Made by a program: the position numbers and the translations under genes
Sequence record: MZ501080
Length of the DNA stretch: 47,149 nt
Reading direction: 5' to 3' (one strand)
DNA from: Escherichia phage JeanPiccard
The notes under the pieces: model-generated
Told to the model about the DNA's origin: nothing
The model's input: only the letters and a program-made list of their open reading frames with translations
The model's database searches: none
Shown here: positions 1-47,149 of the stretch, in pieces
How positions within the stretch are numbered: the stretch's first letter is position 1
Layout: every line of letters begins with the position of its first letter

Positions 1-507
1 ATGAGCAAAGCAGCATTAAAGATGGGTGAGGGAAATTTCAAGGCACTCTACAACAAGAAGTATGGCGATATTGCTATGGTGGCAATCAACCGTAAGTATA
101 CGCCTGAGGAGGTTTTCGATTTCGCAGTGAGATACTTCTCCTGGGCTGAGGGTGAGGCAATTAAAGCCATTGAGACGGCGGCATTCCGGGGTGTGGTTAG
201 TGAGAGCTTAGTGCACAAGCCTAGAGTGTTCACATTAACCGGCCTGGCACTATTCATGGGTGTTAACATCAATAGATTCGCTCGTTGGCGTGCTGAGGCT
301 GGATACTCTGACGTGATGGAATTCATTGATAACGTAATCTACGAACAGAAATATCAGCTCTGCGTTGCAGGCATTATCAACTCCACCATTGTTGGTAAAG
401 AGCTTGGCATTGATAAGCCGCAGGAGATCACCATTAGCAACAACTCCACAGCCAACGACGTTGATAGCATGAAGGAAGCGCTTGAGTCTGTTATTGGTAA
501 GTTGTAG
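1..507 (+). CDS. terminase small subunit (may be 5'-truncated by window edge)
   Basis: ORF directly upstream of large terminase; HTH-like segment LTGLALFMGVNINRFARW; position in packaging module. Confidence 0.6.
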   Translation: MSKAALKMGEGNFKALYNKKYGDIAMVAINRKYTPEEVFDFAVRYFSWAEGEAIKAIETAAFRGVVSESLVHKPRVFTLTGLALFMGVNINRFARWRAEAGYSDVMEFIDNVIYEQKYQLCVAGIINSTIVGKELGIDKPQEITISNNSTANDVDSMKEALESVIGKL

Positions 508-522
508 CACTTATTGTTAAAA
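505..522 (+). promoter_or_regulatory. dyad motif TAGCACttatTGTTAAAA (family copy a); TAG is the terS stop codon
   Basis: member of repeated TAGCAC-N5-TTG(C/T)TAAA family; followed about 22 nt later by TGaGATAAT -10-like element. Confidence 0.4.
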
Positions 523-575
523 GAAGAGCCCCAATCAGTGAGATAATGGTCCCAATAAACTAACGAGGTGATGAT

Positions 576-1052
576 ATGGATTGGGGTGATTTTTTCTATT
601 TAAGCAGCGAATCTCCTAGTGGTCTAAAATGGAAAGTTGACAAAGGGAGGGTAAGGGCTGGCGATAACGCTATAACGGCAATTGGTAATGGCTATTACAA
701 GGGCAGGTTAAACCAGGTGACTGTTTATGCCCACAGGGTAGTTTATTTTCTTGCGTACGGAGTAAAGCCAGAGGTAATAGATCACATTGATGGTGATGGC
801 CTTAATAACTCAATAGACAATCTTCGAGACGGAACAACAAGGCAGAATATGCAAAACAGAGCGTGTAAGGGCTACAGCTACAACAAAAGGGATGACGTTT
901 ATTACGCGCAGATAACAAAGAATGGGGTGACTAGACATATTGGGTCTTTCTCCACAAAGGAATCAGCCATAGCTGCATACCTAAGAGAGAAGTCTTTAGT
1001 TCATGAGTTTTATAATGAGGAAAGAGATATATGCTCATCTGGGAAGAAATGA
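576..1052 (+). CDS. HNH homing endonuclease with AP2-like DNA-binding domain
   Basis: HIDGDGLNNSIDNLR HNH motif; C-terminal AP2-like segment; inserted between terS and terL; paralog at 13303..13779. Confidence 0.8.
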   Translation: MDWGDFFYLSSESPSGLKWKVDKGRVRAGDNAITAIGNGYYKGRLNQVTVYAHRVVYFLAYGVKPEVIDHIDGDGLNNSIDNLRDGTTRQNMQNRACKGYSYNKRDDVYYAQITKNGVTRHIGSFSTKESAIAAYLREKSLVHEFYNEERDICSSGKK

Positions 1053-2593
1053 CAAGTCAGGAGAAGCTAGCCGTTAAGGCCATCTCAGAGCATAGTTTTG
1101 AGGGCTTTTTAAGGTGTTGGTTTTCAATAACGCAAGGAGAGCGATACATCCCCAATTGGCATCACAAGTACTTGTGCAGAATTATCGACGAGATTATTGC
1201 CGGAGAGCGGAAAGACACCATCATTAACATAGCTCCGGGTAGCGGAAAGACAGAAATTACATCAATCCACTTCCCGGTTTACTCGATGCTAAAGCTAAAG
1301 AAGGTTCGCAACCTGAACATCTCGTTCGCCGACTCAAACGTGAAGCGAAACTCAAAGCGCGTCCGTGACTTGATATCATCAAAGGAGTTCCAGGAGCTAT
1401 GGCCTTGCAAGTTCGGGACAAATAAAGATGACGAGATTCAGATCGTTGATGACAATGGAAAGGTTAGATTCGAGTCCATATCAGCATCAAAAGGAGGTAG
1501 GATTACTGGCACGCGTGGTGGGTATATTACCGACACATACAGTGGCGCGGTAATGCTGGATGACTTCGATAAACCCGACGAGATGTTTTCATCTGTATAC
1601 AGAGCCAAGAGTCACACGCTGCTTGGTAATACCATTCGTTCGCGTCGAGCAAGCTCGGTAAAGGGGAAGGCAACTCCAATTATCCAGATTCAGCAGAGAC
1701 TTCACGTCAATGACTCAACATGGTTCATGCTTAGCGGCGGCATGGGGATTGATTTTGATTTGGTTAAGATACCAGCACTGGTTACTGAAGATTACGCCGA
1801 TACATTACCTGACTGGATTAAGCAGCAATTTATTGATGATGTATTATCAAGCGAATATGTTGAGCGTGATGGGGTGAGGTATTATAGCTACTTTCCAGGA
1901 AAGGAGTCTGTGCATGACCTGGTTGCGATGTGGGATAGTGACCCGTACACGTTCCTTAGCCAGTATCAACAGGAACCCGTAGCGCTCGGCGGCAATCTGA
2001 TTAACGTGGACTGGTTCCAGCGAATCAGTGATACATTCAGACCTCCAGCTAAGTACGATTACCGATTCATCACATGCGATACTGCAATGACTACAAAGAG
2101 TTATAGTGACTTCTCTGTACTTCAGCTGTGGGGCTATAAGGATGCTAAGATTTACCTGATAGACCAGCGTAGAGGTAAGTGGGAGGCACCAGAGTTGGAG
2201 GCTGAGCTTCTGGATTTTGAGAAGAAATCAAGGGCAACCAGTCAGACGGATGGCATCCTTCGAAAGATTATCATCGAGAAGAAAGCCTCTGGCATAGGCT
2301 TGATTCAATCGGCGGGTAGAGTTATGCGAACACCGATAGAGCCATACGTACCGGATAACGACAAGCTTACTCGCGTAATGAGCGCATTACCACAGATTAA
2401 GACTGGTAACGTCGTTCTTCCAGAGTCAGCGACATGGCTAAATGGATTGCTTACTGAGGTTGCGGCTTTTACCGCAGACGACTCACATAAGCACGATGAC
2501 CAAATTGACTGTCTAACAATGGCAGTAAACCTTGTTCTCAATATCGCAGATGATCCTAAGTCCAGATTAATGCGCATAGCGGGAATTAAATAG
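1049..2593 (+). CDS. terminase large subunit
   Basis: about 515 aa; Walker A-like PGSGKTE; C-terminal nuclease-like region; ATGA overlap with upstream stop, GGGAAG RBS (alternative ATG at 1031). Confidence 0.9.
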   Translation: MTSQEKLAVKAISEHSFEGFLRCWFSITQGERYIPNWHHKYLCRIIDEIIAGERKDTIINIAPGSGKTEITSIHFPVYSMLKLKKVRNLNISFADSNVKRNSKRVRDLISSKEFQELWPCKFGTNKDDEIQIVDDNGKVRFESISASKGGRITGTRGGYITDTYSGAVMLDDFDKPDEMFSSVYRAKSHTLLGNTIRSRRASSVKGKATPIIQIQQRLHVNDSTWFMLSGGMGIDFDLVKIPALVTEDYADTLPDWIKQQFIDDVLSSEYVERDGVRYYSYFPGKESVHDLVAMWDSDPYTFLSQYQQEPVALGGNLINVDWFQRISDTFRPPAKYDYRFITCDTAMTTKSYSDFSVLQLWGYKDAKIYLIDQRRGKWEAPELEAELLDFEKKSRATSQTDGILRKIIIEKKASGIGLIQSAGRVMRTPIEPYVPDNDKLTRVMSALPQIKTGNVVLPESATWLNGLLTEVAAFTADDSHKHDDQIDCLTMAVNLVLNIADDPKSRLMRIAGIK

Positions 2594-2605
2594 CCGTGAT
2601 AAACT

Positions 2606-2628
2606 AGCCCCTACATGGGGCTTTTTTA
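2606..2628 (+). terminator. rho-independent terminator
   Basis: hairpin AGCCCCtacaTGGGGCT followed by T6. Confidence 0.6.
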
Positions 2629-2640
2629 TTGGAGAAAAAC

Positions 2641-3906
2641 ATGGTCAAGACAGACAGCTACGCCAATATCTTTCTAGGCGGCAGTGATGGCAGTGAGATT
2701 TACGGAAGTTTACAGAATCAGGCGCCTACAATTCTGGCTTCGCTTTATGCGGATAATGCACTGGTGCGTCGAATTATAGACACAATCCCTGAAACGGCAT
2801 TGGCGGCAGGATTCCACATTGATGGTATTGATGACGAACCTGCATTCTGGTCACGCTGGGATGACCTGGAAATGACACAGAATATTAACGATGCCTGGTC
2901 ATGGGCGAGATTATTCGGTGGAGCGGCAATTGTCGCTATCGTTAAGGACAATAGAGCGCTAACAAGTCCGGTAAGGGAAGGTGCCGAGCTTGAAACTGTT
3001 CGCGTTTACGACCGTACTCAAGTAAAAGTGCAGACACGCGAGGAGAATCCCCGCAACGCACGTTTTGGCAAGCCTCTGACCTATCGGATCACTACTAATG
3101 AGAGCGATATGTTCTACGATGTGCACTACAGCCGAATTCACATCATTGACGGAGAGCGAGTACCTAACGTAATGCGTCGACAGAATGATGGCTGGGGCCG
3201 TAGCGTTCTTTCCATTGACATCCTTGACTCAATTAAGGATTACACCAAATGCGAACAACTGGCAACTCAGTTGCTGAAGCGTAAGCAGCAAGCGGTCTGG
3301 AAAGTAAAAGATTTAGCCTTGTTGTGTGATGATAGCGAAGGGGTTGGTGCTGCCAGATTGCGACTTGCCCAGGTAGATAACAATAGCGGCGTTGGTCAGG
3401 CGATTGGCATTGACGCTGAATCTGAAGATTACAGCATTCTAAACTCTGATATTGGCGGGATTGATGCGTTCCTGGATAAGAAGTTTGATAGAATCGTTGC
3501 TCTGAGCGGCATTCATGAAATCATCTTGAAGAACAAGAACGTTGGCGGCGTATCATCAAGCCAGAACACAGCACTTGAGACATTCCACAAGCTGGTTGAC
3601 CGCAAGCGCAACTCTGAACTTCTTCCGATTCTTGAGTTCTTAATCCCGTTCATCGTTAACGTTGACGAATGGTCAGTTGAGTTTAATCCTTTAGCTCAGG
3701 AATCAAGCAAGGACAAAGCAGAGATTCTGGAGAAGAACGTAAACAGCATTGCGGCGCTAATTGCAGCTGGCGCTATGGATACTAACGAGGCACGTGATAC
3801 ACTACGAACTATCGCGCCAGAGATTAAGATTTCAGATGGCGATATTGACGCTCAACAACAAGAACCACCAGAGGAGGATGTAATTAATGAGCAAAATCCG
3901 CTATGA
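2641..3906 (+). CDS. portal protein
   Basis: about 420 aa ORF immediately after terL; GGAG RBS before ATG 2641 (track start 2629 is TTG); acidic C-terminus. Confidence 0.8.
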   Translation: MVKTDSYANIFLGGSDGSEIYGSLQNQAPTILASLYADNALVRRIIDTIPETALAAGFHIDGIDDEPAFWSRWDDLEMTQNINDAWSWARLFGGAAIVAIVKDNRALTSPVREGAELETVRVYDRTQVKVQTREENPRNARFGKPLTYRITTNESDMFYDVHYSRIHIIDGERVPNVMRRQNDGWGRSVLSIDILDSIKDYTKCEQLATQLLKRKQQAVWKVKDLALLCDDSEGVGAARLRLAQVDNNSGVGQAIGIDAESEDYSILNSDIGGIDAFLDKKFDRIVALSGIHEIILKNKNVGGVSSSQNTALETFHKLVDRKRNSELLPILEFLIPFIVNVDEWSVEFNPLAQESSKDKAEILEKNVNSIAALIAAGAMDTNEARDTLRTIAPEIKISDGDIDAQQQEPPEEDVINEQNPL

Positions 3907-4978
3907 CAGCGCAAAGGTGAAAGCCAGATTTGATGAAAACGGCTTTCTGGTTGATACCCCGATTGTTGCTCGCGTCGGGGTGCAAACATACTACCTTCCG
4001 GACGGCACAGAACGCAGAGAATTTAGACCAGCCTCAGAGGTCTTTAAACCTGATTCTCTGGCTAGTTATCAGGGAAAGCCAATTACCTTAGGTCATGTGT
4101 TTGTTAACGCAGATAATGCTAAAGAGGTCGTTGTAGGTTCGGTATCTGGCTCGGCAATGCGTGAAGATTCAAATGTGATTGTTCCGCTAACTGTTTACGA
4201 CAAGGAATCAATCGAGAAGGCCAAGAATGGCATCGCTGGTGAGTTGTCAGTAGGCTACCATACTGTTGATATTGAGTCTAAGGGCTGGGGTAGCAACGAA
4301 ACCGGTGAGTATAAGCTGGATGGAGAGTATCAATCACAAGATGAGATTCCTACTGACTGGGTTAGATTTGATGCCCTGCAAACTGAAATTAAGGTAAACC
4401 ACGTCGCCCTGGTATATAAAGGTCGCGCTGGTGTGGCCAAACTTAACTTTGACGCTCAACAGGAAAACCCGTATACTACTGACGTTGATATCAATAAAGA
4501 GGATAAACAGGAAATGACAGTTAAAATTAAACTCGACGGCGCGCAGGAATTCGAAGTTGCCACGGAAATCGCTTCTCACATCGAAGCACTGAACGCAAAG
4601 GCTGACACCGCAATCGCAGAGCGTGATGCGCTGAAAGCTAAAGTAGATGCAATTCCCTCTGAAATCGAGGCAGCCGTAGCTAAAGCTAAAGCTGATGCTG
4701 ACGCCCTGGCGGCACTAGTTGCTGTTGCTGCTGAAGCTGGCGTTAAGGCTGATGGTATGGATGCTAAAGGCATTAAAGTTGCTTACGTTAAAGAAGTCTC
4801 CGGCCTTGATGTTTCTGAGAAATCCGACGCATACATCGACGCAGCGTTCGACATTGCCAAAGAATCTGATAAAATGGCTGAAGTACGTAAAGCGACTACC
4901 GCTTCCGACAAATCTGACAGCGCCAATGAGCCTAAGAAATTAGACCCGCGTGCTCGTTTAGCTAAAATCAAGAAATAA
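3887..4978 (+). CDS. head morphogenesis / scaffold-like protein (possible prohead protease-scaffold fusion)
   Basis: position between portal and capsid genes; Ala/Lys-rich coiled-coil C-terminal half typical of scaffolds; GAGGAGG RBS. Confidence 0.55.
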   Translation: MSKIRYDSAKVKARFDENGFLVDTPIVARVGVQTYYLPDGTERREFRPASEVFKPDSLASYQGKPITLGHVFVNADNAKEVVVGSVSGSAMREDSNVIVPLTVYDKESIEKAKNGIAGELSVGYHTVDIESKGWGSNETGEYKLDGEYQSQDEIPTDWVRFDALQTEIKVNHVALVYKGRAGVAKLNFDAQQENPYTTDVDINKEDKQEMTVKIKLDGAQEFEVATEIASHIEALNAKADTAIAERDALKAKVDAIPSEIEAAVAKAKADADALAALVAVAAEAGVKADGMDAKGIKVAYVKEVSGLDVSEKSDAYIDAAFDIAKESDKMAEVRKATTASDKSDSANEPKKLDPRARLAKIKK

Positions 4979-4990
4979 GGAGTTATAAAC

Positions 4991-5485
4991 ATGGCAATTC
5001 GTTCTGTAGCACTCGCTGGTATGATTTCTGATACCTCTCTGTATAACATCGACGGCGCTTGTGTGGTTGGCGGCGCGACTGCAATTCCAGCTGGGACCGC
5101 GGTTTCTGTTACCTCAGCCCAGCCGGTTGATGGTCACAAGATTGTTACTGCTGCTAACGTAGCGGCGGACCCGGCAACCGGCGCAGGCGCTCTCGGCGTT
5201 GTAGTTCGCTCTCATTATGATACTCCTGACGGCACCGCGCGAGTAAATGAGGCAGTGAACGTTCTCACTGCTGGCAGAATCTGGATGCGAACCACGCTTT
5301 CTTCAGCACCCACCTTTGGAGCTTCAGTGTTGATTAACGAAGCTGGTGTCGTGGCAGCTGGTGGCGTAGCAACTGGCTGGACATTCGCAGGTGGATTTGT
5401 GACTGGTTACACTGGTACTGACCCAATTCAACCTGGCCAATCAGTTGATGGCGCGCTTGTTGAAGTCCAGGTTAAGCAGAAGTAA
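4991..5485 (+). CDS. putative capsid decoration / head structural protein
   Basis: Gly/Ala/Thr/Val-rich beta-type composition; strong RBS AAGGAG; strong terminator downstream; lambda-like order (decoration before major capsid). Confidence 0.45.
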   Translation: MAIRSVALAGMISDTSLYNIDGACVVGGATAIPAGTAVSVTSAQPVDGHKIVTAANVAADPATGAGALGVVVRSHYDTPDGTARVNEAVNVLTAGRIWMRTTLSSAPTFGASVLINEAGVVAAGGVATGWTFAGGFVTGYTGTDPIQPGQSVDGALVEVQVKQK

Positions 5486-5504
5486 TTGAGTAAAATATAA
5501 ACCA

Positions 5505-5529
5505 ACCTCCTTCGGGAGGTTTTTTTTTA
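5505..5529 (+). terminator. rho-independent terminator
   Basis: hairpin ACCTCCttcgGGAGGT followed by T9. Confidence 0.7.
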
Positions 5530-5534
5530 CACCA

Positions 5535-5562
5535 TTGCGTGGGCTAAAAACTCGTGTATAAT
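5535..5562 (+). promoter_or_regulatory. sigma70-like promoter for major capsid gene
   Basis: TTGCGT, 16-nt spacer, TATAAT with upstream TG. Confidence 0.5.
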
Positions 5563-5600
5563 GAATCCGTAGACACCTAACTGAAAAGGAACAATAAAGA

Positions 5601-6545
5601 ATGGCCATTAAATTTGATGCAGAACAAGCAAAAATCACCGCTCACCTCGAGCAAATGGGCGTAGAGAAGGCCGATGCCGCCGGTATCTGGACCGTCAATC
5701 AGCTGACCGCCGCTCTGAATCGTGCTTACGAAAAAGAATATGCAGACAATTCTGTTGTTAATATCTTCCCGGTAACCAATGAAATTCCTGGTCACGCTAA
5801 GTATTTCGAATATCCAGAATTTGATGGCGTTGGTATTGCTCAGATTATCGCTGATTACTCTGACGACCTGCCGCTGGTTGATGCTTTCATGACCGAGAAA
5901 CAAGGTAAAGTGTTCCGTTTCGGTAACGCATTCCTGATTTCTACTGATGAAATTAAGGCTGGGGCTGCAACTGGTCAGTCGCTATCAACTCGCAAACAAG
6001 CACTGGCTTTCGAGGCGCACGACAACCTGCTGGATAAACTGGTTTGGTCTGGCTCCACTCCGCACGGTATCGTGAGCGTGTTCGACCAGCCGAACATCAA
6101 CAACGTTGTTGCGACGCCAGACTGGAGTGAACCTCTGAACGCAATCAATGACGTCACTGCGATGATTGATGCAGTTGAGACTTCAACTCATGGTGTCCAT
6201 CATGTGACTGACATTCTGCTTCCGGCATCAGCTCGCCGAGTAATGCAGCGCCTGGTTCCGAACACCACCCTGAGCTACGGTGAGTTGTTCACTCGTAACA
6301 ACCCAGGTCTGACAATTCGTTTCTTGCAGTTCCTGGATAACTACGATGGTGCTGGTGGTAAAGCTGCCCTGGCGTTTGAAAAGAACCCGTTGAACATGTC
6401 TATCGAGATTCCAGAAGCTACCAACGTACTTCCTGGTCAACCGAAAGATTTGCACTTTAAGTACCCAGTAACTTCTAAAGCGACCGGTCTGATTGTTTAT
6501 CGCCCTCTGACGATGGCAGTAATCAAAGGCATTACCTTCGCGTAA
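5601..6545 (+). CDS. major capsid protein
   Basis: 314 aa; position and size; own promoter and strong flanking terminators consistent with very high expression. Confidence 0.8.
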   Translation: MAIKFDAEQAKITAHLEQMGVEKADAAGIWTVNQLTAALNRAYEKEYADNSVVNIFPVTNEIPGHAKYFEYPEFDGVGIAQIIADYSDDLPLVDAFMTEKQGKVFRFGNAFLISTDEIKAGAATGQSLSTRKQALAFEAHDNLLDKLVWSGSTPHGIVSVFDQPNINNVVATPDWSEPLNAINDVTAMIDAVETSTHGVHHVTDILLPASARRVMQRLVPNTTLSYGELFTRNNPGLTIRFLQFLDNYDGAGGKAALAFEKNPLNMSIEIPEATNVLPGQPKDLHFKYPVTSKATGLIVYRPLTMAVIKGITFA

Positions 6546-6551
6546 TAAATC

Positions 6552-6573
6552 GCCCTCTTCGGAGGGCTTTTTT
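6552..6573 (+). terminator. rho-independent terminator
   Basis: hairpin GCCCTCttcgGAGGGC followed by T6, then conserved ACGTCTG. Confidence 0.7.
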
Positions 6574-6637
6574 ACGTCTGTACCAAATGGATTTGTTGGG
6601 TTATAATCACCAAATCAGATAAACAAAGGAGACAAAA

Positions 6638-6883
6638 ATGATTCGCTTAGAACACACTGGCGCCTGCCTAATCGTTTACAAGGGTGAGAAATATTTGCCT
6701 GGTGACACTTTCGAGGTTGATGCCATTTGCGACGGTCTTAAGCGTTTAATCGCAGAGGGTAAGCTCACGATTGAGGGTGACGCCAAAACAACCAAGCAGA
6801 TCGCGCAAGAAATTGTTAGCAAGAAAAAGCGCAAAGAACCGAAAACCATCTCCGAGGCTGAGGCTGGCAACGAGTACAAATAA
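6638..6883 (+). CDS. hypothetical small protein (Lys-rich C-terminus)
   Basis: 81 aa ORF with AAAGGAG RBS, bracketed by two terminators and preceded by TATAAT. Confidence 0.5.
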   Translation: MIRLEHTGACLIVYKGEKYLPGDTFEVDAICDGLKRLIAEGKLTIEGDAKTTKQIAQEIVSKKKRKEPKTISEAEAGNEYK

Positions 6884-6888
6884 CAAAC

Positions 6889-6910
6889 AGGGCGCTTCGG
6901 CGTCCTTTAT
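6889..6910 (+). terminator. weak rho-independent terminator
   Basis: imperfect hairpin GGGCGCttcgGCGTCC followed by TTTATT. Confidence 0.35.
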
Positions 6911-6924
6911 TGTATGGAGCTAAT

Positions 6925-7323
6925 ATGAATGATGCAATTTTGGCATTTATGCGATCGCTTGTACCTGCGCTCAAGGCAGTGGATGACGAATCAATTAATG
7001 TGTGGATCGATTTGGCACGTCTCTACGTATGTGAGGGTAAGTTTGGTAATGATGCAGATCGCGCTGTGGGCCTTTATGCACTACACCTGATGCTTGCTGA
7101 TGGCGCATTTAAGGGTGAGAGTGAAGGGCTGGAAACATACAGTCGCAGAATGGCAAGTTACGCACTGAGCGGTGAATTCTCTATCACTTATGATAACCAG
7201 TCGGCAATCCAGGGTGACTTATCATCTTCATCGTGGGGCCGTATGTATAAGGCACTCCTCCGCAAGAAAGGTGGAGGCTTTGGGTTGATTACTTCCGCTC
7301 GTGGCGGTGGGTGCGGTTGCTGA
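6925..7323 (+). CDS. putative head-tail connector / head completion protein
   Basis: position after capsid gene; GGAG RBS before ATG 6925; ATGA-coupled to next gene. Confidence 0.5.
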   Translation: MNDAILAFMRSLVPALKAVDDESINVWIDLARLYVCEGKFGNDADRAVGLYALHLMLADGAFKGESEGLETYSRRMASYALSGEFSITYDNQSAIQGDLSSSSWGRMYKALLRKKGGGFGLITSARGGGCGC

Positions 7324-7694
7324 TGAACTACAACGAAATCGAATCAATCACTCGCGCTGGCATTAACTTCTTTAGTGATTCTAATGGCGTTTACGAGATG
7401 AGTACAGGCGCTGGATATGTTGAAGTCGTTAACGGTGTTGAGGTTAATATTCCAGCAAGAATATTCCAGCTAAAGGGCTTGGTGAGAGAAATCAAGACGC
7501 GCGATATCGATGGCGATTTTATCCAGTTTGGCGATAAGCGTGGAATATTCACAGCTCAGGTGGAAATCAAGCAGGGTTATCAGATCAAAGTTGATGGCGA
7601 GACTTTTGTTGTTGTTGACCCGCGCCCCGTTAAACCAACAGGTACAGTGGTTGGTTATAGACCAATCCTTCGTAGGGTGGCTACTTATGGCTAG
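7323..7694 (+). CDS. putative head-tail joining protein
   Basis: 124 aa; translationally coupled in neck gene block. Confidence 0.45.
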   Translation: MNYNEIESITRAGINFFSDSNGVYEMSTGAGYVEVVNGVEVNIPARIFQLKGLVREIKTRDIDGDFIQFGDKRGIFTAQVEIKQGYQIKVDGETFVVVDPRPVKPTGTVVGYRPILRRVATYG

Positions 7695-8124
7695 AAATAT
7701 TGGAAGCGTGGCTACCTTTGAGAAATCTATTGCTGACTGGATTGACAGGGCTGATAAAGGTTTCGATATTGTAGTGGCTAATACTGTCATTAAGACAGCT
7801 AACGCAATTGTAGACCTTTCCCCTGTCGACACAGGTAGGTTCAAAGCTAACTGGCAAATCACCGCAAATTCACCAGCCCAGCAATCATTGAATGAGTACG
7901 ATCAGACTGGTGGGCAGACGAAAACATATCTCGCCAGACAGGCTAGGGCAGTCGCCAACTCAAAAGCCACTAGTGTTATTTATATCACCAACCGACTTGA
8001 TTACGCAGCAGACCTTGAGTACGGGGCTTCAAATCAGGCTCCGGCTGGCGTTCTTGGTGTGGTGCAAGCAAGGTTGGGCAGGTATTTCCAGGAAGCGGTA
8101 GAGGAGGCTCGTCGTGCAATATGA
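7687..8124 (+). CDS. putative neck / tail completion protein (HK97 gp10-like)
   Basis: 145 aa from ATG 7687 with AGGGTGG RBS; segment DTGRFKANW reminiscent of HK97 gp10-type neck proteins. Confidence 0.5.
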   Translation: MARNIGSVATFEKSIADWIDRADKGFDIVVANTVIKTANAIVDLSPVDTGRFKANWQITANSPAQQSLNEYDQTGGQTKTYLARQARAVANSKATSVIYITNRLDYAADLEYGASNQAPAGVLGVVQARLGRYFQEAVEEARRAI

Positions 8125-8515
8125 ATTATCATTAGCAGCAAGGAAATTCGTCAACGATTTGTTGGTAAATGAATTTCCGGTCAGGTATCCAGTTGCGTGG
8201 GAGAATGCTGCATTCACTCCTCCGGCTGATGGCTCAATCTGGCTTAAGTACGACTACACAGAAGCTGACACGGTAACCTATGGCCTGAGCAGGAAGTGCA
8301 AATACTACTTAGGCATGGTCCAGATTTCTGTTTTCTTCAGCCCGGGCACTGGAGTTGATAAGCCTAGGCAAATCGCTAATCAATTGGCAGAATCTATCGT
8401 TGATGGTACAATGCTTGACAGCGGGACCATTTATGAGTCTGGAGTTGTTAACCCGGTTATCAAATCCAAATCTGGGTGGTTTATCCCGGTTCGTTTTTAT
8501 GTTCGTCTAGACTAA
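8114..8515 (+). CDS. putative tail terminator protein
   Basis: GTG start with GAGGAGG RBS 7 nt upstream; immediately precedes major tail protein gene. Confidence 0.5.
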   Translation: MQYELSLAARKFVNDLLVNEFPVRYPVAWENAAFTPPADGSIWLKYDYTEADTVTYGLSRKCKYYLGMVQISVFFSPGTGVDKPRQIANQLAESIVDGTMLDSGTIYESGVVNPVIKSKSGWFIPVRFYVRLD

Positions 8516-8530
8516 CAAAAGGAAAAATAC

Positions 8531-9187
8531 ATGGCTCATTTATCAAACGGCACTCAGGTGTTCGTAGAAGGCTCTCGCGGAGCTGCAATTGACGTAACTG
8601 CAATCTCTAACGCAGTTACCCCTGTTTTAACTGTATCTGACGCATCCGGATTGGTTGTTGGTGATTATCTGCTTTTCACCTCCTCAGCCTCCACGCTTCT
8701 GGCTGATAAGCAAGTTCGCGTAACTGCAATCACTGGCACGTCAGTAACTGTTGAGGGTATTGATACCTCCAGCACCACCAAGTTCCCGGCTGGCTTAACT
8801 GGTGAAGTTGTTAAGATTACTTCCTGGTTCGAAGTTCCGTGCGTTCAGGACGTATCTACTGATGGCGGCGAACAGCAGTTCGTTAACTTCCAGTGTCTTT
8901 CTGATGACCGTGAACAGCAGATTCCGACTTACAAGTCTGCCGTAACAAACACCTTTACCTTTGCTCACGAGTACACTAACCCGGTTTACCCGGTTCTGCG
9001 TAACTATGATGAGTCTGGTCAGGTTGTTGCAATTCGTCTGTTCGTACCTCGCGCTCAGGAAATGCGCTTGCAGTCCGGAACCATCGCTTTCAACGACACC
9101 CCTACCATTGGTGTTAACGAAATCGAGACGGTATCCATCGCAGTATCCATTCGTGGTCGCCTGTCATCTGTGGCAGCTGAAGTTTAA
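8531..9187 (+). CDS. major tail (tube) protein
   Basis: 218 aa; position before chaperone/tape-measure genes; strong terminator downstream. Confidence 0.75.
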   Translation: MAHLSNGTQVFVEGSRGAAIDVTAISNAVTPVLTVSDASGLVVGDYLLFTSSASTLLADKQVRVTAITGTSVTVEGIDTSSTTKFPAGLTGEVVKITSWFEVPCVQDVSTDGGEQQFVNFQCLSDDREQQIPTYKSAVTNTFTFAHEYTNPVYPVLRNYDESGQVVAIRLFVPRAQEMRLQSGTIAFNDTPTIGVNEIETVSIAVSIRGRLSSVAAEV

Positions 9188-9194
9188 AACACAA

Positions 9195-9216
9195 ACCCTC
9201 TTCGGAGGGTTTTTTA
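9195..9216 (+). terminator. rho-independent terminator
   Basis: hairpin AACCCTCttcgGAGGGTT followed by T5. Confidence 0.7.
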
Positions 9217-9221
9217 TTGCA

Positions 9222-9239
9222 TAGCACTTTTTGATAAAG
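9222..9239 (+). promoter_or_regulatory. dyad motif TAGCACttttTGATAAAG (family copy b)
   Basis: motif family member; followed by TATAGTTAACTCATCTAAACGAA leader. Confidence 0.4.
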
Positions 9240-9297
9240 CGTTAATTCAATCTTCCTGTATAGTTAACTCATCTAAACGAAATGAGAGATTAAAGAA

Positions 9298-9546
9298 ATG
9301 AATAACGTTAAAAACATCATCAAACTTACTGCGGTTCTTGTTGCTTTTTATGCAGTGGTTCAGATTGTTAACCCAACTAGCGAGGCTGATGCCAGCAGCA
9401 AGGTAAATAAATATACTGTTGAATTTGCTAAGGCTGAGAGAGCATGTCAGGAGCTTGTAGGAGGAAAAGTTGACCAAATCATGAAATATGGCAAAGAGGT
9501 TTGTAAGGACTCGGCTGCTAAGATTGCAAAAGAAAACACTAAGTAA
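9298..9546 (+). CDS. small secreted/membrane protein (moron-like)
   Basis: 82 aa; N-terminal hydrophobic signal-like segment IIKLTAVLVAFYAVVQIV; own motif-promoter inside tail module. Confidence 0.5.
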   Translation: MNNVKNIIKLTAVLVAFYAVVQIVNPTSEADASSKVNKYTVEFAKAERACQELVGGKVDQIMKYGKEVCKDSAAKIAKENTK

Positions 9547-9585
9547 TAGAATACATACTCACAAACAATAAGAGGATTAACTAAG

Positions 9586-9900
9586 ATGGCAAAGTTCAAA
9601 CTTTCACTGGCGGCACTGCCAGACTTCAAGCTACCAGTAAAATTCAAACTGGCTAACGACCAGGATGTAGAGGTTATTTTTACAGTTAAGCACAAGAAGA
9701 CCTCTGAGCTTCAGGAGTTACTACAGAAAGAAGACCTGAGTACTAAAGAATTGATTATGGCAATCGCCTCTGATTGGGACTTGGAAGAGGAATACAACGA
9801 AGATAACGTCAATGAGTTCTCCGACCTGTTCCCTGCTTCAACTGTAGCGCTAACTACCGCTTACATGCAGGCGCTTGCTGGTCAGCGAGTAAAAAACTAA
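9586..9900 (+). CDS. tail assembly chaperone (lambda G-like)
   Basis: 104 aa acidic protein before tape measure; ends at slippery A AAA AAC. Confidence 0.7.
   Translation: MAKFKLSLAALPDFKLPVKFKLANDQDVEVIFTVKHKKTSELQELLQKEDLSTKELIMAIASDWDLEEEYNEDNVNEFSDLFPASTVALTTAYMQALAGQRVKN
9891..9897 (+). other. programmed -1 ribosomal frameshift slippery heptamer A_AAA_AAC
   Basis: last two sense codons of G-like ORF; the -1 frame is open from here through 10208. Confidence 0.6.
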
Positions 9901-9908
9901 AACGAGCG

Positions 9909-10208
9909 GTGTATCTTCAGTACCAGTCAGAGCCAACAGATGCCGAACTGGAAGCTATTGGGATGCGCCGCTCTGATTACGAAGGTGAAGAGCCTGAAGT
10001 TTTACACTTCGATGACAACATGATGAAGGCGTGGGACATTTATTGTTCAATGGCTACACAGTGGCGAGTCGGAGTTAACGGAGCTACAGGACTTGATTAC
10101 AACGTGCTAAATTTCCTCTTTAGAGTGTATAATGTTTCTGAAGAAGAATTGGTGCTCAGCGATTTACGCATCCTTGAAGCTAAGGCTCTTGAGATGATGA
10201 AAACCTGA
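9909..10208 (+). CDS. tail assembly chaperone frameshift extension (lambda GT-like); expressed as a 9586..10208 fusion
   Basis: ORF in -1 frame relative to G-like gene with no independent ATG or RBS (first codon GTG); classic G/GT arrangement. Confidence 0.65.
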   Translation: MYLQYQSEPTDAELEAIGMRRSDYEGEEPEVLHFDDNMMKAWDIYCSMATQWRVGVNGATGLDYNVLNFLFRVYNVSEEELVLSDLRILEAKALEMMKT

Positions 10209-10218
10209 GAAAAAAAAT

Positions 10219-10241
10219 AACCCGCTTCGGCGGGTTTTCTA
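10219..10241 (+). terminator. rho-independent terminator
   Basis: hairpin AACCCGCttcgGCGGGTT followed by TTTCT; A-run upstream. Confidence 0.6.
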
Positions 10242-10255
10242 TTATGGAGGCTTAG

Positions 10256-13231
10256 ATGGCAACAAATGAATTAGCCGGAATCACGCTAGCCGTAGACGTA
10301 TCGCAGGTAGATAGGGGAACGCAATCCCTACAGAAGTTCAGGCAGGCTAACCAACAGGCCGCTTCCGGGATTAGTGAATTCATAAACGCTGAGCAGGTTG
10401 CTAAAAACCAGGCGAGAGATACAGCTCGCGCACTTGCTGAGCAACAGGCATCACTGGCTAAGCTGCAAACTGCGATTGATCCAACTGCGGCAAAGTTCCG
10501 TAAGCTGCAAGAGGCGGCCGTAGGTCTTGATAAGGCGTTCGCTGCTGGCGTAGTTCCTGATGAGGAATTTTTCCGATTAGGTGAGGCTCTTGAAACGCAG
10601 AATGCAAAACTTGCGCGTTCACGCGCAGCTTTAACCGAGGAGGGGAGGGCGGCGGCTCAAGCGGCAAAGGAGAAAGCGGCAGCAAAAGCAGCAGCGGATA
10701 GATTTATCGCATCACTTGAGCGACAAGCTCAAGCTGCGACGCTGACTCGTGAGGAGTACTTAAAGCTACAGGCTGCACAGCTTGGTGTTAGTTCTCAGGC
10801 TGCGCCTATTATTGACAGAATCGCTGAGGCTTCAGAGCGAGCAAATGTTCAATTAGCAAACCAAAGCAAGGCTTTTCAGAAGTCCGGGCTAAGTGCCGGG
10901 CAATACAAGAACGCCATTAGCCAACTGCCAGCACAGATTACAGATATTGGAACATCACTTGCTGGTGGCATTCCGATTTGGCTTATTGCAATTCAGCAGG
11001 GCGGACAAATTAAGGATGCATTCGGAGGTATTGGTAACACATTTAGATTCGCGCTGGCTGCACTAAACCATTTTAATGTTGCTGTTGGCGTTTTGGGAGG
11101 CGCACTCGTCGCTCTCGGTATTGGCGCGGCTCAGGCTGAAAGTGAATTCAGGGCATTGAACTCTGCCATTGCATTCTCAAACAACTCGACAATCACTTCA
11201 ATCTCGCAAATTAGACAGTTGGTTAGCTCTGTTTCTGACGCTACCGGCGCCACCAGAGGACTGGTAACCAGCATCGCAACAAGCCTTGTTGAGCAAGGAA
11301 ACCTTACGCTAACGCAGATTGATAAGATTACTAAATCAACAGCAAGATGGGCGCAGTTGACAGGTAAGGATGCAAAGGAGATTACTGGTTACTACAACCA
11401 GATTGCAAGCGACCCAATCCAGGGTTTAGTTGACTTGGATAAGCGCTTTAACTTCCTCACACAGGGGCAGCTGACGACAATCGAAAACCTGAGAAAGACA
11501 AAGGGGGAGGTCGAGGCCGTTACCGCCGCGATTGATATTTTCAGCAAGTCGCAGGAAGCCAACCTTAACGACATTGCAGCTCAATTAACTCCACTTGAGT
11601 TAGCATGGAATGACTTCAAGAAGTACATCTCTGATGTCTGGGATGCAATTAGCCGTAGAACACTAGGTGCTTTAAACCTGTTTGTTGACGTAATAGCAGG
11701 AACAATTGAGCAAATCAGGGTCTTCCTTAACCAGGGTGACGTTCTGATTGGTGAATTCGTAATCAGCGCAACTCAGGCATTGCAGAACATACCTGGCCTT
11801 GATGGTGTTGGTGATGATGTTATCAAGGGGCAGCAGAAGATTATCGATGCCGCCAAGAAGCAAAACCTTGAGCTAGAGAAGTCCATCAGGGAGCGAGATG
11901 CCAGAATCAGAGAGGGAGAGCTTGGTTACGTTAATCGCAGAGAGAATCAGAATACCAATGAGCAATCAGGGACCGATGAGGAATTCGCAAAAAGGAAGAA
12001 GGCACTTCAGGATGAGCTTGACGCGATCAAGAAAAACAGGAAAGAGGAAAATGGGAGGGTTAATGAGCAAAGGGATTTAACAATAGGTTATGAATCTGGC
12101 GTTCTGGCACTTCAGGCTCAACTCAAGGTTCTTCAGGAAAATCGGGATATTGGCGCAGTAATAAGCAATGAGCGCAAGCAGTATCTTCAGGAGGAGGCTA
12201 AATTCAGGATCCTTGAGCAGAGGCAGCTTGATGGCTCGATTACCAAAGAGCAAGCGAGACTTATCGTTGAAAAGGACAAAGTTCTTGAGTTGGCCAAGCA
12301 GAAGGCTGAACTAGGTGATCAGATTGTTTTGCAGGAGCGCGCCAATAAGTTAGCTGAAGATAACCGCAAGAAGATTCTTCAGATTAACAATGAGGCAAAT
12401 AACATTGATTTAGGCGCTGGATTGTCATCTCGAGAGCAGCAGAGAGCCAAAGAGATTCAGGCCCTCCAGTCCAATCAGGTTAATGCTGGTGGCGCACTTG
12501 ATGACGTGGATTTTCAGCAACTCCTCGAAGCAAGACGCAACTTTTACGCTCAGGAGGATGCGCTACGTGAAAACTGGCTCGCTGGCGTGAATCAATCCTT
12601 TGCCAATTGGGCTGAGAGCGCTAAGGATGCATTCTCAATTGCTGGAAGTTTAACCACAACAGTCTTTGAGGGCATTACCGACCAGATTACAAACCTTGTA
12701 ACAACTGGCGAGACAAACTTCAGGGAGTTTACTGTAAGCATCCTTAAGCAGATTGCTAAGATTGCGGCTCAGCTTCTTGTTGTCAAGGCAATTGAGTCTA
12801 GCTTAAGTAGCTTCGGTGGCACTGGTGGCGCTATTGGTTCAATTGCCTCAGCTATAGGTTTTGCTGGTGGCGGCTACACTGGTGATGGCGGGAAGTATCA
12901 GCCAGCAGGAACCGTACACCGCGGTGAGTTTGTATTCACAAAAGAAGCAACAAGCCGAATTGGTGTTAAGAACCTTTACGCGCTAATGAAGGGATACGCA
13001 AACGGTGGCGCTGTAGGTGGTCCATCTGGTTATGCTAATGGCGGTTTGGTTTCTGGTGGGTCAGATGTTAATGTTAGTGGCATCACCGTTAACGTTAATG
13101 GTGGCGTTGGTAGCGACCCAGAACAGGCCAAGGCATTGCAGAGTGGCGTTAAGGCTATCGTTGCGGAAGAAATTGCTCAGTCTTTCCAGCAGGGTGGAAA
13201 AGCGTATGCCTACCTGAGGGGCTTTAACTAA
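10256..13231 (+). CDS. tail tape measure protein
   Basis: 991 aa, Ala/Gln/Glu-rich coiled-coil composition, Gly-rich C-terminus; located after G/GT chaperones. Confidence 0.9.
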
Positions 13232-13249
13232 TAGCACTAAATGGTAAAG
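13232..13249 (+). promoter_or_regulatory. degenerate dyad motif TAGCACtaaaTGGTAAAG (family copy c)
   Basis: motif family member with one half-site altered; followed by TATAAT. Confidence 0.3.
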
Positions 13250-13302
13250 CCAAAAGGATTTGGCTTGCTATAATCAACTCATTAAAACTGTGAGGTGATA
13301 AA

Positions 13303-13779
13303 ATGAACTGGAATGATATTTTCGATTATAGGGATGGTGTTCTTTATTGGAAGATAAGTCCGAGGTCAAGAACCCCAATCGGATCAGTTGCCGGACATTT
13401 ATCAAAGGCTGGCTATATAACAACGTCATACATGAAGAGGGCTCTTCTTGCCCATAGGGTTGTGTGGGAAATGCATAACGGACCAATACCAGAAGGAATG
13501 CAGATAGACCACATAAATCACAACAGAAGTGATAACAGGATTTGCAATTTAAGACTTGCTACTGTTTTTGATAACAATCAAAACATGAGCAGAGGTAAGG
13601 GAAATAGAAGTGGCGTTGTTGGTGTTAGCTGGCATAAGAGCGCAAAAAAGTGGTGCGCTGAGATTCATGCGAATGGCAAAAAGAAATACCTCGGCGTGTT
13701 TGATAGTTTTGATGATGCGGTTCTCGCTAGAAAGAGCGCAGAGTTACATTTTGGTTTTCATGAAAATCACGGAGCATAA
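13303..13779 (+). CDS. HNH homing endonuclease with AP2-like domain (second copy)
   Basis: IDHINHNRSDNRICNLR HNH motif; AP2-like C-terminal part; inserted between tape measure and tail tip genes. Confidence 0.8.
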   Translation: MNWNDIFDYRDGVLYWKISPRSRTPIGSVAGHLSKAGYITTSYMKRALLAHRVVWEMHNGPIPEGMQIDHINHNRSDNRICNLRLATVFDNNQNMSRGKGNRSGVVGVSWHKSAKKWCAEIHANGKKKYLGVFDSFDDAVLARKSAELHFGFHENHGA

Positions 13780-13781
13780 AA

Positions 13782-14132
13782 ATGGCAATAGACAGTTTTA
13801 ACTGGTGCACTCAGATACAAAATGGAGGAGCCGCATTTTCCAACACGAACAATGTGCGAATCGTTAGCTTTGGTAATGGCTACGAGGCTAGAGGAACGGG
13901 AGGCTACCGCAGCAACAAGCGCAGTTACCAGATGACCTACACCAACAAGGACTGGCGGGATGTGATGGATTTCTGCTTCAACCACATCATTACACCGTTC
14001 TTCTGGACTACTCCGCAGGGAGATACATCAATGTTCGTTATCCAGCAAGATAGCATTAGCGTTACACCACTCAGTAAGGAAGTTCAGACTGTGAATATGC
14101 AATTCGTGGAAGTCTTTAGCTCAATGCGTTAA
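13782..14132 (+). CDS. minor tail protein (lambda M-like)
   Basis: 116 aa; first gene of M-L-K-I-J-like block. Confidence 0.7.
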   Translation: MAIDSFNWCTQIQNGGAAFSNTNNVRIVSFGNGYEARGTGGYRSNKRSYQMTYTNKDWRDVMDFCFNHIITPFFWTTPQGDTSMFVIQQDSISVTPLSKEVQTVNMQFVEVFSSMR

Positions 14133-14136
14133 ACTA

Positions 14137-14159
14137 AGCCCCATTAGGGGCTTTTTTTA
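14137..14159 (+). terminator. rho-independent terminator (internal, probably partial)
   Basis: hairpin AGCCCCattaGGGGCT followed by T7. Confidence 0.55.
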
Positions 14160-14171
14160 TTGGAGAAATGT

Positions 14172-14927
14172 ATGTTAAGTCCAAAGTTTGAAAATCAGTT
14201 ACAAAGCCTTTTTCCTGGCGAGATTGTTACTCTAATCCAGGTGGACGGGACCTCGTTTGGTTCTAACGTTTATTCGTTCCACAATGAGAACATTTCATAC
14301 ACGCCAGAAGAAATCATGCTAGCCCAAATGAACGGCGAGCCACTGCCAGAAAAGACAATTACATTTCGTGGTGAAGAGTACGGCCCAAGACCATTTGGAA
14401 TCTCGGGTATCAATATGACCTCTGACGGCAAGGCCAACAAGGTTACGCTAACGGTATCAAACGTAGACCAGAGAATTAGCGCGCTTATCCGCACCTACAA
14501 TGGATTGGTTAAGGCAAAGGTTACTATCTGGATTACTACGCGCGATAACATCAATGAGGATGGAAGCATTGCTGACGGGGACTATCGCAGATTCGTTTAC
14601 TTTATTGAGCGACCGAAGCAGGTTGATTACAAGACGGCATCATTTGAGCTTAGCTCACCTATGGATATGGATGGAATTTACATCCCTGCGAGACTTGTTC
14701 AGTCGGTTTGCTATTGGGCGTCAAGGGGTTGGTATCGTAGCGGTAATGGTTGCGACTATTCAGGCAATAGATACTTCGATAAAGACGACAACCCGGTCAG
14801 CGATCCTTCCTTAGACTTCTGTGCTGGTACTGTTAACAGTTGCAAGATTAGATTCGGCGAGAATAACCAGCTTTCATTTGGTGGATGCGCGGCTGCAAGC
14901 CTGCAAGCCAAAGCGAATCAGAGCTAA
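14172..14927 (+). CDS. minor tail protein (lambda L-like)
   Basis: C-terminal Cys cluster (CYW..C..C..C) as in gpL Fe-S proteins; GGAG RBS before ATG 14172. Confidence 0.75.
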   Translation: MLSPKFENQLQSLFPGEIVTLIQVDGTSFGSNVYSFHNENISYTPEEIMLAQMNGEPLPEKTITFRGEEYGPRPFGISGINMTSDGKANKVTLTVSNVDQRISALIRTYNGLVKAKVTIWITTRDNINEDGSIADGDYRRFVYFIERPKQVDYKTASFELSSPMDMDGIYIPARLVQSVCYWASRGWYRSGNGCDYSGNRYFDKDDNPVSDPSLDFCAGTVNSCKIRFGENNQLSFGGCAAASLQAKANQS

Positions 14928-14937
14928 GGGGAAATAA

Positions 14938-15696
14938 ATGTTAACACCGAAAGTTAAACTGGAAATATTCCAGCACGCAAAAGAAGTTTACCCGCACGAA
15001 TGCTGCGGGGTTGTCACACAGAAGGGGCGGGCGCAGAAATATCACAGAATCACTAACGCCAGCAAAGACCCTGAAAATGAGTTTATCCTTGATTCAAATG
15101 AGTATGGTGAAATTGTTTTCAGTCTGGCTTATAACGAATCAATTGTTTATGTAGTTCACTCTCACACTGGTGACGGAGCGACAACAAGACCGAGCCCCGC
15201 GGATATCTGTAGCTGCAACGAGTGCGAGATTCCTTACGTTATCGTAAGCATCCCAGAGGGAGATATGCGAATTCTTGAGCCATCAACCATGCCGCTGATT
15301 GGTCGCCCCTGGGGTCTTGGTGGCTTCGATTGCTGGGAGCTGGTGATGGCATTTCACAAGAAATACGGCGTCAAACTGAATGACTACCGTGTTAATTACC
15401 CGTGGTGGGAGAAGCGGTACAATGAAAATATCTATGACGACAACTGGGTTAAGGAAGGCTTTGAGCTGTTAAAAACTTCAGATATTCCGATTGGTTCCAT
15501 GATTATGATGCAAGTGCAAAGTGAGGTGACAAACCACGCCGGAATCTACATTGGCAATAACAGATTCATCCACCATCTCTATGGTAAAATGAGCTCTGTT
15601 GATATCTACTCCGATTACTGGCGAGAGCGCACAGTGCGAATCGTTCGCCATAAGGATTTACCAGAGGACGTGATTTATGACCCAGAAACTGATTGA
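14938..15696 (+). CDS. tail tip protein (lambda K-like: JAB/MPN plus NlpC/P60 domains)
   Basis: ECCG..HSHTGDGATTRPSPADI JAB-type motif; C-terminal DCWELV..H..Y NlpC/P60-like segment. Confidence 0.8.
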   Translation: MLTPKVKLEIFQHAKEVYPHECCGVVTQKGRAQKYHRITNASKDPENEFILDSNEYGEIVFSLAYNESIVYVVHSHTGDGATTRPSPADICSCNECEIPYVIVSIPEGDMRILEPSTMPLIGRPWGLGGFDCWELVMAFHKKYGVKLNDYRVNYPWWEKRYNENIYDDNWVKEGFELLKTSDIPIGSMIMMQVQSEVTNHAGIYIGNNRFIHHLYGKMSSVDIYSDYWRERTVRIVRHKDLPEDVIYDPETD

Positions 15697-16249
15697 TATT
15701 AAGTTAGGCCTATCTCTAGGCCGAAAGTTTGGCAAGATTCACCAAATGGCTGTGAGTAGCGTGCCAGAGGCAATGAGAGCACTTTGTTCTCAGATCCCAG
15801 CCTTCAAGGAGTTCATGAATAGCCATGTAGGTCAAAACACAAGGTACGCCGTGTTCGTTGATGGTAAAAATGTGAACGAGCATCGAATCTCTGATTTTAG
15901 CGCCGTTCAGGAGATACGCATCTTACCAATTCCCCAGGGTCGTAAGTCTGGCGGTTTGTTTCAGACAATTTTAGGTGCCGCTCTTATCACGGTTGGCATC
16001 TTTACTGGTCAGATTTATCTTGTTGGCGCTGGTGTGTCTTTAGCTGCTGGTGGTATTGCGCAATTACTTTCACCACAAGCAACAGGATTAAAGACTCAGG
16101 ACAACAAAACAAGCAACAGAGCATCTTACGCATTTGGTTCAGCTGTGAACACGGTGGCTGCTGGTTATCCAATCTGTCTCCCGTATGGCTATAGAACGGT
16201 TGGCGGTTCTGTGTTTAGTGCCGGCAGTTATTCCGAAGACATTGCTTAA
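15677..16249 (+). CDS. tail assembly protein (lambda I-like)
   Basis: 190 aa; Gly/Ala-rich hydrophobic C-terminal half; overlaps K-like gene. Confidence 0.75.
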   Translation: MTQKLIDIKLGLSLGRKFGKIHQMAVSSVPEAMRALCSQIPAFKEFMNSHVGQNTRYAVFVDGKNVNEHRISDFSAVQEIRILPIPQGRKSGGLFQTILGAALITVGIFTGQIYLVGAGVSLAAGGIAQLLSPQATGLKTQDNKTSNRASYAFGSAVNTVAAGYPICLPYGYRTVGGSVFSAGSYSEDIA

Positions 16250-16256
16250 ATATCAT

Positions 16257-16280
16257 ACCCGCCTAGTGCGGGTTTTTTAT
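16257..16280 (+). terminator. rho-independent terminator
   Basis: hairpin CCCGCctagtGCGGG followed by T7. Confidence 0.6.
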
Positions 16281-16329
16281 TTAGTGTAGAATGGCACAAA
16301 TGATCAAAACAAACGTGAGGCTTTGTGAT

Positions 16330-19300
16330 ATGGCTGAAGAGATTAAGATTTATGGTGCTAAAGGCGGTAGCCAGAAGCAGCATCAACCAGTGGAGCAGGA
16401 AGATAACCTTATTTCACTTAACAAGGTTAAGGTATTGCTTGCGGTTGCTGACGGAGAGGTGGATCCAAACTTCTCAATGAAGGATTTATACCTTGCTGAC
16501 GTTCCGGTGCAAAACCAGGATGGTAGCTACAACTACGAAGGTGTTCGCGCTGAGTTCCGTGCTGGCACGCAGTATCAGGACTATATCGCTGGCCTTGATG
16601 GTGCAAACTCAGAGATTCAGGCATCCAGAGAAATCACGAACGATACCCCGTATATCATCGCGGTTAACAATACTCAGCTATCAGCAATTCGAGTTAAGCT
16701 ATTTTGGCCTCGACTAGTTAAGCAAGAAAGTAACGGCGACCTGAACGGTACGACATGTGAGTATGCAATTGACCTATCTGTTAATGGTGGAGTATATCAG
16801 GAATACACTCGCGGAGTTGCTAACGGTAAGACAACTACAGGTTACGACCGCAGCATTCGTGTCAACCTTCCGGCAGAGTTTGATAGCGCACTGGTTCGAA
16901 TCCGTAAGATTACGCCAGACTCAACTAGTAGCACGCTGGTCAACGGAATGCAGATTACAACCTATCAGGAAGTAATCGACGCTAAATTCCGCTATCCGCT
17001 TACCGCCCTGGTTTATGTTGAGTTTGGCTCTGACTTGTTCCCTAACGGAATCCCAACAATTTCTATAAAGAAGCGCTGGAAGTTGATTCAGGTACCGACA
17101 AACTACGACCCGGAGACGAGAACTTACAGCGGGACATGGAATGGACTGTTCAAAATGGCATGGTCAAACAACCCAGCTTGGGTTCTTTATGACTTAGTGA
17201 CAAACCGCCGATATGGTCTTGACCAGCGAGAACTAGGTGTAGAGATTGATAAGTGGGGTCTTTACGAGGCTGCGCAATTCTGCGACCAGATGGTGCCGGA
17301 TGGTAAGGGTGGTTTAGAGCCTCGTTATCTTTGCGATATGGTTGTACAGAACAAGGTTGAGGCCTACACGCTAATTCGTGATATCTGTTCAATCTTCCGT
17401 GGTCTGACTTTCTATGATGGAGAAAAGATTGGCATCGTAGTTGATAAGCCTCGTAATCCATCATACATCTTCACGAATGATAACGTTGTAAACGGATTGT
17501 TCAGCCGCACCTTTGCCAGTGATAAGAGTCTTTACACCACTGCAAACGTTCAGTTTGATGATGTTGAGAACAACTATCAGCAGGATGTTGAGCCAGTTTT
17601 TGAACTCGAGGCTACTCGAAGATTTGGCTTTAACCCTGTTGACCTCACGGCTATTGGCTGTACTCGCAGAAGTGAGGCAAACAGGCGCGGCAGGTGGCTC
17701 CTAAAAACCAACCTGAGAAGCGAAACTATCAGCTTCACTACCGGGTTGGAAGGTATGATTCCGATGGTTGGCGAGGTAATTGCGGTCAATGACGCTGCAT
17801 GGTCGAGCAACTATCAGTTAAACCTTTCTGGTCGCATTGAATCAGTTCAGGGATTGCAGGTTTTCACCCCTTTTAAAGTTGACGCAGCGCCTGGTGACAG
17901 AATTCTTCTGAACAAGCCAGACGGAAGTCCAGAGGCAAGAACTATTGCCAGCGTTTCGGAGGATGGAAGAACAATCAACCTTAACACTGCTTTTAGTTTT
18001 GTAGCTCAACCTGACACTGTTTTCGCAATCGATAAGGATAATATCGCGCTTCAACAGTATGTTGTGACCGGGATTCAAAAAGCAGACTCTGATGGTTCGG
18101 ATTCATTTCAGTATACGATTACAGCAGTAGAGTATGACCCGAACAAGTATGACGAGATTGACTACGGGGTTAACATTGTTGACCGTCCAACTTCAATTGT
18201 GGAACCTGACAGATTGTCGCCGCCCGAGAACTTAACAGTATCAAGCTACAGTAAGGTTGTTCAGGGTTTGTCGGTTGAGACGATGGTTATCGGATGGGAT
18301 AAAGCGCCATACGCTAAAACATACAATGTTCAGTGGAGAAAAGAAAATGGCAACTGGATTAACGTACCCAGAACAGCAAGTACAGAGGTTGATATTGAGG
18401 GCATTTACGCAGGAATCTATGACGTTAGGGTTCGCAGCGTATCAGATACTGAAAACGTATCTGCCTGGTCTGACATTGTAACGGTATCGCTAACTGGCAA
18501 GATTGGTCGCCCATCTGCGCCTACGGTTATCACGGCTTCAACTGATGAGGTATTTGGAATTCGTGTTAAGTGGGGTTTCCCTGAAGGATCCGGTGACACT
18601 GCTTACACTGAACTTCAGCAGGTCGCTGATAATGGTGACGGCACTTACAATCCTGATAACGCAAGTTTGCTTACGTTACTGCCGTACCCAGCATATGAAT
18701 ACTGGCACACGCCAATTCAGCCAGGAAAGGTTATCTGGTATCGCGCTAGATTGATCGACAGAATAGGTAATACCTCTGATTGGTCTGACTTTGCTAGAGG
18801 TATGAGCACTGACGATGCCAACATCATCAACGATTACATCAAAGTTGATATTGAAGGCTCAGAAGGATTCAAATATCTCGAGCAGAATGCGATTCAAAAG
18901 AATCAGGACATTCAGAATCAAGCTGAGGCAATTATCGAGAACGCATTAGCTAATGACACTGATGTTCGTCGCATGACTAAGGAGAACGGAAAACGTAAGG
19001 CTGAATATGTTCAGGCAGTGAATCTCATAGCTGATGAAACTCAGGCGCGTGTGGAGGCTCTCACGGCCCTTAAAGCACAGATAGATGATGAGATTGTTGG
19101 TCAGATTACGACTATTGAAACGGCGCTGGCTACAGAGACTGAAGCTAGAGCTACGGCTGACACTCAGCTATCAGCAAGGATTGGTGATAACGAGGCGGCG
19201 CTAAACCAGAAGCTAGACGCTTTTGCTAACGCTGAGTCAACTGGAGTTCAGTATGGGATTAGTTTGGGCCTTAACTATAATGGTCAGACTTATTCATCCG

Positions 19301-19701
19301 GCATGAGCATGGAGCTAGTTGGTACTGGTGGTAATGTTCGTAGTCAGTTCATCTTTGACGCAAACAGATTCGCTATCAGTAACGGTATTGGTTCTGGTTC
19401 CGGTCAGTGGCAGCTGCCCTTTGTTGTCGAGAACGGAAACGTAATCATCCAGAGCGCAGTAATCGGTGACGGTTCAATCAGTAACGCTAAGATTGGTAAC
19501 TTTATTCAGTCTAACAACTACGTAGCAGGAACTACAGGTTGGAGGATTGATAAGTCTGGAAACGCCGAGATTCACGGAAGGCTGTACGCCAACAGTGGGG
19601 AGTTCGCTTTTAATGGAACAAACAACACAGTACAGATTAACGGTAACGGAATCACAGTAAACTTACCTGGAGGTGGAAGAGTTGTGGTAGGTACGTTCTA
19701 A
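16330..19701 (+). CDS. central tail fiber / host specificity protein (lambda J-like)
   Basis: clear similarity to lambda J by eye (PTNYDPETRTYSGTWNGLFKMAWSNNPAWVLYDLVTNRRYG versus lambda PSNYNPQTRQYSGIWDGTFKPAYSNNMAWCLWDMLTHPRYG); alternative ATG at 16291. Confidence 0.9.
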   Translation: MAEEIKIYGAKGGSQKQHQPVEQEDNLISLNKVKVLLAVADGEVDPNFSMKDLYLADVPVQNQDGSYNYEGVRAEFRAGTQYQDYIAGLDGANSEIQASREITNDTPYIIAVNNTQLSAIRVKLFWPRLVKQESNGDLNGTTCEYAIDLSVNGGVYQEYTRGVANGKTTTGYDRSIRVNLPAEFDSALVRIRKITPDSTSSTLVNGMQITTYQEVIDAKFRYPLTALVYVEFGSDLFPNGIPTISIKKRWKLIQVPTNYDPETRTYSGTWNGLFKMAWSNNPAWVLYDLVTNRRYGLDQRELGVEIDKWGLYEAAQFCDQMVPDGKGGLEPRYLCDMVVQNKVEAYTLIRDICSIFRGLTFYDGEKIGIVVDKPRNPSYIFTNDNVVNGLFSRTFASDKSLYTTANVQFDDVENNYQQDVEPVFELEATRRFGFNPVDLTAIGCTRRSEANRRGRWLLKTNLRSETISFTTGLEGMIPMVGEVIAVNDAAWSSNYQLNLSGRIESVQGLQVFTPFKVDAAPGDRILLNKPDGSPEARTIASVSEDGRTINLNTAFSFVAQPDTVFAIDKDNIALQQYVVTGIQKADSDGSDSFQYTITAVEYDPNKYDEIDYGVNIVDRPTSIVEPDRLSPPENLTVSSYSKVVQGLSVETMVIGWDKAPYAKTYNVQWRKENGNWINVPRTASTEVDIEGIYAGIYDVRVRSVSDTENVSAWSDIVTVSLTGKIGRPSAPTVITASTDEVFGIRVKWGFPEGSGDTAYTELQQVADNGDGTYNPDNASLLTLLPYPAYEYWHTPIQPGKVIWYRARLIDRIGNTSDWSDFARGMSTDDANIINDYIKVDIEGSEGFKYLEQNAIQKNQDIQNQAEAIIENALANDTDVRRMTKENGKRKAEYVQAVNLIADETQARVEALTALKAQIDDEIVGQITTIETALATETEARATADTQLSARIGDNEAALNQKLDAFANAESTGVQYGISLGLNYNGQTYSSGMSMELVGTGGNVRSQFIFDANRFAISNGIGSGSGQWQLPFVVENGNVIIQSAVIGDGSISNAKIGNFIQSNNYVAGTTGWRIDKSGNAEIHGRLYANSGEFAFNGTNNTVQINGNGITVNLPGGGRVVVGTF

Positions 19702-19706
19702 AATAA

Positions 19707-19725
19707 AAGCCCCGAAAGGGGCTTT
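19707..19725. terminator. bidirectional terminator between convergent J and minus-strand operon
   Basis: hairpin AAAGCCCCgaaaGGGGCTTT flanked by A-run and T-run. Confidence 0.6.
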
Positions 19726-19729
19726 GTCT

Positions 19730-20662
19730 TTAATACATGTCTGGAAGGTAAGGCAATGGAGTGGATATTGTTACGTCAGGTCTGTTTCCAATCTCATATC
19801 TTACAATCCTTGATCCAGTTCCCGATCGAACATAACCATTACTCATTACGATTCCTTTGTTTCTTAACTCCTTGTAAGCTGGAATTGCCCTGGTGTTAAA
19901 TCCGCATCTTAATATTGGGAAGTAGGATTCGCCAATATACTGATTGCTACCTGATAGGTTTATGAATCCAGAAACAACCAACGGCCTTGTAACGGTTGAT
20001 AAAGTGCAAACACCATTAGAGTTAAATATGTTCAATCCGGGTCCTGGTATTGGCGCAACCATCTGAAAAATAATCAAGTCCATAGTGACACTTCCAGGAG
20101 TGTCTCCAGTATCTTCAGTGTTTATGTTTGTGCATATCAGTTGATTGCTCCCGTTGTATTCAACCGAGACGCCGGAGTTATTCCACTTTCCAAATGGTAT
20201 CCCATAAATTGGCAGCGTGTATGTGTTGGTGAAAGATATCCTCTGAGCAAACTTGCACACCAACAACCTGTCAGTGGTGGTTATCGAAGTAAAATCTGTG
20301 CTATTGGCAACATAAATACCCTGACCAGTAGATGCTCTTAGTACCTCAACAACAGTACCAGAAAATTGAGTTATACGGTCAGAATATCCATTCTCATAGC
20401 CAATCGATATTGTTCCGCTTGATGCTGTTGATGAGAATCCATTTATGTAGTAAACCTCAACGCCCCTATCAAGTTCGAATGAGTAGGCACCATTATTAGG
20501 GATTAGGAACCTTGACGCTCCTTCATTACCCTGGATTGAAAAAGTTTTGCTAAATCCACCACTAGAAACGTTGAAGTTGCCAGCAAAGTTCAAGGCACGC
20601 ATCCCTGCGGTTATTGTCATTGGCTTTCTTCCGTCATTGAGGTCTATATAAATACCTTGAGC
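19730..20662 (-). CDS. hypothetical beta-rich protein co-transcribed with lipoprotein (possible receptor-binding or exclusion partner)
   Basis: 310 aa from ATG 20662 (AAGGAG RBS, TAATG overlap with upstream gene); Gly/Ser/Thr/Asn-rich. Confidence 0.45.
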   Translation of the reverse strand, partial: AQGIYIDLNDGRKPMTITAGMRALNFAGNFNVSSGGFSKTFSIQGNEGASRFLIPNNGAYSFELDRGVEVYYINGFSSTASSGTISIGYENGYSDRITQFSGTVVEVLRASTGQGIYVANSTDFTSITTTDRLLVCKFAQRISFTNTYTLPIYGIPFGKWNNSGVSVEYNGSNQLICTNINTEDTGDTPGSVTMDLIIFQMVAPIPGPGLNIFNSNGVCTLSTVTRPLVVSGFINLSGSNQYIGESYFPILRCGFNTRAIPAYKELRNKGIVMSNGYVRSGTGSRIVRYEIGNRPDVTISTPLPYLPDMY

Positions 20663-20664
20663 CA

Positions 20665-20895
20665 TTAATTCCACTCCTTAGAACCATAATCACGAACGGA
20701 CCCACTGGAGCCTTTAATTCCATCGTAGCGAATATCAATTTCACCAGCCGGAACAATTACGCCGCTTTTCCATTTAGCTACGCACACTCCGTTTGAGGAT
20801 GTAGCGCACCAACCATCTGGGCGAGGACCAGATGAGCAGCCTACCATCATGATTGCTGCTGCGGAGATGATTACTGATTTGATGAAGTTATTCAT
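20665..20895 (-). CDS. lipoprotein, Cor-like superinfection exclusion candidate
   Basis: signal peptide [19 protein letters not shown] followed by Cys (lipobox MVGC); about 76 aa; adjacent to tail genes. Confidence 0.55.
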
Positions 20896-20960
20896 TTTTA
20901 AGTCCTTATTAAGTTTTCTCGTTTCGATGTGGTAATGATAACTCATCCCTGCGGATTGTC

Positions 20961-20978
20961 TTTAGCAATTCGTGCTAT
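20961..20978 (-). promoter_or_regulatory. dyad motif (minus orientation, copy d) overlapping methyltransferase stop codon
   Basis: TTTAGCAATTCGTGCTAT is the reverse complement of ATAGCACGAATTGCTAAA. Confidence 0.4.
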
Positions 20979-21651
20979 TTGCAATGAAAACCGCCCTTGC
21001 GAATCCTCTCGGTGTAAGACTGCGGACTACCTTCGTTTTCTTACTCTTACCGCCTAGCTTCTTGTATTGGTCTGAGAATCCGTCATTAACAGGCACGGGA
21101 ATAGCATCAGGCCATTTAAACCCATTGCCAGACCAAATACATGTCTTCTTAGGATATGCGTCGCGAGGCTTTATTAGGTCGCTAAAAAACGGGTGTAAAT
21201 CATCTTCCGGCAAATAGCCTCCGTATTCGTAAGGGTGGAAAGTGTTATCAGGCTTTCGCCAAAGTGATGAAAGTACGCTTATCGGGTTCTCAATCATGTA
21301 TGGCACTTGGTACTTATTAGCCAGGTTAAAGGCAACTTTACACGCTTCAGCAGCTTCAATTTGGAAATTGGGGTTAGCAAGGCGCTTGCGCTCAAAGTGT
21401 CTTGACCCGCTCACCGCTAAATCCGTACAGGGCGGGAATGCCAAAATGAAATCAGGCTTCACATTAAAATCGAAGTCAGCATCTATCCATGCGTTAACAT
21501 AGGTGATGTTGTGATGCTCAACCTTTGCATTTAAGTCACCGTAGCTCCCATGGTCAGAATCATCAAAGTTGAAACAGTAGCAAGTGTGACCAGCTTCAGC
21601 CCAATCTTTCACCGCAAGACCAGAGCCATCAAATAAAGACCAGATAACCAT
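20962..21651 (-). CDS. DNA C5-cytosine methyltransferase (short Dcm-like)
   Basis: motif I-like LFDGSG, PC motif FPPCTDLAVSG, ENV-like MIENPIS. Confidence 0.65.
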   Translation of the reverse strand: MVIWSLFDGSGLAVKDWAEAGHTCYCFNFDDSDHGSYGDLNAKVEHHNITYVNAWIDADFDFNVKPDFILAFPPCTDLAVSGSRHFERKRLANPNFQIEAAEACKVAFNLANKYQVPYMIENPISVLSSLWRKPDNTFHPYEYGGYLPEDDLHPFFSDLIKPRDAYPKKTCIWSGNGFKWPDAIPVPVNDGFSDQYKKLGGKSKKTKVVRSLTPRGFARAVFIANSTNC

Positions 21652-22034
21652 TTTACAATCCTCTCTCGTTGTTTGTGCGACTAACTATACCAGGTTTTGC
21701 GTCTGAGTTTTAGCTATTCGTGCTATTGCATACACGTAACAGATGTAACTTGATGTATACAATCTAATCCGCGGAAAATGATATACGCCAAGTTACGCAT
21801 GGTTACGCTATATTTACATTAAAATATCTATATATATCAACCATTTACTCTTATTATTATTATTATATATATTACTGTGTATATCATGTAACTACCTCTA
21901 TAGAGTGTTCCGGTTGCAATTTTAATATCATGTGGATTTATACAGTGTTGCACGGTGCTATACCAATGCACCCTCAGCAATAAATGATATACACGATATA
22001 CACACTAGTTACATTGAGCTATAGCTGATCTGAG
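21652..22034. promoter_or_regulatory. AT-rich divergent control region 1 (iteron-like repeats; candidate early promoters or origin)
   Basis: no ORFs; (ATT)n tract, GATATACAC tandem repeat, GTAAC/GTTAC and GTATAC repeats, TACACGTAAC; about 75 bp homologous to 40887..40960. Confidence 0.45.
21708..21726 (-). promoter_or_regulatory. dyad motif (minus orientation, copy e) upstream of methyltransferase gene
   Basis: TTTAGCTATTCGTGCTAT; followed on minus strand by TATAGT and leader before ATG 21651. Confidence 0.4.
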
Positions 22035-22379
22035 GTGCCAGAAAACGTAACTAGTGGCAATGCATACATGGAATTACAAGAATTCACACGTAAACTTAAT
22101 AAATTGATAGGCACAAACGATTGGATTCCAGCAAGCCACGCGGATATAGTTAACCCATCGAAAGCAAGCAACCAAATAGATACGAAAATGGGAAAGAAAA
22201 TAGATAGATACTCAGCTCACACCGTAATACTACCCAGCTATGCTCCGGTTTTTATTGGTGTAACTTACGAAGTGGCTCTTAGATTATGCGAGTCATCATA
22301 TGGTAAAGACTGGAAAAACAAATCAATTAGAATAGAGAAGACAACTAGAGAACATATCAAAATCATCGCGGGGGTATAA
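22035..22379 (+). CDS. hypothetical protein (start uncertain)
   Basis: 114-aa ORF with GTG start and no clear RBS; in-frame ATG at 22068. Confidence 0.35.
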   Translation: MPENVTSGNAYMELQEFTRKLNKLIGTNDWIPASHADIVNPSKASNQIDTKMGKKIDRYSAHTVILPSYAPVFIGVTYEVALRLCESSYGKDWKNKSIRIEKTTREHIKIIAGV

Positions 22380-22380
22380 A

Positions 22381-22575
22381 ATGACTTACTACATTATCAA
22401 AGAGAAAAACAACGCGTTGTTCGGAGACTGCTACTTTGGCGGCCCAGCTGGATACACCACAGATAAGAACGAGGCCGACAGATTCGAGACTAAAGAAGAG
22501 GCTAGAGATGTACTGACCGGGTACTTCACTGAAGAAGATTTGAAGTCTGTTAAAGTTGTTAAAGTGAAGGAATAG
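22381..22575 (+). CDS. hypothetical protein
   Basis: 64 aa ORF tightly packed before nuclease gene. Confidence 0.45.
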   Translation: MTYYIIKEKNNALFGDCYFGGPAGYTTDKNEADRFETKEEARDVLTGYFTEEDLKSVKVVKVKE

Positions 22576-22578
22576 AAT

Positions 22579-23544
22579 ATGAGCTTTAAAGTTTTTACGA
22601 GAGAGGAACTAAGCAACGAGGCTTACCACGCTGAAACTGACCACATCTCAGGCTCCTCACTTGTTGAGATTATCCAGGGTTCACCAGCCAAGTGGAAGTT
22701 CAAGCAGCGCAATGGCGATAGCAAGGCTCTTAAATTCGGCACGCTGAGTCACACTTACATCCTGGAAGGTGACATGTTTGATAAAGAATACCTTCGCGCA
22801 ACCGACCTTGACGCGATTGAAGGCTTAATTACAAGCCAGACCGGATTAGCAGCAGCACTTAAAAAAGTCGGTGTGGCTGGTACGTCAGGGAAGGGCTATA
22901 GCGAGCTAGTAGAGATGATGTATCGTTCAGGTGAGGATTGGCCTGTTAAATGGCTAATTGAGCAGCAGGAGAGCGCTCAGGCGCTTTTGGAGGGTAAGCA
23001 GCTAGTTAGCGCAGCAGACTATGACAAAGTGGTGGCAATGCGTGAAGTTCTTTGCAATATCCCGGCATACAATGCAATCGTGAATAGCGACACCGCACAG
23101 AAAGAGCTATCAATCTTCGGTGAGATTCTCGGTGTCGGAGTAAAGATTCGAATCGACCATGTTGACGTTGTTGATGGAGTGGTCCGCATTACAGATTATA
23201 AAACCACAGCGGACGCAAGCCCTGAAGGATTCGGTAAGTCTGCATTCTCTCACGGATACCTTGCAAAAATGGCTCTTCAGCGCGATCTGCTTGTGAAGGC
23301 GTTCAACGAGAAGCGAAAGGTTGTTGTGGGTTTGCTGGCGCAGGAGAAGGTGGAGCCATACTTACCAATGCTGTATACCCTAACTGACGAGCAGCTACGA
23401 ATTGGCCGACTCCAGTATCTTGAGGCGCTAGCAAATTACAAGAAGTGCAGGGAGCTAGATATCTGGCCTGGCTACTCGAATGGCATTACAGAGCAAGAAT
23501 TGATGATTCCTGAGTGGGCAATTAAACAATATAGAGAGATATAA
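22579..23544 (+). CDS. PD-(D/E)XK exonuclease (RecE/RecB-family-like)
   Basis: IDHVDVVDG ... ITDYK motif pattern (D..D/E.K); co-located with annealing protein and SSB genes. Confidence 0.65.
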   Translation: MSFKVFTREELSNEAYHAETDHISGSSLVEIIQGSPAKWKFKQRNGDSKALKFGTLSHTYILEGDMFDKEYLRATDLDAIEGLITSQTGLAAALKKVGVAGTSGKGYSELVEMMYRSGEDWPVKWLIEQQESAQALLEGKQLVSAADYDKVVAMREVLCNIPAYNAIVNSDTAQKELSIFGEILGVGVKIRIDHVDVVDGVVRITDYKTTADASPEGFGKSAFSHGYLAKMALQRDLLVKAFNEKRKVVVGLLAQEKVEPYLPMLYTLTDEQLRIGRLQYLEALANYKKCRELDIWPGYSNGITEQELMIPEWAIKQYREI

Positions 23545-23545
23545 A

Positions 23546-24010
23546 ATGAACAAAGATTGCTGGCAGACTCCTTTAGAGTTATTTAAACCAATAGATGAAA
23601 AATACAACTTCGAGGTTGACGTATGTGCCAGTCCAGAGAACGCGCTTTGTGAATACTTCTGGACCGTAGATGATGACTGCTTGCAACAGGATTGGGGTGA
23701 TGATGGCGGTTTCGTTTGGTGTAATCCACCATATAGCAATCCATTACCATTTGTTGAAAAGTGCCAGCAATACGGATATGCAGTCATGCTATTGAATCAG
23801 GATACGTCAACAAAATGGGCTAAGATAGTCTTTGAAAAAGCATCAAAGGTTATACTTTTATCAGACAGGGTTAGATTTATAAATCCAGTAACACTTGAGG
23901 TTGGCAAGTCAAACCCAAAATGCCAGATGATTGTTGTTTTCGACAAGAGCAGTAATACTGGTGTTGATATACGCTGGTGCTCAATAAAAGAAATTCATAA
24001 GCACATATAA
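23546..24010 (+). CDS. dam: phage-type DNA N6-adenine methyltransferase (Dam-like)
   Basis: WQTP N-terminus and catalytic NPPY motif (WCNPPYS); about 154 aa, typical of the small phage Dam family. Confidence 0.8.
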   Translation: MNKDCWQTPLELFKPIDEKYNFEVDVCASPENALCEYFWTVDDDCLQQDWGDDGGFVWCNPPYSNPLPFVEKCQQYGYAVMLLNQDTSTKWAKIVFEKASKVILLSDRVRFINPVTLEVGKSNPKCQMIVVFDKSSNTGVDIRWCSIKEIHKHI

Positions 24011-24011
24011 A

Positions 24012-24029
24012 TAGCACTTTTTGTTAAAA
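24012..24029 (+). promoter_or_regulatory. dyad motif TAGCACttttTGTTAAAA (family copy f)
   Basis: directly after dam stop; followed by TATAGTTAAAG. Confidence 0.4.
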
Positions 24030-24086
24030 CGAAATTAATGTTTTTCGTTATAGTTAAAGAACACAAGAAAACAATGGGGGTTAGTC

Positions 24087-24302
24087 ATGTTAAAATTAGA
24101 ATGCATCAATTTTCCAATCACGTTTAACAGCAATGGGAATGGTGAAATCACTTTCAACACAAAAGATAATGGGGTGTGGGAAGACGATGAAGTTTCCACT
24201 ATTGGCCTGGATCATTTCATTGAACAACACAACATAAAGAACCCTAAGAACTCAAGCAAAAAAGATTACTATTACTACAGTATGGGTAACGAACGAGGTT
24301 AA
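24087..24302 (+). CDS. hypothetical protein
   Basis: 71 aa ORF downstream of motif-promoter. Confidence 0.45.
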   Translation: MLKLECINFPITFNSNGNGEITFNTKDNGVWEDDEVSTIGLDHFIEQHNIKNPKNSSKKDYYYYSMGNERG

Positions 24303-24306
24303 AAAC

Positions 24307-24381
24307 ATGAATCTTCACCCGCTTACATATATACACATTATCGCCTGGATCGGTTTATTCATTTACTTATTCAATCTATAA
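24307..24381 (+). CDS. possible small hydrophobic peptide (24 aa)
   Basis: ATG after GAGGT; sequence MNLHPLTYIHIIAWIGLFIYLFNL has one hydrophobic helix. Confidence 0.25.
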   Translation: MNLHPLTYIHIIAWIGLFIYLFNL

Positions 24382-24392
24382 GGATTCATATA

Positions 24393-25043
24393 ATGCAAAT
24401 TTCAGAATCATTCAAGTCCATTTTAAGTGCGCTTCACAGAGCTAAATCGATGTTTGCTAAAGCTGAGAGATCGCAGCAAAACTCACATCTTAAGAACAGA
24501 TACGCTAAATTAGAAGATGTTTTAGCGGCAGTTGAGCCCGGGCTTGATGAGTGCGGATTAGTGATGTTCCAAAGCGTAATTGACGATGAATCAACTAACC
24601 GATTAAAGGTTGAGACAAAAATCTTCCACGCGGAATCTGGAGAGTGGGTTAGCTTCTTAATGATTGTTCCAATCAGCAAGCAAGACGCTCAAGGTTACGG
24701 ATCCGCACTTACATATGCTCGACGATATGGCATTACATCGGCTTTAGGGCTTAGCCAGGCTGATGATGATGGCAATCTCGCAGCTAAAGGCGTCAAGGAC
24801 TTTAAACGAGAGCTTGAGAAGTGCAATACTCTTGATGAGCTTCGTAATGTATGGAAGGAGGCTAAGCAGTCACTTGATGCAGCAGGATGGAAGGTTTTCG
24901 AACCTCACATTATAGAGCGAAAAGCTGAAATCGAAGCAAACGCAGCAACTGGATTCAACCCAGCCACACCCAAGAAAGTTGCAGAAAAAAGTAGTGATAA
25001 AGAAAAGATTGAAGTAGAATCTCAACAAATCGACACATTCTAA
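24393..25043 (+). CDS. single-strand annealing protein (Erf-like)
   Basis: GSALTYARRYG segment as I recall from ERF-family recombinases; located between nuclease and SSB genes. Confidence 0.6.
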   Translation: MQISESFKSILSALHRAKSMFAKAERSQQNSHLKNRYAKLEDVLAAVEPGLDECGLVMFQSVIDDESTNRLKVETKIFHAESGEWVSFLMIVPISKQDAQGYGSALTYARRYGITSALGLSQADDDGNLAAKGVKDFKRELEKCNTLDELRNVWKEAKQSLDAAGWKVFEPHIIERKAEIEANAATGFNPATPKKVAEKSSDKEKIEVESQQIDTF

Positions 25044-25083
25044 ATTTAACGGGGCTACGTCCCCAACAATAGAGAGATAAAAA

Positions 25084-25512
25084 ATGCACGTAATTACTGG
25101 TCAGATTCGCCGCGCTCCGTTCACTAAAGAAGGTCAAAACGCCAATGGTACATGGAAAATGTTTGCTGTTGATTTGAGTGAGAGATACAAGGATAAAGAT
25201 GGGCAGACTCAGTATAGTAACTATCGCGCAGTCTTCTTCGCGAAAGAGTCTATGCTGGATTGGTATAACGAGGCATTTCAAGAAGGTAAAGTTGTTAGCG
25301 TTAGCGCAGATACTCTTTCTGTTGATGTTCGTGATAAAGATGGTAAGACTTACGTAACAATCAACATGAACAACCCTAGACTTGAGTTTAGTCAGCGAGG
25401 TGAAAGTGGTGTTCAGCAGCAACAGCCAAGACAACAGCAGCAACAACCGCAAGCACAACAGCAGAAGCTTCAGCCGCAGCAGCAGCAATTTGATGACTCC
25501 ATTCCATTCTAA
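25084..25512 (+). CDS. single-stranded DNA-binding protein
   Basis: Gln/Pro-rich linker and acidic C-terminal tail DDSIPF (E. coli SSB ends DDDIPF). Confidence 0.75.
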   Translation: MHVITGQIRRAPFTKEGQNANGTWKMFAVDLSERYKDKDGQTQYSNYRAVFFAKESMLDWYNEAFQEGKVVSVSADTLSVDVRDKDGKTYVTINMNNPRLEFSQRGESGVQQQQPRQQQQQPQAQQQKLQPQQQQFDDSIPF

Positions 25513-25520
25513 TAAAAGAT

Positions 25521-25544
25521 AAAGCCCCTTTCGGGGCTTTTTTA
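25521..25544. terminator. bidirectional terminator (convergent SSB operon and tail fiber gene)
   Basis: hairpin AAAGCCCCtttcGGGGCTTT flanked by A-run and T-run. Confidence 0.65.
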
Positions 25545-28073
25545 TTAACCTATCTTAGTATAAGTCCATTGGTATGTTGCAGCGCCCTGTGCAGTTATCC
25601 CGACAGTTCTTCCGCTTACATCCATTGAAGTGAAAACGCCAGTTTTTGTAATTGTTATTGATGATGTTGTACCATCAAAAAGTACATCAGCAATTACACT
25701 ATAGTTAGCCCCGGCCCCAGTAACCCAGGTCGAAACCTTGTATAAACCTGCGTTGTTTGGCAACTCAAAAAGACCAGTTGAAACATTAGCCTGAACAGCC
25801 ATAGCGCCCTTTCCGGTGTATACACCGTCAGTTTTAAGTCCTAATGATGAATACGTTTGCTTATAACCGCCAACGATCATGCCACCCATTGGTTCAGTAA
25901 ACCAGTTCACATTACCCTGACTAACAACCGATATAGCAGGAGAGCCACCTTTAGCTGACTGGAACCTACCGCTCAAAACGTCAATTCTAGATGTTGAATC
26001 CTGGGCGTAGATAGTTACAGGATACCCACCAGAACCAGTGTAAACCAAGCCGTTATCATTAATATCATCTTCAGATGAGTCAATGATTACATGGGAAGTT
26101 CCAGACGCCTTGATGTACGAAACAACACCACCGGAACCAGCGCCTGTTGTTCTAACTTCATTCTTCCATGATGTTAGGCCTGAAATCCTGCCATTTGAGT
26201 TATTAAACCTAATCAGGCAACAATCCTGAGAACCGTTCGTGTCAATAATGTTACCTTCGACGTCCATTCCCAGTATGTTTACGCTATGACTGTTAATAAA
26301 GTTAATTCCAGCACCACCGTAAGAACCAGATGTTGATGATATATTGCTGGCATCCATTGCGCAGTTAATCATCGTCACGCTCATCACTGAACCAAATTCA
26401 TAAGGTGAAATGCAATCTGATGCGTAACAAGTCTCAAGCAATATTGTCGTCCCAGTCGCCTTGATGAATCCCGTCCTGCAATTCCTGGCCCAAACATTCT
26501 GTAACTTAGTTTGGTATGTTCCAGTGGTATCCGTGTAACAGCCCCACGCTCCATGTACCGTGCAATCTTTGATGCATGAATTTTCCAGACCAGTTGCAGA
26601 ACCAACATTAGAAACGAAGTTAAATGCTATCTTTTGATCATTCCCTGGTGCTGAGGTAGGCGTAGTGCCTGGGTTATAAAAAATGTAAAGTCCCTCAATA
26701 AACACTTGATACATTCTTATGTTTTGCGCATCACCCTGAACCAGGGCAAACAGGTTAATGTTCCCATCAACTGAGATAAATGCTTGCGCCCTGTTAATTT
26801 GGTCTGTCCCCTCCCCAATAATTCTTGTGCTGTTCCCAATCCTTACCGTCCTGTTAATAAACATAAAACCTTTTGGTATGTATACAGTTTTACCGGTATT
26901 AACTGCCGCCTGAAGCGCAACTGAGTCAAGTGACTCATTAAGGTTTGATGCAAATGGATAAACAGCCCGTGCAGCCTCAATTGTAGAGAATTTAGATGAC
27001 AGCGGAACTAAAGTGCCATTGTTTGTAGCACCAAAATCCATGACGTTAACAAAGTCACCAAGTTTACTTTCCTTGCTCCTTTCTACAGATGAGGTCAATG
27101 TCGATTTGTAATTCATCGAACTGAATCGTGATTGAGCCTCAGTCGTTGAATAAACATCAAGCAGACCCCTTACCCTTAAGGCGCTGGATCCACCAGTAGC
27201 TCCATCTCCACCAGGAACGCTTAGAAGTTCCCTTACATAAAAATTCCTAGAACCAGTAGCTCCAGTAATGGTAATTTCCGCAACCCTAAAAACGGCGTTT
27301 GAGGTTGTAGAAGGAGAAATTCTTACTACGTTACTTCCATTAACACCACGCGTCGCAAGAACATCAATACAAATAGTAGTGTTTGTCGCCGGGAACATTG
27401 AACTTAAGGCTGACGGAATGTTAACCATGTTTGCAATTTTGCACTGGTAGCTACCACCTGAATAAAATTGCATTGTCTGCCAGTCAAGGGATGTAAGCAG
27501 TGGTGTTGTAGTACTTCCTATGCCGTGTTCTGCAAAGTAAGCCACTGCGGCCGTATTCCCAGCTGCATTTATTGCGTTAACGGTTCTGTTGTATGAGTTC
27601 AGTGCATTATTGCTAGCACCAACGGCAGTTGATGCACTTTCTGCGGCAGAAATTTGACTAGCAAGTGCCTCTGCAGCTCCGGTAGTTGACTGAGTTGCTA
27701 ACTGTTCAAATCGAGGCCAATCGAAGGTGTCTTGACCAATAAATTGCAGCAATCCTTCGATGGATGTCTCCTTTGACTGATAGTAACGCAGAGTCTCAGC
27801 AACATTCTGAGCTAAACCCGGAGCGGTAATCCCATCGTGCGCAAGAATCGCGTAACCAGTTCCGGCAGGAACAGTTTCAGAGTTAGGGTTATAAACATTA
27901 ATCTTAGTGTCGCTGACAATTTCCGAGATGGCGTAGATCTTTATCGGGTTAGTTTTGAAAATGATAGTAGCACCTACGCGAATCAGTGTAAGCGGTGCTT
28001 TCCATGTTGTACCAACACCAGTTACCTCTCCATTCGCGGCTAGTGACGCTGTTCCTAAGTCATAAATTGCCAT
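25545..28073 (-). CDS. tail fiber / tailspike with beta-helix (pectate-lyase-like) domain
   Basis: 842 aa from ATG 28073; conserved fiber N-terminus MAIYDLGTASLAANGEVTG; central VMDFGATNNG plus repetitive Gly/Asn/Ser/Thr beta-helix-like region. Confidence 0.75.
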   Translation of the reverse strand: MAIYDLGTASLAANGEVTGVGTTWKAPLTLIRVGATIIFKTNPIKIYAISEIVSDTKINVYNPNSETVPAGTGYAILAHDGITAPGLAQNVAETLRYYQSKETSIEGLLQFIGQDTFDWPRFEQLATQSTTGAAEALASQISAAESASTAVGASNNALNSYNRTVNAINAAGNTAAVAYFAEHGIGSTTTPLLTSLDWQTMQFYSGGSYQCKIANMVNIPSALSSMFPATNTTICIDVLATRGVNGSNVVRISPSTTSNAVFRVAEITITGATGSRNFYVRELLSVPGGDGATGGSSALRVRGLLDVYSTTEAQSRFSSMNYKSTLTSSVERSKESKLGDFVNVMDFGATNNGTLVPLSSKFSTIEAARAVYPFASNLNESLDSVALQAAVNTGKTVYIPKGFMFINRTVRIGNSTRIIGEGTDQINRAQAFISVDGNINLFALVQGDAQNIRMYQVFIEGLYIFYNPGTTPTSAPGNDQKIAFNFVSNVGSATGLENSCIKDCTVHGAWGCYTDTTGTYQTKLQNVWARNCRTGFIKATGTTILLETCYASDCISPYEFGSVMSVTMINCAMDASNISSTSGSYGGAGINFINSHSVNILGMDVEGNIIDTNGSQDCCLIRFNNSNGRISGLTSWKNEVRTTGAGSGGVVSYIKASGTSHVIIDSSEDDINDNGLVYTGSGGYPVTIYAQDSTSRIDVLSGRFQSAKGGSPAISVVSQGNVNWFTEPMGGMIVGGYKQTYSSLGLKTDGVYTGKGAMAVQANVSTGLFELPNNAGLYKVSTWVTGAGANYSVIADVLFDGTTSSITITKTGVFTSMDVSGRTVGITAQGAATYQWTYTKIG

Positions 28074-28097
28074 TGTGTAAAGTCTCCATTTGTAAAA

Positions 28098-28115
28098 TAG
28101 CACGATTTGCTAAAG
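28098..28115 (+). promoter_or_regulatory. dyad motif TAGCACgattTGCTAAAG (family copy g)
   Basis: located between tail fiber start and primase terminator, plus orientation. Confidence 0.3.
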
Positions 28116-28138
28116 TTGATTGTAGCATCTTTAGGGCA

Positions 28139-28162
28139 TAAAAAAACCTCCCGAAGGAGGTT
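28139..28162 (-). terminator. rho-independent terminator for primase operon
   Basis: on minus strand: hairpin AACCTCCttcgGGAGGTT followed by T7. Confidence 0.6.
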
Positions 28163-29084
28163 AGTCTAGTAATTCGCTTGCTTTATATATTCTCTTCCTT
28201 ATGCCTGACTTGAAAAAATTATCATCATTTGGGATTACAACATCAAGATTGCGATCATCAGCAACAGCGAGTAAATCAAAAGCGTGGCGAGTACAAGCGA
28301 TGCGTAACTTGTAGTTTCTAAGCGCGTAAGCAACCATTTCCATGTTGTAACTGGAGTGGCAAACAAGCACGCAGCGGTTGCCAGTAGCAATATTGACGCG
28401 AACACCATCAATCCAATTATCGACCAGATAAGCGTACTCATCATCCTTAAAGGAACCAATAACAGAAACAGATTGGCGAGTATAATCTTTTGCAGCATAA
28501 CTAACATTTCCCTCTTCATTGATAAACATTACATTGCACATTTCTTCTGATATACCTTCACTATAAGCCATAAAGCACGGTACTGCGTGGATTAGTTCGC
28601 CTGACTTTGCCCTGCCAACATCAAAACCGAACTCACTATAAATACCCTCGTATGTACTTAGCGGCGTTGATTCTACTCTTTCCGTCCTTTCCATTATCTC
28701 TAGGCATCTTTCGTGGTCAATCTGAGCGCCCATCTTGTAGAGCTGGGTTCTTGATGCTTGCTTATTTGCCTTATTAACAACTTCTACAGGGATAAGGTTT
28801 AGCCACTCACCGAGAACGTCGATACATTCACTGAATGACTGCCCTCTCATTTTTTGAACCCAGACAATTCCATCTCCCGAGCCGCACTGGTTGCAGATAA
28901 TTCCACCGTCACCATCTACACTAACCTTGTTTGTCCACCTTGCCCTATCGTGACCTCCACAATAAATACATGGCTGGTGCTTCTTGGTCTGGAAGAACTT
29001 TGGGTCAGCGCCGCAGATATTGATAAGCGCCTTATCCCACAGGCCGCGCATTCTGGGTAAAACCTCTTTCTTATCGTGGTGCAT
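28161..29084 (-). CDS. putative DNA primase (zinc-ribbon type)
   Basis: CxxC..CxxC zinc ribbon CIYCGGHDRARW...CNQCGSGDG resembling primase-helicase Zn-binding domains; adjacent to helicase. Confidence 0.6.
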   Translation of the reverse strand: MHHDKKEVLPRMRGLWDKALINICGADPKFFQTKKHQPCIYCGGHDRARWTNKVSVDGDGGIICNQCGSGDGIVWVQKMRGQSFSECIDVLGEWLNLIPVEVVNKANKQASRTQLYKMGAQIDHERCLEIMERTERVESTPLSTYEGIYSEFGFDVGRAKSGELIHAVPCFMAYSEGISEEMCNVMFINEEGNVSYAAKDYTRQSVSVIGSFKDDEYAYLVDNWIDGVRVNIATGNRCVLVCHSSYNMEMVAYALRNYKLRIACTRHAFDLLAVADDRNLDVVIPNDDNFFKSGIRKRIYKASELLD

Positions 29085-29142
29085 ATCAGTCTATCTCTTA
29101 ACAAATAAAAAAGGATGTACCGATTATGGCACATCCAATTCT

Positions 29143-29616
29143 TTACTCTTTAGCTTTTCGTGCTGCTTCGTTGGCGGCCTTGATCTTGCGCCATGATCGA
29201 CACTCTGGCTTGGTGGCTAATTCAGCCTCAGTAACAACGCGCAGCATGTGACGTTTTTTGCATCGTAGTGTAAGCGGTTTTCCGTTACCGTCGAATTGCA
29301 GGTCCGGTCGACAGAATGTAGCGCGAAAACCTTCCCCAGTTCGTTTGTAGTAGTTATGCGACAGTTGAGCGCCACGTGCAGAAATCATACCACGCTTAAA
29401 CCATTCTTCCACGGCCTGAGGAGTTACCTTTAGCTGCTTTGCGATATTCGCCTTTGTGCCGAAGAAATCAAGTAGCATCTCAAGCCGCGCACGTAGCCCT
29501 GCCCTTACTTCATCTTTTAAAACGTAGTAGCCTGAAGGTCGTTTGCGCTTCTTTTTGTCTTCAGTGCGGACGGTTCCGTTATTCCCGTTAATGGTTCGCT
29601 TGTCTACTGCATTCAT
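29143..29616 (-). CDS. HTH DNA-binding protein (putative transcriptional regulator)
   Basis: helix-turn-helix-like segment ANIAKQLKVTPQAVEEWFKRG; basic termini. Confidence 0.55.
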   Translation of the reverse strand: MNAVDKRTINGNNGTVRTEDKKKRKRPSGYYVLKDEVRAGLRARLEMLLDFFGTKANIAKQLKVTPQAVEEWFKRGMISARGAQLSHNYYKRTGEGFRATFCRPDLQFDGNGKPLTLRCKKRHMLRVVTEAELATKPECRSWRKIKAANEAARKAKE

Positions 29617-29629
29617 TTCATCACCTCAA

Positions 29630-29648
29630 TAGCATTTTTTGTTAAAAG
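29630..29648 (+). promoter_or_regulatory. dyad motif TAGCATttttTGTTAAAAG (family copy h) in divergent intergenic region
   Basis: one mismatch from family consensus; upstream of helicase gene. Confidence 0.35.
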
Positions 29649-29717
29649 TCATTCTGGTTTAATGGTATTATTGTAATCAATTAAACGCTACAAGACAATT
29701 TTTATAGGAATTTAGAT

Positions 29718-31712
29718 ATGTTACCTATCGAGAAGCTGGTTGCAAACTTTGATAAAGAAAGAATTAAACAGATTCAGAAAGATTACCAGTTTGGCGAGAT
29801 AACCCCTTACGAGTTCCAGTGCGTTACATTTGATGCAATTGGGAAGGCTATTGGCAAGTATGAGGCCCCATTTATCGCAGATCTTTCTGTGTCTGCTGGT
29901 AAGACAATCATTCTTGCCATGATTGGTAAGCGCATGGAGCAATTGGGATTGCCTTACATGGTTCTATCTCGCCAGTCAGAGATAATCAGCCAGAACTCAG
30001 AGGAACTTCGTAACTTCGGCATCCGTAACAGCGTATATTGCGCCGGCCTTAACGTTAAATCAGTTTATTACCCAACCATAGTTGCTAGTGAGGGCACGGC
30101 AGCCAACGGCTTGTTTAAGGGGCTTGGTGACTACGTCCCTGCAGTTATCGCAATAGACGAATGTCACATGGTCGATCACATGGATATTGTAGAAGCTGAG
30201 GAGAACGAAGAAACATTTGAGCAAATGAGCACAAAGAAAGGAGAAATGGTATTTAAAGATGGCGTTAATACCGGATTGCTTGGCACTGGTCGTGCGCAGT
30301 ACACGCTAATCATCACCGAAATGAAAAGGCGATGCCGCGAGAAGTACGGTCGCGAGCTTAGAATTTTTGGCCTAACTGGCAGCCCGTATCGAAATAACGA
30401 TCACATAGTGGTTAGCAATCCAAATGTTCGTGGATTCTGGCGCAAGACAGTGATTCAGGTGCCAACTAATTACCTTGTTGATTTGGGATTTGTTGTGCCT
30501 ACTGTTTATGGCGAGGTTGGCGATTTGGGTTACGATCTTAGTGAGTTTGTGCCCGATGGGAACGATGGCGTGAAGGACTTTGGCAAGAAAGAAATGGATG
30601 CAATGGAAGAGAAAATCCACCAAAGCCAATCCATGACGCAAAAGATTATGCAATTTGCTGCAAAGTTCATGGAGACTCGTAACTCGGCTCTTGTGACATG
30701 TTCTGGTAAGCGTCACTGCGAGGAAGCGGCAGCGTCGCTTCCTGATGGTGTGACATGGGCTATAGTAACTGACTCTACAGGTGAGAAAAAGCGCCGTGAG
30801 ATTCTGGCTGATGCATATGAAGGTAAGTATAAATTCATATTTCAGATAGGTTGCCTCACAACCGGCGTTAACGTTCCACCATGGGATACATCAATCATTC
30901 TGCGCAAAGTTGGTAGTATCACGCTTCTTATTCAGCTTTTGGGTAGAGGAATGCGAATTCTTAAGAAGAAGCATAAGGAAATGGGAATGGTTAAGGATGA
31001 TCACGTGGTGCTTGACTTTGCTGGTACTCTTGATGACATGGCAGAATTGTACTTTGACCCAATCATAGAAGAAGTTCAGGACCAGAAGTTCAAATCGTCA
31101 CGAAAAAGTGGCGACAATCCAAGGGTATGTCCTGCCTGCGGCTATGAGAACTCTCCTTTTGCTCGTCGCTGCAATAACGTAATTGATGGGAAACGTTGTG
31201 AGCATTTTTTTAAATTTCGCTTGTGCGAAGACATAGAGGACCAGCAGACAAAAGTTACTATTAAGAAAGGTTGTGGTGAGAAGAATGATATTGCCGCTAA
31301 AAACTGCAGGTGCTGTGGCGAGATGCTTATTGACCCTAACGCAAAGTTGTCTGGAAAGATGTATCGACAAGGGGATTGGTTGAGAGTTTACGGATTCAGT
31401 ATTGGGTTAACTAAAAACCAAACCGGAATCGTTGCTCGATATGAAATCATGGCTCACAGCGGGGATAGGTTTGTTGCTTACGAAACTTTCTTTCCAGAGA
31501 GTGATCATCGCGTCTGCTCTGTAAAGTGGAAGGCGTTTTGCCAAACCCACATCGCCAACAAAACAGAAGCATTTCGCATCGGAAGACTTCGAAACACTAA
31601 AATGATTATGACCAATGCAAGTCAATTCCGTGAACCTATGAGAGTGACGCACAGAAAAAACCAGAAAGGTCAGGATATTATCGCAAATAAATCTTTTACT
31701 ATGGAGGATTGA
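29718..31712 (+). CDS. ATP-dependent DNA helicase (SF2-like) with C-terminal zinc-ribbon region
   Basis: Walker A SAGKT, Walker B/DExH-like IDECH; C-terminal CPACG..C..CRCCG cysteine clusters. Confidence 0.75.
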   Translation: MLPIEKLVANFDKERIKQIQKDYQFGEITPYEFQCVTFDAIGKAIGKYEAPFIADLSVSAGKTIILAMIGKRMEQLGLPYMVLSRQSEIISQNSEELRNFGIRNSVYCAGLNVKSVYYPTIVASEGTAANGLFKGLGDYVPAVIAIDECHMVDHMDIVEAEENEETFEQMSTKKGEMVFKDGVNTGLLGTGRAQYTLIITEMKRRCREKYGRELRIFGLTGSPYRNNDHIVVSNPNVRGFWRKTVIQVPTNYLVDLGFVVPTVYGEVGDLGYDLSEFVPDGNDGVKDFGKKEMDAMEEKIHQSQSMTQKIMQFAAKFMETRNSALVTCSGKRHCEEAAASLPDGVTWAIVTDSTGEKKRREILADAYEGKYKFIFQIGCLTTGVNVPPWDTSIILRKVGSITLLIQLLGRGMRILKKKHKEMGMVKDDHVVLDFAGTLDDMAELYFDPIIEEVQDQKFKSSRKSGDNPRVCPACGYENSPFARRCNNVIDGKRCEHFFKFRLCEDIEDQQTKVTIKKGCGEKNDIAAKNCRCCGEMLIDPNAKLSGKMYRQGDWLRVYGFSIGLTKNQTGIVARYEIMAHSGDRFVAYETFFPESDHRVCSVKWKAFCQTHIANKTEAFRIGRLRNTKMIMTNASQFREPMRVTHRKNQKGQDIIANKSFTMED

Positions 31713-31713
31713 T

Positions 31714-32133
31714 ATGAAAATTACAGATAAGGTTGATTACATTGAGTTTTACCCAGGCCCTGTTAATTCATGCCCTAAAGAGGATGACGAACAAATCTTT
31801 TGCTCTGATTGGGTTAAGTATAACTATCCAGACATGGTGTTTTTCCACTGCGTGAATGAGGGTAAGAAAACAATTGGACAAGCAAGAAAAGACCAGGCTA
31901 AGGGTTTATTGAAGGGCGTATCTGACTGCATGTTTCTGATACCTGAATCTATCCGAGGCAAATACCCTTTCGGAGCCATAGAGCTAAAGAGGGCAGGAAA
32001 AACACAGGCAAGCCCAGTCAGTGACGAACAGAAGTCCTTCCTGAAAAGCGTAAGAGAATCAGGCGGCTTCGCGGCTGTAGCCTATGGTCGCGAGGGTTTT
32101 CTGGCAGCATTCAAAGAAATGATTTCAAAATAG
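31714..32133 (+). CDS. VRR-NUC domain nuclease
   Basis: 139 aa; segment GAIELKRAGKTQASPVSDEQKSFLKSV typical of VRR-NUC proteins; coupled to helicase. Confidence 0.6.
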   Translation: MKITDKVDYIEFYPGPVNSCPKEDDEQIFCSDWVKYNYPDMVFFHCVNEGKKTIGQARKDQAKGLLKGVSDCMFLIPESIRGKYPFGAIELKRAGKTQASPVSDEQKSFLKSVRESGGFAAVAYGREGFLAAFKEMISK

Positions 32134-32148
32134 CACGAATTGCTAAAG
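32131..32148 (+). promoter_or_regulatory. dyad motif TAGCACGAATTGCTAAAG (family copy i); TAG is the VRR-NUC stop
   Basis: exact 17-mer TAGCACGAATTGCTAAA shared with copies j, p, q. Confidence 0.45.
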
Positions 32149-32211
32149 GTATTTCGCAGGGATGCGATATAGTTACCCCATCGAAACGAAACACTAAAAG
32201 AGAGAAACAAA

Positions 32212-32415
32212 ATGGCCACTATCTACACCACTAAGAAATACATTTCACGTAAAACTGGTTACGAGTATAACCTGGTTCTTGATGACTCGCTCGGCATGCT
32301 TCTCGCTGACGCTGAAGATGCTGAATACTGCTTTGAAGTTAGCTCGACTTACAAAGATGATTTAGAAACTGTTAAAAACGTATTCGGCGAAAAATTTGAT
32401 GAGGTGTCAGAATGA
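32212..32415 (+). CDS. hypothetical small acidic protein (paralog A)
   Basis: 67 aa; C-terminal 23 aa identical to paralog B (YKDDLETVKNVFGEKFDEVSE). Confidence 0.55.
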   Translation: MATIYTTKKYISRKTGYEYNLVLDDSLGMLLADAEDAEYCFEVSSTYKDDLETVKNVFGEKFDEVSE

Positions 32416-32453
32416 GAGTGGTAGTTGTAAACTGGAAAACTGGAGAGGATTCA
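32347..32453 (+). repeat. 107-bp direct repeat, copy 1
   Basis: differs at 3 positions from 32658..32764. Confidence 0.85.
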
Positions 32454-32459
32454 AAATAG
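32412..32459 (+). pseudogene. truncated 5' remnant (15 codons) of small ORF duplicated at 32723..32881
   Basis: MRVVVVNWKTGEDS then premature TAG supplied by the dyad motif. Confidence 0.5.
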
Positions 32460-32474
32460 CACGAATTGCTAAAC
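32457..32474 (+). promoter_or_regulatory. dyad motif TAGCACGAATTGCTAAAC (family copy j)
   Basis: sits exactly at the junction where the duplicated segment ends. Confidence 0.45.
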
Positions 32475-32531
32475 TATGACGCATGGAAGCGTGTATTATC
32501 AACTCATCGAAAAGAAACTAGGAGAGAAAAA

Positions 32532-32726
32532 ATGAATACTATCTATACTGCTAAATTCTACGAATCACGCAAAACCGGTTACCAGTATGAATTAGTAATT
32601 ACAGATGACGGTTATTTTCTTGATGATGGTGAGGGGTACTCATTCGAAGTTAGCCCAACCTACAAGGATGATTTAGAGACTGTTAAAAACGTATTCGGCG
32701 AAAAATTTGATGAGGTGTCAGAATGA
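32532..32726 (+). CDS. hypothetical small acidic protein (paralog B)
   Basis: 64 aa from ATG 32532 (GGAGAG RBS); paralog of 32212..32415. Confidence 0.55.
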   Translation: MNTIYTAKFYESRKTGYQYELVITDDGYFLDDGEGYSFEVSPTYKDDLETVKNVFGEKFDEVSE

Positions 32727-32764
32727 GAGTGGTAGTTGTAAACTGGAAAACTGGAGAGGATTCA
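32658..32764 (+). repeat. 107-bp direct repeat, copy 2
   Basis: near-identical to 32347..32453. Confidence 0.85.
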
Positions 32765-32881
32765 GAATTCTTCTTCAATACATTCTCGCAATACATTGAT
32801 AAGTATGTTTTCGTTATTGATGGTGAGTGTGAGGTTGTTGTTCCTATTAAGCTAATTGATGGATTGGGAGTATCAGGATAA
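32723..32881 (+). CDS. hypothetical small protein (full-length copy of truncated ORF)
   Basis: 52 aa; ATGA overlap upstream and TAATG overlap downstream. Confidence 0.45.
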   Translation: MRVVVVNWKTGEDSEFFFNTFSQYIDKYVFVIDGECEVVVPIKLIDGLGVSG

Positions 32882-33102
32882 TGGCAATTTTTACATTTGA
32901 GAATCAATGGGAAGCATTTAAGGTAATGGCAGCGGAGGAATTATACAAGGCATATTATAAGCGTGATTTATGGGGATTGGTGCATTGCCTGGATATGAGC
33001 TTTGAAGAAGACTACCTGAACACCGATATCGAAACATGGCGAGACAGGATGGTTGCTGATATCGAAGAGATGAAAAAAGATTGCCCGGAGGATTTTTTAT
33101 GA
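32881..33102 (+). CDS. hypothetical protein
   Basis: 73 aa ORF, translationally coupled. Confidence 0.45.
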   Translation: MAIFTFENQWEAFKVMAAEELYKAYYKRDLWGLVHCLDMSFEEDYLNTDIETWRDRMVADIEEMKKDCPEDFL

Positions 33103-33284
33103 TTGGCATCTGCGTAAAAACGAATGGGCAATTTACACTACTCGAGGATTACGAAATCAACTCTCATTCAGATGAGGTAACAGTGTTTAGCGATGATGGA
33201 TGCTATTGGTTCCTTAGTTATCAAGGTGATGGCTACTACGGATGCATTGATTCAAACGGAAAAGAAGTTAGTTTCTTAGTCTAA
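33099..33284 (+). CDS. hypothetical protein
   Basis: 61 aa from ATG 33099 (GGAGG RBS). Confidence 0.45.
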   Translation: MIGICVKTNGQFTLLEDYEINSHSDEVTVFSDDGCYWFLSYQGDGYYGCIDSNGKEVSFLV

Positions 33285-33303
33285 TAGCACTTTTTGTTAA
33301 AAC
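33285..33303 (+). promoter_or_regulatory. dyad motif TAGCACttttTGTTAAAAC (family copy k)
   Basis: immediately after stop codon of upstream gene. Confidence 0.4.
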
Positions 33304-33359
33304 TAAAATCCACGGATGGATTATATTAAGCACATAAACAACGCAGAGGATTTTGAATA

Positions 33360-33488
33360 ATGAAAATCGTAGACAAAGAAATGTTTGAAATTGCACAGAC
33401 TTATGCAAATGAAGCAGTTAAAACCGGCTCATATTTCTACTGGATGTGCGCTAAAGAATACCTGAAAATGGCTTACGGGTTATGATAA
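33360..33488 (+). CDS. hypothetical small protein (42 aa)
   Basis: ATG after AGAGGA RBS; ATGA-coupled to next ORF. Confidence 0.35.
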
Positions 33489-33730
33489 TTGAAACTGGGC
33501 GCGAAGCTGTATGGGCGCATTGCGGGGAGGCTGGATTGCAAGATGACATTAAGCAGATATCCCGCTTCTTTGAAATAAAAGATATCAGCGTTGTCTTTAA
33601 TGGTAAATTCTCATACATGGATGAGCGACCAAGAAAATACGTAAGAGTTAAGCCAGGTGTCAGGATTGATGTTAATGAATTCCTTAAATCTGAGGGATTC
33701 AAGTTTAAGATAACGAAGTCTAAGGATTAA
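33482..33730 (+). CDS. hypothetical protein
   Basis: 82 aa ORF. Confidence 0.45.
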   Translation: MIIETGREAVWAHCGEAGLQDDIKQISRFFEIKDISVVFNGKFSYMDERPRKYVRVKPGVRIDVNEFLKSEGFKFKITKSKD

Positions 33731-33732
33731 GT

Positions 33733-33984
33733 ATGTTGGGTTTAGATTTTCAGCCAGAGCATTATGATTTAGTGTATGGGCAAAGTGGATCGAAGTTTAG
33801 AGCGATACCTATTGCTGACTGGTTCCCTCCTGACTATGTTGATGTGAACGCAAAAACTAAAGAAGGAAAGTGGGTACAGATTTACTACTCCCCAGCATGC
33901 GGAAACCTTTGCATGACTGACCTTGATCAGAAATTAGCAATTAGTGCGGAAGTGATAGACTACTGGTTGAAAGAAGTTGAATGA
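33733..33984 (+). CDS. hypothetical protein
   Basis: 83 aa ORF with AAGGA RBS. Confidence 0.45.
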   Translation: MLGLDFQPEHYDLVYGQSGSKFRAIPIADWFPPDYVDVNAKTKEGKWVQIYYSPACGNLCMTDLDQKLAISAEVIDYWLKEVE

Positions 33985-34067
33985 CGAGCCTAATACTAGT
34001 AGCATCGTTACCACTGTTTAGCTTTACTATCTTATACTTTATCGTAATGAATTAAGGAACTTTTATA

Positions 34068-35198
34068 ATGGCAACCGCAAAAATCACCAACGAACAATTG
34101 CGCGAAGAGTTAGCAAATGGCATGACCAACAAGGCAATCGCAGAGAAGTACGGAATGAACATTCGCAACGTTGAATTGCGTCGCAGTAAATTAGCTAAAC
34201 AAGGCGAAGGGCATGGTCGCGATGTAAGCAACTTAATCCCTCAGGGCTATGCAGTTAAAGGCGTCTCCAGCTTAATTGGTGCTGATGGCGAGATTAAGCA
34301 ACAGTGGGTTAAATCAGATATCGACAAGGAGAAGCAAGAAGAGATGATGCTTCAGGCAATTCAGGCCCTAACTGATGAGTTGCCGCGTGAGAAAGCTAAA
34401 GCTTTAAGGGTTGGTTTATGGGAAGATACTTTAAGCCTTTACCCCGTGTTCGACCTCCACATTGGAGCAATGGCTCATCATGCTGAGTGTGGTGAGAACT
34501 ATAGTACTGAAATCGCTGAGAGAGTTCTTAATGATTACTTTGATTACGCGGTTGCAAAGGCCCCCAACTCCAAGAAAGCTGTATTGCTGATTGGGGGTGA
34601 CTTCCTTCACTCTGACGGAATGGAAGCGGTAACACCAACCAGTCGTCATGTTCTTGATCAAGATAGCCGTTATCACAAACTTGTTTACGTAGCAGTGCGA
34701 GCGACACGTCGAGCAATTAGCCGTATGCTTGATAAGCACGCCGAGGTTGAGGTTCAGATTATTCCAGGTAACCACGATCTCTCAGGTATGATTTGGCTTC
34801 GTGCTGCAATGGCAGCTTTCTATATGGATGAGCCTCGAGTTAATGTTGATGCGTCCCCCGCTGCGCTTCACGTAACGCAATTTGGGAAGACGCTGCTTGG
34901 TTACTGCCATGGGCACGAACTCAAAAAGCCTGATACCCGACTATCAGCACTGGCTCGTGACCATCGCAAAGCATTTGGTGAATCAGAGTATGTTTACACC
35001 CATTCAGGCCACTATCACCATCAAACTATTACGGAAGGAAATCTGGGTATTGATGAATCACACGGCCAGCTTGGAGCGAAAGATGCGTACAGTGCTAACG
35101 GAGGTTATCGCTCTTACCGACAGGCTTCGGTGATAATTTATAGTCCTGAGTTTGGTGAGATTGGACGATTTACTTGCCGCCCGGAAATGTTTAGTTAA
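34068..35198 (+). CDS. calcineurin-like metallophosphoesterase with N-terminal HTH-like domain
   Basis: phosphoesterase motifs GDFLHSD and GNHD plus His-rich C-terminal HSGHYHH; N-terminal GMTNKAIAEKYGMNIRNV resembles an HTH. Confidence 0.65.
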   Translation: MATAKITNEQLREELANGMTNKAIAEKYGMNIRNVELRRSKLAKQGEGHGRDVSNLIPQGYAVKGVSSLIGADGEIKQQWVKSDIDKEKQEEMMLQAIQALTDELPREKAKALRVGLWEDTLSLYPVFDLHIGAMAHHAECGENYSTEIAERVLNDYFDYAVAKAPNSKKAVLLIGGDFLHSDGMEAVTPTSRHVLDQDSRYHKLVYVAVRATRRAISRMLDKHAEVEVQIIPGNHDLSGMIWLRAAMAAFYMDEPRVNVDASPAALHVTQFGKTLLGYCHGHELKKPDTRLSALARDHRKAFGESEYVYTHSGHYHHQTITEGNLGIDESHGQLGAKDAYSANGGYRSYRQASVIIYSPEFGEIGRFTCRPEMFS

Positions 35199-35216
35199 TA
35201 GCACTTTTTGCCTAAC
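35199..35216 (+). promoter_or_regulatory. degenerate dyad motif TAGCACttttTGCCTAAC (family copy l)
   Basis: directly after stop of phosphoesterase gene; followed by ATAATTACCACATCGAAACGAA leader. Confidence 0.3.
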
Positions 35217-35282
35217 GCATGCCGTAGAAATGCGGCATAATTACCACATCGAAACGAAATGAACTAAACGAGGAAACACAAA

Positions 35283-35459
35283 ATGACTAAAATGATTTAT
35301 TGCACCAAAAACAACTCCAAGACGCTACCATTTACAGTTAACCAGCCGTACAATGCAGAGTACCAGGGTGATGGATATTACAAGATTTACGGCGACGATA
35401 TGACGTGGATTTTAGCGCCGATTGAAGGTTCACTGGTTGAATTCATTATCGCTGACTAG
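35283..35459 (+). CDS. hypothetical small protein (58 aa)
   Basis: ATG with ACGAGGAAA RBS downstream of motif and leader. Confidence 0.4.
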   Translation: MTKMIYCTKNNSKTLPFTVNQPYNAEYQGDGYYKIYGDDMTWILAPIEGSLVEFIIAD

Positions 35460-35485
35460 CACAGAAAAAACATAGCGTTACGAAC

Positions 35486-35511
35486 GGGGAGCCTTTTGGC
35501 TCCCTTTTTTT
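35486..35511 (+). terminator. rho-independent terminator
   Basis: hairpin GGGGAGCCttttGGCTCCC followed by T8. Confidence 0.65.
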
Positions 35512-35589
35512 GTGCTTCTTTTACGAGCAGGGCTAATGTATCATTCTTTTACTAACTTAAACATTGACAAATACATAAAGGTGGATCAC

Positions 35590-35805
35590 ATGAGGGAAGT
35601 AATTAACGCCGCTACGGCATCAACTGGCGGTGCCGCGGTAACTGGCGCAGCAACTGGTCAAATGACCATAGCAATAATCAGTCTTATCGCTCTTATCATT
35701 TTTGGTGCGTGGGGGGCTTACTGGAAGTATAAGGACAGCCAGGCGATTCGCAGAGCACTTGAGTCGGGAGATTTAAAGACAGCAATCAAGATAAGGAGCA
35801 AATAA
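35590..35805 (+). CDS. holin (single-TM, pinholin-like)
   Basis: 71 aa from ATG 35590 (AAAGGTGG RBS); one TM segment MTIAIISLIALIIFGAWGAYW; charged C-terminus; precedes endolysin. Confidence 0.6.
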   Translation: MREVINAATASTGGAAVTGAATGQMTIAIISLIALIIFGAWGAYWKYKDSQAIRRALESGDLKTAIKIRSK

Positions 35806-36291
35806 ATGAAGCAGAAGCTGCTAATTAGCGCGGCTACGGCTGCGGCAATATACATCGCAGCACCGCTTATTGAGCTCGTTGAGGGTGTGGAGAACGAGAC
35901 TTACATAGACATTGCCGGGGTGAAAACCGTATGCGCAGGTGTCACTGGCCCTGACGTGGTTTGGGGTAAAACATACAGCAACAGTGAATGCCGGAAGCTG
36001 CTGGAGAAACACATTCAAATTCACGCAAAGCATGTTCAGAATGCAGTTACCCACCCAATTGCACCGCAGACAATGGCGGCTTTAATCAGTTTTAGCTACA
36101 ACGTTGGCGGTCATGCCATGAAGAATTCAACGGCAATCCGACTAATCAATCAGGGTAAAGTGGAGCAGGGTTGCAAGGCTCTCGGGATGTGGACAAAGGC
36201 TACCGTTAATGGCAAGAAGGTTGTCGTTAAGGGGTTAGTGAATCGCAGGAATGAGGAGATTAAGTTATGCTTAAGTGGGTTGCAGCGTTAG
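35806..36291 (+). CDS. endolysin, lysozyme-like with N-terminal SAR (signal-anchor-release) domain
   Basis: weakly hydrophobic Ala/Gly-rich N-terminus LLISAATAAAIYIAAPLI followed by lysozyme catalytic region ENETYID...T. Confidence 0.8.
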   Translation: MKQKLLISAATAAAIYIAAPLIELVEGVENETYIDIAGVKTVCAGVTGPDVVWGKTYSNSECRKLLEKHIQIHAKHVQNAVTHPIAPQTMAALISFSYNVGGHAMKNSTAIRLINQGKVEQGCKALGMWTKATVNGKKVVVKGLVNRRNEEIKLCLSGLQR

Positions 36292-36656
36292 TAATGTGCG
36301 TATCTTTATCTGGATGTTCAGCGACTGATGCACTGACCGGATTGATTGGCAGTAAGCCGGAAATTAGTGCGCAGGCTGGTGCAGAGAATAACAAGGTTGG
36401 AGTTGGGTTAACGAATAAGGTTGACTCAAGTAACTCCAGCGAAGCCACTGTGAAAGACTCTAAAGTTGGCTCGCTAGATAGCTCAAGCGGGAAAAAGACT
36501 GCTGACAACTCTATTAAGGCATCTACAATCACCGCGGAAAAGATTGAGATTACCAACAACGAATCATCCGCACTTCCGTGGATTGGAACTGGAGCAATGG
36601 GGTTGCTGGTTCTGATTCTCATGGCATTAATCTTAAGACGTAAAAAAGCCTCCTAA
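36267..36656 (+). CDS. unimolecular spanin (u-spanin, T1 gp11-like)
   Basis: N-terminal lipoprotein signal with lipobox LSGC, Ser/Thr-rich periplasmic region, C-terminal TM GAMGLLVLILMALIL then RRKKAS. Confidence 0.7.
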   Translation: MLKWVAALVMCVSLSGCSATDALTGLIGSKPEISAQAGAENNKVGVGLTNKVDSSNSSEATVKDSKVGSLDSSSGKKTADNSIKASTITAEKIEITNNESSALPWIGTGAMGLLVLILMALILRRKKAS

Positions 36657-36668
36657 TGGAGGCTATAT
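36645..36668. terminator. bidirectional terminator
   Basis: hairpin GCCTCCtaatGGAGGC with flanking A-run and T-rich tail. Confidence 0.5.
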
Positions 36669-36670
36669 TT

Positions 36671-37006
36671 TTAGCTAAATAACTCGTCGTCAGTCATTGT
36701 TCCTATATTCATCATCTCTTTTATGTACTTGCTTTGATACCCGTTAAGCGCCTCGAAGTTAAACTCAAATGGCCTCTTCAAGCTACCCTTGCTAGCAAAC
36801 TCACCGCACTTACCATCAATGTATCCCATGCTAAGCATCTTCGCGCAGAACTCCTTTGAAGCGGCGCTGCAAAATTCTCTGTGAGATAATCCTGCTGCTT
36901 TGCTAAATCTCTCAGAGTCCTTGTGTTGGTAGATGAATCGCGCCAAATGCTGGCGCGTAAAGTATGAATACGACTCACAGAAGCGGTATAAATCCAAAAT
37001 GAACAT
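36671..37006 (-). CDS. hypothetical Cys-rich protein co-transcribed with ATPase
   Basis: 111 aa; four Cys (possible metal site); ATG 4 nt after ATPase stop. Confidence 0.45.
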   Translation of the reverse strand: MFILDLYRFCESYSYFTRQHLARFIYQHKDSERFSKAAGLSHREFCSAASKEFCAKMLSMGYIDGKCGEFASKGSLKRPFEFNFEALNGYQSKYIKEMMNIGTMTDDELFS

Positions 37007-37009
37007 TCA

Positions 37010-38593
37010 TCACCCCAGCAATCTCGGATTAATATAAACTTTATCACCAATCAGGCACGTATAGTTTTTCTCATCAAGCATTGGCAGTAAGTGATCTTTA
37101 ATCTTCGTCATCACCCCAGCCTGAGCCTCGAACGGCTTAACCTTGCGCGCTGCCTCATACAATGAACGAACACCAACAACTCCCTTACCGTTTTTGCCTT
37201 GCTTGATCAGGATATCAATAAGCTTATTCATCTCGGCATTGTCTCCAGCGTGACCCGCAGCGTTGGCAGATGATAGATACGTCTTGCTCAGCTCCTGGAA
37301 CATAATTACTGCCTCTTGCATGGTGTCTAGCTCAATCTCTCTTGACTTCTGTGGACTTCCACCGTTAGGGTTGAACCAGTTACGCACAGTGTGAAGAACC
37401 GCTGCAATCCTGATGGCCTGTTTATCGAACTTCCCCAACGCGCCGCGCAACATTGTGTGGGAATACTTACCGCCGTCAGCAAGGTGAGGTTCCATTTCCT
37501 GACGAGCGCGGTTTAGGTATTTCATTGCTGAATTACTCACTGTCAACTTTACTTCTTGCTCGTTCATTATTTCGTGAACCAATCGGAAGTAGTCAGCCTT
37601 CAACCCGCCATCAATTGGTTCATAAGTCGATTCGCCATTTTCATCAACGAATACACGCTCACCCAGGAATGACTTTTCACGAACCAAAAGGAAACGTTCA
37701 GATACACCGATACCGCGCGCACCAGCATTCATGATTGCGTTAATTGTTTCGTCTTGCGCAATTACAGAGATGCAGCCCATAGCAACGAAGCTCATGTTGT
37801 TCTCTGCGTTCGCACGGGCGATAGATACGTTACCAGCATCCCATGCTTTAAGCACAAGCTCGCTGTTCGTTTTCTTTGAGCCATCGCCATACGTCATGCC
37901 AAGAAGTGAATTCACGCTCGTTGCTTCATCCGAGATTACTGCGAAGTTTCCCTGGCGGTTGTTTATTCGGGCCAAGCCTTCAGGCGTAGTGTCTGATACG
38001 GGGAAAACGATATCGCAAAGTTTCTCGAGCTTCTCCTCTAAATCTTCTTTTTCCTCAAATAGTGAAGCCATCTCTGACGGAGATTTTTCCTGCTTCATCT
38101 CTTTGGATAATGCAGATAGTTTGGCCATGATCTTTTTACGCTCACGCTTTCGCACTTCATTCAGTCGCTCAGTCTCGGCAATCATTGGAGCAATTGAAAG
38201 TGAGTTAATAGCTGATTTACCAGTAGATGGTGGCTGGCTTGTTACGACGTAAAGCGACGTGGGCTGCTGAGTTCCGTGATACTCTACAGTGAATCGACCA
38301 AGCATAGCAGCGGAAATACACCCCAGGAAGTGCATGTAAGCTGAAGATTCAGGGAACTGAACCGAACGAGCAATGTTGGCTGACAGTTTACCAACAACAT
38401 CAATATCATTTCCTAGTGAGATTACAGGATACTTGTCATTGGCAGCGTCAATCTCTACTGGCGCCTTCCAGAATGATTGGGACTGTCGATAGCCATTAGC
38501 ATTGATGGCGACACGCAAAGGCGGGAGGTTGTCTGCGGCAGCGATTGCCATAACCTGTTCAACAGATAGTTTATCTTCGTTGAAATCAAACAT
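37010..38593 (-). CDS. P-loop NTPase (possible SF3-like helicase/ATPase)
   Basis: Walker A TSQPPSTGKS, Walker B FAVISDE; N- and C-terminal regions paralogous to 41779..42306. Confidence 0.65.
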   Translation of the reverse strand: MFDFNEDKLSVEQVMAIAAADNLPPLRVAINANGYRQSQSFWKAPVEIDAANDKYPVISLGNDIDVVGKLSANIARSVQFPESSAYMHFLGCISAAMLGRFTVEYHGTQQPTSLYVVTSQPPSTGKSAINSLSIAPMIAETERLNEVRKRERKKIMAKLSALSKEMKQEKSPSEMASLFEEKEDLEEKLEKLCDIVFPVSDTTPEGLARINNRQGNFAVISDEATSVNSLLGMTYGDGSKKTNSELVLKAWDAGNVSIARANAENNMSFVAMGCISVIAQDETINAIMNAGARGIGVSERFLLVREKSFLGERVFVDENGESTYEPIDGGLKADYFRLVHEIMNEQEVKLTVSNSAMKYLNRARQEMEPHLADGGKYSHTMLRGALGKFDKQAIRIAAVLHTVRNWFNPNGGSPQKSREIELDTMQEAVIMFQELSKTYLSSANAAGHAGDNAEMNKLIDILIKQGKNGKGVVGVRSLYEAARKVKPFEAQAGVMTKIKDHLLPMLDEKNYTCLIGDKVYINPRLLG

Positions 38594-38667
38594 TACTTCT
38601 CTCCGTATTGTTTTTGAGAGGCCATTATATCAACGACCTCTTATAAAGCATTATCAATTTGTGCTAT

Positions 38668-39021
38668 TTACAGGTATTGAGCTTCAAATAAGTAAGTCTG
38701 GCAAAGAGTGTAAAAACCAACGTCCTCGCTGCGGTAAAGCTGCCAGGCATTACCATCTTCATCGTAAATGTAACCGGCAGACTGACCAAGGCCAGCATGA
38801 AGTGCCACCTGATAGCGCTTCCCTTCTTTAAAGTCTTTTTTAACACCTGATTTGTGGTTAACCCTTGTGCAGTAAAGCGTCTTAGTCTTGATGTACTTAC
38901 CGCGTTCTTCAAGGTTAATCCATTTTCCACCTTTCTTGATCTGCTCTACACCATCTTTAACGCGAGCTTTGTAGAGTACGTTTTCTTTGCTGATGAAGTT
39001 TTTAGTCAGTGTAGTAGTCAT
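38668..39021 (-). CDS. hypothetical protein
   Basis: 117 aa basic ORF on minus strand. Confidence 0.45.
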   Translation of the reverse strand: MTTTLTKNFISKENVLYKARVKDGVEQIKKGGKWINLEERGKYIKTKTLYCTRVNHKSGVKKDFKEGKRYQVALHAGLGQSAGYIYDEDGNAWQLYRSEDVGFYTLCQTYLFEAQYL

Positions 39022-39184
39022 TTTTTACTCTCTTCGTTGTCCACATGAATTTGTTAGGTACTGACTTGCGCACGATACGCACAACAATCTTGTCAACCTT
39101 CTGAACTAAGCCGTAAATCTTTCCATCAAGTGATGCTCTATAGGTGGCCTCTTCCATTGCGTCATTGAAGTTGTCGAACATTTT

Positions 39185-39376
39185 CTATCTCTTTGTTGCG
39201 TAAGTAATGTTGCTTGCTGGAGTTGAGCATATGATATCAAGTGGTTTGCTATTGTGCTTAATTGTCTTGCTTTGTTCTCTAGCTGCCAAAATTGAATCAA
39301 TAATCCTTTGAATGATAACCTTATCTCGCTTGCTTGACAGCTTGTGGCGTCTCATTAAAGTTTTGATGTCTTGCAT
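39185..39376 (-). CDS. hypothetical small basic protein
   Basis: 63 aa; strong RBS GGGAGGGG; preceded on minus strand by dyad motif and CATCGAAACG leader. Confidence 0.5.
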   Translation of the reverse strand: MQDIKTLMRRHKLSSKRDKVIIQRIIDSILAAREQSKTIKHNSKPLDIICSTPASNITYATKR

Positions 39377-39416
39377 TTTTCGTACCCCTCCCGTTTCGAT
39401 GAGATTAATATACAGG

Positions 39417-39435
39417 AAAAGCCCCTAAGGGCTTT
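39417..39435 (-). terminator. terminator hairpin (minus-strand operon)
   Basis: hairpin AAAGCCCttaGGGGCTTT with flanking T/A runs. Confidence 0.45.
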
Positions 39436-39450
39436 AGCAATTCGTGCTAT
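39433..39450 (-). promoter_or_regulatory. dyad motif (minus orientation, copy n)
   Basis: TTTAGCAATTCGTGCTAT is the reverse complement of ATAGCACGAATTGCTAAA. Confidence 0.4.
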
Positions 39451-39594
39451 TTTGTGCCTTTTCTATCGCCTTGAGCATAATTTCATGACTCTCAAGCAAG
39501 TCTTCTCGGAACCAGTCTCCGCAAGGCCAACCCTTTCCGCTGTAGGCACTTATGACCTCAAGATCAAAATAATTTATCTCAGATGGTAATAGCA

Positions 39595-39834
39595 TCATTT
39601 CACCTCGTCAAAAGTTGCAATACCAGGGATAAACATTCCAACCTTCCAGCGCGCAATGGCAATCCACCCAGAATCGTGCTTGTGAGGTCGCTCAGCGCCA
39701 TTAATCAACCACTCGTTCGGGATTGTCTTGCCGTTAATGATTAGCGGCTCAGCGTCGTATACACAGCCTTTAACGAATGGCGTTAAGACTTTTTTGTCGG
39801 TGCTGGTAATAACATTGGTGCAGCGAATTTTCAT
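39595..39834 (-). CDS. hypothetical protein
   Basis: 79 aa; GAGGTGG RBS. Confidence 0.45.
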   Translation of the reverse strand: MKIRCTNVITSTDKKVLTPFVKGCVYDAEPLIINGKTIPNEWLINGAERPHKHDSGWIAIARWKVGMFIPGIATFDEVK

Positions 39835-40004
39835 TGCACCACCTCAAACTCATCAGGGTGAATAACAAGTGGCTTACCACTCCCATCAATAATTACCACT
39901 CTACCATCGCCACACTCATTTAATACCGCGTAGACTCCACCAATCTCAATCCCGTAATAACATGGCGTGTAAATCGTATCAAACTTAACTAACTTAATTT
40001 TCAT
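39831..40004 (-). CDS. hypothetical small protein (57 aa)
   Basis: manual translation MKIKLVKFDTIYTPCYYG...EFEVVQ; ATGA overlap with downstream gene. Confidence 0.4.
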   Translation of the reverse strand: MKIKLVKFDTIYTPCYYGIEIGGVYAVLNECGDGRVVIIDGSGKPLVIHPDEFEVVQ

Positions 40005-40014
40005 ATCTCAATCC

Positions 40015-40188
40015 TCAAAATGGTAAGCATTCAGTGCAGCCGAGGCCGTCACAACAGAAAAACTCATCCTCTGACTGGAATTGCTTGGCTAAATCTATAT
40101 CCAGTTTTCCACGAACCACAAGGTCGGTGTAATCTTCATTAAGCCCAATCAGTGCACATTCGTGGCGTAGCACGTCTTTTCTGTTCAT
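40015..40188 (-). CDS. hypothetical small Cys-containing protein (57 aa)
   Basis: manual translation MNRKDVLRHECALIG...FFCCDGLGCTECLPF; GGAG RBS; ATGA overlap with upstream gene. Confidence 0.4.
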   Translation of the reverse strand: MNRKDVLRHECALIGLNEDYTDLVVRGKLDIDLAKQFQSEDEFFCCDGLGCTECLPF

Positions 40189-40523
40189 CATTTTTTCAAC
40201 TCCGCTTTCTGAACACTTGAAATCTCACCTTTGCTTAACAACCGCCCTTTACTGAACCGATGACAAATGAACTTAACGGAAAAGTAGTCACTCGGATCGA
40301 GCGCCACACGCTTTTCCATGAAGACCTTGCGGCTTGAGGCCAGAAATACTTTGCTGCCTTTCTTACCCACTCTTGATCGCAACAGCTCATAGGTTGAATC
40401 GACAAACTGATACTTAAAGCGCCAGGCTCCGTAAGCCCACAAATACATCCGGCCAGACGGAGTCATGAACCTGGTCTTTCCGTCAGTTGCGTCCTTCCAG
40501 ACAACTCCGTAAACAATGCTCAT
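40188..40523 (-). CDS. hypothetical protein
   Basis: 111 aa; AAGGAG RBS; first gene of minus-strand operon. Confidence 0.5.
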   Translation of the reverse strand: MSIVYGVVWKDATDGKTRFMTPSGRMYLWAYGAWRFKYQFVDSTYELLRSRVGKKGSKVFLASSRKVFMEKRVALDPSDYFSVKFICHRFSKGRLLSKGEISSVQKAELKK

Positions 40524-41230
40524 TTATTTCTCCTTTCCTCTCGTTTCTAGGACTGAATCATAGCAACCAACCACTGATAGGTCATTAGCAAAAAGTGCTA
40601 TTCGTTAGATTTATGGATTGTTGCAGATATTGAAATTATTATCATGATTATTGCACATATAGCAATATTGCTTCAGATGCAATGATGTTTTTGATTGTTG
40701 CGGATTGAGCAATGAAGTGGTGGGGGAGTGAATGAAAGATGGATGGACTAACATACAAGTTGATTTTGACTCCCGATAACCTATCCTGTGGTATACACGT
40801 AACCGCCGTATACTCAGTGTCGTCACAAAAGTTAGTGGACACTAACCTACGTTTTTTACGCCAATATACACTCGATATACAATATAATATCTATATATAT
40901 CAACCTTTTACTTTATTATTATTATTATTATTATATATATGTATACCGTGTATACCGGTCATGGATGGAATAGTTGATATGTTCCGCGCAGATATTCTGA
41001 CACTTGTCAGAAAGGGATGACATTGTAGGAATAAAAAGGCACATATATAGGAAATATCCTCAAAAATCTGTACACAGTGGATACGGCAGGTTTACAACCA
41101 GTGCCGGAGCGGGCTTGAGAGGCAAAATGCGTATCCATGATAAAATATACTAAAATATACATTGACCGACACGTAAATAGGTGGCAATATAGCAATCACT
41201 GAAACGAAGTAAACCAAACGAGGTATTAAC
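40524..41230. promoter_or_regulatory. AT-rich divergent control region 2 (homologous to region 1)
   Basis: no credible ORFs; shares ATATCTATATATATCAACC(A/T)TTTACT(C/T)TTATTATTATT core, TACACGTAAC and GTATAC repeats with 21652..22034. Confidence 0.45.
40585..40601 (-). promoter_or_regulatory. dyad motif (minus orientation, copy o)
   Basis: TTAGCAAAAAGTGCTAT is the reverse complement of ATAGCACTTTTTGCTAA. Confidence 0.35.
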
Positions 41231-41779
41231 ATGCAGAAAGTAACACTAGGTGAAGTTATCCGCGAGATGGTTCGTAACGCGATGGCGTCTGATGGTGGTG
41301 AATTCAAAGTTCCGGTTAGCCAGATATTCAAGCTGGTTCGCGGGAAAGAATACCCTGAGATGCGGTATGATGAGGATACCAGTGAGATCCTAAACCTTGC
41401 AGATAGGGCGATGCCGGAACTAAAGAACTCATACATTTATAATACGGTTTCGAGAATGACCGAGCTTCGAGATGCAAACAAGCGAGCGCGCTATAAGTTC
41501 ATCTGGATTGATGAGGATGGCGAGCAGGTAAGCCCTGGTAGCTTCGATGGTGATGGCGCCGATAAATACCTGGTAATATACATTGAGGACGGCGCGCACT
41601 GGACTGGAAGTCGCGAGAAGAAAAAGCAGGAATCGGAGAGGGAGGCAGCAACCATTGAAAGGTTTAAATCTCGATTGCTCAAGCTGTCACCTAGCGTCGC
41701 TGGGCTGGAAGGTGATGAACTTAAGGGTGCTGTTGCAATGATTAATGCTTATCAGGAAATGATTAAGGAAACCAAATAA
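41231..41779 (+). CDS. hypothetical protein
   Basis: 182 aa; ACGAGG RBS; first gene of plus-strand operon leaving control region 2. Confidence 0.5.
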   Translation: MQKVTLGEVIREMVRNAMASDGGEFKVPVSQIFKLVRGKEYPEMRYDEDTSEILNLADRAMPELKNSYIYNTVSRMTELRDANKRARYKFIWIDEDGEQVSPGSFDGDGADKYLVIYIEDGAHWTGSREKKKQESEREAATIERFKSRLLKLSPSVAGLEGDELKGAVAMINAYQEMIKETK

Positions 41780-42306
41780 TGTTTGATTTCAACGAAGAAA
41801 AGCTGACAGATGAGCAGGTCATGAGTATTGCGAAGCAGGATGGGATTCCCCCGCTACGGGTTGCAATCAATGCAAACGGGTATCGTCATGTTCAACACCT
41901 CTGGAGTCATCCTGATGCGTCATCAATCCACAAGGGTGAGGCTGTTGAGGTTCTGCTGACAGCGATAAGGACTGAATCTATAGCTCGCAGGGGAGTTGTT
42001 GGCTTACAGAAGTCTTATGACCTAATTAGGAAGCTAAAGAGGTTTAAAGGTGACAATGACGGGCTAATGGAGAGGATTAAGGACGAAATGATTCCAGAGC
42101 TAGAGAAAGCGAATCTCGTTTGCCTCATTGGAGATAAGATTTATGTCCACCCGGCTATCATTGAGGAGTCCTGGCAACCCAACTTCAAAACTTACGAAGG
42201 TGATCACACTAGTAGACTACCATACCACTTGCGGTACAGTGAGGCGGAGGTGGAAGAGGCTATTGAGTTCTACCGGAAGACTAAATCACTCCTGAATGGC
42301 GAATAG
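41779..42306 (+). CDS. domain-deleted paralog of the P-loop ATPase (N- and C-terminal modules only)
   Basis: MFDFNEEKLTDEQVMSIA..PPLRVAINANGYR and CLIGDKIYVHP match the ends of 37010..38593; no Walker motifs. Confidence 0.55.
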   Translation: MFDFNEEKLTDEQVMSIAKQDGIPPLRVAINANGYRHVQHLWSHPDASSIHKGEAVEVLLTAIRTESIARRGVVGLQKSYDLIRKLKRFKGDNDGLMERIKDEMIPELEKANLVCLIGDKIYVHPAIIEESWQPNFKTYEGDHTSRLPYHLRYSEAEVEEAIEFYRKTKSLLNGE

Positions 42307-42321
42307 CACGAATTGCTAAAC
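42304..42321 (+). promoter_or_regulatory. dyad motif TAGCACGAATTGCTAAAC (family copy p); TAG is the stop codon
   Basis: exact consensus copy. Confidence 0.45.
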
Positions 42322-42376
42322 AATGGATCGGGTAGTCAGCTATGATTACCCTATCAACAACGAAGAGGAAATGAAG

Positions 42377-42586
42377 ATGGAAGCTGTAATTATCGAAGAT
42401 TTCGCAGGTGACAGCACGGAGGTGTCGACTTCAGTATATTACGACGGCATCGTGAGCATTGACATTGACCTGGATAACTTAGGCGATAGATACACGCTCG
42501 CCCACTATACACCAGAGGCGGCCCGCAAATTGGCGGCGGCATTAATCCTGGCGGCGGACGAGGCGGACGAGGTGGAGAAAAAATGA
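42377..42586 (+). CDS. hypothetical acidic protein (start uncertain)
   Basis: GAGGAA RBS before ATG 42377; track ORF starts at 42323. Confidence 0.4.
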   Translation: MEAVIIEDFAGDSTEVSTSVYYDGIVSIDIDLDNLGDRYTLAHYTPEAARKLAAALILAADEADEVEKK

Positions 42587-42846
42587 AACGTTTAATGACA
42601 TGCATGACCATTATTGCGGCAATTATTGCTCTTACTGGTTGCGAGAAAGCACCGGAGGTTCAGATTCAGTCAGGTGAATTCAATGTGGAGCGTCTATTCA
42701 CAGTGGATGGATGTACCGCCTACCGATTCCGAGATAGCGGTAAAGCCGTCTACTACACAAATTGCCATGGCAGTACGCAGAGTGAGTACAAGTCCGGCAA
42801 GGTCACGAAACAAGAAATAGTTCAGACAAATCGCACGAATTGGTAA
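42583..42846 (+). CDS. lipoprotein
   Basis: signal peptide MKRLMTCMTIIAAIIALTG followed by Cys (lipobox LTGC); 87 aa. Confidence 0.55.
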   Translation: MKRLMTCMTIIAAIIALTGCEKAPEVQIQSGEFNVERLFTVDGCTAYRFRDSGKAVYYTNCHGSTQSEYKSGKVTKQEIVQTNRTNW

Positions 42847-43028
42847 AAGGGGATTCATCCTGACTGGTATAATCCAACGCATCAACCAAATGAATGGAAG
42901 TTAAGTGACGATATACGAACATAAATTCAGTAGCAGGGGTATTGATATGCTCCTGCACTATGTAGACGAAAAATACGCAAAGCTAATGCTTAAGACGCAT
43001 GGCGGCACAATAACGAGGATTAACATAA

Positions 43029-43646
43029 ATGGCTAAAATAATCATTCTTAATGGACCTGCTTCTATTGGTAAGGACACTATCGGTAACGCGCTTGTGAAA
43101 GATTACAATTGCATCCCGACAAGCTTTAAGCTTCCTATTTTTGAGATCGCAGCTTCAGTCCTTGGCACTCGGGCGTTCAGTAAGTTCATCACGGCTTATA
43201 ATGACCGAGATCAGAAAGAGATGCCTCATGATTTTCTCGGTGGGAAAACGTGTCGAGAGTTCATGATCTGGATTAGCGAGTCGGTGGTCAAGCCGCTATT
43301 TGGCAATCAGCACTTCGGTAAGCTGACGAGCGAGCGTATCCAGCTTTGTGACGAGGGATTTAGCTTTGTTTGCACTGATGGCGGTTTTCCTGATGAGGTT
43401 ATACGCCTGGTGGAAGATGGTCACTATGTTACCGTTGTGCGCCTGTTCATGGATGGCAAGACCTTCGCGGGAGATAGCCGTGATTATATCCGCATCAAGG
43501 AATCGCACTTCCCTGATTATAGGCAATATAACGAGCATGATGTACATCTGGTGAATGGTGATATTGACGGCGGCGTCATGGCAGTGGTTCGCGCCTGCGG
43601 TATCCGTCCTGCAATCGACGAGTGGGCCGACGATATTCCCTGGTAA
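43029..43646 (+). CDS. P-loop kinase (deoxynucleoside monophosphate kinase-like)
   Basis: Walker A GPASIGKDT at N-terminus (the GKDT form recalled from phage dNMP kinases). Confidence 0.55.
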   Translation: MAKIIILNGPASIGKDTIGNALVKDYNCIPTSFKLPIFEIAASVLGTRAFSKFITAYNDRDQKEMPHDFLGGKTCREFMIWISESVVKPLFGNQHFGKLTSERIQLCDEGFSFVCTDGGFPDEVIRLVEDGHYVTVVRLFMDGKTFAGDSRDYIRIKESHFPDYRQYNEHDVHLVNGDIDGGVMAVVRACGIRPAIDEWADDIPW

Positions 43647-43647
43647 A

Positions 43648-43665
43648 TAGCACGAATTGCTAAAC
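43648..43665 (+). promoter_or_regulatory. dyad motif TAGCACGAATTGCTAAAC (family copy q)
   Basis: exact consensus copy directly after kinase stop. Confidence 0.45.
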
Positions 43666-43719
43666 CAGCTCCGGCGGGTTCTGTTATAGTTAGTTCACAC
43701 CAAACGAGAGGAAAGATAA

Positions 43720-43911
43720 ATGATTACGATTAACCTATCAGAAGAAATGGCCGCTGACCTTATTGATTCACTAAGCCTGGTTAAAATTCGATATGGAACT
43801 TACCACATGAGCGAATCAGTAAAGGAAGTGGTAAAGCAAGTTAAGCAGCAGGTCGGAGCTACCAAAATCGAATTGCAGAACACCCCATACGATTTTAATA
43901 AAGGTGAATAA
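43720..43911 (+). CDS. hypothetical protein (MITINLS paralog 1)
   Basis: 63 aa; N-terminus MITINLSEEMAADL. Confidence 0.45.
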   Translation: MITINLSEEMAADLIDSLSLVKIRYGTYHMSESVKEVVKQVKQQVGATKIELQNTPYDFNKGE

Positions 43912-43912
43912 G

Positions 43913-44140
43913 ATGATTACAATCAACCTGTCAGACAAGCAGGCGGCAGAACTCAAGTCCATGATGAACTCTTTCATGCCAACGCGCTGCGACGGTCAGC
44001 GTAATGTGGTAGATGAGGTTAGAGACCAAATCAACAATCAGCAATTCGACGTCAGTGACTTCGAGTCATCACGTCAGTACGAGGCGCTTAGCGTTAATGC
44101 TGCATACCTGGCTAACTGGGATAAGGCAACGAAGAAATGA
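43913..44140 (+). CDS. hypothetical protein (MITINLS paralog 2)
   Basis: 75 aa from ATG 43913 (AAAGGTG RBS); N-terminus MITINLSDKQAAEL. Confidence 0.45.
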   Translation: MITINLSDKQAAELKSMMNSFMPTRCDGQRNVVDEVRDQINNQQFDVSDFESSRQYEALSVNAAYLANWDKATKK

Positions 44141-44283
44141 TTTACATCCACACTTACTACACTGGCAAGTTCAATAGCGTTAAGCACGTTCGGGTTTATG
44201 AGGATTTTAAAGAAGCATTCAAGCAGCAGGAGGTTCTTGGTGGAGTTGTCCAGGAATGTGAAATTCTAGAAGAATACAAATAG
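44137..44283 (+). CDS. hypothetical small protein (48 aa)
   Basis: ATGA overlap with upstream stop; stop TAG supplied by dyad motif. Confidence 0.35.
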   Translation: MIYIHTYYTGKFNSVKHVRVYEDFKEAFKQQEVLGGVVQECEILEEYK

Positions 44284-44299
44284 CACTAATTGTTAAAAC
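44281..44299 (+). promoter_or_regulatory. dyad motif TAGCACtaatTGTTAAAAC (family copy r)
   Basis: followed by hairpin TGGGGTAA..TTACCCCA enclosing TGATATAGT and CATCGAAACGAA leader. Confidence 0.4.
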
Positions 44300-44353
44300 A
44301 ACATTGGGGTAATTTGATATAGTTACCCCATCGAAACGAATGAGGACAAACAG

Positions 44354-44599
44354 ATGGATAAAGACCCAATATTTGACATGATGATGAGTCAGTGTGAGGC
44401 AGTGGGTAAAGAAATGGCAATGCGGTTCCACCAATCAGAGCCCAAGCTACAGGCCAACCACTTCGACGGCTACGCAACATTCATCATTGCCCAGGCGTGC
44501 GGTATGCGTGAAGAGCCACAGGTTCACAGCATTCACTTGACCGAAGAACAGGCTAGAGAACTGGCTTACGAAATTCTAGAGCAACTTAATAAAATTTGA
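44354..44599 (+). CDS. hypothetical protein
   Basis: 81 aa ORF downstream of motif and leader. Confidence 0.45.
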   Translation: MDKDPIFDMMMSQCEAVGKEMAMRFHQSEPKLQANHFDGYATFIIAQACGMREEPQVHSIHLTEEQARELAYEILEQLNKI

Positions 44600-44608
44600 G
44601 GTTACAAA

Positions 44609-44764
44609 ATGGCTACTTGGGTTCTTGTTATAATGATTTACAATGCTGGAGTTGAGAGCATTGAGATGGATAGTAAGCAAACCTGCATAGAGGCAGTGGA
44701 AATTATAATGGATAATAAGGTGTCATCTCAAACAAAGGCTGTTTGCATCAGGAAAAAAGAATAA
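44609..44764 (+). CDS. hypothetical small membrane protein (51 aa)
   Basis: TGAGG RBS; hydrophobic N-terminus MATWVLVIMIYNAGV. Confidence 0.35.
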   Translation: MATWVLVIMIYNAGVESIEMDSKQTCIEAVEIIMDNKVSSQTKAVCIRKKE

Positions 44765-44809
44765 CAACACGCATTCTAACTAACAATAATTTAAGCAAGG
44801 TGATTCATC

Positions 44810-44941
44810 ATGAAAGTGCAAGAAAGCCCAGTGGAGTGGTGTAAGCGAATGCAGGACAAAGCCGAGACTGGTGAAGAGGCGATGGCTTATTACGAGCTGG
44901 CGCAAATGTGGATGGAACGGGAGAAGAAGAGCGATGATTAA
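44810..44941 (+). CDS. hypothetical small protein (43 aa)
   Basis: AAGGTG RBS; ATGA overlap with next ORF. Confidence 0.3.
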   Translation: MKVQESPVEWCKRMQDKAETGEEAMAYYELAQMWMEREKKSDD

Positions 44942-45086
44942 CACTTGTATATTTTTCTATGGCCATGAATTTATTGATGACCTAATCTACTTTCATGAAA
45001 AGTATGGTGACACATTCGAGTGTGACGGCGACAAAATTGAGGTGCTAGCGGTGTTTTATAGAGGTGGCAAAAATGAGCTTCACTGA
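44934..45086 (+). CDS. hypothetical small protein (50 aa)
   Basis: translationally coupled chain of small ORFs. Confidence 0.3.
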   Translation: MINTCIFFYGHEFIDDLIYFHEKYGDTFECDGDKIEVLAVFYRGGKNELH

Positions 45087-45225
45087 ATACGTTATCGCAT
45101 GTGAACGACTGGTCTTTGATATGAAGACTTTTCACTGGTTCATCATTAAGGATTTGATTAAGCCTTATAAGCAGGGTGTGACACCTGAGGCATTTATCAA
45201 GAACTTCTATAGCACTAAAAGCTAA
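45073..45225 (+). CDS. hypothetical small protein (50 aa)
   Basis: ATGA overlap with upstream ORF. Confidence 0.3.
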   Translation: MSFTEYVIACERLVFDMKTFHWFIIKDLIKPYKQGVTPEAFIKNFYSTKS

Positions 45226-45282
45226 ACGCAGTCGCCAGGGATGGCATATAATTACCCCATCAACACAACGAGAGACTGAGAA

Positions 45283-45522
45283 ATGTTCGGACTAAATGAA
45301 GCGATGTTCAATGCGGTAAAGCGCCAGGCTAAAAAGCTCAACGATAAGTATGAGTCACTAAGCAAGCTGGACCGCAAGAATGATAAGTTGGTTGCTGGTA
45401 TCATAACTGAGATTTGGCAGCCTGTTTCCACAGTTATCAGTAGGGATCGATTTGTGTGGGTATCTGGTTATCTTAAGGGTCGCGTTGGTCATGACGAGAA
45501 TGGGAATAGTCTTTATGAGTGA
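45283..45522 (+). CDS. hypothetical protein
   Basis: 79 aa; ACGAGAG RBS region; preceded by TATAATTACCCCATCAACACAACGAGAG leader. Confidence 0.45.
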   Translation: MFGLNEAMFNAVKRQAKKLNDKYESLSKLDRKNDKLVAGIITEIWQPVSTVISRDRFVWVSGYLKGRVGHDENGNSLYE

Positions 45523-45579
45523 GTTGACAATCTGGTTTATTGCTGGGCTTATTACTTGGGCTTACTTTGGGGTATTGGC

Positions 45580-45807
45580 ATGAGAACATTGAGACAGATT
45601 TTACACGGTTGTAAGAAGCATCATTATGTTTACTTTCGTGATATTAAGTGGTTCGAGGATGCTCACTTTTTAGATGGCTACAAGACAAAGTTAGTATGCA
45701 AGAAATGCATGCACGTGGAGAACAGCATGGTGGATATGATGATTTGCCGCAGCACACTAGACTACATTGCGTATGGAAAGCTCAAACATCCACCAGTTAA
45801 ACCGTAA
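45580..45807 (+). CDS. hypothetical Cys/His-rich protein (possible zinc finger)
   Basis: ORF with CKKHH...CKKCMH...C pattern; start uncertain (track start 45556). Confidence 0.35.
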   Translation: MRTLRQILHGCKKHHYVYFRDIKWFEDAHFLDGYKTKLVCKKCMHVENSMVDMMICRSTLDYIAYGKLKHPPVKP

Positions 45808-46077
45808 TTTTTAGAAAGAGCTTGCATCACTGACTGGAACCATCTAAAATTAACCACGTAGACAAACGAGGCCACCAATTGGCAACGGCGCACGGAGCGC
45901 GCTACAAGGTAAGTCCGTTGCTCATTAAGTAGCGTATGCGGCACATAAGGCCAGTGAGGATAAGGCGAAAACCTCGATAAGTCGGCCCCAAGTCGAATAG
46001 TACGAGTCGATGTAAGGTTGCAGAATACAACCGGTCGTTTCAGCCGACCCCGGAGCCGTAACCGGGACTCATTCAAA

Positions 46078-46155
46078 GCTCTGCTAGCTCAACAGGACAG
46101 CAGCAACGACCTTCTAAGTCGTAGGTTACTGGTTCGAATCCAGTGCGGAGCGCCA
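46078..46155 (+). tRNA. tRNA-Arg(TCT): tRNA-Arg (anticodon UCU), CCA encoded
   Basis: manual cloverleaf: acceptor GCTCTGC/GCGGAGC (one G-U pair), anticodon stem ACGAC/GTCGT with loop CTTCTAA, T-arm ACTGG-TTCGAAT-CCAGT, discriminator G, then CCA. Confidence 0.7.
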
Positions 46156-46186
46156 GATTTAACCAATAACTCTAGGGAGTTTAATT

Positions 46187-46408
46187 ATGAAAACTGTAAC
46201 AATCATCGTAAAAGATTCAGAAACCGGAACCATTCAGAAGTTTAACGCAAAACTCGACTTTGAGCATCAGTGCTTAAAGGGCGTAATCGGTGGCGTATCA
46301 GTAAATGCAAATATTTACGGCTGGCTAATGAATTCAAATAACAAAGATGAAGTCTCTTTGGCTGGTAAAAAATTCGAATTTAAAGAAGCGGCCAATGACG
46401 ACGAGTAG
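46187..46408 (+). CDS. hypothetical protein
   Basis: 73 aa; GGGAG RBS. Confidence 0.45.
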   Translation: MKTVTIIVKDSETGTIQKFNAKLDFEHQCLKGVIGGVSVNANIYGWLMNSNNKDEVSLAGKKFEFKEAANDDE

Positions 46409-46592
46409 ACTGTGGAACGTCAAACTTTCAATCAGATTGATGGGCCGCTCGTGCAAAAATTGCACTCAAGATTATATCGCGTCAGTTGCCGCAACCAGCG
46501 CTGAGGATGCGGTAGCGAAAGTAAAAGAGATGTCGGGTGCTGACCCTGACACTCACAAATTCCTGGTAGCTTACGTTCGTGAGCGAAAGTAA
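46395..46592 (+). CDS. hypothetical protein (start uncertain)
   Basis: ATGA overlap with upstream stop; track start 46347. Confidence 0.4.
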   Translation: MTTSRLWNVKLSIRLMGRSCKNCTQDYIASVAATSAEDAVAKVKEMSGADPDTHKFLVAYVRERK

Positions 46593-46635
46593 AAAGTGTT
46601 ATACCCTCGTTAAGTTTCGTTTCTCTCGTTGTTTT

Positions 46636-46660
46636 AGCCCTCGCTTGAGGGCTTTTTTTC
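46636..46660 (+). terminator. rho-independent terminator
   Basis: hairpin AGCCCTCgcttGAGGGCT followed by T7 and conserved CGTCTGTA. Confidence 0.65.
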
Positions 46661-46739
46661 GTCTGTATGTTGACAATAATATATAGGTGCATTAGTATTA
46701 ACTCATCGGGGCGACCCACTAACCAGAAGGAGATTCAAA

Positions 46740-46979
46740 ATGATTACATTAAAAGCAATTCACAAAGATGGTAGCGAGCAGGTTTTTGAAGTTAAGAACT
46801 TCGGCCACAGAGCAATGCAGAACCGGATTGATGCTGTTGATTGTGATCGCGAGCCATTCAGTATTTACCTTAATGATGACTCGGTTGTCGTTGTGTACGC
46901 AATGAATTCGGCGGGTTCAACTGTTGGCAAGTACTTTTATTTTGATTCAGCAGGAGCCCGAGAAGATTACATATCTTAA
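46740..46979 (+). CDS. hypothetical protein
   Basis: 79 aa; strong RBS AAGGAG; preceded by TTGACA-like and TATAGG elements. Confidence 0.5.
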   Translation: MITLKAIHKDGSEQVFEVKNFGHRAMQNRIDAVDCDREPFSIYLNDDSVVVVYAMNSAGSTVGKYFYFDSAGAREDYIS

Positions 46980-46984
46980 AGCAT

Positions 46985-47008
46985 AGCCCCTTAATTGGGG
47001 CTTTTTTA
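46985..47008 (+). terminator. rho-independent terminator
   Basis: hairpin AGCCCCttaattGGGGCT followed by T6 and conserved ACGTCTG. Confidence 0.65.
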
Positions 47009-47052
47009 CGTCTGCAGTATGGTATAATCTGACCTCAAGAAAGGAGGATTTA

Positions 47053-47145
47053 ATGCATAATATTATTGCTACAATTATCTTTGGTGCCACTTGCCTATCA
47101 TTTATCCTTGGCGTGGTATGGTTACTAACTTTATTGGGGTTTTAA
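47053..47145 (+). CDS. possible small hydrophobic peptide (30 aa)
   Basis: strong RBS AAGGAGG; TATAAT upstream; single TM-like sequence. Confidence 0.3.
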   Translation: MHNIIATIIFGATCLSFILGVVWLLTLLGF

Positions 47146-47149
47146 TGAC

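What the first reader, a model, noticed from the sequence alone, without database searches (positions are those of the whole stretch)
34068..35198. Calcineurin-like metallophosphoesterase fused to an N-terminal HTH-like domain
Phosphoesterase motifs GDFLHSD and GNHD plus a His-rich C-terminal HSGHYHH are preceded by a ~50-aa N-terminal segment resembling a helix-turn-helix (GMTNKAIAEKYGMNIRNVELRRSKL). A DNA-targeted phosphoesterase could be an Mre11/SbcD-like nuclease or a regulator-phosphatase; it may also be the protein that binds the repeated dyad motif.
Basis: partly seen in the sequence, partly recalled or inferred. Interest (0 to 1): 0.5.

Follow-up and report, generated by a model that had tools for sequence, protein, structure and literature searches.

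The report
Phage HTH-tethered Mre11-like phosphoesterase gene
This is the T1-type phage gene for a DNA-binding helix-turn-helix domain fused to an Mre11/SbcD-like metal-dependent phosphoesterase: a common, already annotated but never tested phage protein that probably cuts DNA to feed or repair the phage genome.

Summary
Window 34068-35198 (+) is a real 376-aa gene in a T1-like phage (Drexlerviridae). It is the homologue of T1 gp16 and a full-length member of PHROG 704, "DNA repair exonuclease".

- **Catalytic site:** all five metallophosphoesterase motifs are present and invariant across relatives down to about 30% identity.
- **HTH:** the N-terminal three-helix HTH is real. It is weak in this sequence alone but significant in relatives and in the AlphaFold model.
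- **Closest relatives:** the nearest solved folds and the only solved phosphoesterase sequence matches are DNA nucleases: Mre11/SbcD, PolD DP1 and the P. putida nuclease MPE. However, there is no capping domain and no Rad50/SbcC partner, so it is not a canonical Mre11.
- **Distribution:** the family occurs in 2056 of 50,697 phage records. It repeatedly sits beside dNMP kinase, polynucleotide kinase, thymidylate synthase or ligase genes, and often beside lysis genes.

The best reading is an HTH-tethered stand-alone nuclease that turns DNA, possibly the host chromosome, into dNMPs. This is inferred and untested.

That motif is the published 21-nt Drexlerviridae repeat. It is absent from two other phage lineages that carry this protein, and a Cro-like regulator fits its distribution better.

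The finding is ordinary and of modest interest.

The parts
34068..35198 (+). Complete gene for the 376-aa HTH-metallophosphoesterase protein (T1 gp16 / PHROG 704 homologue); stop codon TAA at 35196-35198
   Evidence: ORF list; PHROG 704 E=8.7e-149 over residues 4-375; 99.7% identical protein in Veterinaerplatzvirus T145P1; T1 ST16 annotated 'DNA repair exonuclease'
34054..34058 (+). Shine-Dalgarno-like AAGGA, 9 nt before the ATG
   Evidence: Read directly from the sequence
34089..34199 (+). N-terminal three-helix HTH domain (residues 8-44; helices 8-16, 21-28, 32-44; putative recognition helix IRNVELRRSKLAK)
34230..34382 (+). Family-specific connector: beta-hairpin (residues 61-85, conserved VKG.S..., W80, K82) plus a long helix (87-102). 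Role unknown; it is conserved even in relatives whose match starts after the HTH.
   Evidence: Alignments A1-A5; model; matches in Vibrio, Campylobacter and Thermus phages begin at residues 65-79
34422..35195 (+). Metallophosphoesterase (Mre11/SbcD/DP1-like) catalytic domain, residues 119-376
34452..34460 (+). Motif I, D129-L-H131 (metal ligands)
   Evidence: Invariant in A1, A2, A4, A5 and A6
34596..34616 (+). Motif II, G177-D-F-L-H181-S-D183. The His at D+3 aligns with the GDLLH of T. maritima Mre11.
   Evidence: D178 and H181 invariant; aligned to GDlLH of 2q8u/4o24
34767..34778 (+). Motif III, G234-N-H-D237
   Evidence: N235 and H236 invariant
34908..34916 (+). Motif IV, H281-G-H283
   Evidence: H281 invariant
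35001..35021 (+). Motif V, H312-S-G-H315-Y-H317-H318 (GHxH)
   Evidence: G314 and H317 invariant, H315 at least 90% conserved
35199..35241 (+). Copy of the Drexlerviridae 21-nt repeat/promoter module, starting at the base after the stop codon: TAGCAC-TTT-TTGCCT, then a 22-nt spacer holding a hairpin, then CATAAT. It precedes the next gene and is not part of the protein.
   Evidence: repeat described in PMC11447400

Best explanation
The gene encodes a stand-alone, DNA-tethered, two-metal phosphodiesterase of the Mre11/SbcD/PolD-DP1 structural type. An N-terminal HTH, joined by a beta-hairpin and helix connector, brings a catalytically complete metallophosphoesterase core onto DNA. There the core most likely acts as an Mn2+-dependent exo/endonuclease releasing 5'-dNMPs.

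In the phage life cycle it most plausibly belongs to DNA breakdown and nucleotide salvage. That would make it a candidate for the still unidentified enzyme that degrades the host chromosome in T1-like phages. By analogy it would work like T5 A1, without being a member of that family.

Shown here: the domain architecture, the intact catalytic site, the fold neighbours, the distribution and the gene neighbourhoods. Inferred: nuclease activity, the DNA substrate, dNMP products, and the host chromosome as target.
For: 1. **All metal-ligand motifs are invariant** over relatives down to 30% identity, so this is an enzyme and not a degenerate scaffold.
3. **A DNA-binding HTH is fused at the N-terminus.** In relatives it is replaced by other HTH types or doubled, as expected if DNA tethering is the selected property.
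4. **Gene neighbourhood in independent lineages:**
   - Erwinia phage Tapenade: 5'-3' exonuclease, endonuclease, this gene, PNK/3'-phosphatase, dNMP kinase, ligase.
   - Thermus phage Lalka27b: this gene, nucleotidase, dNMP kinase.
   - Yersinia phage vB_YenM_25: this gene, PNK, dNMP kinase.
   - Roseophage EE36phi1: dCMP deaminase, dNTP pyrophosphohydrolase, thymidylate synthase, this gene.
   - Thymidylate synthase lies nearby in L012 and RcKeef.
   - In Drexlerviridae lacking the SH3 gene, PNK and dNMP kinase are the commonest genes directly downstream (PMC13164509).
5. **Operon position here.** It is the last large gene on the rightward strand after the helicase and VRR-NUC genes, with a strong terminator only at 35486-35505.
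6. **The open question it could answer.** T1 and TLS degrade host DNA and reuse the nucleotides, and the enzyme is unidentified (PMC11447400).
7. **Precedents.** T5 A1 is a predicted metallophosphatase with the same kind of structural neighbours. It is reported as necessary and sufficient for host DNA degradation (bioRxiv 10.64898/2026.04.02.716235), and distant A1 relatives also carry N-terminal HTH domains. Mycobacteriophage gp48 is a phosphoesterase that damages host DNA (PMC12287305).
Against: - I found no biochemical or genetic data for any member of this family (literature searches).
- The Mre11 sequence match is weak (E=0.0034).
- There is no capping domain and no Rad50/SbcC partner.
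- Homology to T5 A1 is not detectable beyond the superfamily (hhalign probability 35%; different PHROGs).
- Neighbourhoods are heterogeneous. Many place the gene next to lysis or packaging genes rather than nucleotide-metabolism genes. Two place it by ligase, which fits repair as well as salvage.
- Nothing shows how such a nuclease would spare phage DNA.
Confidence: 0.45

Rival explanations
1. It is a recombination/repair nuclease for the phage's own DNA. An Mre11-like end- or hairpin-processing enzyme would work with the phage RecE/Erf, SNF2-type helicase, VRR-NUC resolvase and, in other phages, ligase and PNK. Its job would be to clean broken or blocked ends during recombination-dependent replication and concatemer formation.
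For: It has the same fold and motif evidence as the main explanation. It lies on the same strand after the helicase and VRR-NUC genes here and in T1. It sits next to DNA ligase and near RusA in Campylobacter phage PC14. It is followed by PNK/3'-phosphatase and then ligase in Tapenade. The database name 'DNA repair exonuclease' reflects this reading.
Against: There is no Rad50/SbcC-type ATPase in T1-like genomes and no capping domain. Adjacency to dNMP kinase, nucleotidase and thymidylate synthase is explained better by nucleotide salvage. The name is only an automated annotation.
Confidence: 0.25
2. It is a phosphoesterase acting on small or terminal phosphates rather than on the DNA backbone. 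Candidate substrates are 2',3'-cyclic or 3'-phosphate ends (end healing together with PNK), cyclic or linear signalling nucleotides (counter-defence), or a phosphoprotein, as with lambda phosphatase.
Against: A fused, frequently exchanged HTH has no obvious role for a small-molecule enzyme. There is no hit to any PADLOC model. The sequence-level PDB hits are nucleases only.
Confidence: 0.12
3. It is primarily a transcription factor. The sigma-region-4/LuxR-like HTH would bind the 21-nt TAGCAC...TTGnTAAA repeat found in front of many genes and switch phage transcription, with the phosphoesterase domain as an accessory.
For: The HTH resembles sigma-70 region 4 and GerE. The repeat sits 22 nt (21-23) upstream of a -10-like box, where host sigma-70 alone would not fit. 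Canonical promoters are not enriched (13 found against 15.1 expected), and the binder is unknown (PMC11447400). One copy starts directly after this gene's stop codon. T5 A1 is reported also to affect RNA polymerase. The gene often lies at the boundary before lysis or late genes.
Against: The repeat is absent (0 matches) from Kagunavirus fPoEco01 and Dhillonvirus welsh, which both encode the protein. The family is present in 2056 records across many phage families. The Cro-like regulator at 29143-29616 is found in 829 records, essentially only Drexlerviridae, matching the repeat's known range. The left arm TAGCAC is more conserved than the right arm, so the element is not a symmetric operator. 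Strict invariance of the catalytic site argues that catalysis is the core function.
Confidence: 0.07

Closest known systems
Mre11 / SbcD nucleases (e.g. T. maritima Mre11 3qg5/2q8u, S. aureus SbcD 7dog, E. coli SbcD 6s6v)
   Different: 12-18% identity. There is no capping domain, no Rad50/SbcC-binding C-terminus, and no Rad50/SbcC gene in the phage. It has an N-terminal HTH and hairpin-helix connector that Mre11 lacks, plus long conserved family-specific loops (residues 135-147, 183-200, 332-352). No SbcD/Mre11 model in NCBIfam or Pfam is matched.
PolD small subunit DP1 (3'-5' proofreading exonuclease, 5ihe) and eukaryotic polymerase B-subunits
   Different: There is no DP2 catalytic partner, and T1-like phages encode no DNA polymerase at all. 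The N-terminal module is an HTH. Identity is about 12%.
Phage T5 A1 (phrog_1745), a predicted metallophosphatase required and sufficient for host DNA degradation
   Same: Both are phage-encoded predicted metallophosphoesterases whose structural neighbours are DSB-repair and proofreading nucleases (bioRxiv 10.64898/2026.04.02.716235). Distant A1 relatives also start with an HTH domain (HTH_23, HTH_38, HTH_7). There is a local similarity around motif III (NHDL..S.WL).
   Different: It is not the same family: different PHROGs, and hhalign gives probability 35% over 55 columns. A1 is 556 aa with an extra domain of about 200 residues and a different motif II (HDxxDF...NHH). A1 is a pre-early gene; this gene lies with replication genes next to the lysis cassette.
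PdeM / P. putida nuclease MPE (ligase-associated DNA damage response endonuclease, 6nvo)
   Different: The score is far below the family cut-off (19.8 against 150 bits). There is no Lhr/ligase operon context in T1-like phages, and PdeM has no HTH.
Cluster A mycobacteriophage phosphoesterase (A10ZJ24 gp48)
   Same: A phage metallophosphoesterase with phosphodiesterase activity that disrupts host genomic DNA (PMC12287305). This is a functional precedent.
   Different: I did not compare the sequences. No homology beyond the superfamily is claimed, and that paper describes no HTH.

Membership tests
Calcineurin-like metallophosphoesterase superfamily (Pfam PF00149) | Five metal-binding/catalytic motifs: DxH, GDxx(D/H), GNH(D/E), H, GHxH | tested here: met
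   D129-x-H131, G177-D178..H181, G234-N-H-D237, H281, G314-H315-x-H317. These are invariant or at least 90% conserved in 38-41 relatives.
Calcineurin-like metallophosphoesterase superfamily (Pfam PF00149) | Score at or above Pfam's gathering threshold | tested here: inconclusive
   The window protein scores 20.8 bits against a 21.5 cut-off. 10 of 38 relatives match at E<=0.01, and relative P0146 reaches 25.1 bits.
Calcineurin-like metallophosphoesterase superfamily (Pfam PF00149) | Beta-sandwich phosphoesterase fold | tested here: met
PHROG 704 ('DNA repair exonuclease'; T1 gp16 family) | Full-length profile match | tested here: met
   E=8.7e-149, residues 4-375 on profile positions 2-389 of 390; 63% identity to T1 ST16.
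Mre11/SbcD nuclease family | Nuclease-type phosphoesterase core with GDxxH motif II | tested here: met
Mre11/SbcD nuclease family | C-terminal capping domain and Rad50/SbcC-binding region | tested here: not met
   The protein ends 59 residues after motif V, and those residues form the last core strands in the model. Only about 190 of 362 Mre11 residues align.
Mre11/SbcD nuclease family | Partner Rad50/SbcC ATPase encoded in the same genome | tested here: not met
   None is annotated in T1's 77 ORFs. The window neighbours I scanned are helicase, VRR-NUC, DUF3987, primase, a Cro-like protein and SH3. Not every window ORF was scanned.
Mre11/SbcD nuclease family | Match to curated SbcD/Mre11 sequence models | tested here: not met
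   No SbcD/Mre11 model appears in the NCBIfam or Pfam output.
Mre11/SbcD nuclease family | Mn2+-dependent exo/endonuclease activity on DNA | not testable with these tools
   Needs purified protein.
T5 A1 family (phrog_1745) | Detectable sequence homology to A1 | tested here: not met
   A1 hits only phrog_1745. hhalign of A2 against A7 gives probability 35%, E=4e-4, 55 columns.
PdeM (TIGR04123) | Score at or above the NCBIfam cut-off | tested here: not met
   19.8 bits against a cut-off of 150.
LuxR/GerE or sigma-70 region 4 type HTH | Significant match of the N-terminal segment to the HTH models | tested here: inconclusive
   The window protein gives GerE E=0.044 and Sigma70_r4_2 E=0.21, both below their cut-offs. 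Relatives reach 2.4e-8 and 1.5e-9 but also hit many other HTH families. The model shows three helices, not the four of GerE. An HTH is supported; the subtype is not.
Known anti-phage defence or candidate defence proteins (PADLOC) | Any profile match | tested here: not met
   0 families at E<=1. The NCBIfam DS9_1 anti-phage phosphoesterase scores only E=0.041, 12.7 bits against a cut-off of 420.

The most novel reading that the evidence does not exclude
The T1-type HTH-phosphoesterase would be the long-missing host-takeover nuclease of Drexlerviridae, possibly the classical T1 host-chromosome-degradation function. Like T5 A1, it would be bifunctional: the phosphoesterase core destroys the host chromosome to dNMPs, while the sigma-region-4-like HTH also engages the family's unusual TAGCAC-N3-TTGnTA-N22-TATAnT promoter modules or RNA polymerase. 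That would link host shut-off to phage transcription. HTH-plus-Mre11-like phosphoesterase would then be a recurrent, independently assembled takeover architecture in lytic phages.
Probability: 0.1. Interest if true: 0.65.

Novelty: new member of a known kind. Interest (0 to 1): 0.3.

Why it matters
The family is among the more widespread uncharacterised enzymes of lytic phages. It occurs in about 4% of deposited phage genomes and is a near-universal core gene of T1-like phages: the exonuclease-lysis module is present in 508 of 522 Drexlerviridae (PMC13164509).

If it proves to be the nuclease that dismantles the host chromosome, three things follow:
- It would close an open point stated in the T1/TLS literature.
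- It would explain the recurrent linkage to dNMP kinase genes.
- It would give a handle on generalized transduction by T1-like phages, and on defence systems that sense products of genome degradation.

As it stands the result is an annotation refinement: an HTH-tethered, partner-less Mre11-like enzyme rather than a "DNA repair exonuclease". It is not a discovery.

Tried and rejected
- Contexts were gathered instead from annotated phage records and from the look-up of encoding contigs.
- **Library unavailable.** The afdb50 fold library was not available; BFVD was used instead.
- **No direct PDB hit.** A single-sequence PDB search found nothing even at E<=10. Only family profiles gave hits.
- **T5 A1 homology rejected.** The idea that the protein is a T5 A1 homologue was tested and rejected as membership. 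It is kept only as an analogy.
- **Terminase small subunit not supported.** This arose from a Tara contig where the gene overlaps the start of TerL and from Dhillonvirus, where it precedes TerS. T1-like phages, Dhillonvirus and Kagunavirus all have a separate TerS, and the catalytic site is invariant.
- **Defence or counter-defence role not supported.** There is no PADLOC hit. The Metis paper's metallophosphatase is a bacterial protein unrelated to this one.
- **TAGCAC hexamer alone is not enriched.** There are 31 copies against 22.6 expected. Only the 16-nt pattern is enriched: 18 against 0.37.
- **No experimental literature found.** Searches for experimental work on T1 gp16 or PHROG 704 found none.
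- **T1 gene 2.5 not mapped.** I could not map the classical T1 gene 2.5 (host degradation) to an ORF, because the relevant papers are not in the library.
- **HTH docking not examined.** Model coordinates could not be inspected, so whether the HTH docks against the active site is unknown.
Full report
**What the window is.** The 47-kb window is a T1-like siphophage genome (Drexlerviridae, Braunvirinae). The region 33000-36500 is 94.5% identical to Veterinaerplatzvirus T145P1 and 87-93% identical to phages 2725-N35 and vB_EcoS_CEB_EC3a. Gene order matches those records and T1 itself.

**The observation.** The ORF 34068-35198 (+), 376 aa, exists as described, with an AAGGA ribosome-binding site 9 nt upstream. 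Motifs I (D129-L-H131) and IV (H281-G-H283) are also present.
- In 20 Drexlerviridae homologues all of these residues are invariant.
- In 38 representatives at 30-71% identity, D129, H131, D178, H181, N235, H236, H281, G314 and H317 remain invariant. G177, G234, D237, G282 and H315 are at least 90% conserved.
- Pfam's generic Metallophos model just misses its threshold (20.8 against 21.5 bits). PHROG 704 ("DNA repair exonuclease") matches from end to end at E=8.7e-149.

**The HTH.** It becomes solid at the family level.
- Among 38 relatives, the N-terminus hits Sigma70_r4_2 (best 1.5e-9), GerE (2.4e-8), HTH_8 (1.8e-6), HTH_28 (5.1e-6), HTH_23 (9.1e-6) and others.
- The family profile finds GerE 1fse at E=0.015 and other LuxR-type HTH structures.
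- AlphaFold predicts three helices (8-16, 21-28, 32-44) with block pLDDT 84-88.
- In longer relatives the N-terminus is a different HTH type or two HTHs. In Vibrio, Campylobacter and Thermus phage homologues the match starts only at residues 65-79.

The HTH is therefore real, and it is an exchangeable module.

**Anatomy.** Using a 41-sequence alignment, the model reaches mean pLDDT 82 and pTM 0.69. Its parts are:
- the HTH (residues 8-44);
- a conserved beta-hairpin (61-85, with invariant W80 and near-invariant K82) and a long helix (87-102);
- the phosphoesterase sandwich (119-376).

Three loops are poorly modelled yet highly conserved: 135-147, 183-200 (T189, P190, H194, L196, D197, D199, R201) and 332-352 (H332, D339, Y341, G345, R351). 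They presumably shape the substrate site. I could not inspect coordinates.

Independently, a profile of the phosphoesterase domain alone was searched against all PDB sequences. The only phosphoesterases it returns are T. maritima Mre11 (E=0.0034), the P. putida nuclease MPE (0.16) and P. furiosus Mre11 (2.9). The alignment pairs DlHiG, GDflH, GNHD and GHiH with the Mre11 motifs. NCBIfam's best phosphoesterase hit is the endonuclease PdeM, far below its cut-off.

Depositors and automatic pipelines have reached similar labels: "DNA repair exonuclease", "DNA polymerase II small subunit", and an HHpred probability of 99.59 to DP1. The core is therefore best described as Mre11/SbcD/DP1-like.

It fails the other defining features of Mre11. 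There is no capping domain or Rad50-binding tail, because the protein ends 59 residues after motif V. No Rad50/SbcC gene is present in T1-like genomes. No curated SbcD/Mre11 model is matched. It should not be filed as an Mre11.

**Distribution.**
- The family has 5467 representatives of 50%-identity clusters at E<=1e-3, and 1384 at E<=1e-30. Most are 370-400 aa and match over nearly the full length.
- tblastn finds it in 2056 of 50,697 phage records. These include Drexlerviridae, Kagunavirus/Jersey-type phages, Dhillonvirus, SP6-like Autographiviridae, N4-like roseophages, Casjensviridae, and Vibrio, Campylobacter and Thermus phages.
- BFVD adds Lactobacillus, Bacillus and Cellulophaga phages.
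- No PADLOC model matches.

**Context.** Here the gene is the last large gene on the rightward strand after the helicase (29718-31712), VRR-NUC (31714-32133) and a run of small ORFs. It is followed by the SH3-like DUF7244 gene, a strong terminator (35486-35505) and the holin-endolysin-spanin cassette.

The exonuclease-lysis module is reported in 508 of 522 Drexlerviridae. Where the SH3 gene is missing, the commonest genes directly downstream are polynucleotide kinase and dNMP kinase (PMC13164509).

In other lineages I found the following orders:
- 5'-3' exonuclease, endonuclease, this gene, PNK/3'-phosphatase, dNMP kinase, ligase (Erwinia phage Tapenade).
- This gene, nucleotidase, dNMP kinase (Thermus phage Lalka27b).
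- This gene, PNK, dNMP kinase, portal (Yersinia phage).
- dCMP deaminase, dNTP pyrophosphohydrolase, thymidylate synthase, this gene (roseophage EE36phi1).
- Thymidylate synthase nearby (L012 and RcKeef).
- DNA ligase, this gene (Campylobacter PC14).

It also often lies next to lysis genes or just before terminase, portal or head genes, and HNH homing endonucleases are frequent neighbours. I counted only about a dozen lineages, so this is suggestive and not statistical.

**Mechanism proposed.** The most economical reading has three parts. The HTH holds a partner-less Mre11-like two-metal nuclease on DNA. The nuclease degrades DNA to 5'-dNMPs. Those dNMPs are the substrates of the dNMP kinase encoded beside it in several lineages.

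T1 and TLS are known to degrade the host chromosome and reuse its nucleotides. The TLS re-annotation states that the responsible gene product has not been identified (PMC11447400).

A close functional precedent now exists. [quoted passage not shown] It is reported as the sole factor necessary and sufficient for host DNA degradation (bioRxiv 10.64898/2026.04.02.716235).

I tested whether the two are the same family, and they are not.
- A1 belongs to phrog_1745.
- Profile-profile comparison gives only 35% probability over 55 columns around motif III.
- A1 has an extra domain of about 200 residues and a different motif II.
- Distant A1 relatives nevertheless also begin with HTH_23, HTH_38 or HTH_7 domains. 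The HTH-plus-nuclease-like-phosphoesterase architecture therefore recurs in both families.

Mycobacteriophage gp48 is a further phosphoesterase precedent for damaging host DNA (PMC12287305).

All functional steps are inferred: nuclease activity, substrate and products. I put about 0.45 on the salvage/host-degradation nuclease, 0.25 on a phage-DNA repair/recombination nuclease, 0.12 on a non-backbone phosphoesterase, and 0.07 on a primary transcription-factor role.

**The TAGCAC idea.** The hexamer alone is not enriched: 31 copies against 22.6 expected. The pattern TAGCACNNNTTGNTAA with at most one mismatch occurs 18 times against 0.37 expected, and 21 times in T1. It is the published 21-nt repeat aaATAGCACnnnTTGnTAAAA of TLS/T1/Rtp, whose role the authors left open between stoperator, enhancer and UP element (PMC11447400).

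Aligning the copies shows a fixed module: TAGCAC-N3-TTGnTA-N22 (21-23)-TATAnT, followed by a conserved leader resembling CATCGAAACGA. The 22-nt spacing is too long for a normal -35/-10 pair, and canonical promoters are not enriched locally (13 against 15.1 expected). About half of the spacers contain a short hairpin of variable sequence.

One copy starts at the base after this gene's stop codon (35199). That is simply the promoter module of the next gene.

Evidence against this protein being the binder:
- The repeat is absent from Kagunavirus fPoEco01 and Dhillonvirus welsh, which encode the protein at 47% and 43% identity. Their recognition helices do differ, so this is not decisive.
- The Cro-like regulator at 29143-29616 (P22_Cro E=7.6e-6, phrog_2856) is present in 829 records, essentially all Drexlerviridae. 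That matches the repeat's known range better.

**Novelty and verdict.** The protein is 96-99.7% identical to deposited phage proteins and belongs to a named PHROG. Its domain content has already been noticed piecemeal in annotations ("metallophosphoesterase", "winged helix-turn-helix domain-containing protein", "DNA repair exonuclease"). I found no experimental study of any member.

It is a new member of a known, uncharacterised family. The finding is correct but ordinary. The useful refinements are three:
- It is a partner-less, HTH-tethered Mre11/DP1-like enzyme.
- Its neighbourhoods point to nucleotide salvage.
- It is a reasonable candidate for the unidentified host-DNA-degrading activity of T1-like phages.

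Noticed in passing
window, 18-20 copies: + strand 505, 9222, 13232, 24012, 29630, 32131, 32457, 33285, 35199, 42304, 42831, 43648, 44281, 45210; - strand 20977, 21725, 38666, 39449, 40600: The 'TAGCAC' motif is part of a fixed module: TAGCAC-N3-TTGnTA, then a 22-nt (21-23) spacer, then TATAnT, then a conserved leader resembling CATCGAAACGA. There are 18 matches against 0.37 expected. It equals the published 21-nt repeat of TLS/T1/Rtp, whose function is unresolved. The 22-nt spacing is too long for a standard sigma-70 -35/-10 pair, and canonical promoters are not enriched. This suggests an unidentified factor or an unusual mode of promoter recognition in T1-like phages.
   Followed up: partly
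window, spacers of the repeat modules, e.g. 35214-35235, 13247-13270, 24027-24050, 33300-33322, and 39412-39434 on the minus strand: About half of the 22-nt spacers (8 of 19 with z<-1; the best is -11.2 kcal/mol, z -3.9, at 35199) contain a short hairpin whose sequence differs between copies. In T1 such hairpins are annotated as rho-independent terminators directly after the repeat (for example 41957-41972 followed by 41980-42007). Terminator and promoter seem to be interleaved in one compact module.
   Followed up: partly
window 32131-32726: Two adjacent small genes, 32212-32415 (67 aa) and 32466-32726, look like a tandem duplication. The second probably starts at the internal Met of MNTIYTAKFY. 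Both begin M(A/N)TIYT.K.Y.SRKTGY.Y.L. They end with near-identical C-termini: the last 22 residues TYKDDLETVKNVFGEKFDEVSE are identical. Each is preceded by its own identical copy of the repeat, TAGCACGAATTGCTAA (32131 and 32457).
   Followed up: no
window 29143-29616 (-): A 157-aa Cro-like HTH regulator (P22_Cro E=7.6e-6; phrog_2856) is encoded divergently from the helicase gene. It occurs in 829 phage records, essentially only Drexlerviridae. By distribution it is a candidate binder of the 21-nt repeat.
   Followed up: partly
window 35283-35459 (+), terminator 35486-35505: A 58-aa DUF7244 (SH3-like) gene lies between the phosphoesterase gene and the holin, followed by a strong intrinsic terminator. 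This is the stand-alone SH3 component of the Drexlerviridae lysis module described in PMC13164509.
   Followed up: no
L004 8234-9409 (Tara contig) and L014 32968-34110 (phage welsh): In a marine phage contig the homologue overlaps the start of the large terminase gene, with no recognisable small terminase between them. In Dhillonvirus it lies directly before TerS-TerL. A link to packaging cannot be excluded for those lineages.
   Followed up: partly
A1-family proteins P0414, P0416, P0417, P0444, P0456; alignment A7: Distant relatives of T5 A1 lack T5's own N-terminus and instead carry HTH_23, HTH_38, CENP-B_N or HTH_7 domains. The host-DNA-degrading A1 family is therefore also an HTH-plus-metallophosphatase architecture. 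I did not see this noted in the parts of the A1 paper that I read.
   Followed up: partly
T1 (L003 42028-42510), L011 8213-8698, L007 6128-6598, L005 7004-7513: HNH homing-endonuclease genes sit immediately downstream of this gene in several unrelated phages. The gene border looks like a recurrent homing site.
   Followed up: no

What the first reader, a model, noticed from the sequence alone, without database searches (positions are those of the whole stretch)
36671..38593. ATPase plus Cys-rich partner operon of unknown role next to the lysis cassette
A 527-aa protein with Walker A TSQPPSTGKS and Walker B FAVISDE is translationally coupled to a 111-aa protein with four cysteines. The P-loop context resembles SF3-type helicase motifs (GPPxTGKS-like), yet the genome also has a separate primase and SF2 helicase. 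Function is therefore unclear: second replicative helicase, helicase loader, or a DNA-processing or defence/anti-defence ATPase.
Basis: partly seen in the sequence, partly recalled or inferred. Interest (0 to 1): 0.6.

Follow-up and report, generated by a model that had tools for sequence, protein, structure and literature searches.

The report
T1-like phage MCM-like replicative helicase
The 527-aa ATPase is the DUF3987-family, MCM-like DNA helicase that all T1-like coliphages carry (already labelled 'DNA helicase' in near-identical database records), followed by a small, lineage-specific partner protein whose role is still unknown; it is an ordinary replication gene, not a new system.

Summary
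The two ORFs, the motifs, the tight junction and the position beside the lysis cassette are all real. The window is a T1-like siphophage (Drexlerviridae, Rtp/Veterinaerplatzvirus group). The 527-aa protein is a clear DUF3987 (PF13148) protein, phrog_2373 'DNA helicase', and 99% identical to proteins already annotated as DNA helicase. A confident AlphaFold model (pLDDT 89) has MCM subunits as its best structural matches, with SF3 helicases far lower. It also has a C-terminal winged helix. It is therefore SF6/MCM-like, not SF3. In more distant relatives the gene heads a module of DUF3987, DnaG-type primase, SF2 helicase, exonuclease and SSB. The window's 'other' helicase is RadD-like, a repair type. 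The literature predicts DUF3987 proteins to be replicative helicases, and one member has been shown to unwind DNA 5'→3'. The most likely role is the phage fork helicase, working with the phage primase and host Pol III. The 111-aa partner (phrog_2794) occurs only in Drexlerviridae and always lies directly downstream. Only one of its four cysteines is conserved, so it is not a zinc protein. An invariant DDELF motif is its most conserved feature. Its function remains an inference. No defence or anti-defence signal was found. Low novelty.

The parts
37010..38593 (-). DUF3987-family, MCM-like (SF6 AAA+) DNA helicase gene, 527 aa, 58 kDa
38354..38593 (-). N-terminal small helical domain (aa 1-80). 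Its first 45 aa are duplicated in the truncated paralogue.
   Evidence: AF2 secondary structure H11-21, H25-33, H36-41, H66-78. 69% identity to ORF 41779..42306.
37304..38353 (-). AAA+ ATPase core (aa 81-430) matching the DUF3987 profile
38213..38236 (-). Walker A QPPSTGKS
   Evidence: Q120, P121, P122, G125 and K126 are invariant in 46 homologues down to 35% identity. Coordinates checked.
38021..38218 (-). Long helical hairpin (aa 126-191, K/E-rich) between the P-loop helix and Walker B
   Evidence: AF2 helices 126-166 and 172-191. The segment is present in all aligned homologues.
37925..37945 (-). Walker B FAVISDE (catalytic E223 invariant; D222 is Ala in some homologues)
   Evidence: Alignments A2 and A3. 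Coordinates checked.
37691..37702 (-). SERF motif, candidate arginine finger (E299 and R300 invariant), in the position of the MCM 'SRF' motif
   Evidence: Invariant columns in A3. It lies in the loop before strand 301-305 in the model. Equivalence to the MCM arginine finger is inferred and was not tested residue by residue.
37418..37450 (-). LRGALGKFDKQ motif (R383, G384, G387, K388 and D390 invariant), candidate sensor 2 in the lid domain
   Evidence: The functional assignment is inferred.
37013..37255 (-). C-terminal winged-helix domain (aa 447-527)
37004..37012 (-). Gene junction TGA TGA ATG (tandem stops, then the partner's start)
36671..37006 (-). 111-aa partner protein (phrog_2794, function unknown), restricted to Drexlerviridae
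   Evidence: 834 phage records. Only 22 representatives at 50% identity among 1.84 billion proteins. It lies directly downstream of the helicase in 8 of 8 loci.
36677..36691 (-). Invariant acidic-aromatic DDELF motif of the partner
   Evidence: D106, D107, E108, L109 and F110 are invariant in A1. Related forms (DSDLF, DDEFF, DDEIF, DSALF) occur in the most distant members.
36647..36664 (.). Bidirectional intrinsic-terminator hairpin shared by the helicase-partner unit and the convergent lysis cassette
   Evidence: This is a consensus scan only.
38618..38665 (-). Upstream control region with three elements: the family-wide repeat ATAGCACAAATTGATAA (38651..38665); an extended -10 TGATATAAT (38624..38632); and a 6-bp inverted repeat (38618..38640) that holds the -10 in its loop
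   Evidence: The repeat was described for TLS in PMC11447400. Promoter function is inferred.
28161..29084 (-). DnaG-type primase (Zn ribbon), presumed working partner of the helicase
   Evidence: PF08273. phrog_510. It lies adjacent to the DUF3987 gene in relatives.
41779..42306 (+). Truncated paralogue of the helicase (175 aa). It joins the helicase N-terminal 45 aa directly to the C-terminal winged helix, with no ATPase core.
   Evidence: phrog_7327.

Best explanation
The 527-aa protein is the phage's own ring-type replicative (fork) helicase. It is a DUF3987-family, MCM-like AAA+ (superfamily 6) ATPase with a small N-terminal helical domain, an ATPase core and a C-terminal winged helix. T1-like phages encode no DNA polymerase. 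The proposed mechanism, which is inferred, is as follows. The helicase oligomerises on phage DNA and unwinds it using ATP, through Walker A K126, Walker B E223 and a trans-acting R300. It cooperates with the phage DnaG-type primase and the phage SSB, whose tail resembles the host SSB tail, so that host Pol III can copy the genome. The RadD-like SF2 helicase and the VRR-NUC nuclease would serve recombination and repair instead. The 111-aa downstream protein is made from the same transcript in near-stoichiometric amounts. It is most likely an accessory subunit of the helicase, either a loader or an adaptor, that docks through its invariant DDELF motif. Its target is unknown. What is shown: family membership, fold class, motif conservation and gene linkage. 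What is inferred: hexamer formation, polarity, the replicative role in this phage, and everything about the partner's function.
Against: No member from a T1-like phage has been tested biochemically or genetically. In this phage family the gene lies about 8 kb from the primase, beside the lysis genes, rather than inside the replication module. The reported polarity of AgaPH (5'→3') is opposite to that of MCM, so mechanistic transfer from MCM is uncertain. No MCM-type N-terminal OB/Zn domain is present. For the partner: there is no homology to any known loader or adaptor and no structure prediction was possible. It is also absent from more distant phages that carry a related helicase, so it cannot be a universal requirement of these helicases.
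Confidence: 0.7

Rival explanations
1. The DUF3987 protein is not the fork helicase but an initiator or origin-melting or auxiliary helicase. It would use its winged helix to bind DNA, while fork progression relies on host DnaB or on the phage SF2 helicase.
For: The C-terminal winged helix and the N-terminal domain could be DNA- or protein-recognition modules. The TLS annotation paper assigns the replication role to the primase plus the SF2 helicase. The gene is separated from the primase in Drexlerviridae. The existence of a truncated N-terminus plus winged-helix paralogue recalls regulators of origin-binding proteins.
Against: MCM-like AAA+ rings are translocases. One DUF3987 member has been shown to unwind forked DNA. 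The SF2 helicase is RadD-like, a repair type, and sits next to a VRR-NUC nuclease. No DnaB loader (lambda P or DnaC-like) was found among the genes scanned.
Confidence: 0.2
2. The protein is an SF3 (viral D5/E1/Rep-type) helicase, as the first reader suggested from the P-loop context.
For: The P-loop QPPSTGKS looks like GPPNTGKS of SF3 helicases (direct reading of the sequence). SF3 and SF6 are both ASCE/AAA+-like rings.
Confidence: 0.03
3. The pair is a defence, anti-defence or host-takeover module and not a replication function.
Against: There is no meaningful PADLOC hit; the only match is a JetC coiled-coil match at E 0.011. The gene is core to 922 phage genomes and lies within the replication and recombination module in relatives. 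It is strongly conserved, at 66-99% identity across the family.
Confidence: 0.03
4. The 111-aa protein is functionally independent of the helicase, for example a small DNA-binding regulator or a host-protein binder, and only shares its transcript.
For: It is absent from related phages that have a similar helicase. It evolves faster than the helicase (about 59% against about 72% identity in the same phage groups). JulesPiccard has a 95-nt gap between the two genes. No similarity to the helicase or to known loaders was found.
Against: It is always the next gene after the helicase, usually with a 1-3 nt spacer or an overlap, across subfamilies.
Confidence: 0.3

Closest known systems
AgaPH (PriCT-DUF3987 helicase of a pAgo-carrying mobile element, Seonamhaeicola; PMC11724360)
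   Same: It has the same Pfam family core (DUF3987) with Walker A and B and a small C-terminal domain. It forms an oligomer, shows ATP/dATP-dependent 5'→3' unwinding of forked DNA, and works with a separately encoded primase.
   Different: AgaPH has an N-terminal PriCT domain and pairs with an AEP PrimPol. The phage protein has a different, short helical N-terminal domain and a long helical-hairpin insertion, and the phage primase is DnaG-type. Activity of the phage protein is untested.
Phage DUF3987 / SF6 replicative helicases as defined by Kazlauskas, Krupovic and Venclovas 2016 (e.g. Mycobacterium phage Corndog; N4 dns)
   Same: MCM-like AAA+ core plus a C-terminal winged helix, association with primases, and occurrence in phages that rely partly on host replication proteins.
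   Different: In N4 dns and many BFVD hits the helicase is fused to a primase. Here it is a stand-alone protein, and in Drexlerviridae it is not even adjacent to the primase.
Archaeal/eukaryotic MCM (e.g. 3f8t, MCM2-7)
   Different: Identity is only 12-18%, there is no Pfam MCM hit, and there is no N-terminal OB-fold/Zn domain. The phage protein has an extra helical hairpin after the P-loop helix. MCM moves 3'→5', whereas the one tested DUF3987 helicase moves 5'→3'.
SCCmec Cch (DUF927, MCM-like self-loading helicase; 5dgk)
   Different: It belongs to a different Pfam family (DUF927) and is a weaker structural match than MCM itself.
E. coli CP4-57 prophage YfjI (source of the 'yfiJ/YfjI' label in TLS and Salmonella phage records)
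   Same: It is the DUF3987 namesake protein used in older annotations.
   Different: It is uncharacterised, and its relationship here was not tested beyond shared Pfam family membership.
Small phage helicase loaders and adaptors (SPP1 G39P, T4 gp59, lambda P), as an analogy for the 111-aa partner
   Same: They are small proteins encoded next to the replicative helicase gene. A folded N-terminal part plus a short conserved acidic or hydrophobic docking element is a common design.
   Different: There is no detectable sequence similarity. Loader genes usually precede the helicase gene, but here the partner follows it. Function is untested.

Membership tests
DUF3987 (PF13148) helicases | Match to the Pfam profile above the gathering score over most of the profile | tested here: met
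   142.4 bits against a cutoff of 27. Profile positions 3-349 of 364 are covered by residues 81-430. All 120 listed homologues carry PF13148.
DUF3987 (PF13148) helicases | [quoted passage not shown] | tested here: met
   QPPSxGKS and hhhhS(D/A)E, with K126 and E223 invariant in 46 sequences down to 35% identity.
DUF3987 (PF13148) helicases | [quoted passage not shown] | tested here: met
DUF3987 (PF13148) helicases | Typical (not strictly defining) link to a primase, either fused or encoded adjacently | tested here: inconclusive
   The window does not meet this: the primase gene lies about 8 kb away on the same strand. Six more distant relatives do meet it, with the primase 0-2 genes downstream. 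Fusions are seen among the BFVD hits.
DUF3987 (PF13148) helicases | ATP-dependent DNA unwinding and oligomerisation | not testable with these tools
   Shown only for AgaPH (PMC11724360).
SF6 / MCM-like AAA+ fold class | ATPase core structurally closest to MCM-clade AAA+ proteins | tested here: met
SF6 / MCM-like AAA+ fold class | Trans-acting arginine finger in an SRF-type motif, and a pre-sensor-1 beta-hairpin | tested here: inconclusive
   SERF with invariant R300 precedes strand 301-305, and hairpin strands 255-258 and 267-270 precede strand 273-279. No residue-level superposition was available.
MCM family proper (PF00493 with N-terminal OB/Zn domain) | Pfam MCM match and an N-terminal OB-fold/zinc domain | tested here: not met
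   No MCM hit at E<=1. The N-terminal 80 residues form a small helical domain. Identity to MCMs is 12-18%.
SF3 helicases (D5/E1/Rep/P4-alpha type) | SF3 fold and family profiles | tested here: not met
Known anti-phage defence system proteins (PADLOC-DB) | Match to a defence-system profile | tested here: not met
   There is only a coiled-coil match to JetC at E 0.011 over residues 138-197, and nothing for the partner.
Zinc-binding Cys4 small proteins (implied by 'Cys-rich partner') | Four conserved cysteines, usually as CxxC pairs | tested here: not met
   Only C10 is nearly invariant. C46 is Ala in most homologues, C54 is Leu in some, and C67 is variable. There is no CxxC.
YdbL (label carried by the partner in some phage records) | Match to the YdbL/DUF1318 profile | tested here: not met
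   No member of the 13-sequence alignment matched any such Pfam family, even at E<=10. The only Pfam matches were two unrelated single-member hits, Pcf11_C and DUF6487.
Known helicase loaders (DnaC/IstB, lambda P, T4 gp59, SPP1 G39P), considered for the partner | Sequence or fold similarity to a loader family | tested here: not met
   There are no Pfam, NCBIfam or PDB-sequence hits.

The most novel reading that the evidence does not exclude
The 111-aa protein (phrog_2794) would be a previously unrecognised kind of helicase accessory factor. It would couple an MCM-like viral helicase to the bacterial replisome, or load it, through its invariant DDELF peptide. The truncated helicase paralogue (N-terminal 45 aa plus winged helix, 41779..42306) would act as a competitor or regulator of the same interactions. 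Together these would make Drexlerviridae a tractable E. coli model for how an archaeal/eukaryotic-type helicase is made to work with Pol III.
Probability: 0.2. Interest if true: 0.55.

Novelty: already known. Interest (0 to 1): 0.2.

Why it matters
The result settles the annotation. T1-like phages carry an MCM-like (SF6) helicase, not an SF3 helicase or a mystery ATPase. This protein, rather than the RadD-like SF2 helicase usually credited in genome papers, is the best candidate for their fork helicase. These phages have no polymerase and grow on E. coli K-12. They would therefore be a convenient system for asking how an MCM-type ring helicase is loaded and coupled to a bacterial DnaG-type primase and to Pol III. 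The uncharacterised partner and the truncated paralogue would be the obvious first handles. None of this is a new kind of system.

Tried and rejected
- **Single-sequence AlphaFold of the helicase.** The model was unusable (pLDDT 38.8). It was replaced by a run on a 46-sequence alignment.
- **Sequence searches of the PDB with the helicase.** Neither the protein nor its profile found a homologue, so no DUF3987 structure has been solved.
- **AFDB50 fold library.** It was not available.
- **Partner homology searches.** Pfam, NCBIfam and PADLOC gave no hits, and PHROGs gave only the function-unknown family phrog_2794. A scan of all 13 members at E<=10 found nothing consistent. A PDB profile search found only noise. 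HHalign against the helicase alignment gave probability 0.2%. An exhaustive HMMER search of 1.84 billion representatives returned only 22 hits. The full-length ones examined are clear homologues, and their provenance could not be checked.
- **Analogous partner in distant relatives.** The small ORFs flanking the helicase in L005, L006, L007, L009 and phage Sabo were translated. They are unrelated to the partner, and one is a Cro/YdaS-like HTH. An HMM search of all fetched loci found the partner only in Drexlerviridae.
- **Apparent disruption of the partner gene in RobRod40 and BEK2.** The records show split small CDSs, but this is an annotation artefact. Both encode an intact 111-aa ORF, with a GTG start in RobRod40.
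- **Defence-trigger idea.** The SECphi27 128-aa Mokosh trigger turned out to be the gene upstream of the helicase, not the partner.
- **Supplement of Kazlauskas 2016.** It was not held, so I could not check how T1 was classified there.
- **Other literature.** No experimental paper on the T1-like helicase or the partner was found.

Full report
**Observation**

The minus strand carries a 527-aa ORF (37010..38593) and a 111-aa ORF (36671..37006). The quoted motifs are present: QPPSTGKS at 38213..38236 and FAVISDE at 37925..37945. The junction reads CTG GGG TGA TGA ATG. That is two in-frame stop codons followed at once by the partner's start, with a GGGGTGA Shine-Dalgarno-like run just upstream. 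The pair is convergent with the holin/endolysin/u-spanin cassette on the plus strand. It ends at a hairpin that scores as a terminator on both strands (36647..36664). The partner has four cysteines.

**What the window is**

Megablast and tblastn place the window in the T1-like siphophages (Drexlerviridae, Braunvirinae). Relatives include Rtp, JulesPiccard, ZL19 and Veterinaerplatzvirus. The helicase is 97-99% identical to proteins in several deposited phages, where RefSeq calls it 'DNA helicase', 'putative helicase' or 'DUF3987 domain-containing protein'. It occurs in 922 phage records.

**Family and fold of the 527-aa protein**

- Pfam gives DUF3987 (PF13148) at 142 bits against a cutoff of 27, over residues 81-430.
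- PHROGs gives phrog_2373 'DNA helicase' at E 6.6e-259, with a second, C-terminal match (438-526) to phrog_7327.
- NCBIfam gives nothing meaningful, and PADLOC gives only a coiled-coil match at E 0.011.
- No solved structure is detectable by sequence.
- A single-sequence AlphaFold run failed. A run on a 46-sequence alignment spanning 35-90% identity gave pLDDT 89.2 and pTM 0.87.
- The C-terminal 80 residues match winged-helix domains of ORC/Cdc6, Stn1 and kleisins.
- Foldseek agreed, with MCM subunits at ranks 1-50.
- In the viral structure library the matches are DUF3987 proteins, many of them fused to AEP or Toprim primases.

Several motifs are invariant across homologues: the Walker A lysine, the Walker B glutamate, a SERF motif (R300) before strand 301-305, and LRGxxGKxDK in the lid. 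The SERF motif sits where AAA+/MCM proteins carry the arginine finger. That assignment is an inference from position, not a residue-level superposition.

Features that differ from MCM are the short helical N-terminal domain in place of an OB/Zn domain, and a 65-residue K/E-rich helical hairpin after the P-loop helix.

**Published knowledge of the family**

Kazlauskas et al. (PMC4889955) classed phage DUF3987 proteins as divergent SF6 helicases distantly related to MCM. They noted a C-terminal wHTH and frequent fusion or adjacency to primases. They predicted a replicative role and noted that the N4 dns protein is essential. A 2025 paper (PMC11724360) showed that a PriCT-DUF3987 protein forms an oligomer, binds its PrimPol and unwinds 5'-tailed and forked DNA. 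That activity depends on the Walker A and B motifs and has 5'→3' polarity. I found no experimental work on the T1-like member. The TLS re-annotation paper credits the primase and the SF2 helicase with replication, and confirms that T1 and TLS have no polymerase gene.

**Context evidence for a replicative role**

Six more distant relatives of the helicase (35-43% identity) were examined. Five are metagenomic loci and one is the cultured Pseudoalteromonas phage XCL1123. In these the gene sits at the head of a co-directional module: DUF3987, DnaG-type primase, SF2 helicase, DUF3799 exonuclease, ERF or AAA_24, and SSB. In L005 no primase was called.

The window has the same set of genes, but the DUF3987 gene has been displaced to the far side of the lysis cassette. 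The window's SF2 helicase is most similar to the E. coli repair helicase RadD (E 1.7e-33). It is followed by a VRR-NUC nuclease, which points to recombination or repair rather than fork unwinding. The phage SSB ends in FDDSIPF, which resembles the E. coli SSB tail DDDIPF (from established knowledge). This fits a replisome assembled from host parts. I therefore rate 'phage fork helicase working with the phage primase and host Pol III' as the best explanation, at about 0.7. The main rival, at about 0.2, is that it acts mainly as an initiator or auxiliary helicase.

**The 111-aa partner**

- It belongs to phrog_2794, function unknown.
- It has no Pfam, NCBIfam, PADLOC or PDB relatives and no similarity to the helicase.
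- It is found in 834 phage records, and those listed are T1-like enterobacterial phages; the four examined in detail are all classified as Drexlerviridae. Only 22 representative clusters match among 1.84 billion proteins.
- In all eight loci examined it is the gene directly after the helicase. In seven the junction is a 1-3 nt spacer or an overlap.
- Only C10 of the four cysteines is conserved, so it is not a Cys4 metal-binding protein.
- The most conserved features are SKEF, GY, RPFxF and an invariant DDELF near the C-terminus. Related forms occur in the most distant members.
- It is absent from the distant phages that carry a related helicase.

My reading is an accessory subunit, either a loader or an adaptor, that docks through DDELF. 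This is an inference from gene linkage and motif conservation only. The resemblance of DDELF to SSB-tail or clamp-binding peptides is a lead from memory, not a test.

**Upstream control region**

About 72 nt before the helicase ATG lies ATAGCACAAATTGATAA. The motif AGCAC-N-AAWWG-N-TAA occurs 16 times in the window against 0.3 expected, almost always at gene boundaries and in most cases in the direction of the adjacent downstream gene. This repeat has already been described for TLS, T1 and Rtp, with unknown function (PMC11447400). Downstream of it is an extended -10 (TGATATAAT). This element sits in the loop of a 6-7 bp inverted repeat. The stem sequence differs between phages while complementarity is kept, with perfect stems in JulesPiccard, AugustePiccard, Ec_L1, Tls and SECphi27 and one G·T or T-T mismatch in the window, RobRod40 and BEK2. 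This is read directly from the sequences. The primase gene has the same arrangement.

**Other observations**

- The gene just upstream of the helicase (38668..39021) is 46% identical (E 1e-24) to the SECphi27 128-aa protein identified as the trigger of Mokosh type I.
- ORF 41779..42306 is a truncated paralogue of the helicase. Residues 1-45 (69% identity) are joined directly to the winged helix (36% identity), with no ATPase core. It belongs to phrog_7327 and is seen mainly in the Rtp-like group.

**Verdict**

The finding is real but ordinary. It is a well-conserved replication gene that is already catalogued, and it belongs to a published helicase family. The SF3 and defence readings are not supported. 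The open questions are the role of the partner and of the truncated paralogue.

Noticed in passing
window 38668..39021 (-): The 117-aa gene immediately upstream of the helicase (phrog_2684) is a homologue of SECphi27 gp13 (46% identity over 94 aa, E 1e-24). Stokar-Avihail et al. identified that 128-aa protein as the trigger of the Mokosh type I defence system (escape mutation E7fs at 6995). In SECphi27 the gene order is trigger, small ORF, DUF3987 helicase, partner.
   Followed up: partly
window 41779..42306 (+): This ORF is a truncated paralogue of the helicase (175 aa, phrog_7327, function unknown). Helicase residues 1-45 (69% identity) are fused directly to the C-terminal winged helix (residues 448-526, 36% identity), followed by a 47-aa unique tail. 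The whole ATPase core is missing. It diverges quickly between phages whose helicases are 97-98% identical (47-67% identity). It appears limited to the Rtp-like/Braunvirinae group. It may be a regulator or competitor of helicase interactions.
   Followed up: partly
window 506, 13233, 20976, 21724, 28099, 29164, 32132, 32458, 33948, 38665, 39448, 42305, 42832, 43649, 44282, 45211 (the coordinate of the first base, the 5' A, of each AGCAC… pattern match, read on the strand that carries it): The intergenic repeat ATAGCAC-N3-TTGCTAAA occurs 16 times against 0.3 expected, almost always at gene boundaries and in most cases oriented with the adjacent downstream gene. It was already reported for TLS, T1 and Rtp with unknown function (PMC11447400). 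A -10-like hexamer lies about 20-22 nt downstream of the TTGCTA, which is too far for a standard -35/-10 pair.
   Followed up: partly
window 38618..38640 (-); also 29105..29135 (-) before the primase gene, and about 42325..42350, 44300..44330 (+): In several copies of that repeat unit the -10-like hexamer sits in the loop of a 5-9 bp inverted repeat. Upstream of the helicase the stem sequence changes between phages while pairing is kept: GAGGTC/GGCCTC, GCGGCC/GGCCGC, GCGGTC/GACCGC, TTGCCG/CGGCAA, GGGCCG/CGGCCC and GGCGGTG/CACCGCC. I did not find this hairpin-enclosed -10 mentioned in the passages of the TLS paper that I read. Its role is unknown; it could be an operator, a DNA hairpin, or an RNA element in read-through transcripts.
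   Followed up: partly
window 25084..25512 (+): The phage SSB has a Gln-rich linker and ends in ...QQQFDDSIPF. This closely resembles the E. coli SSB C-terminal tail (DDDIPF) and suggests that it plugs into the host SSB interaction network.
   Followed up: no
window 29718..31712 (+) and 31714..32133 (+): The 'other' helicase is most similar to the E. coli repair helicase RadD (E 1.7e-33 to PDB 6jde). A VRR-NUC nuclease gene follows it directly. This looks like a recombination and repair pair rather than a fork helicase.
   Followed up: partly
window 34068..35198 (+): This 376-aa protein has a calcineurin-like metallophosphoesterase core (phrog_704 'DNA repair exonuclease', weak Pfam Metallophos) and an N-terminal region of about 60 aa. 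Curated relatives annotate it only as 'hypothetical'.
   Followed up: no
L013 5671..6006 (RobRod40, OR896835.1) and L014 5961..6296 (BEK2, MN158206.1): The deposited annotations split or miss the partner gene and show small CDSs in other frames. Both genomes in fact encode an intact 111-aa orthologue, with a GTG start in RobRod40.
   Followed up: yes
alignment A2/A3, helicase residue 222: The Walker B aspartate is replaced by alanine (ISAEA) in several otherwise well-conserved homologues, while the following glutamate is invariant.
   Followed up: no
window 36647..36664: The bidirectional terminator hairpin overlaps the last codons of the u-spanin gene (stop at 36654..36656). The lysis cassette and the helicase-partner unit therefore share one hairpin.
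   Followed up: no

What the first reader, a model, noticed from the sequence alone, without database searches (positions are those of the whole stretch)
40524..41230. Second AT-rich control region homologous to region 1, about 19 kb away
About 700 bp without credible ORFs between a minus-strand operon of small genes and a plus-strand operon. It shares with 21652-22034 the core ATATCTATATATATCAACC(T)TTTACTTTATTATTATTATT...ATATAT followed by GTATACCGTGTATACC, plus TACACGTAAC (40794-40803) and several GTATAC palindromes. Two copies of the same control architecture suggest a common regulator governing two divergent early units, or duplicated origin-like elements.
Basis: seen in the sequence. Interest (0 to 1): 0.7.

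Follow-up and report, generated by a model that had tools for sequence, protein, structure and literature searches.

The report
Paired origin-like modules in T1-like phage
This T1-like phage, like its relatives, carries two copies of a conserved non-coding module (short repeats facing inward around the most easily melted DNA in the genome) that looks like a replication origin, a site not located for this phage family in any paper I could access.

Summary
The window is a complete T1-like (Drexlerviridae) genome. Region 40524-41230 (R2) and region 21652-22187 (R1) share a colinear module. Its core is 82% identical over 95 columns (alignment score 94; shuffles 24±3).

The similarity is not just AT tracts. 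Both cores have the same layout: 3-4 direct WTACR(C) repeats at 10-11 bp phasing, an IHF-consensus site, (TTA)n(TA)n, then two inverted copies of the repeat. The two cores are the two least stable duplex segments of the genome (z about 5; next 3.2).

The pair sits at the same two syntenic places in every complete relative examined, including T1 and a Klebsiella Webervirus. In those two deep lineages the copies resemble each other more than their orthologues, and in the Webervirus the repeat word changes (TCTTACC).

The phage's DUF3987 helicase models as an MCM-type AAA+ ATPase with a probable C-terminal winged-helix domain. Distant phages with this helicase have lineage-specific repeats around AT-rich DNA upstream of its operon.

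Best reading (about 0.5): origin-like sites for a self-loading initiator-helicase, as in SaPI origins, duplicated as in SPP1 oriL/oriR. Main rival (about 0.3): a shared transcriptional control region. No function was tested.

The parts
40524..41230 (.). R2: the whole non-coding gap of the finding, between the leftward small-gene/helicase operon and the rightward DUF7174 operon
   Evidence: The ORFs inside it are broken in most relatives. Conservation profile.
40793..40813 (.). R2 distal repeat cluster: ATACAC (+) at 40793 and YGTAW (-) at 40798 and 40807. Contains TACACGTAAC (40794-40803).
   Evidence: Colinear with 21730-21762 in R1.
40856..40882 (+). R2 left iterons: three direct WTACR words (TTACGC, ATACAC, ATACAA) at 40856, 40866 and 40877, spaced 10 and 11 bp
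   Evidence: Same register relative to the TTA run as in R1 and in relatives.
40898..40910 (+). IHF-consensus site TATCAACCTTTTA, preceded by a 94% A+T tract
   Evidence: only 10 consensus matches in the genome, and this one and 21835 have by far the most AT-rich upstream tracts. Present in 11 of 18 region copies across relatives.
40913..40940 (.). (TTA)7T(TA)3 tract: candidate DNA unwinding element. It lies inside the least stable 60-mer of the genome (40880-40939).
   Evidence: z 5.5. The repeat number varies from 4 to 7 among relatives.
40940..40957 (-). R2 right iterons: two inverted copies (GTATACCGTGTATACC), 9 bp apart
40997..41010 (.). Palindrome CTGACACTTGTCAG inside a block conserved at 0.94-0.96 (40971-41030)
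   Evidence: Function unknown.
41146..41190 (+). ATATAC x2 (41146, 41156), then the probable rightward promoter: TTGACC (41162-41167), 17 bp, CAATAT (41185-41190), with CACGTAA (41170-41176) in the spacer
   Evidence: Read. TTGAC(C/T)-17-CAATAT is also present in Sd1, SU57 and 2725-N35, read by eye. ACGTAA-TAG-TGGCAAT is shared with R1.
40557..40603 (-). Probable leftward promoter of R2: a copy of the family-wide 21-nt repeat (40583-40603), then TATGAT (40557-40562). It lies outside the shared core.
   Evidence: (family D7), and PMC11447400
40613..40771 (.). R2-only block: TTGC-N7-GCAA palindromes and the conserved GAATGAAAGATGGATGGACTAACATACAAGTTGATTTTGA. The first bases of the T1, SU57 and EC3a records map in or just right of it, so it is a candidate pac region.
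   Evidence: PMC7718038.
21652..22187 (.). R1: the paralogous non-coding region. Its module 21722-22170 is conserved at 0.82-1.00 across 7 phages.
   Evidence: Found in 134 phage records: every one whose taxonomy I looked at is Drexlerviridae, and the organism names are almost all Escherichia or Shigella phages.
21730..21762 (.). R1 distal repeat cluster: ATACAC (+), YGTAW (-) at 21735, 21744 and 21754, and GTATAC at 21755. Contains TACACGTAAC (21731-21740).
21783..21819 (+). R1 left iterons: four direct WTACR words at 21783, 21793, 21803 and 21814, spaced 10, 10 and 11 bp
21835..21847 (+). IHF-consensus site TATCAACCATTTA
21851..21872 (.). (TTA)5T(TA)3 tract, inside the second least stable 60-mer of the genome (21809-21868)
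   Evidence: z 5.15
21874..21893 (-). R1 right iterons: two inverted copies (TGTGTATATCATGTAAC) at 21878 and 21887. This stretch is essentially invariant in the 7 phages.
37010..38593 (-). DUF3987 helicase, the candidate initiator-helicase. It has an MCM-type AAA+ fold and a probable C-terminal winged-helix-like domain (about residues 451-521).
41779..42306 (+). 175-aa paralogue of the helicase that keeps only its N-terminal 45 residues and its C-terminal domain. It is the second gene of the operon to the right of R2 and is a candidate competitor or regulator at the repeats.
   Evidence: Inverted repeat I5.

Best explanation
R2 contains a copy of a roughly 170-nt core, inside a roughly 450-nt module, that is duplicated at R1. 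The core most likely works as a replication-origin-type nucleoprotein site.

Proposed mechanism:
- A phage DNA-binding protein binds the WTACR(C) repeats. These form a phased direct array on the left and an inverted pair on the right of the (TTA)n(TA)n tract. The best candidate binder is the probable winged-helix C-terminal domain of the MCM-like DUF3987 helicase.
- In this lineage IHF bends the DNA next to the tract.
- The tract, the most easily melted DNA in the genome, opens, and helicase rings load on either side. The P4-type zinc-ribbon primase then primes synthesis.
- The second copy, just upstream of recE-erf-ssb, is either a second origin or an auxiliary binding site, as in SPP1 oriR or P4 crr.

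Shown here: the duplication, the repeat anatomy, the melting minimum, family-wide conservation, the copies changing together within lineages, and the helicase fold. Inferred: which protein binds, that melting and loading occur, and that replication starts here.
For: 1. The two cores are homologous and colinear. WTACR words are enriched: 19 observed against 4.6±2.1 in shuffled cores. Positions and orientations are fixed as direct repeats, AT tract, inverted repeats.

2. The cores are the two least stable 60-mers in the window (z 5.5 and 5.2; next 3.2). The same holds in all six other complete genomes tested: EC3a, Sd1, T1, SU57, 2725-N35 and Webervirus VAC113.

3. R1 is under strong purifying selection. 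21811-21929 scores 0.96-1.00 per 30 columns in 7 phages, above the neighbouring recE coding sequence at 0.79-0.95. The most divergent hits keep only the core.

4. R1/R2 paralogy is significant in 8 of 8 genomes and in the Webervirus (72 against shuffles 23.5±3.3). T1's and the Webervirus's copies are closer to each other than to orthologues. In the Webervirus the repeat word changes (TCTTACC/GGTAAGA, 7 of 11 genome copies in the two regions). One lineage-specific factor therefore probably reads both copies.

6. Two phages with only 37-38% identical DUF3987 helicases have, directly upstream of the helicase operon, about 600 nt with lineage-specific repeats around microsatellite or (TA)n DNA. 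One uses CTTACA. The other uses G5 and C5 runs, mostly G5 to the left and C5 to the right, with 16 of the locus's 19 runs in that region.

7. This is the published architecture of SaPI origins for self-loading helicases: penta- or hexanucleotide iterons, a central AT-rich region, at least two iterons on each side in opposite directions, and a winged-helix C-terminal domain that reads them (PMC9371898). Dual origins of the same design exist in SPP1 (PMC6316719).

8. The two papers I could read that looked for an origin in T1-like phages did not find one (PMC7718038 and PMC11447400).
Against: - No experimental datum links these sites to replication.
- The module is not next to the helicase gene, as SaPI origins are. 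R2 is about 2 kb upstream of it across several small genes, and R1 is about 15 kb away.
- The genome has no strict DnaA box, and GATC is not clustered in the two regions. This is neutral for a phage-initiator origin.
- Repeats plus AT-rich DNA plus an IHF site is also the make-up of regulated promoter regions and of lambda cosB.
- Other annotators have placed in-silico divergent promoters on the core, and a 9/12 rightward promoter match exists in both copies.
- The IHF site is missing from T1, the Webervirus and some other copies.
- The two copies could be kept alike by gene conversion rather than by a shared factor.
- The winged-helix domains of MCM proteins are not generally sequence-specific.
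Confidence: 0.5

Rival explanations
1. Shared transcriptional control region. The core holds a strong rightward (and perhaps a leftward) host-RNA-polymerase promoter. The WTACR and CACGTAA words are operators for one phage regulator, with IHF as architectural cofactor. Together they coordinate the recE-erf-ssb operon and the DUF7174 small-gene operon.
For: - Both modules have the same orientation relative to a rightward operon in the window, T1 and the Webervirus.
- TTTACT-16/18-TATTAT/TATATT matches (9/12) occur on the + strand in both cores, with AT-rich DNA upstream.
- ACGTAA(C/A)TAG(G)TGGCAAT is shared next to both gene-proximal rightward promoters.
- The genome has almost no consensus sigma-70 promoters in intergenic DNA (PMC11447400), so unusual promoters are expected.
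- Other groups annotated predicted promoters here.
- The phage encodes a Cro-like HTH protein at 29143-29616.
Against: - Promoter matches of 9/12 occur at only modestly above shuffle expectation in these AT-rich regions (7 against 3.7±2.1; 5 against 3.1±1.6). None reaches 10/12.
- The TTA run that would be the spacer varies from 4 to 7 units.
- The gene-proximal promoters lie 200-300 bp outside the core.
- Phased arrays of 3-4 direct repeats plus an inverted pair around the genome's melting minimum are more typical of origins than of operators.
- This reading is not exclusive of the origin model, since transcription-activated origins exist.
Confidence: 0.3
2. Packaging accessory. The phased repeats and the IHF site form a terminase small-subunit assembly site, like lambda cosB, that belongs to pac in R2. 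R1 is a second or vestigial copy.
For: - T1's record starts (the pac end, with a 2.8-kb terminal repeat) inside R2. SU57's PhageTerm-chosen end and EC3a's record start also fall in R2 (PMC7718038).
- From my own knowledge, lambda cosB combines repeated Nu1 sites with an IHF site.
Against: - Those ends map 100-250 bp left of the core, in or beside an R2-only block of TTGC-N7-GCAA palindromes. That block is the better pac candidate.
- From my own knowledge of the older T1 literature, T1 packages from a single pac site.
- R1 is the better conserved copy, which is odd for a vestige.
- The terS gene is about 6 kb away.
Confidence: 0.06
3. No dedicated function. The two copies are a relic duplication or a recombination joint between modules, kept alike by gene conversion. 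Alternatively, the region encodes a small RNA or peptide.
For: - Phage genomes are mosaic, and the DNA to the left of R1 differs between relatives.
- Rtp's R2 is closer to the R1 copies than to other R2 copies, which suggests conversion.
Against: - The pair is retained at the same two places from T1 to Webervirus, with the layout kept and the sequence changed.
- Conservation exceeds that of adjacent coding DNA.
- There is no Rfam match.
- Fold z-scores are only -0.7 to -2.5.
- The ORFs are broken in most relatives.
Confidence: 0.06

Closest known systems
SaPI / SCCmec origins for self-loading Rep or Cch helicases (PMC9371898)
   Same: Short 5-6-nt iterons, an AT-rich centre, and at least two iterons on each side in opposite directions. 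The element encodes an AAA+ (SF3 or MCM-type SF6) helicase with a C-terminal winged-helix domain. The iteron word differs between lineages.
Bacillus phage SPP1 oriL / oriR (PMC6316719)
   Same: A virulent pac-type siphophage with two origin sequences of the same design (direct repeats plus an AT-rich unwinding element) kilobases apart and bound by one phage protein. One lies in a long intergenic region. The second is thought to stall forks and trigger the switch to recombination-dependent concatemer synthesis, which uses an exonuclease, an annealing protein and SSB. Here R1 sits directly upstream of recE-erf-ssb.
   Different: SPP1 uses a separate origin-binding protein (gp38), a loader and a DnaB-type helicase. 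No homology to the SPP1 origins or proteins was sought or found here.
Satellite phage P4 ori / crr with the alpha primase-helicase (from my own knowledge, not checked in a paper here)
   Same: Two separate iteron clusters are bound by one multifunctional replication protein. The T1-like primase carries the same Zn-ribbon primase-helicase domain, and T1's record calls its primase similar to P4-family alpha proteins.
   Different: The P4 helicase is SF3 and fused to the primase. Its iteron word and spacing differ. crr is not a copy of the whole origin.
Iteron origins with an IHF site (lambda ori; pSC101 and R6K gamma origins; from my own knowledge)
   Same: Phased direct repeats beside an AT-rich unwinding element, with IHF bending as an architectural aid.
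   Different: Those initiators are not helicases and depend on host DnaB loading. DnaA boxes are usually present, and none is found here.

Membership tests
Self-loading-helicase origin (SaPI/SCCmec type) | 6-12 short (5-6 nt) iterons | tested here: met
   8-11 WTACR words per core (19 in the two cores against 4.6±2.1 in shuffles)
Self-loading-helicase origin (SaPI/SCCmec type) | Central AT-rich region with at least two iterons on each side pointing in opposite directions | tested here: met
   Three or four (+) words, then (TTA)n(TA)n, then two (-) words in both copies and in relatives. The tract is the genome's melting minimum.
Self-loading-helicase origin (SaPI/SCCmec type) | Element-encoded AAA+ helicase with a C-terminal winged-helix domain | tested here: inconclusive
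   [not shown]
Self-loading-helicase origin (SaPI/SCCmec type) | Origin lies immediately downstream of the rep gene | tested here: not met
   R2 is about 2 kb upstream of the helicase gene, and R1 is about 15 kb away. In distant relatives the repeat region is directly upstream of the helicase operon.
Self-loading-helicase origin (SaPI/SCCmec type) | Specific binding and melting by the helicase; replication starts there | not testable with these tools
   Needs EMSA or footprinting, KMnO4 probing and marker-frequency analysis
Dual origins of SPP1 type | Two sites of the same repeat-plus-unwinding-element design in one genome | tested here: met
Dual origins of SPP1 type | Both sites bound by one phage origin-binding protein | not testable with these tools
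   Only indirect support: the two copies change together within lineages
DnaA-dependent (oriC-like) origin | Cluster of DnaA boxes and GATC sites | tested here: not met
   No TTWTNCACA anywhere in the genome, and one GATC in the two regions
Sigma-70 promoter / operator control region | -35 and -10 hexamers at 16-18 bp, conserved, upstream of a gene | tested here: inconclusive
   Only 9/12 matches in the core, close to shuffle expectation, and none at 10/12 or better. The spacer repeat number varies. No transcript data were found.
IHF binding site | WATCAANNNNTTR with an AT-rich tract upstream | tested here: met
   21835 and 40898 are the two matches with the most AT-rich upstream tracts out of 10 in the genome. 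The site is absent from T1 and Webervirus cores. Binding is untested.
pac site | Position of the first packaging cut | tested here: not met
   The record ends of T1, SU57 and EC3a map left of the core, in or next to the R2-only block. These are deposited coordinates, not new data.
Known RNA family / structured RNA | Rfam match or a stable conserved fold | tested here: not met
   The only Rfam hit in the window is a tRNA at 46078-46152. Fold z-scores are -0.7 to -2.5.

The most novel reading that the evidence does not exclude
T1-like phages replicate from a pair of origins that change together. An MCM-like self-loading helicase recognises them through its winged-helix domain. R2, beside pac and the helicase operon, fires early. 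R1, directly upstream of recE-erf-ssb, acts like SPP1 oriR as a bound roadblock or second origin that switches replication to the recombination-dependent concatemer mode. The 175-aa 'mini-helicase' (N-terminal piece plus winged-helix domain, no ATPase), encoded beside R2, competes for the repeats and times initiation.
Probability: 0.2. Interest if true: 0.8.

Novelty: new member of a known kind. Interest (0 to 1): 0.62.

Why it matters
T1 is one of the original T phages, and T1-like phages are notorious laboratory and fermentation contaminants. Yet the family papers I could read say that no replication origin was found (PMC7718038, PMC11447400).

This analysis gives two precise, family-wide candidate sites, a candidate initiator (an MCM-type helicase, uncommon in bacterial viruses) and a candidate regulator. 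The question therefore becomes directly testable.

If confirmed, the sites would be useful for engineering T1-like phages and for phage-dependent plasmid amplification. They would also extend the SaPI-type 'self-loading helicase plus inverted iterons' origin design to virulent coliphages.

If the transcriptional reading is right instead, the modules would define the early control switch of the family.

Tried and rejected
- Coding potential: the four ORFs of 62-93 aa inside R2 are interrupted in most relatives, and one reads through the TTA run as poly-Leu.
- RNA gene: no Rfam family and no convincing fold. The best z (-2.5) comes from DNA-level inverted repeats.
- Host-type origin: no strict DnaA box and no GATC cluster.
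- Captured origin in plasmids: no match to R1 in 72,556 plasmids.
- Strong consensus promoters: only 12 matches of 10/12 or better in the genome, mostly inside genes and none in the cores.
- GC skew follows transcription direction only and is uninformative.
- Sequence search of the helicase and the primase against solved structures gave nothing usable. Fold comparison was needed.
- Literature: no paper in the library describes these regions, an origin, or transcript maps for T1-like phages. The T1 and Rtp genome papers are not held, so earlier mention there cannot be excluded.
- Klebsiella phage 13 turned out to lack the recE region, so VAC113 was used instead.
- L062's lineage has no relative in the phage collection.
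- An untested lead from memory: WTACR words at 10-bp phasing resemble tandem sites of winged-helix response regulators such as OmpR.

Full report
**What the window is.** The 47,149-bp window is a complete T1-like siphophage genome (Drexlerviridae) that starts at the small terminase gene. Its closest relatives are Shigella phage Sd1, Veterinaerplatzvirus isolates and Braunvirinae such as 2725-N35, SU57 and EC3a.

The finding's region, R2 (40524-41230), separates a leftward operon from a rightward operon. The leftward operon holds small genes and then a DUF3987 helicase at 37010-38593. The rightward operon starts with a DUF7174 protein. The comparison region, R1, separates a leftward three-gene unit from the rightward recE-erf-ssb operon. 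R1 really runs from 21652 to 22187. The 5' part of ORF 22035-22379 is conserved non-coding DNA with a TATAGTTA-type -10 at 22146, and the likely start codon is 22188.

**Check of the observation.**
- R2 has no credible gene. Its four mechanical ORFs are frameshifted or stopped in most of four relatives; only Sd1 keeps two of them.
- The strict local alignment of R1 with R2 covers 21804-21896 and 40867-40956: 78 of 95 columns, 82%, score 94. Dinucleotide shuffles give 24.2±2.9 (max 36). No other 536-nt window of the genome scores above 31 against R2.
- With softer scoring the two regions are colinear over about 480 nt (21679-22161 against 40746-41221; score 93; shuffles 37±6, max 57).
TATAC/GTATA has 21 of 82 copies in 2.4% of the genome, GTATAC 5 of 13 and CACGTAA 4 of 7.
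- One correction: GTATACCGTGTATACC is the R2 form, and R1 has TGTGTATATCATGTAAC at that place.

**Anatomy of the core.** Both cores read the same way from left to right:
1. A distal cluster: ATACACGTAAC followed by two or three inverted YGTAW words 9-10 bp apart.
2. About 40-60 bp further, three (R2) or four (R1) direct WTACR(C) words spaced 10-11 bp. The last three sit at -58, -48 and -37 from the TTA run in both copies and in relatives.
3. A match to the IHF consensus WATCAANNNNTTR, with a 94% A+T tract upstream. Only ten consensus matches exist in the genome, and these two have by far the most AT-rich upstream tracts.
4. (TTA)5-7 followed by (TA)3.
5. Two inverted copies of the word, 9 bp apart.

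WTACR words number 19 in the two cores, against 4.6±2.1 (max 14) after shuffling the cores. By nearest-neighbour energies the two cores are the two least stable 40-, 60- and 100-bp segments of the whole genome (60-mers z 5.5 and 5.2; the next is 3.2). The number of TTA units varies from 4 to 7 among relatives, so the distance across the tract is not fixed.

**What lies outside the core.** The promoters nearest the flanking genes are outside the shared core. On the left of both regions is a copy of the family-wide 21-nt repeat (21708-21728 and 40583-40603, minus strand), followed in R2 by TATGAT. On the right of R2 is TTGACC-17-CAATAT (41162-41190). TTGAC(C/T)-17-CAATAT is also present in Sd1, SU57 and 2725-N35.

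R2 also has an R2-only block (40613-40771) of TTGC-N7-GCAA palindromes and a conserved 40-mer. The first bases of the T1 record (its pac end), the SU57 record (a PhageTerm-chosen end) and the EC3a record all map in or just right of this block (PMC7718038). That block, not the shared core, is the better candidate for pac.

**Comparative evidence.**
- The R1 module occurs in 134 phage records. Every one whose taxonomy I looked at is Drexlerviridae, and the organism names are almost all Escherichia or Shigella phages. None occurs in plasmids.
- Across seven phages, R1 positions 21811-21929 are 96-100% conserved per 30 columns. That is higher than the adjacent recE coding sequence at 79-95%. The most divergent hits keep only 21730-21903, which is the core.
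- R1/R2 paralogy is significant in all eight genomes tested (scores 66-141; local-composition shuffles about 25, max 50 or less).
- In T1 the two copies are more alike (66) than either is to its orthologue in the window's group (27-58).
- In Klebsiella Webervirus VAC113 the two least stable 60-mers (z 5.5 and 5.1; next 3.3) are again the R2 counterpart and a site just upstream of recE. There the recE site lies between co-directional genes.
- The Webervirus repeat word is different: TCTTACC/GGTAAGA, with 7 of 11 genome copies in the two regions. The two copies align with each other (72; shuffles 23.5±3.3) far better than with the window's regions (24-46).
- In all seven complete genomes the two melting minima are R1 and R2.
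- Other lineages show the same design in the R2 counterpart with yet other words: TGTCCCA, TTTTGCGGTAGAT.

The layout and the two-copy state are therefore old and conserved, while the word changes lineage by lineage and in both copies together. That is what a shared, co-evolving DNA-binding factor would produce. Gene conversion could contribute.

The second gene to the right of R2 (41779-42306) encodes a 175-aa paralogue. It keeps only the first 45 residues (69% identity) and this C-terminal domain (36% identity). The primase carries the Zn-ribbon of primase-helicases.

Two phages whose DUF3987 helicases are only 37-38% identical have about 600 nt of non-coding DNA directly upstream of the operon (small gene, then helicase, then primase/SNF2 genes and a RecE-like DUF3799 gene). 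That DNA contains lineage-specific repeats around low-complexity or AT-rich DNA. One has CTTACA/TGTAAG around (AAC)12. The other has G5 runs mostly to the left and C5 runs mostly to the right of (TA)n, with 16 of the locus's 19 runs in that region.

**Interpretation.** This combination is the published design of SaPI origins, which are read by the winged-helix C-terminal domain of self-loading AAA+ helicases (PMC9371898). The features are short iterons, an AT-rich centre, at least two iterons on each side in opposite orientation, and a lineage-specific word. Two origins of one design in a pac-type virulent siphophage are known from SPP1. There the second origin is thought to stall forks and trigger recombination-dependent concatemer synthesis (PMC6316719). 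Here R1 sits directly in front of recE-erf-ssb.

I therefore rate 'origin-type loading site, present twice' as the best explanation (about 0.5). Shown: homology, layout, melting minima, conservation, the copies changing together, and the helicase fold. Inferred: who binds, melting, loading and initiation.

**Rivals.**
- The main rival (about 0.3) is a shared transcriptional control region. A 9/12 rightward promoter match lies in both cores. Other annotators predicted promoters there. The orientation relative to the rightward operons is conserved. The two readings are compatible, because many phage origins are activated by transcription.
- A packaging role for the core is unlikely, given where the deposited ends map and the existence of R1.
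- A functionless relic is unlikely, given the conservation.
- RNA and peptide readings have no support.

**Novelty and limits.** The accessible papers on T1-like phages say the origin was not found, and they do not describe these regions. The T1 and Rtp genome papers could not be read. As a kind, an iteron/AT-rich origin is known, so this is a new member of that kind. Its particular features are the pair that changes together, the IHF site in this lineage, and its distance from the helicase gene. Nothing here is experimental.

Noticed in passing
window 32128-32175, 43645-43692, 44278-44325, 24009-24056, 35196-35243, 42302-42325; minus strand 20960-20980, 21708-21728, 39432-39452, 40583-40603 and others: A genome-wide family (20 or more copies, always in the direction of transcription) of AATAGCAC-N4/5-TTGCTAAA, which is the palindrome TAGCA-N5-TGCTA. 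About 20 nt downstream comes TATAGTTA, often with a small hairpin of variable sequence in between. The palindrome centre would lie near -41/-42 of a start after that -10, the position of a class II activator site. The TLS paper lists this repeat as an unexplained feature of T1-like phages (PMC11447400).
   Followed up: partly
window 40613-40771: An R2-only block of TTGC-N7-GCAA palindromes (for example TATTGCACATATAGCAATA and ATTGCTTCAGATGCAAT) plus a conserved 40-mer. Similar palindromes occur in T1. The first bases of the T1, SU57 and EC3a records map in or just right of it, so it is a candidate pac or terminase site, or an operator.
   Followed up: partly
window 41779-42306 (+) and 37010-38593 (-): A 175-aa protein is a cut-down paralogue of the DUF3987 helicase. 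It keeps the N-terminal 45 residues (69% identity) and the C-terminal domain (36% identity) and has no ATPase. At the DNA level the two gene starts form an 82% inverted repeat (38549-38598 / 41774-41823).
   Followed up: partly
[not shown]
   Followed up: yes
window 22035-22379: The listed ORF is probably only 64 aa long (start 22188). Its 5' part is conserved non-coding promoter DNA. The stretch 22190-22377 is an insertion absent from six relatives, whose first gene corresponds to 22381-22575.
   Followed up: partly
window 40832-40847, 40997-41010, 21896-21905: Further short perfect palindromes lie inside conserved blocks of the two modules: GTTAGTGGACACTAAC and CTGACACTTGTCAG in R2, and CTCTATAGAG in R1. 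A shared TGTTCCG(G/C) word sits just right of each core. Binding partners are unknown.
   Followed up: no
window 29617-29717: The third divergent junction lies between the Cro-like regulator/primase unit and the SNF2-type helicase unit. It is only 100 bp long, but it contains the third least stable 60-mer of the genome (29659-29718, z 3.2) and a copy of the 21-nt repeat (29630-29650).
   Followed up: no
L020 9203-9759 and L021 9060-9680: Distant phages with 37-38% identical DUF3987 helicases have one operon (small gene, helicase, primase/SNF2 genes, RecE-like DUF3799 gene). It is preceded by about 600 nt with lineage-specific repeats. One has CTTACA with an (AAC)12 microsatellite. The other has G5 and C5 runs, mostly G5 left and C5 right, around (TA)n.
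   Followed up: partly
window 46078-46152: The only Rfam match in the window is a tRNA gene in the small-gene region. Relatives carry tRNA-Arg at the same place.
   Followed up: no

What the first reader, a model, noticed from the sequence alone, without database searches (positions are those of the whole stretch)
42583..42846. Second small lipoprotein in the early/accessory region
An 87-aa ORF has a typical lipoprotein signal (MKRLMTCMTIIAAIIALTG then Cys) and a mature part with three more cysteines. It is a second candidate membrane-targeted exclusion or host-modifying factor, distinct from the tail-adjacent lipoprotein.
Basis: partly seen in the sequence, partly recalled or inferred. Interest (0 to 1): 0.45.

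Follow-up and report, generated by a model that had tools for sequence, protein, structure and literature searches.

The report
Small phage lipoprotein of unknown function
The ORF is a real, widely conserved small phage lipoprotein (family DUF4884), probably anchored to the host outer membrane; nobody knows what it does, and it is not the factor that blocks this phage's own receptor.

Summary
The window is the complete genome of Escherichia phage JeanPiccard (Bas02, Drexlerviridae). ORF 42583..42846 (+) is its annotated gene bas02_0065. The lipoprotein signal is real: MKR, a hydrophobic core, lipobox L-T-G-C20, Glu at +2.

The protein belongs to DUF4884 / PHROG 6360, a family of about 80-95-aa lipoproteins with more than 1,300 sequence clusters. 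Every context I inspected is a phage or prophage, always among early or accessory genes.

It is unrelated to the tail-adjacent lipoprotein, which is a close homologue of Rtp45, the solved LptDE-blocking exclusion protein. The DUF4884 gene does not track receptor type. Homologues occur in LptD-, FhuA- and BtuB-targeting phages, and the LptD-targeting sister phage AugustePiccard lacks it. It has no conserved neighbour and no informative fold match.

It sits in a two-gene unit behind a palindrome-bearing promoter motif repeated 13 times in the genome, including upstream of the Rtp45-like gene.

Function is unproven. My best inference is a stand-alone, receptor-independent envelope protection or exclusion factor. 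It is an ordinary but genuine member of an uncharacterised family; interest is modest.

The parts
42583..42846 (+). Gene bas02_0065: 87-aa DUF4884-family prolipoprotein (stop codon 42844-42846)
   Evidence: ORF list. 100% identical to P0001, 'hypothetical protein bas02_0065 [Veterinaerplatzvirus Jeanpiccard]', on a contig of 47149 bp. PHROG 6360, E 9.7e-21. 1355 related clusters.
42583..42639 (+). Signal peptide, residues 1-19 (n-region MKR, h-region LMTCMTIIAAIIA, lipobox L17-T18-G19 before C20)
   Evidence: Read from the sequence. A lipobox is present in 129/150 family representatives.
42640..42843 (+). Mature lipoprotein, residues 20-87: lipidated C20, Glu +2 / Lys +3, a short tether, then a six-strand beta-meander with C44 (42712-42714) and C61 (42763-42765)
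   Evidence: AlphaFold2 model with the 90-sequence alignment: pLDDT 77.1, above 90 for residues 21-60, strands 26-30, 33-41, 44-51, 54-61, 64-71 and 76-83. C20, C44 and C61 are invariant. +2/+3 statistics are.
42574..42577 (+). Shine-Dalgarno GGAG, 5 nt upstream of the ATG; the ATG overlaps the upstream stop (ATGA at 42583-42586)
   Evidence: Read from the sequence.
42371..42586 (+). Upstream gene of the same unit (PHROG 13316, unknown function). The listed start at 42323 lies inside the promoter, so the true start is probably ATG 42371 or 42377
   Evidence: The PHROG match begins at residue 19 of the 87-aa ORF. The promoter -10 is at 42341-42346.
42303..42346 (+). Promoter-like element that would drive the two-gene unit: palindromic motif ATAGCACGAATTGCTAAA (42303-42320), 20-nt spacer, -10 TATGAT (42341-42346)
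   Evidence: The motif occurs 13 times in the genome against 0.03 expected. The shared downstream architecture is shown, and the promoter scan found the site.
42830..42873 (+). Next copy of the same promoter motif (ATCGCACGAATTGGTAAA, then TGgTATAAT at 42865-42873). It overlaps the last codons of the lipoprotein ORF and is the conserved right-hand junction of the gene cassette
   Evidence: Alignment A4 shows this 45-bp stretch conserved in Rtp, and in AugustePiccard, which lacks the gene.

Best explanation
Supported here by sequence analysis and comparison (not by experiment): bas02_0065 is a genuine gene for a small prolipoprotein of the DUF4884 / PHROG 6360 family. The family occurs in phages and prophages of diderm bacteria. 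The gene is a stand-alone accessory cassette: it is absent from close sister phages, has no conserved partner gene, and does not track receptor type. It sits in a two-gene unit behind a palindrome-bearing promoter motif that also precedes the Rtp45-like exclusion gene.

Inferred from established lipoprotein biology: the precursor is exported by Sec, lipidated on C20 by Lgt, cleaved by signal peptidase II and N-acylated by Lnt. [quoted passage not shown] A roughly 60-residue beta-sheet domain then faces the periplasm. It would be stabilised by a C44-C61 disulfide; most relatives carry a second C71-C75 disulfide.

Inferred function, not shown: during lytic growth it binds a broadly conserved periplasmic or outer-membrane component, or an incoming phage part. 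This would protect the infected cell at the envelope level, as receptor-independent superinfection exclusion or protection from lysis from without. It would not block JeanPiccard's own receptor LptD.
For: Real gene and lipoprotein:
- ORF, SD and lipobox are present.
- C20 is invariant in 90 relatives.
- A lipobox is present in 129/150 representatives, with Asp at +2 in only 5 of 129. Lys at +3 predominates.

Family:
- PHROG 6360, E 1e-20.
- All 90 relatives hit Pfam DUF4884.
- 1355 clusters at E<=1e-3.

Phage-borne, in early or accessory regions:
- rtp3, the third gene from the left end of phage Rtp.
- An Erwinia prophage, between DNA methylases and the integrase.
- A Pseudomonas prophage, between exonuclease/SSB and the integrase.
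- A Cupriavidus prophage, next to NinB.
- Large phage-like contigs and phages MyoSmar, Jeremy and X1.
- None in 5,426 E. coli genomes by DNA search, and none in plasmids.

Accessory and receptor-independent:
- Present in LptD, FhuA and BtuB phages.
- Absent from the whole genomes of AugustePiccard (LptD) and JulesPiccard despite syntenic flanks.
- About 118 records carry it, against 942 records with a related TerL.
- No neighbour family recurs in more than 6 of 59 non-redundant groups of loci.

Own-receptor exclusion is already provided: the RBP matches 9RPT_C and the exclusion protein matches 9RPS_D.

Shared promoter motif with the Rtp45-like gene.

Disulfides: C44 and C61 are register partners of a predicted beta-hairpin. 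C71 and C75 are present together in 81/90 relatives and lost together in 9/90.
Against: - No experiment, paper or annotated homologue gives a function.
- Localisation by the +2 rule is an E. coli rule applied from knowledge, not a measurement.
- The invariant polar residues (R48, D51, K73) could be purely structural in such a small domain.
- In temperate phages the gene lies in operons expected to be silent in lysogens. That fits a lytic-cycle role but does not single out exclusion.
- dN/dS against Rtp rtp3 is 0.57 on only 19 substitutions, which is uninformative.
- The shared promoter motif proves neither timing nor function.
Confidence: 0.4

Rival explanations
1. A Cor/Llp/Rtp45-type receptor blocker aimed at a different outer-membrane protein. 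It would bind the periplasmic face of some other phage receptor (for example a TonB-dependent transporter, TolC or OmpA) and exclude heterologous competitor phages or colicins.
For: - It has the same general make-up as Llp, Cor and Rtp45: a small phage-encoded outer-membrane lipoprotein with disulfide(s).
- It shares the promoter motif of the Rtp45-like gene.
- Rtp45 binds LptD partly by beta-strand pairing, which a small beta-sheet could also do.
Against: - The mature domain is unrelated to Cor and to the Rtp45 homologue; only the signal peptide aligns.
- No solved exclusion protein appears among the fold matches.
- The gene is not next to any RBP gene.
- The core motif is conserved at 40-55% identity in phages of Escherichia, Serratia, Pseudomonas, Xanthomonas and Cupriavidus, whereas known blockers are specific for one receptor.
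Confidence: 0.15
2. A modulator of host envelope physiology that benefits phage production rather than excluding phages. Examples: an inhibitor of a periplasmic peptidoglycan hydrolase or protease, a brake on an envelope stress response, interference with Lol/Bam/Lpt/Tol-Pal, or immunity against periplasm-acting bacterial toxins.
For: - Conservation across phages of very different hosts, with no conserved phage partner, points to a universal host component.
- An SPFH/Band_7 membrane-scaffold gene lies within 5 kb in 4 of 59 groups of loci.
Against: - The domain, about 60 residues, is too small for a lipid-binding barrel on its own.
- No known lysozyme-inhibitor fold appears among the matches.
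- The SPFH association is seen in a small minority only.
Confidence: 0.2
3. A lysis accessory factor: an outer-membrane lipoprotein that helps or times outer-membrane disruption, in the manner of an o-spanin or a spanin regulator.
For: - o-spanins and u-spanins are small outer-membrane lipoproteins.
- The gene would be expressed during lytic growth in both virulent and temperate carriers.
Against: - The phage has a complete lysis cassette elsewhere: endolysin 35806..36291 (Phage_lysozyme, E 3e-34) and a u-spanin-type ORF 36267..36656 with a lipobox and a C-terminal transmembrane segment. The sister phages carry the same cassette annotated as holin, endolysin and u-spanin.
- This ORF is about 6 kb from that cassette.
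- It has no C-terminal transmembrane segment.
- It is not nested in or next to an i-spanin gene.
- It is absent from sister phages that lyse normally.
Confidence: 0.07
4. A dispensable passenger with no measurable role in E. coli K-12 infection. It would be a mobile cassette kept by recombination at conserved promoter junctions, and useful only in particular hosts or environments.
For: - Presence and absence vary among close relatives, with conserved promoter sequence at the junction.
- The JeanPiccard/Rtp clade has lost the second cysteine pair that 81/90 relatives keep.
- dN/dS is 0.57 against Rtp.
Against: - More than 1,300 clusters share an invariant lipid Cys and core motif. This shows long-term purifying selection on the family.
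- The ORF is intact, with a good SD and translational coupling.
Confidence: 0.13

Closest known systems
Pfam DUF4884 (PF16225) / PHROG 6360
   Same: This is the family it belongs to by sequence. PHROG 6360 matches at E 9.7e-21. All 90 relatives hit DUF4884, and UniRef already names this protein a 'DUF4884 domain-containing protein'. Members share a length of about 80-95 aa, an N-terminal lipobox and the core motif F.VE.LFT.DGCTVYRF.D.G...YFTNC.G.
   Different: The window protein itself scores 20.8 bits, below Pfam's gathering score of 30. Its clade has lost the CGKxC cysteine pair. Neither family has a known function, so membership explains nothing mechanistically.
Rtp45 (PDB 9RPS), T5 Llp (PDB 8A60) and T1/phi80 Cor: receptor-blocking superinfection-exclusion lipoproteins
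   Same: These are also small phage-encoded outer-membrane lipoproteins facing the periplasm and made during lytic infection (PMC12685063, PMC9586334). In this genome the Rtp45 homologue and this gene share the same promoter motif.
   Different: - The mature domain is unrelated; only the signal peptide aligns.
- No fold match.
- Not adjacent to the RBP gene.
- Does not co-vary with receptor.
- Conserved across phages of many host genera rather than tied to one receptor.
Receptor-independent envelope exclusion proteins: T4 Sp (spackle) and Imm, and Streptococcus phage TP-J34 Ltp (from my own knowledge)
   Same: These are the functional analogy I favour: small secreted or lipid-anchored phage proteins that act after adsorption, on the tail lysozyme or on DNA entry, whatever the receptor. 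Ltp is itself a lipoprotein.
   Different: No sequence or fold relationship was detected to any solved structure. Sp and Ltp are helical proteins as I recall, whereas this one is all-beta. The analogy is conceptual and untested.
Spanins (u-spanin of T1-like phages, Rz1-type o-spanins) and lambda Bor
   Same: Small phage-encoded outer-membrane lipoproteins.
   Different: The phage's u-spanin is a separate gene in the lysis cassette (36267..36656). This ORF lacks a C-terminal transmembrane segment and any lysis-cassette context. Bor-type serum-resistance morons are carried by temperate phages and expressed in lysogens, which does not fit a virulent phage.

Membership tests
Bacterial lipoprotein (signal peptidase II substrate) | Positively charged n-region, hydrophobic h-region and lipobox [LVI][ASTVI][GAS]C, with the Cys at about residue 15-35 | tested here: met
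   MKR, then LMTCMTIIAAIIA, then L17-T18-G19-C20.
Bacterial lipoprotein (signal peptidase II substrate) | The lipobox Cys is conserved among homologues | tested here: met
   C20 is invariant in 90 relatives. A lipobox is present in 129/150 representatives, and most exceptions look like mis-called starts with an internal lipobox.
Bacterial lipoprotein (signal peptidase II substrate) | Actual lipidation, globomycin-sensitive cleavage and outer-membrane localisation | not testable with these tools
   Outer-membrane sorting is inferred from Glu (not Asp) at +2 by the E. coli Lol-avoidance rule (knowledge). Asp at +2 occurs in only 5/129 relatives.
Pfam DUF4884 (PF16225) | Score at or above the curated gathering score (30 bits) | tested here: inconclusive
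   The window protein scores 20.8 bits, E 3.2e-4. All 90 relatives match at E<=0.01, best 9.5e-11. The precomputed Pfam assignment and the UniRef name are both DUF4884.
PHROG 6360 | Significant match to the family profile over most of the protein | tested here: met
   E 9.7e-21, residues 5-87.
Cor / Llp / Rtp45-type receptor-blocking exclusion lipoproteins | Homology or fold similarity of the mature domain to a known member | tested here: not met
Cor / Llp / Rtp45-type receptor-blocking exclusion lipoproteins | Gene located beside the receptor-binding protein gene, downstream of the J-like tail tip gene | tested here: not met
   The RBP is at 19730..20674 (-) and its Rtp45-like partner at 20665..20895 (-). 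This ORF is at 42583, about 22 kb away.
Cor / Llp / Rtp45-type receptor-blocking exclusion lipoproteins | Presence and sequence type co-vary with the terminal receptor | tested here: not met
   Homologues of 57-59% identity occur in FhuA phages (PeterMerian, JakobBernoulli) and a BtuB phage (KarlJaspers). The LptD phage AugustePiccard has none.
Cor / Llp / Rtp45-type receptor-blocking exclusion lipoproteins | Binds the receptor and abolishes adsorption | not testable with these tools
   Needs expression and adsorption assays.
Spanins (o-spanin / u-spanin) | Encoded in the lysis cassette; a u-spanin has a C-terminal transmembrane segment, and an o-spanin is nested in or adjacent to an i-spanin gene | tested here: not met
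   The lysis cassette is at about 35.8-36.7 kb and has its own u-spanin-type ORF. This ORF ends in a polar tail (...VQTNRTNW) and has unrelated neighbours.
Periplasmic or membrane-bound lysozyme inhibitors (MliC/PliC, Ivy, PliG, PliI) | Fold similarity to a solved inhibitor | tested here: not met
Known anti-phage defence proteins (PADLOC) | Match to a defence-system profile | tested here: not met
   No family at E<=0.1.

The most novel reading that the evidence does not exclude
DUF4884 lipoproteins are a widespread exclusion or protection module that is independent of receptor and of host genus. A tiny disulfide-stapled beta-sheet is tethered to the inner face of the outer membrane. It binds a universally conserved periplasmic element, such as the peptidoglycan layer, a conserved trans-envelope machine like TonB, Tol or Lpt, or the tail-tip or tape-measure channel of incoming phages. 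In this way it shields the infected cell from many unrelated phages or periplasm-acting toxins. That would be a Gram-negative counterpart of Ltp or Sp.
Probability: 0.2. Interest if true: 0.65.

Novelty: new member of a known kind. Interest (0 to 1): 0.3.

Why it matters
If the family does act at the envelope independently of receptor, it would add a broadly distributed type of phage-encoded protection alongside the receptor-specific Llp, Cor and Rtp45 proteins. That would matter for phage competition, the design of phage cocktails and the reading of host-range data. The gene sits in a BASEL collection phage of E. coli K-12, and natural minus-gene sister phages exist (AugustePiccard, JulesPiccard), so it can be tested directly. 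As things stand it is a correctly spotted but ordinary member of an uncharacterised family that is already annotated (DUF4884).

Tried and rejected
- Sequence families: Pfam, NCBIfam, PHROGs and PADLOC give only DUF4884 / PHROG 6360, both of unknown function.
- PDB by sequence with the family profile: no hit, even at E 10.
A 90-sequence alignment raised it to 77.1, with the core above 90.
- Homology to Cor and to the Rtp45 homologue: only the signal peptides align. Rejected.
- Spanin idea: rejected on position and architecture.
- Conserved partner gene: ORFs of 98 loci were clustered. No family recurs in more than 6 of 59 non-redundant groups, and those that recur reflect Drexlerviridae synteny. 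SPFH/Band_7 lies nearby in only 4/59 groups.
- Domain fusions: the longer representatives keep an internal lipobox and look like mis-called starts.
- E. coli chromosomes by DNA and plasmids by protein: no copies.
- Literature: searches on DUF4884, phage lipoproteins, exclusion and Drexlerviridae transcriptomes gave nothing on function or timing. The Rtp genome paper (PMC1367250) is not held.
- dN/dS against Rtp: too few substitutions to interpret.
- Promoter and terminator consensus scan: not enriched over shuffles. The informative signal was the repeated palindromic motif.

Full report
**Identity of the window and of the ORF**

The 87-aa product of 42583..42846 (+) is 100% identical to 'hypothetical protein bas02_0065 [Veterinaerplatzvirus Jeanpiccard]'. 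That protein lies on a contig of exactly 47,149 bp. The window is therefore the complete genome of Escherichia phage JeanPiccard (Bas02), a T1-like siphovirus of the Drexlerviridae from the BASEL collection. Its terminal receptor is LptD (PMC8594841).

- an ATG start;
- a GGAG Shine-Dalgarno 5 nt upstream;
- a start codon that overlaps the stop of the upstream ORF (ATGA).

**The observation**

The N-terminus is a textbook lipoprotein signal: MKR, a hydrophobic stretch, then lipobox L17-T18-G19-C20.

I applied a PROSITE-like lipobox rule to every possible start of all six-frame ORFs of at least 40 aa. It found only five places in the genome. Three are conserved lipoprotein genes:
- this one;
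- a 76-aa ORF at 20665..20895 (-);
- the u-spanin-type ORF at 36267..36656.

One detail in the finding is wrong. The cysteines are at positions 7, 20, 44 and 61. C7 is in the signal peptide, so the mature part has two cysteines besides the lipid Cys, not three.

**The family**

- PHROGs places the protein in PHROG 6360 (E 1e-20, unknown function).
- Pfam gives DUF4884 at 20.8 bits, below the gathering score of 30.
- The precomputed assignment and the UniRef name are DUF4884, and all 90 relatives I aligned hit DUF4884.
- A profile search of 1.84 billion cluster representatives found 1,355 clusters at E<=1e-3 and 329 at E<=1e-10. Nearly all listed hits are 80-95 aa.
- 129 of the best 150 have a lipobox in the first 40 residues. 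Most of the others keep one internally behind what look like mis-called starts.

The consensus of the mature part is F.VE.LFT.DGCTVYRF.D.G...YFTNC.G.T....CGK.C. Invariant in 90 relatives are C20, F39, C44, R48, F49, D51, Y57, C61, G72 and K73.

Position +2 after the lipid Cys is S, Q, E, T, A or G, and rarely D. Position +3 is nearly always K. By the E. coli Lol-avoidance rule (established knowledge), this predicts outer-membrane sorting.

**Structure**

With the 90-sequence alignment, AlphaFold2 gives pLDDT 77.1, and above 90 for residues 21-60. The model is a signal-peptide helix followed by a six-strand antiparallel beta-meander.

C44 and C61 sit at the two ends of the hairpin formed by strands 44-51 and 54-61. 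They are therefore cross-strand partners, which fits a disulfide; this is an inference from the strand register.

The second pair, C71/C75 (CGKxC), is present together in 81/90 relatives and lost together in 9/90. The nine are the JeanPiccard/Rtp clade and its closest relatives. No sequence has only one of the two.

Nothing informative came from fold or sequence searches:
- the family profile has no PDB sequence hit at E 10;
- Foldseek on PDB gives at best E 0.47;
- BFVD returns only unannotated phage lipoproteins of the same kind.

**Relation to the tail-adjacent lipoprotein**

The 76-aa ORF at 20665..20895 (-) matches PDB 9RPS chain D at E 2e-42. That chain is Rtp45, the superinfection-exclusion lipoprotein shown by cryo-EM to bind LptDE and prevent RBP binding (PMC12685063). 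The adjacent 314-aa ORF matches the Oekolampad RBP, 9RPT chain C, at E 1.6e-40.

JeanPiccard thus has a complete cognate RBP-plus-exclusion module for LptD. The DUF4884 protein shows no similarity to the Rtp45 homologue. Profile comparisons with that protein and with JulesPiccard Cor align only the signal peptide.

The lysis cassette lies elsewhere: a Phage_lysozyme endolysin at 35806..36291 and a u-spanin-type ORF at 36267..36656. The ORF is therefore not a spanin.

**Distribution and context**

In the phage collection, 118 records encode a relative. Most are Drexlerviridae: Rtp 85%, SU57 88.5%, and many Tempevirinae at about 57-59%. Others are Serratia myoviruses, Pantoea, Erwinia, Pseudomonas and Xanthomonas phages. 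By comparison, 942 records carry a TerL related to JeanPiccard's. The gene is therefore present in a minority.

BASEL phages with homologues use different receptors:

| Phage | Terminal receptor |
|---|---|
| JeanPiccard | LptD |
| PeterMerian | FhuA |
| JakobBernoulli | FhuA |
| KarlJaspers | BtuB |

The sister phages AugustePiccard (LptD) and JulesPiccard (which carries Cor) keep the flanking genes. An HMM search of six-frame translations of their whole genomes finds no family member.

The DNA alignment shows the right-hand junction is a conserved 45-bp stretch shared by all three phages.

Elsewhere the gene sits in:
- an Erwinia rhapontici prophage, between two DNA methylases and the integrase;
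- a Pseudomonas faucium prophage, between a RecE-like exonuclease/SSB and the integrase;
- a Cupriavidus necator prophage, next to NinB;
- large phage-like contigs of 84-351 kb;
- blocks of small unknown genes in MyoSmar, Jeremy and X1.

No copy was found in 5,426 complete E. coli genomes by DNA search, or in plasmids by protein search.

I clustered the ORFs of 98 loci, which form 59 groups at 80% identity of the lipoprotein. No neighbour family is present in more than 6 groups. An SPFH/Band_7 gene lies within 5 kb in 4 groups. The gene is a stand-alone accessory cassette of phages of diderm bacteria.

**Regulation**

A repeat search turned up the motif ATAGCACGAATTGCTAAA, which contains the palindrome TAGCA-N5-TGCTA. 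It occurs 13 times in the genome with at most 3 mismatches, against 0.03 expected. In 12 of the 13 copies a TATAgT/TATAAT-like -10 follows 19-22 nt later, and then a conserved CATCGAAAC...GAGAGG leader.

This places the palindrome centre about 42 nt upstream of a putative transcription start (my estimate). Such a position fits either a class-II-type activator site or an operator over a weak -35.

Three copies bear on this gene:
- 42303-42320 (with -10 at 42341-42346) precedes the PHROG 13316 gene and the lipoprotein gene, which would make them a two-gene unit.
- 42830-42847 overlaps the lipoprotein's last codons and precedes the next unit.
- 20961-20978 (-) lies directly upstream of the Rtp45-like gene.

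The two lipoprotein genes therefore share a promoter class. Timing itself is not known, because I found no Drexlerviridae transcriptome. From memory, the Rtp genome paper reported ten such inverted repeats and attributed them to the regulator Rtp52. The paper is not held, so this is a lead only. The likely homologue here (29143..29616, -) has a weak P22_Cro match.

**What it most likely does**

Supported here by sequence analysis and comparison (not by experiment): it is a real, conserved, phage-borne lipoprotein gene; it is accessory, stand-alone and independent of receptor type; and it shares a promoter motif with a known exclusion gene.

Inferred and unproven: the beta domain binds a broadly conserved envelope component or an incoming phage part. 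It would protect the infected cell during lytic growth, as receptor-independent exclusion or protection from lysis from without. I put this at about 0.4.

Rivals:

| Rival | Confidence |
|---|---|
| Modulator of host envelope physiology, or immunity to periplasmic toxins | 0.2 |
| Blocker of a heterologous receptor | 0.15 |
| Dispensable passenger | 0.13 |
| Lysis accessory factor | 0.07 |

The broad conservation of polar residues across phages of Escherichia, Serratia, Pseudomonas, Xanthomonas and Cupriavidus favours a universal target over a single outer-membrane protein. These residues could, however, be structural in so small a domain.

**Verdict**

The cysteine count was off by one, and the exclusion role remains a hypothesis.

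The gene is already annotated as a DUF4884 protein. It is an ordinary member of a large uncharacterised phage family, so interest is modest (0.3). It is readily testable in the BASEL system, where natural minus-gene sister phages exist.

Noticed in passing
window 13231, 20961(-), 21709(-), 28097, 32130, 32456, 38650(-), 39433(-), 42303, 42830, 43647, 44280, 45209: Thirteen copies of the motif ATAGCACGAATTGCTAAA (palindrome TAGCA-N5-TGCTA), against 0.03 expected. Twelve are followed 19-22 nt later by a -10-like hexamer and a conserved CATCGAAAC..GAGAGG leader. This looks like a phage-wide regulon covering the small accessory genes and the RBP/exclusion module. The palindrome centre sits about 42 nt before the putative transcription start, which fits either an activator site or an operator. 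The copies also mark the junctions where gene cassettes differ between sister phages.
   Followed up: partly
window 42323..42586 (+): The mechanical start of the upstream ORF (ATG 42323) lies inside the promoter-like element, whose -10 is at 42341-42346. The PHROG 13316 match begins at residue 19. The real start is probably ATG 42371 or 42377, behind GAGGA.
   Followed up: partly
window 19730..20895 (-): A complete LptD host-recognition module: an RBP similar to the Oekolampad RBP (PDB 9RPT_C, E 1.6e-40) and, overlapping it, a 76-aa lipoprotein that matches Rtp45 (PDB 9RPS_D) at E 2e-42 over its full length.
   Followed up: yes
window 36267..36656 (+): A u-spanin-type ORF: lipobox LSGC at the N-terminus and a C-terminal transmembrane segment. 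It overlaps the end of the endolysin gene (35806..36291). It is the third lipobox protein of the genome.
   Followed up: partly
alignment A3 (relatives of window 42583..42846), residues 71 and 75: 81 of 90 relatives have a second cysteine pair (CGKxC). The JeanPiccard/Rtp clade and its closest relatives (9 of 90) lost both cysteines together (SGKVT). No sequence keeps only one, which suggests the two form a disulfide with each other.
   Followed up: yes
L007 5070..5999; L031 2245..3042; L045 3252..4079; L109 24..368: An SPFH/Band_7 membrane-scaffold gene lies next to or within 5 kb of the DUF4884 gene in 4 of 59 non-redundant groups of phage loci, including Xanthomonas phage X1. This may be a weak functional link or a coincidence.
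   Followed up: partly
window 43720..43911 and 43904..44140 (+): Two adjacent, overlapping paralogous small genes of the DUF7180 family (E 1.8e-7 and 2.5e-22). Both begin M(I/NKM)ITINLS.
   Followed up: no
window 46078..46155 (+); 46636..46663 and 46985..47012 (+): A tRNA-Arg (anticodon TCT) gene sits near the right end. It is followed by two near-identical terminator-like hairpins, AGCCC...GGGCT plus a T-run, 349 bp apart.
   Followed up: no
window 41779..42306 (+): The 175-aa PHROG 7327 protein also matches the C-terminal end of a PHROG annotated as DNA helicase (phrog_2373, E 2.7e-19, profile positions 440-514 of 515). In Rtp only its first 19 codons survive, as the tiny ORF rtp2 just before the lipoprotein gene.
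   Followed up: no
phage collection hits (e.g. MG065636.1, MG065685.1): Seven records labelled 'Campylobacter phage' with host C. jejuni carry the gene at the same identity as E. coli Hanrivervirus-type phages. They also share the T1-like flanks. They look like T1-like coliphages rather than Campylobacter phages.
   Followed up: no

What the first reader, a model, noticed from the sequence alone, without database searches (positions are those of the whole stretch)
44137..45225. Chain of very small, translationally coupled ORFs in the accessory region
Five ORFs of 43-51 aa (44137, 44609, 44810, 44934, 45073), plus 44354..44599, are packed with ATGA-type overlaps, one with a hydrophobic helix. 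Such micro-gene arrays in phage early regions often encode host-takeover or anti-defence peptides and are usually missed by annotation.
Basis: inference. Interest (0 to 1): 0.45.

Follow-up and report, generated by a model that had tools for sequence, protein, structure and literature searches.

The report
Conserved tiny accessory genes, T1-like phage
The six small reading frames are real, conserved protein-coding genes of the variable small-gene cluster that T1-like coliphages carry upstream of their terminase; relatives already annotate them as hypothetical proteins, and their function is still unknown.

Summary
The window is a T1-like siphophage genome (Drexlerviridae, Braunvirinae; about 82-87% nucleotide identity to RobRod40 and JulesPiccard in this region). 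All six ORFs exist at the stated coordinates and are genuine genes. dN/dS against seven relatives is 0.02-0.44 with near-saturated dS. Codon usage is positive only in the called frame. Five of the six fall in existing PHROG families, and relatives annotate them as hypothetical proteins. The "chain" is not one coupled string. A copy of the known 21-nt T1-family repeat, followed by a -10-like hexamer, sits at 44280-44323 and another at 45209-45252. These split the region into short units: 43720-44283, 44354-45225 and 45283 onward. Only one junction is a true ATGA overlap. Two are 8- and 14-nt overlaps and the rest are gaps of 9, 45 and 70 nt. The "hydrophobic helix" of 44609 is too short to span a membrane. 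A real 22-aa hydrophobic micro-ORF lies outside the finding at 45515-45583. ORF 44609 is a roughly 165-nt cassette inserted at a slot that holds other cassettes in relatives. No function could be assigned from Pfam, NCBIfam, PADLOC, PDB sequence searches or fold searches. Early expression and an anti-defence role remain untested inference. This is an ordinary, already catalogued feature.

The parts
43647..43690 (+). T1-family 21-nt direct repeat (ATAGCACGAATTGCTAAA, 43647-43664) with a -10-like TATAGT at 43685-43690. Promoter-like module that heads unit A.
   Evidence: repeat described in PMC11447400
43720..43911 (+). 63-aa gene, the short DUF7180 paralogue (MITINLSEE...). First gene of unit A.
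   Evidence: Pfam DUF7180 E=1.8e-7; 92% identical homologue in JulesPiccard; codon score +0.31
43913..44140 (+). 75-aa DUF7180 gene (phrog_16063). It starts 1 nt after the previous stop, and its own stop overlaps the next start (ATGA).
   Evidence: Pfam DUF7180 E=2.2e-22; phrog_16063 E=4.7e-40; dN/dS 0.07-0.27
44137..44283 (+). 48-aa gene (phrog_3955; homologue of Rtp rtp9 and part of T1p04). Predicted beta-beta-alpha-beta mini-domain. The ATGA overlap with the DUF7180 gene is conserved in 7 of 7 relatives.
   Evidence: dN/dS 0.18-0.44; pLDDT 91; 354 phage records
44280..44347 (+). Promoter-like module between units A and B. Repeat at 44280-44297 (its TAG is the stop codon of the 48-aa gene), inverted repeat TGGGGTAA/TTACCCCA at 44305-44312 and 44323-44330, -10-like TATAGT at 44318-44323, conserved leader ATCGAAACGAA.
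   Evidence: z=-4.6; z=-2.7; 80-87% identical copies in 730 phage records
44354..44599 (+). 81-aa gene (phrog_7411). The conserved core is residues 23-81, and most relatives encode only a 59-60-aa form. GAGGA lies 7 nt upstream of the ATG.
   Evidence: (dN/dS 0.05-0.16); AF2 model of low confidence, pLDDT 66
44609..44764 (+). 51-aa gene (phrog_5579) carried on a cassette of about 165 nt, inserted between the stop of the 81-aa gene and the leader of the 43-aa gene. Two invariant Cys. The N-terminal hydrophobic stretch is too short for a membrane span.
   Evidence: (69 records, all 50% identity or less; Tempevirinae and Krischvirus)
44810..44941 (+). 43-aa acidic, probably helical gene (phrog_1312), widespread in coliphages and Salmonella phages.
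   Evidence: dN/dS 0.03-0.42; 245 records
44934..45086 (+). 50-aa acidic gene with no PHROG family. Present in only some relatives, and where present it overlaps the genes on both sides.
   Evidence: dN/dS 0.08-0.12; 18 records
45073..45225 (+). 50-aa basic gene (phrog_22596), the most constrained of the array. A narrow lineage-specific family. Its last codons (YSTKS) are encoded by the next repeat.
   Evidence: dN/dS 0.02-0.12; 69 records, 85-98% identity; three credible 50%-identity clusters, plus a weak 16-residue match in a 1,727-aa protein, in 1.84 billion proteins
45209..45252 (+). Promoter-like module heading unit C. Repeat at 45209-45226 (inside the 3' end of the 50-aa gene) and -10-like TATAAT at 45247-45252.
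45283..45522 (+). 79-aa gene (phrog_303). First gene of unit C, outside the finding.
   Evidence: dN/dS 0.04-0.31
45515..45583 (+). 22-aa hydrophobic micro-ORF (MSELTIWFIAGLITWAYFGVLA). 8-nt overlap upstream and ATGA overlap downstream. This is the only real candidate for a membrane peptide in the neighbourhood.
   Evidence: sequence; Kyte-Doolittle 19-residue mean 1.83; codon score +0.20; relatives annotate 29-35-aa CDSs at this position; homology of those CDSs not checked
45580..45807 (+). 75-aa basic, Cys/His-rich gene that continues the coupled series.
   Evidence: (79% identical homologues in T145P1 and JulesPiccard)

Best explanation
Shown: the region is part of the variable small-gene cluster that T1-like phages carry between the dNMP-kinase gene and the tRNA-Arg/terminase genes. 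Each of the six ORFs is a real protein-coding gene under purifying selection.

Shown: the genes are grouped into short units. Each unit is headed by a copy of the T1-family 21-nt repeat, with a -10-like hexamer at a fixed distance downstream and a start codon about 74 nt from the start of the repeat. Within a unit, most genes are placed so that a ribosome finishing one gene can start the next (1- or 9-nt gaps, or 4-, 8- or 14-nt overlaps; the one exception is the 45-nt gap before 44810). Each gene also has its own purine-rich ribosome-binding stretch.

Shown: the array is a mosaic.
- A backbone is shared across Braunvirinae: DUF7180 gene - 48-aa gene | 81-aa gene - 43-aa gene - 50-aa gene (45073) | 79-aa gene.
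- Single-gene cassettes drop into fixed slots in this backbone (44609, and 44934 in only some relatives).
- Three of the families (44137, 44609, 44810) also occur in unrelated phage groups.

Inferred: the products are small, soluble, mostly acidic single-domain proteins with no catalytic signature. They most likely act by binding host or phage macromolecules stoichiometrically during infection, as dispensable modulators. The targets and the timing of expression are unknown.
For: Phage identity and synteny.

Real genes:
- Homologues in seven relatives.
- dN/dS 0.02-0.44 with dS of about 0.3-2.5.
- Synonymous changes are seen directly in the most conserved N-terminus.
- Frame-specific codon usage.
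- PHROG families for five of six.
- tblastn record counts: 354, 69, 245, 18 and 69.

Unit structure:
- Repeat modules at 43647, 44280 and 45209, all co-oriented with the genes.
- A fixed -10-like hexamer in 64 distinct copies.
- The repeat is described for TLS, T1, Rtp and Rogue1 in PMC11447400.

Coupling:
- Junctions read.
- The ATGA between the DUF7180 gene and the 48-aa gene is conserved in 7 of 7 relatives.
- There is an ATGA between the 43-aa and 50-aa genes in the four relatives that lack 44934.

Mosaic:
- Precise cassette boundaries for 44609.
- Homologues of 44609 lie between nrdA and nrdB in Krischvirus.
- The 44137 domain occurs in Vequintavirinae and fused to other domains.

Protein properties:
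- pI 4.6-5.5 for five of six, and no membrane span.
- A confident compact fold for 44137.
Against: There is no experimental evidence of transcription, translation or phenotype for any of these genes, here or in the literature searched.

No similarity to any characterised protein or fold was found, so 'binder/modulator' is inference from size, charge and mosaic distribution only.

The repeat modules lack a -35 element at 17 nt and have never been shown to be promoters. The TLS authors list their function as an open question.

Overlaps are compatible with coupling but do not prove it.
Confidence: 0.6

Rival explanations
1. The ORFs are chance open frames in non-coding or regulatory DNA and are not translated.
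For: ORFs of 43-51 codons are common by chance. Several ORFs of similar length lie on the opposite strand in the same interval.
Against: dN/dS is far below 1 in every called frame. Codon usage is positive only in the called frame. Protein-level homologues occur in 18 to 354 phage records, some in unrelated phage families. An AF2 model of 44137 reaches pLDDT 91.
Confidence: 0.03
2. The genes are specifically early anti-defence or host-takeover factors. Each product would inhibit a bacterial immune system or a housekeeping target soon after DNA entry.
For: The products are small and acidic. They sit in a variable, mosaic region where single-gene cassettes are swapped at fixed slots. Families are shared across unrelated phages that infect the same hosts. 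Established knowledge of phage accessory regions says such loci are enriched in counter-defence genes.
Against: No match to any Pfam family, which includes the Pfam-represented anti-restriction families. No hits in the literature. The most conserved member (45073) is confined to one subfamily and is nearly invariant, which is unlike a fast-evolving arms-race gene. Expression timing is unknown, and the same repeat module precedes structural genes.
Confidence: 0.25
3. Some members are regulators of the phage's own gene expression. The tandem DUF7180 proteins, whose N-termini (MITINLS + helix) resemble a ribbon-helix-helix motif, would bind the partly palindromic repeat TAGCAnnnnnTGCTA, with the translationally coupled 48-aa protein as a partner.
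For: Two DUF7180 paralogues lie in tandem, and the ATGA link to the 48-aa gene is conserved in 7 of 7 relatives. The repeat contains TAGCA/TGCTA arms. T1-like phages encode no RNA polymerase or sigma factor, yet almost all units carry this repeat.
Against: No ribbon-helix-helix or other DNA-binding family matched, even at E=10, and there was no PDB match. The resemblance is pattern recognition only. No structure was predicted for DUF7180.
Confidence: 0.1

Closest known systems
Small-ORF clusters of T1-like phages (Rtp rtp7-rtp17, T1 left-end ORFs such as T1p04, ACG-M12 gp66-gp78, SU57 end clusters)
   Same: Same genomic position (between the nucleotide-kinase genes and tRNA-Arg/terminase) and same orientation. 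Orthologous proteins: 44137 = rtp9-like; 45073 is 91% identical to an Rtp ORF; 44354, 44810 and 45283 match ORFs that ACG-M12 labels rtp11-, rtp12- and rtp15-like. Same repeat-headed units. All annotated as hypothetical proteins.
   Different: This phage combines the backbone with its own cassettes. Its 44609 gene is at most 50% identical to anything in the phage collection, and 44934 is present in only 18 records.
The 21-nt intergenic direct repeat of TLS/T1/Rtp/Rogue1 (aaATAGCACnnnTTGnTAAAA; PMC11447400)
   Same: Same consensus, same orientation as transcription, and about 74-76 nt upstream of start codons.
   Different: Here the conserved module extends further: a -10-like hexamer at a fixed offset of +38 and, in a subset, an inverted repeat bracketing it. 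The TLS paper sections read here describe only the 21-nt core and leave its function open.
Non-essential small early genes of T4-like phages (for example the ORFs between nrdA and nrdB)
   Same: The 44609 family has members between nrdA and nrdB in Krischvirus/RB49-like phages. ACG-M12 annotates a neighbour as similar to RB49 gp55.3. They are also tightly packed, often overlapping small genes of unknown function.
   Different: Different phage family and promoter type. Identity is only 42-47%. No function is known for the T4-like copies either.

Membership tests
Genuine protein-coding gene | Reading frame conserved in relatives, with an excess of synonymous over non-synonymous change | tested here: met
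   dN/dS is 0.02-0.44 for five of the six ORFs against up to 7 relatives. For 44609, 69 tblastn homologues share conserved Cys, Gly and Trp positions.
Genuine protein-coding gene | Codon usage like the genome's long genes in the called frame only | tested here: met
   +0.13 to +0.35 bits/codon in frame, and negative in the other five frames.
Genuine protein-coding gene | Detected transcript or protein | not testable with these tools
   No expression data are available. Literature searches found none.
Translationally coupled operon | Stop and start codons overlap or lie within a few nucleotides, on one strand, with no promoter or terminator between them | tested here: inconclusive
   Met at 44137 (ATGA), 44934 (8 nt), 45073 (14 nt) and 44609 (9-nt gap). 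Not met at 44283/44354 (70-nt promoter-like module) or 44764/44810 (45-nt gap). Coupling itself was not measured.
PHROG families 3955, 7411, 5579, 1312, 22596 | Significant full-length match to the family profile | tested here: met
   E = 1.4e-23, 4.4e-33, 1.4e-15, 3.2e-15 and 3.2e-37. 44934 matches no PHROG.
Membrane peptide (single transmembrane helix) | Hydrophobic stretch of about 19 or more residues with mean Kyte-Doolittle hydropathy above about 1.6 | tested here: not met
   For 44609 the best 19-residue mean is 1.19, and homologues show a beta-like alternating pattern. The neighbouring 45515-45583 micro-ORF does meet the criterion (1.83).
Known anti-defence or anti-restriction protein families | Sequence or fold similarity to a characterised inhibitor | tested here: not met
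Known anti-defence or anti-restriction protein families | Inhibits a defence system or host factor in vivo | not testable with these tools
   Requires experiments.
Phage early gene | Transcribed in the first minutes of infection from a host-recognised early promoter | not testable with these tools
   No consensus -35/-10 promoter lies upstream. The units carry the repeat-type module, which also precedes tail and replication genes. No time-course data exist.
T1-family 21-nt direct repeat | Match to ATAGCACnnnTTGnTAAA, in the direction of transcription, about 76 nt upstream of a start codon | tested here: met
   Exact matches at 43647 and 44280, and a match with two mismatches at 45209. They lie 73-74 nt from the next ATG. 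Definition taken from PMC11447400.
Ribbon-helix-helix regulator (for the DUF7180 neighbours) | Match to a ribbon-helix-helix family profile or fold | tested here: not met
   Only DUF7180 matched. No ribbon-helix-helix family appeared at E up to 10. No structure was modelled.

The most novel reading that the evidence does not exclude
Two readings remain open.

(1) One of the strongly constrained micro-proteins is an unrecognised inhibitor of a host factor or immune system. The best candidates are the lineage-restricted, nearly invariant 50-aa product of 45073-45225, and the promiscuous beta-beta-alpha-beta mini-domain of 44137-44283, which also occurs fused to other domains.

(2) The repeat + fixed -10 hexamer + bracketing inverted repeat that heads these units is a distinct promoter architecture with no -35 element. 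T1-like phages would use it for nearly all transcription units. It is shared with some T4-like (Slopekvirus) phages. This would bear on the question the TLS authors left open.
Probability: 0.2. Interest if true: 0.55.

Novelty: already known. Interest (0 to 1): 0.22.

Why it matters
The practical result is modest. These frames should be annotated as genes, and the finding should not be counted as hidden coding potential. It documents which members of the T1-like small-gene cluster are backbone and which are swappable cassettes. It also identifies the two best targets for a functional screen: 45073-45225, an ORFan under the strongest constraint, and 44137-44283, a widespread mini-domain with a confident fold and no known analogue. 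About half of T1-type genes, mostly small ORFs, have no known function (PMC13164509), and how these phages shut off the host is unknown (PMC11447400). A screen of this array could address both.

Tried and rejected
Family and sequence searches that gave nothing:
- Pfam, NCBIfam and PADLOC scans of all ORFs gave nothing beyond DUF7180 for the two upstream neighbours.
- PDB sequence searches with single sequences and with profiles gave nothing below E=0.3.

Structure work:
- Against viral predicted structures (BFVD) it matched, apart from one MazZ-domain protein and one weak DUF7336 hit, only uncharacterised or unnamed phage proteins.
- The 44354 model was too poor (pLDDT 66) to search with.
- The AlphaFold-database library was not available.

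Wasted search:
- One large protein search used a concatenation of five ORFs and returned only one hit. The trick does not work with that tool.

Other checks:
- A Zn-binding reading of 44934 (C5, H11, H21, C30) was rejected because three of those four positions (C5, H11, H21) vary in homologues.
- Rfam found only the tRNA.
- The promoter/terminator scan found no consensus promoter or terminator inside the finding on the + strand.
- Literature searches for PHROG numbers, close relatives, Drexlerviridae transcriptomics and anti-defence genes found nothing on these genes.
- The hairpin around the -10 hexamer showed no compensatory changes in orthologous copies, and some copies are broken. Only the comparison between paralogous copies supports it.
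Full report
**What the window is.** The 47-kb window is a whole T1-like siphophage genome. It starts at the small terminase subunit (phrog_606). In the region of interest it is closest to Braunvirinae (Drexlerviridae) phages RobRod40, JulesPiccard/Bas03, BEK2/3 and the Veterinaerplatzvirus group, at about 82-87% nucleotide identity and with patchy coverage. The finding lies in the cluster of small genes between a deoxynucleoside-monophosphate kinase gene (43029-43646, phrog_139) and tRNA-Arg(TCT) (46078-46155). That cluster is followed by two terminators and then the terminase genes.

**Checking the observation.** Size alone is not evidence, because about one random frame in eight stays open for 43 codons, and the opposite strand has ORFs of similar length in the same interval. 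Three independent lines show that the + strand frames are real genes.
- Codon usage trained on the window's long genes gives +0.13 to +0.35 bits per codon in the called frames and negative values in all five alternative frames. Long genes give 0.30 +/- 0.13.
- tblastn finds homologues of five of the six in seven related loci. Nei-Gojobori dN/dS is 0.02-0.44 while synonymous divergence is near saturation. In the most conserved stretch, the N-terminus of the 48-aa protein, the differences between relatives are third-position synonymous changes.
- Five of the six match existing PHROG families, with E from 1e-15 to 1e-37. The sixth, 44934, has homologues in 18 phage records.

ORF 44609 has no homologue in the close relatives but has 69 more distant ones, with invariant Trp, Gly and two Cys.

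**Where the description is imprecise.**
- Only one junction inside the finding is a true ATGA overlap (44137). The junctions at 44934 and 45073 overlap their predecessors by 8 and 14 nt. ORF 44609 starts 9 nt after a stop and 44810 starts 45 nt after one.
- 44283 and 44354 are separated by a 70-nt conserved intergenic module.
- The hydrophobic N-terminus of 44609 is about 13 residues, with a best 19-residue Kyte-Doolittle mean of 1.19, so it is not a membrane span. In homologues it looks like the first strand of a small alpha/beta domain.
- A true hydrophobic micro-ORF of 22 aa lies just outside the finding at 45515-45583 (mean 1.83). It overlaps the upstream gene by 8 nt and the downstream gene by ATGA.

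**Anatomy.** The intergenic sequences at 43647, 44280 and 45209 are copies of a motif found about 20 times in the window, always in the same orientation as the downstream genes. This is the 21-nt direct repeat aaATAGCACnnnTTGnTAAAA reported for TLS and noted there in T1, Rtp and Rogue1. It lies about 76 nt upstream of start codons. The authors list its function as an open question (PMC11447400). In 64 distinct copies from the window and 14 fetched loci, a -10-like hexamer (TATAGT, TATAAT, CATAAT and similar) sits at a fixed offset from the repeat, and there is no -35 element at 17 nt.

The finding therefore covers the last gene of one unit and all of the next:
- Unit A: 43720, 43913, 44137
- Unit B: 44354, 44609, 44810, 44934, 45073
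- Unit C, which follows: 45283, 45515, 45580

The repeat overlaps coding ends. Its TAG is the stop codon of the 48-aa gene, and the last five residues of the 45073 product are encoded by the repeat. This explains why homologues diverge there.

**Mosaic structure.** A backbone recurs in the Braunvirinae loci examined: DUF7180 gene - 48-aa gene | 81-aa gene (59-60 aa in most relatives) - 43-aa gene - 50-aa gene (45073) | 79-aa gene.
- The ATGA link between the DUF7180 gene and the 48-aa gene is present in 7 of 7 relatives.
- In the four relatives that lack 44934, the 43-aa gene overlaps the 45073 homologue by ATGA. Where 44934 is present it is inserted between them and overlaps both.
- ORF 44609 sits on a cassette of about 165 nt with sharp boundaries, between the stop of the 81-aa gene and the conserved leader of the 43-aa gene. 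RobRod40 carries an unrelated cassette in the same slot, while BEK2, CEB_EC3a and 12397I carry none.

Family ranges differ widely:

| Gene | Phage records | Range |
|---|---|---|
| 44137 (48 aa) | 354 | Drexlerviridae and Vequintavirinae; also occurs as a domain of larger proteins |
| 44810 (43 aa) | 245 | Includes Salmonella phages and JenP1 |
| 44609 (51 aa) | 69 | Other Drexlerviridae subfamilies, and between nrdA and nrdB of RB49-like phages |
| 45073 (50 aa) | 69 | Braunvirinae only, 85-98% identity |
| 44934 (50 aa) | 18 | |

The 45073 family has only three credible clusters at 50% identity, plus one weak 16-residue match inside a 1,727-aa protein, among 1.84 billion representative proteins.

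**Function.** I could not assign one.
- Pfam, NCBIfam and PADLOC gave nothing significant for the six ORFs, and PDB sequence and profile searches gave nothing.
- In the viral structure library the model matches many uncharacterised phage proteins, both stand-alone and fused, including one annotated with a MazZ domain.
- The 81-aa protein modelled poorly (pLDDT 66).
- Five of the six products are acidic (pI 4.6-5.5) and none has a membrane span.

From size, charge, the absence of catalytic motifs, strong purifying selection and cassette-like exchange, I infer that these are stoichiometric binders that modulate host or phage components. That is inference, not a result.

**Early expression.** Whether the genes are early cannot be decided. 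The units carry the same repeat module that precedes tail and replication genes. No expression data for a T1-like phage were found.

**Comparison with what is known.** The feature is the already described and annotated small-ORF cluster of T1-like phages. Reviews of the family note that about half of T1 proteins, mostly small ORFs, have no known function (PMC13164509). SU57 differs from its relatives mainly in the small genes at the genome ends (PMC7718038). The claim that such genes are usually missed by annotation does not hold for this family.

**Side observation.** In 6 of 35 sequence clusters of the repeat module, a perfect inverted repeat of at least 5 nt brackets the -10-like hexamer, with its 3' arm starting immediately after the hexamer. 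The arm sequences differ between copies. Shuffling gives 0.94 expected, and 1 of 2000 shuffles reached 6.
- The copy inside the finding (44305-44312 and 44323-44330) folds with z = -2.7 to -4.6.
- Orthologous copies show no compensatory changes and some are broken. I also chose the offset after looking at the data, so this is tentative.
- The whole module, hairpin included, also occurs upstream of a small gene in Slopekvirus T4-like phages.

**Verdict.** The functional interpretation remains untested.

Noticed in passing
window, about 20 sites, e.g. 504, 9221, 13231, 24011, 32130, 32456, 33284, 35198, 42303, 43647, 44280, 45209 (+) and 20978, 21726, 38667, 39450, 40601 (-): The T1-family 21-nt repeat ATAGCACnnnTTGnTAAA heads almost every transcription unit. 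A -10-like hexamer sits at a fixed offset (+38 to +43 from the start of the repeat), there is no -35 at 17 nt, and the start codon lies about 72-78 nt away. The repeat is known (PMC11447400), but its function is an open question.
   Followed up: partly
window 44305-44330, 42303 module, 38667 module (-); L008:2918, L011:594, 1650, 2660; L014:906: In a subset of the modules an inverted repeat brackets the -10-like hexamer, with different arm sequences in different copies. This holds for 6 of 35 clusters against 0.94 expected; 1 of 2000 shuffles reached 6. Orthologous copies show no compensatory change. Other modules (13231, 24011, 33284, 35198, 39450) instead carry a small hairpin inside the spacer, and some of these look like terminators.
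   Followed up: partly
L014:906-975 (Escherichia phage phT4A, Slopekvirus) and other phages of about 175 kb: The complete repeat + hairpin + TATAGT module, 82% identical over 72 nt to window 44275-44346, lies upstream of a small gene in T4-like Slopekvirus phages. This suggests that promoter-plus-gene cassettes move between phage families.
   Followed up: partly
window 45515-45583 (+): 22-aa hydrophobic micro-ORF MSELTIWFIAGLITWAYFGVLA. It overlaps the upstream gene by 8 nt and the downstream gene by ATGA. Relatives annotate 29-35-aa CDSs at this position.
   Followed up: partly
window 43720-43911 and 43913-44140 (+): Tandem DUF7180 paralogues, both starting MITINLS. The N-terminal strand-helix pattern resembles a ribbon-helix-helix motif, but no such family matched.
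   Followed up: partly
window 42583-42846 (+): 87-aa ORF with a lipoprotein-type signal (…ALTGC, phrog_6360). This may be the Cor-like superinfection-exclusion lipoprotein known from T1; not tested.
   Followed up: no
window 46636-46698 (+): An intrinsic-terminator-like hairpin (46636-46653) is followed directly by the best consensus sigma-70 promoter of the region (TTGACA-17-TAGTAT, 46670-46698), upstream of ORF 46740-46979. A second terminator lies at 46985-47002.
   Followed up: no
window 46078-46155 (+): tRNA-Arg (anticodon TCT), conserved at this position in all Braunvirinae relatives examined.
   Followed up: yes
L004:1755-2198 and protein P0062: In some relatives the homologue of the 81-aa gene is the C-terminal part of a longer ORF (147 or 186 aa), so the N-terminal region of this gene is a recombination junction.
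   Followed up: no
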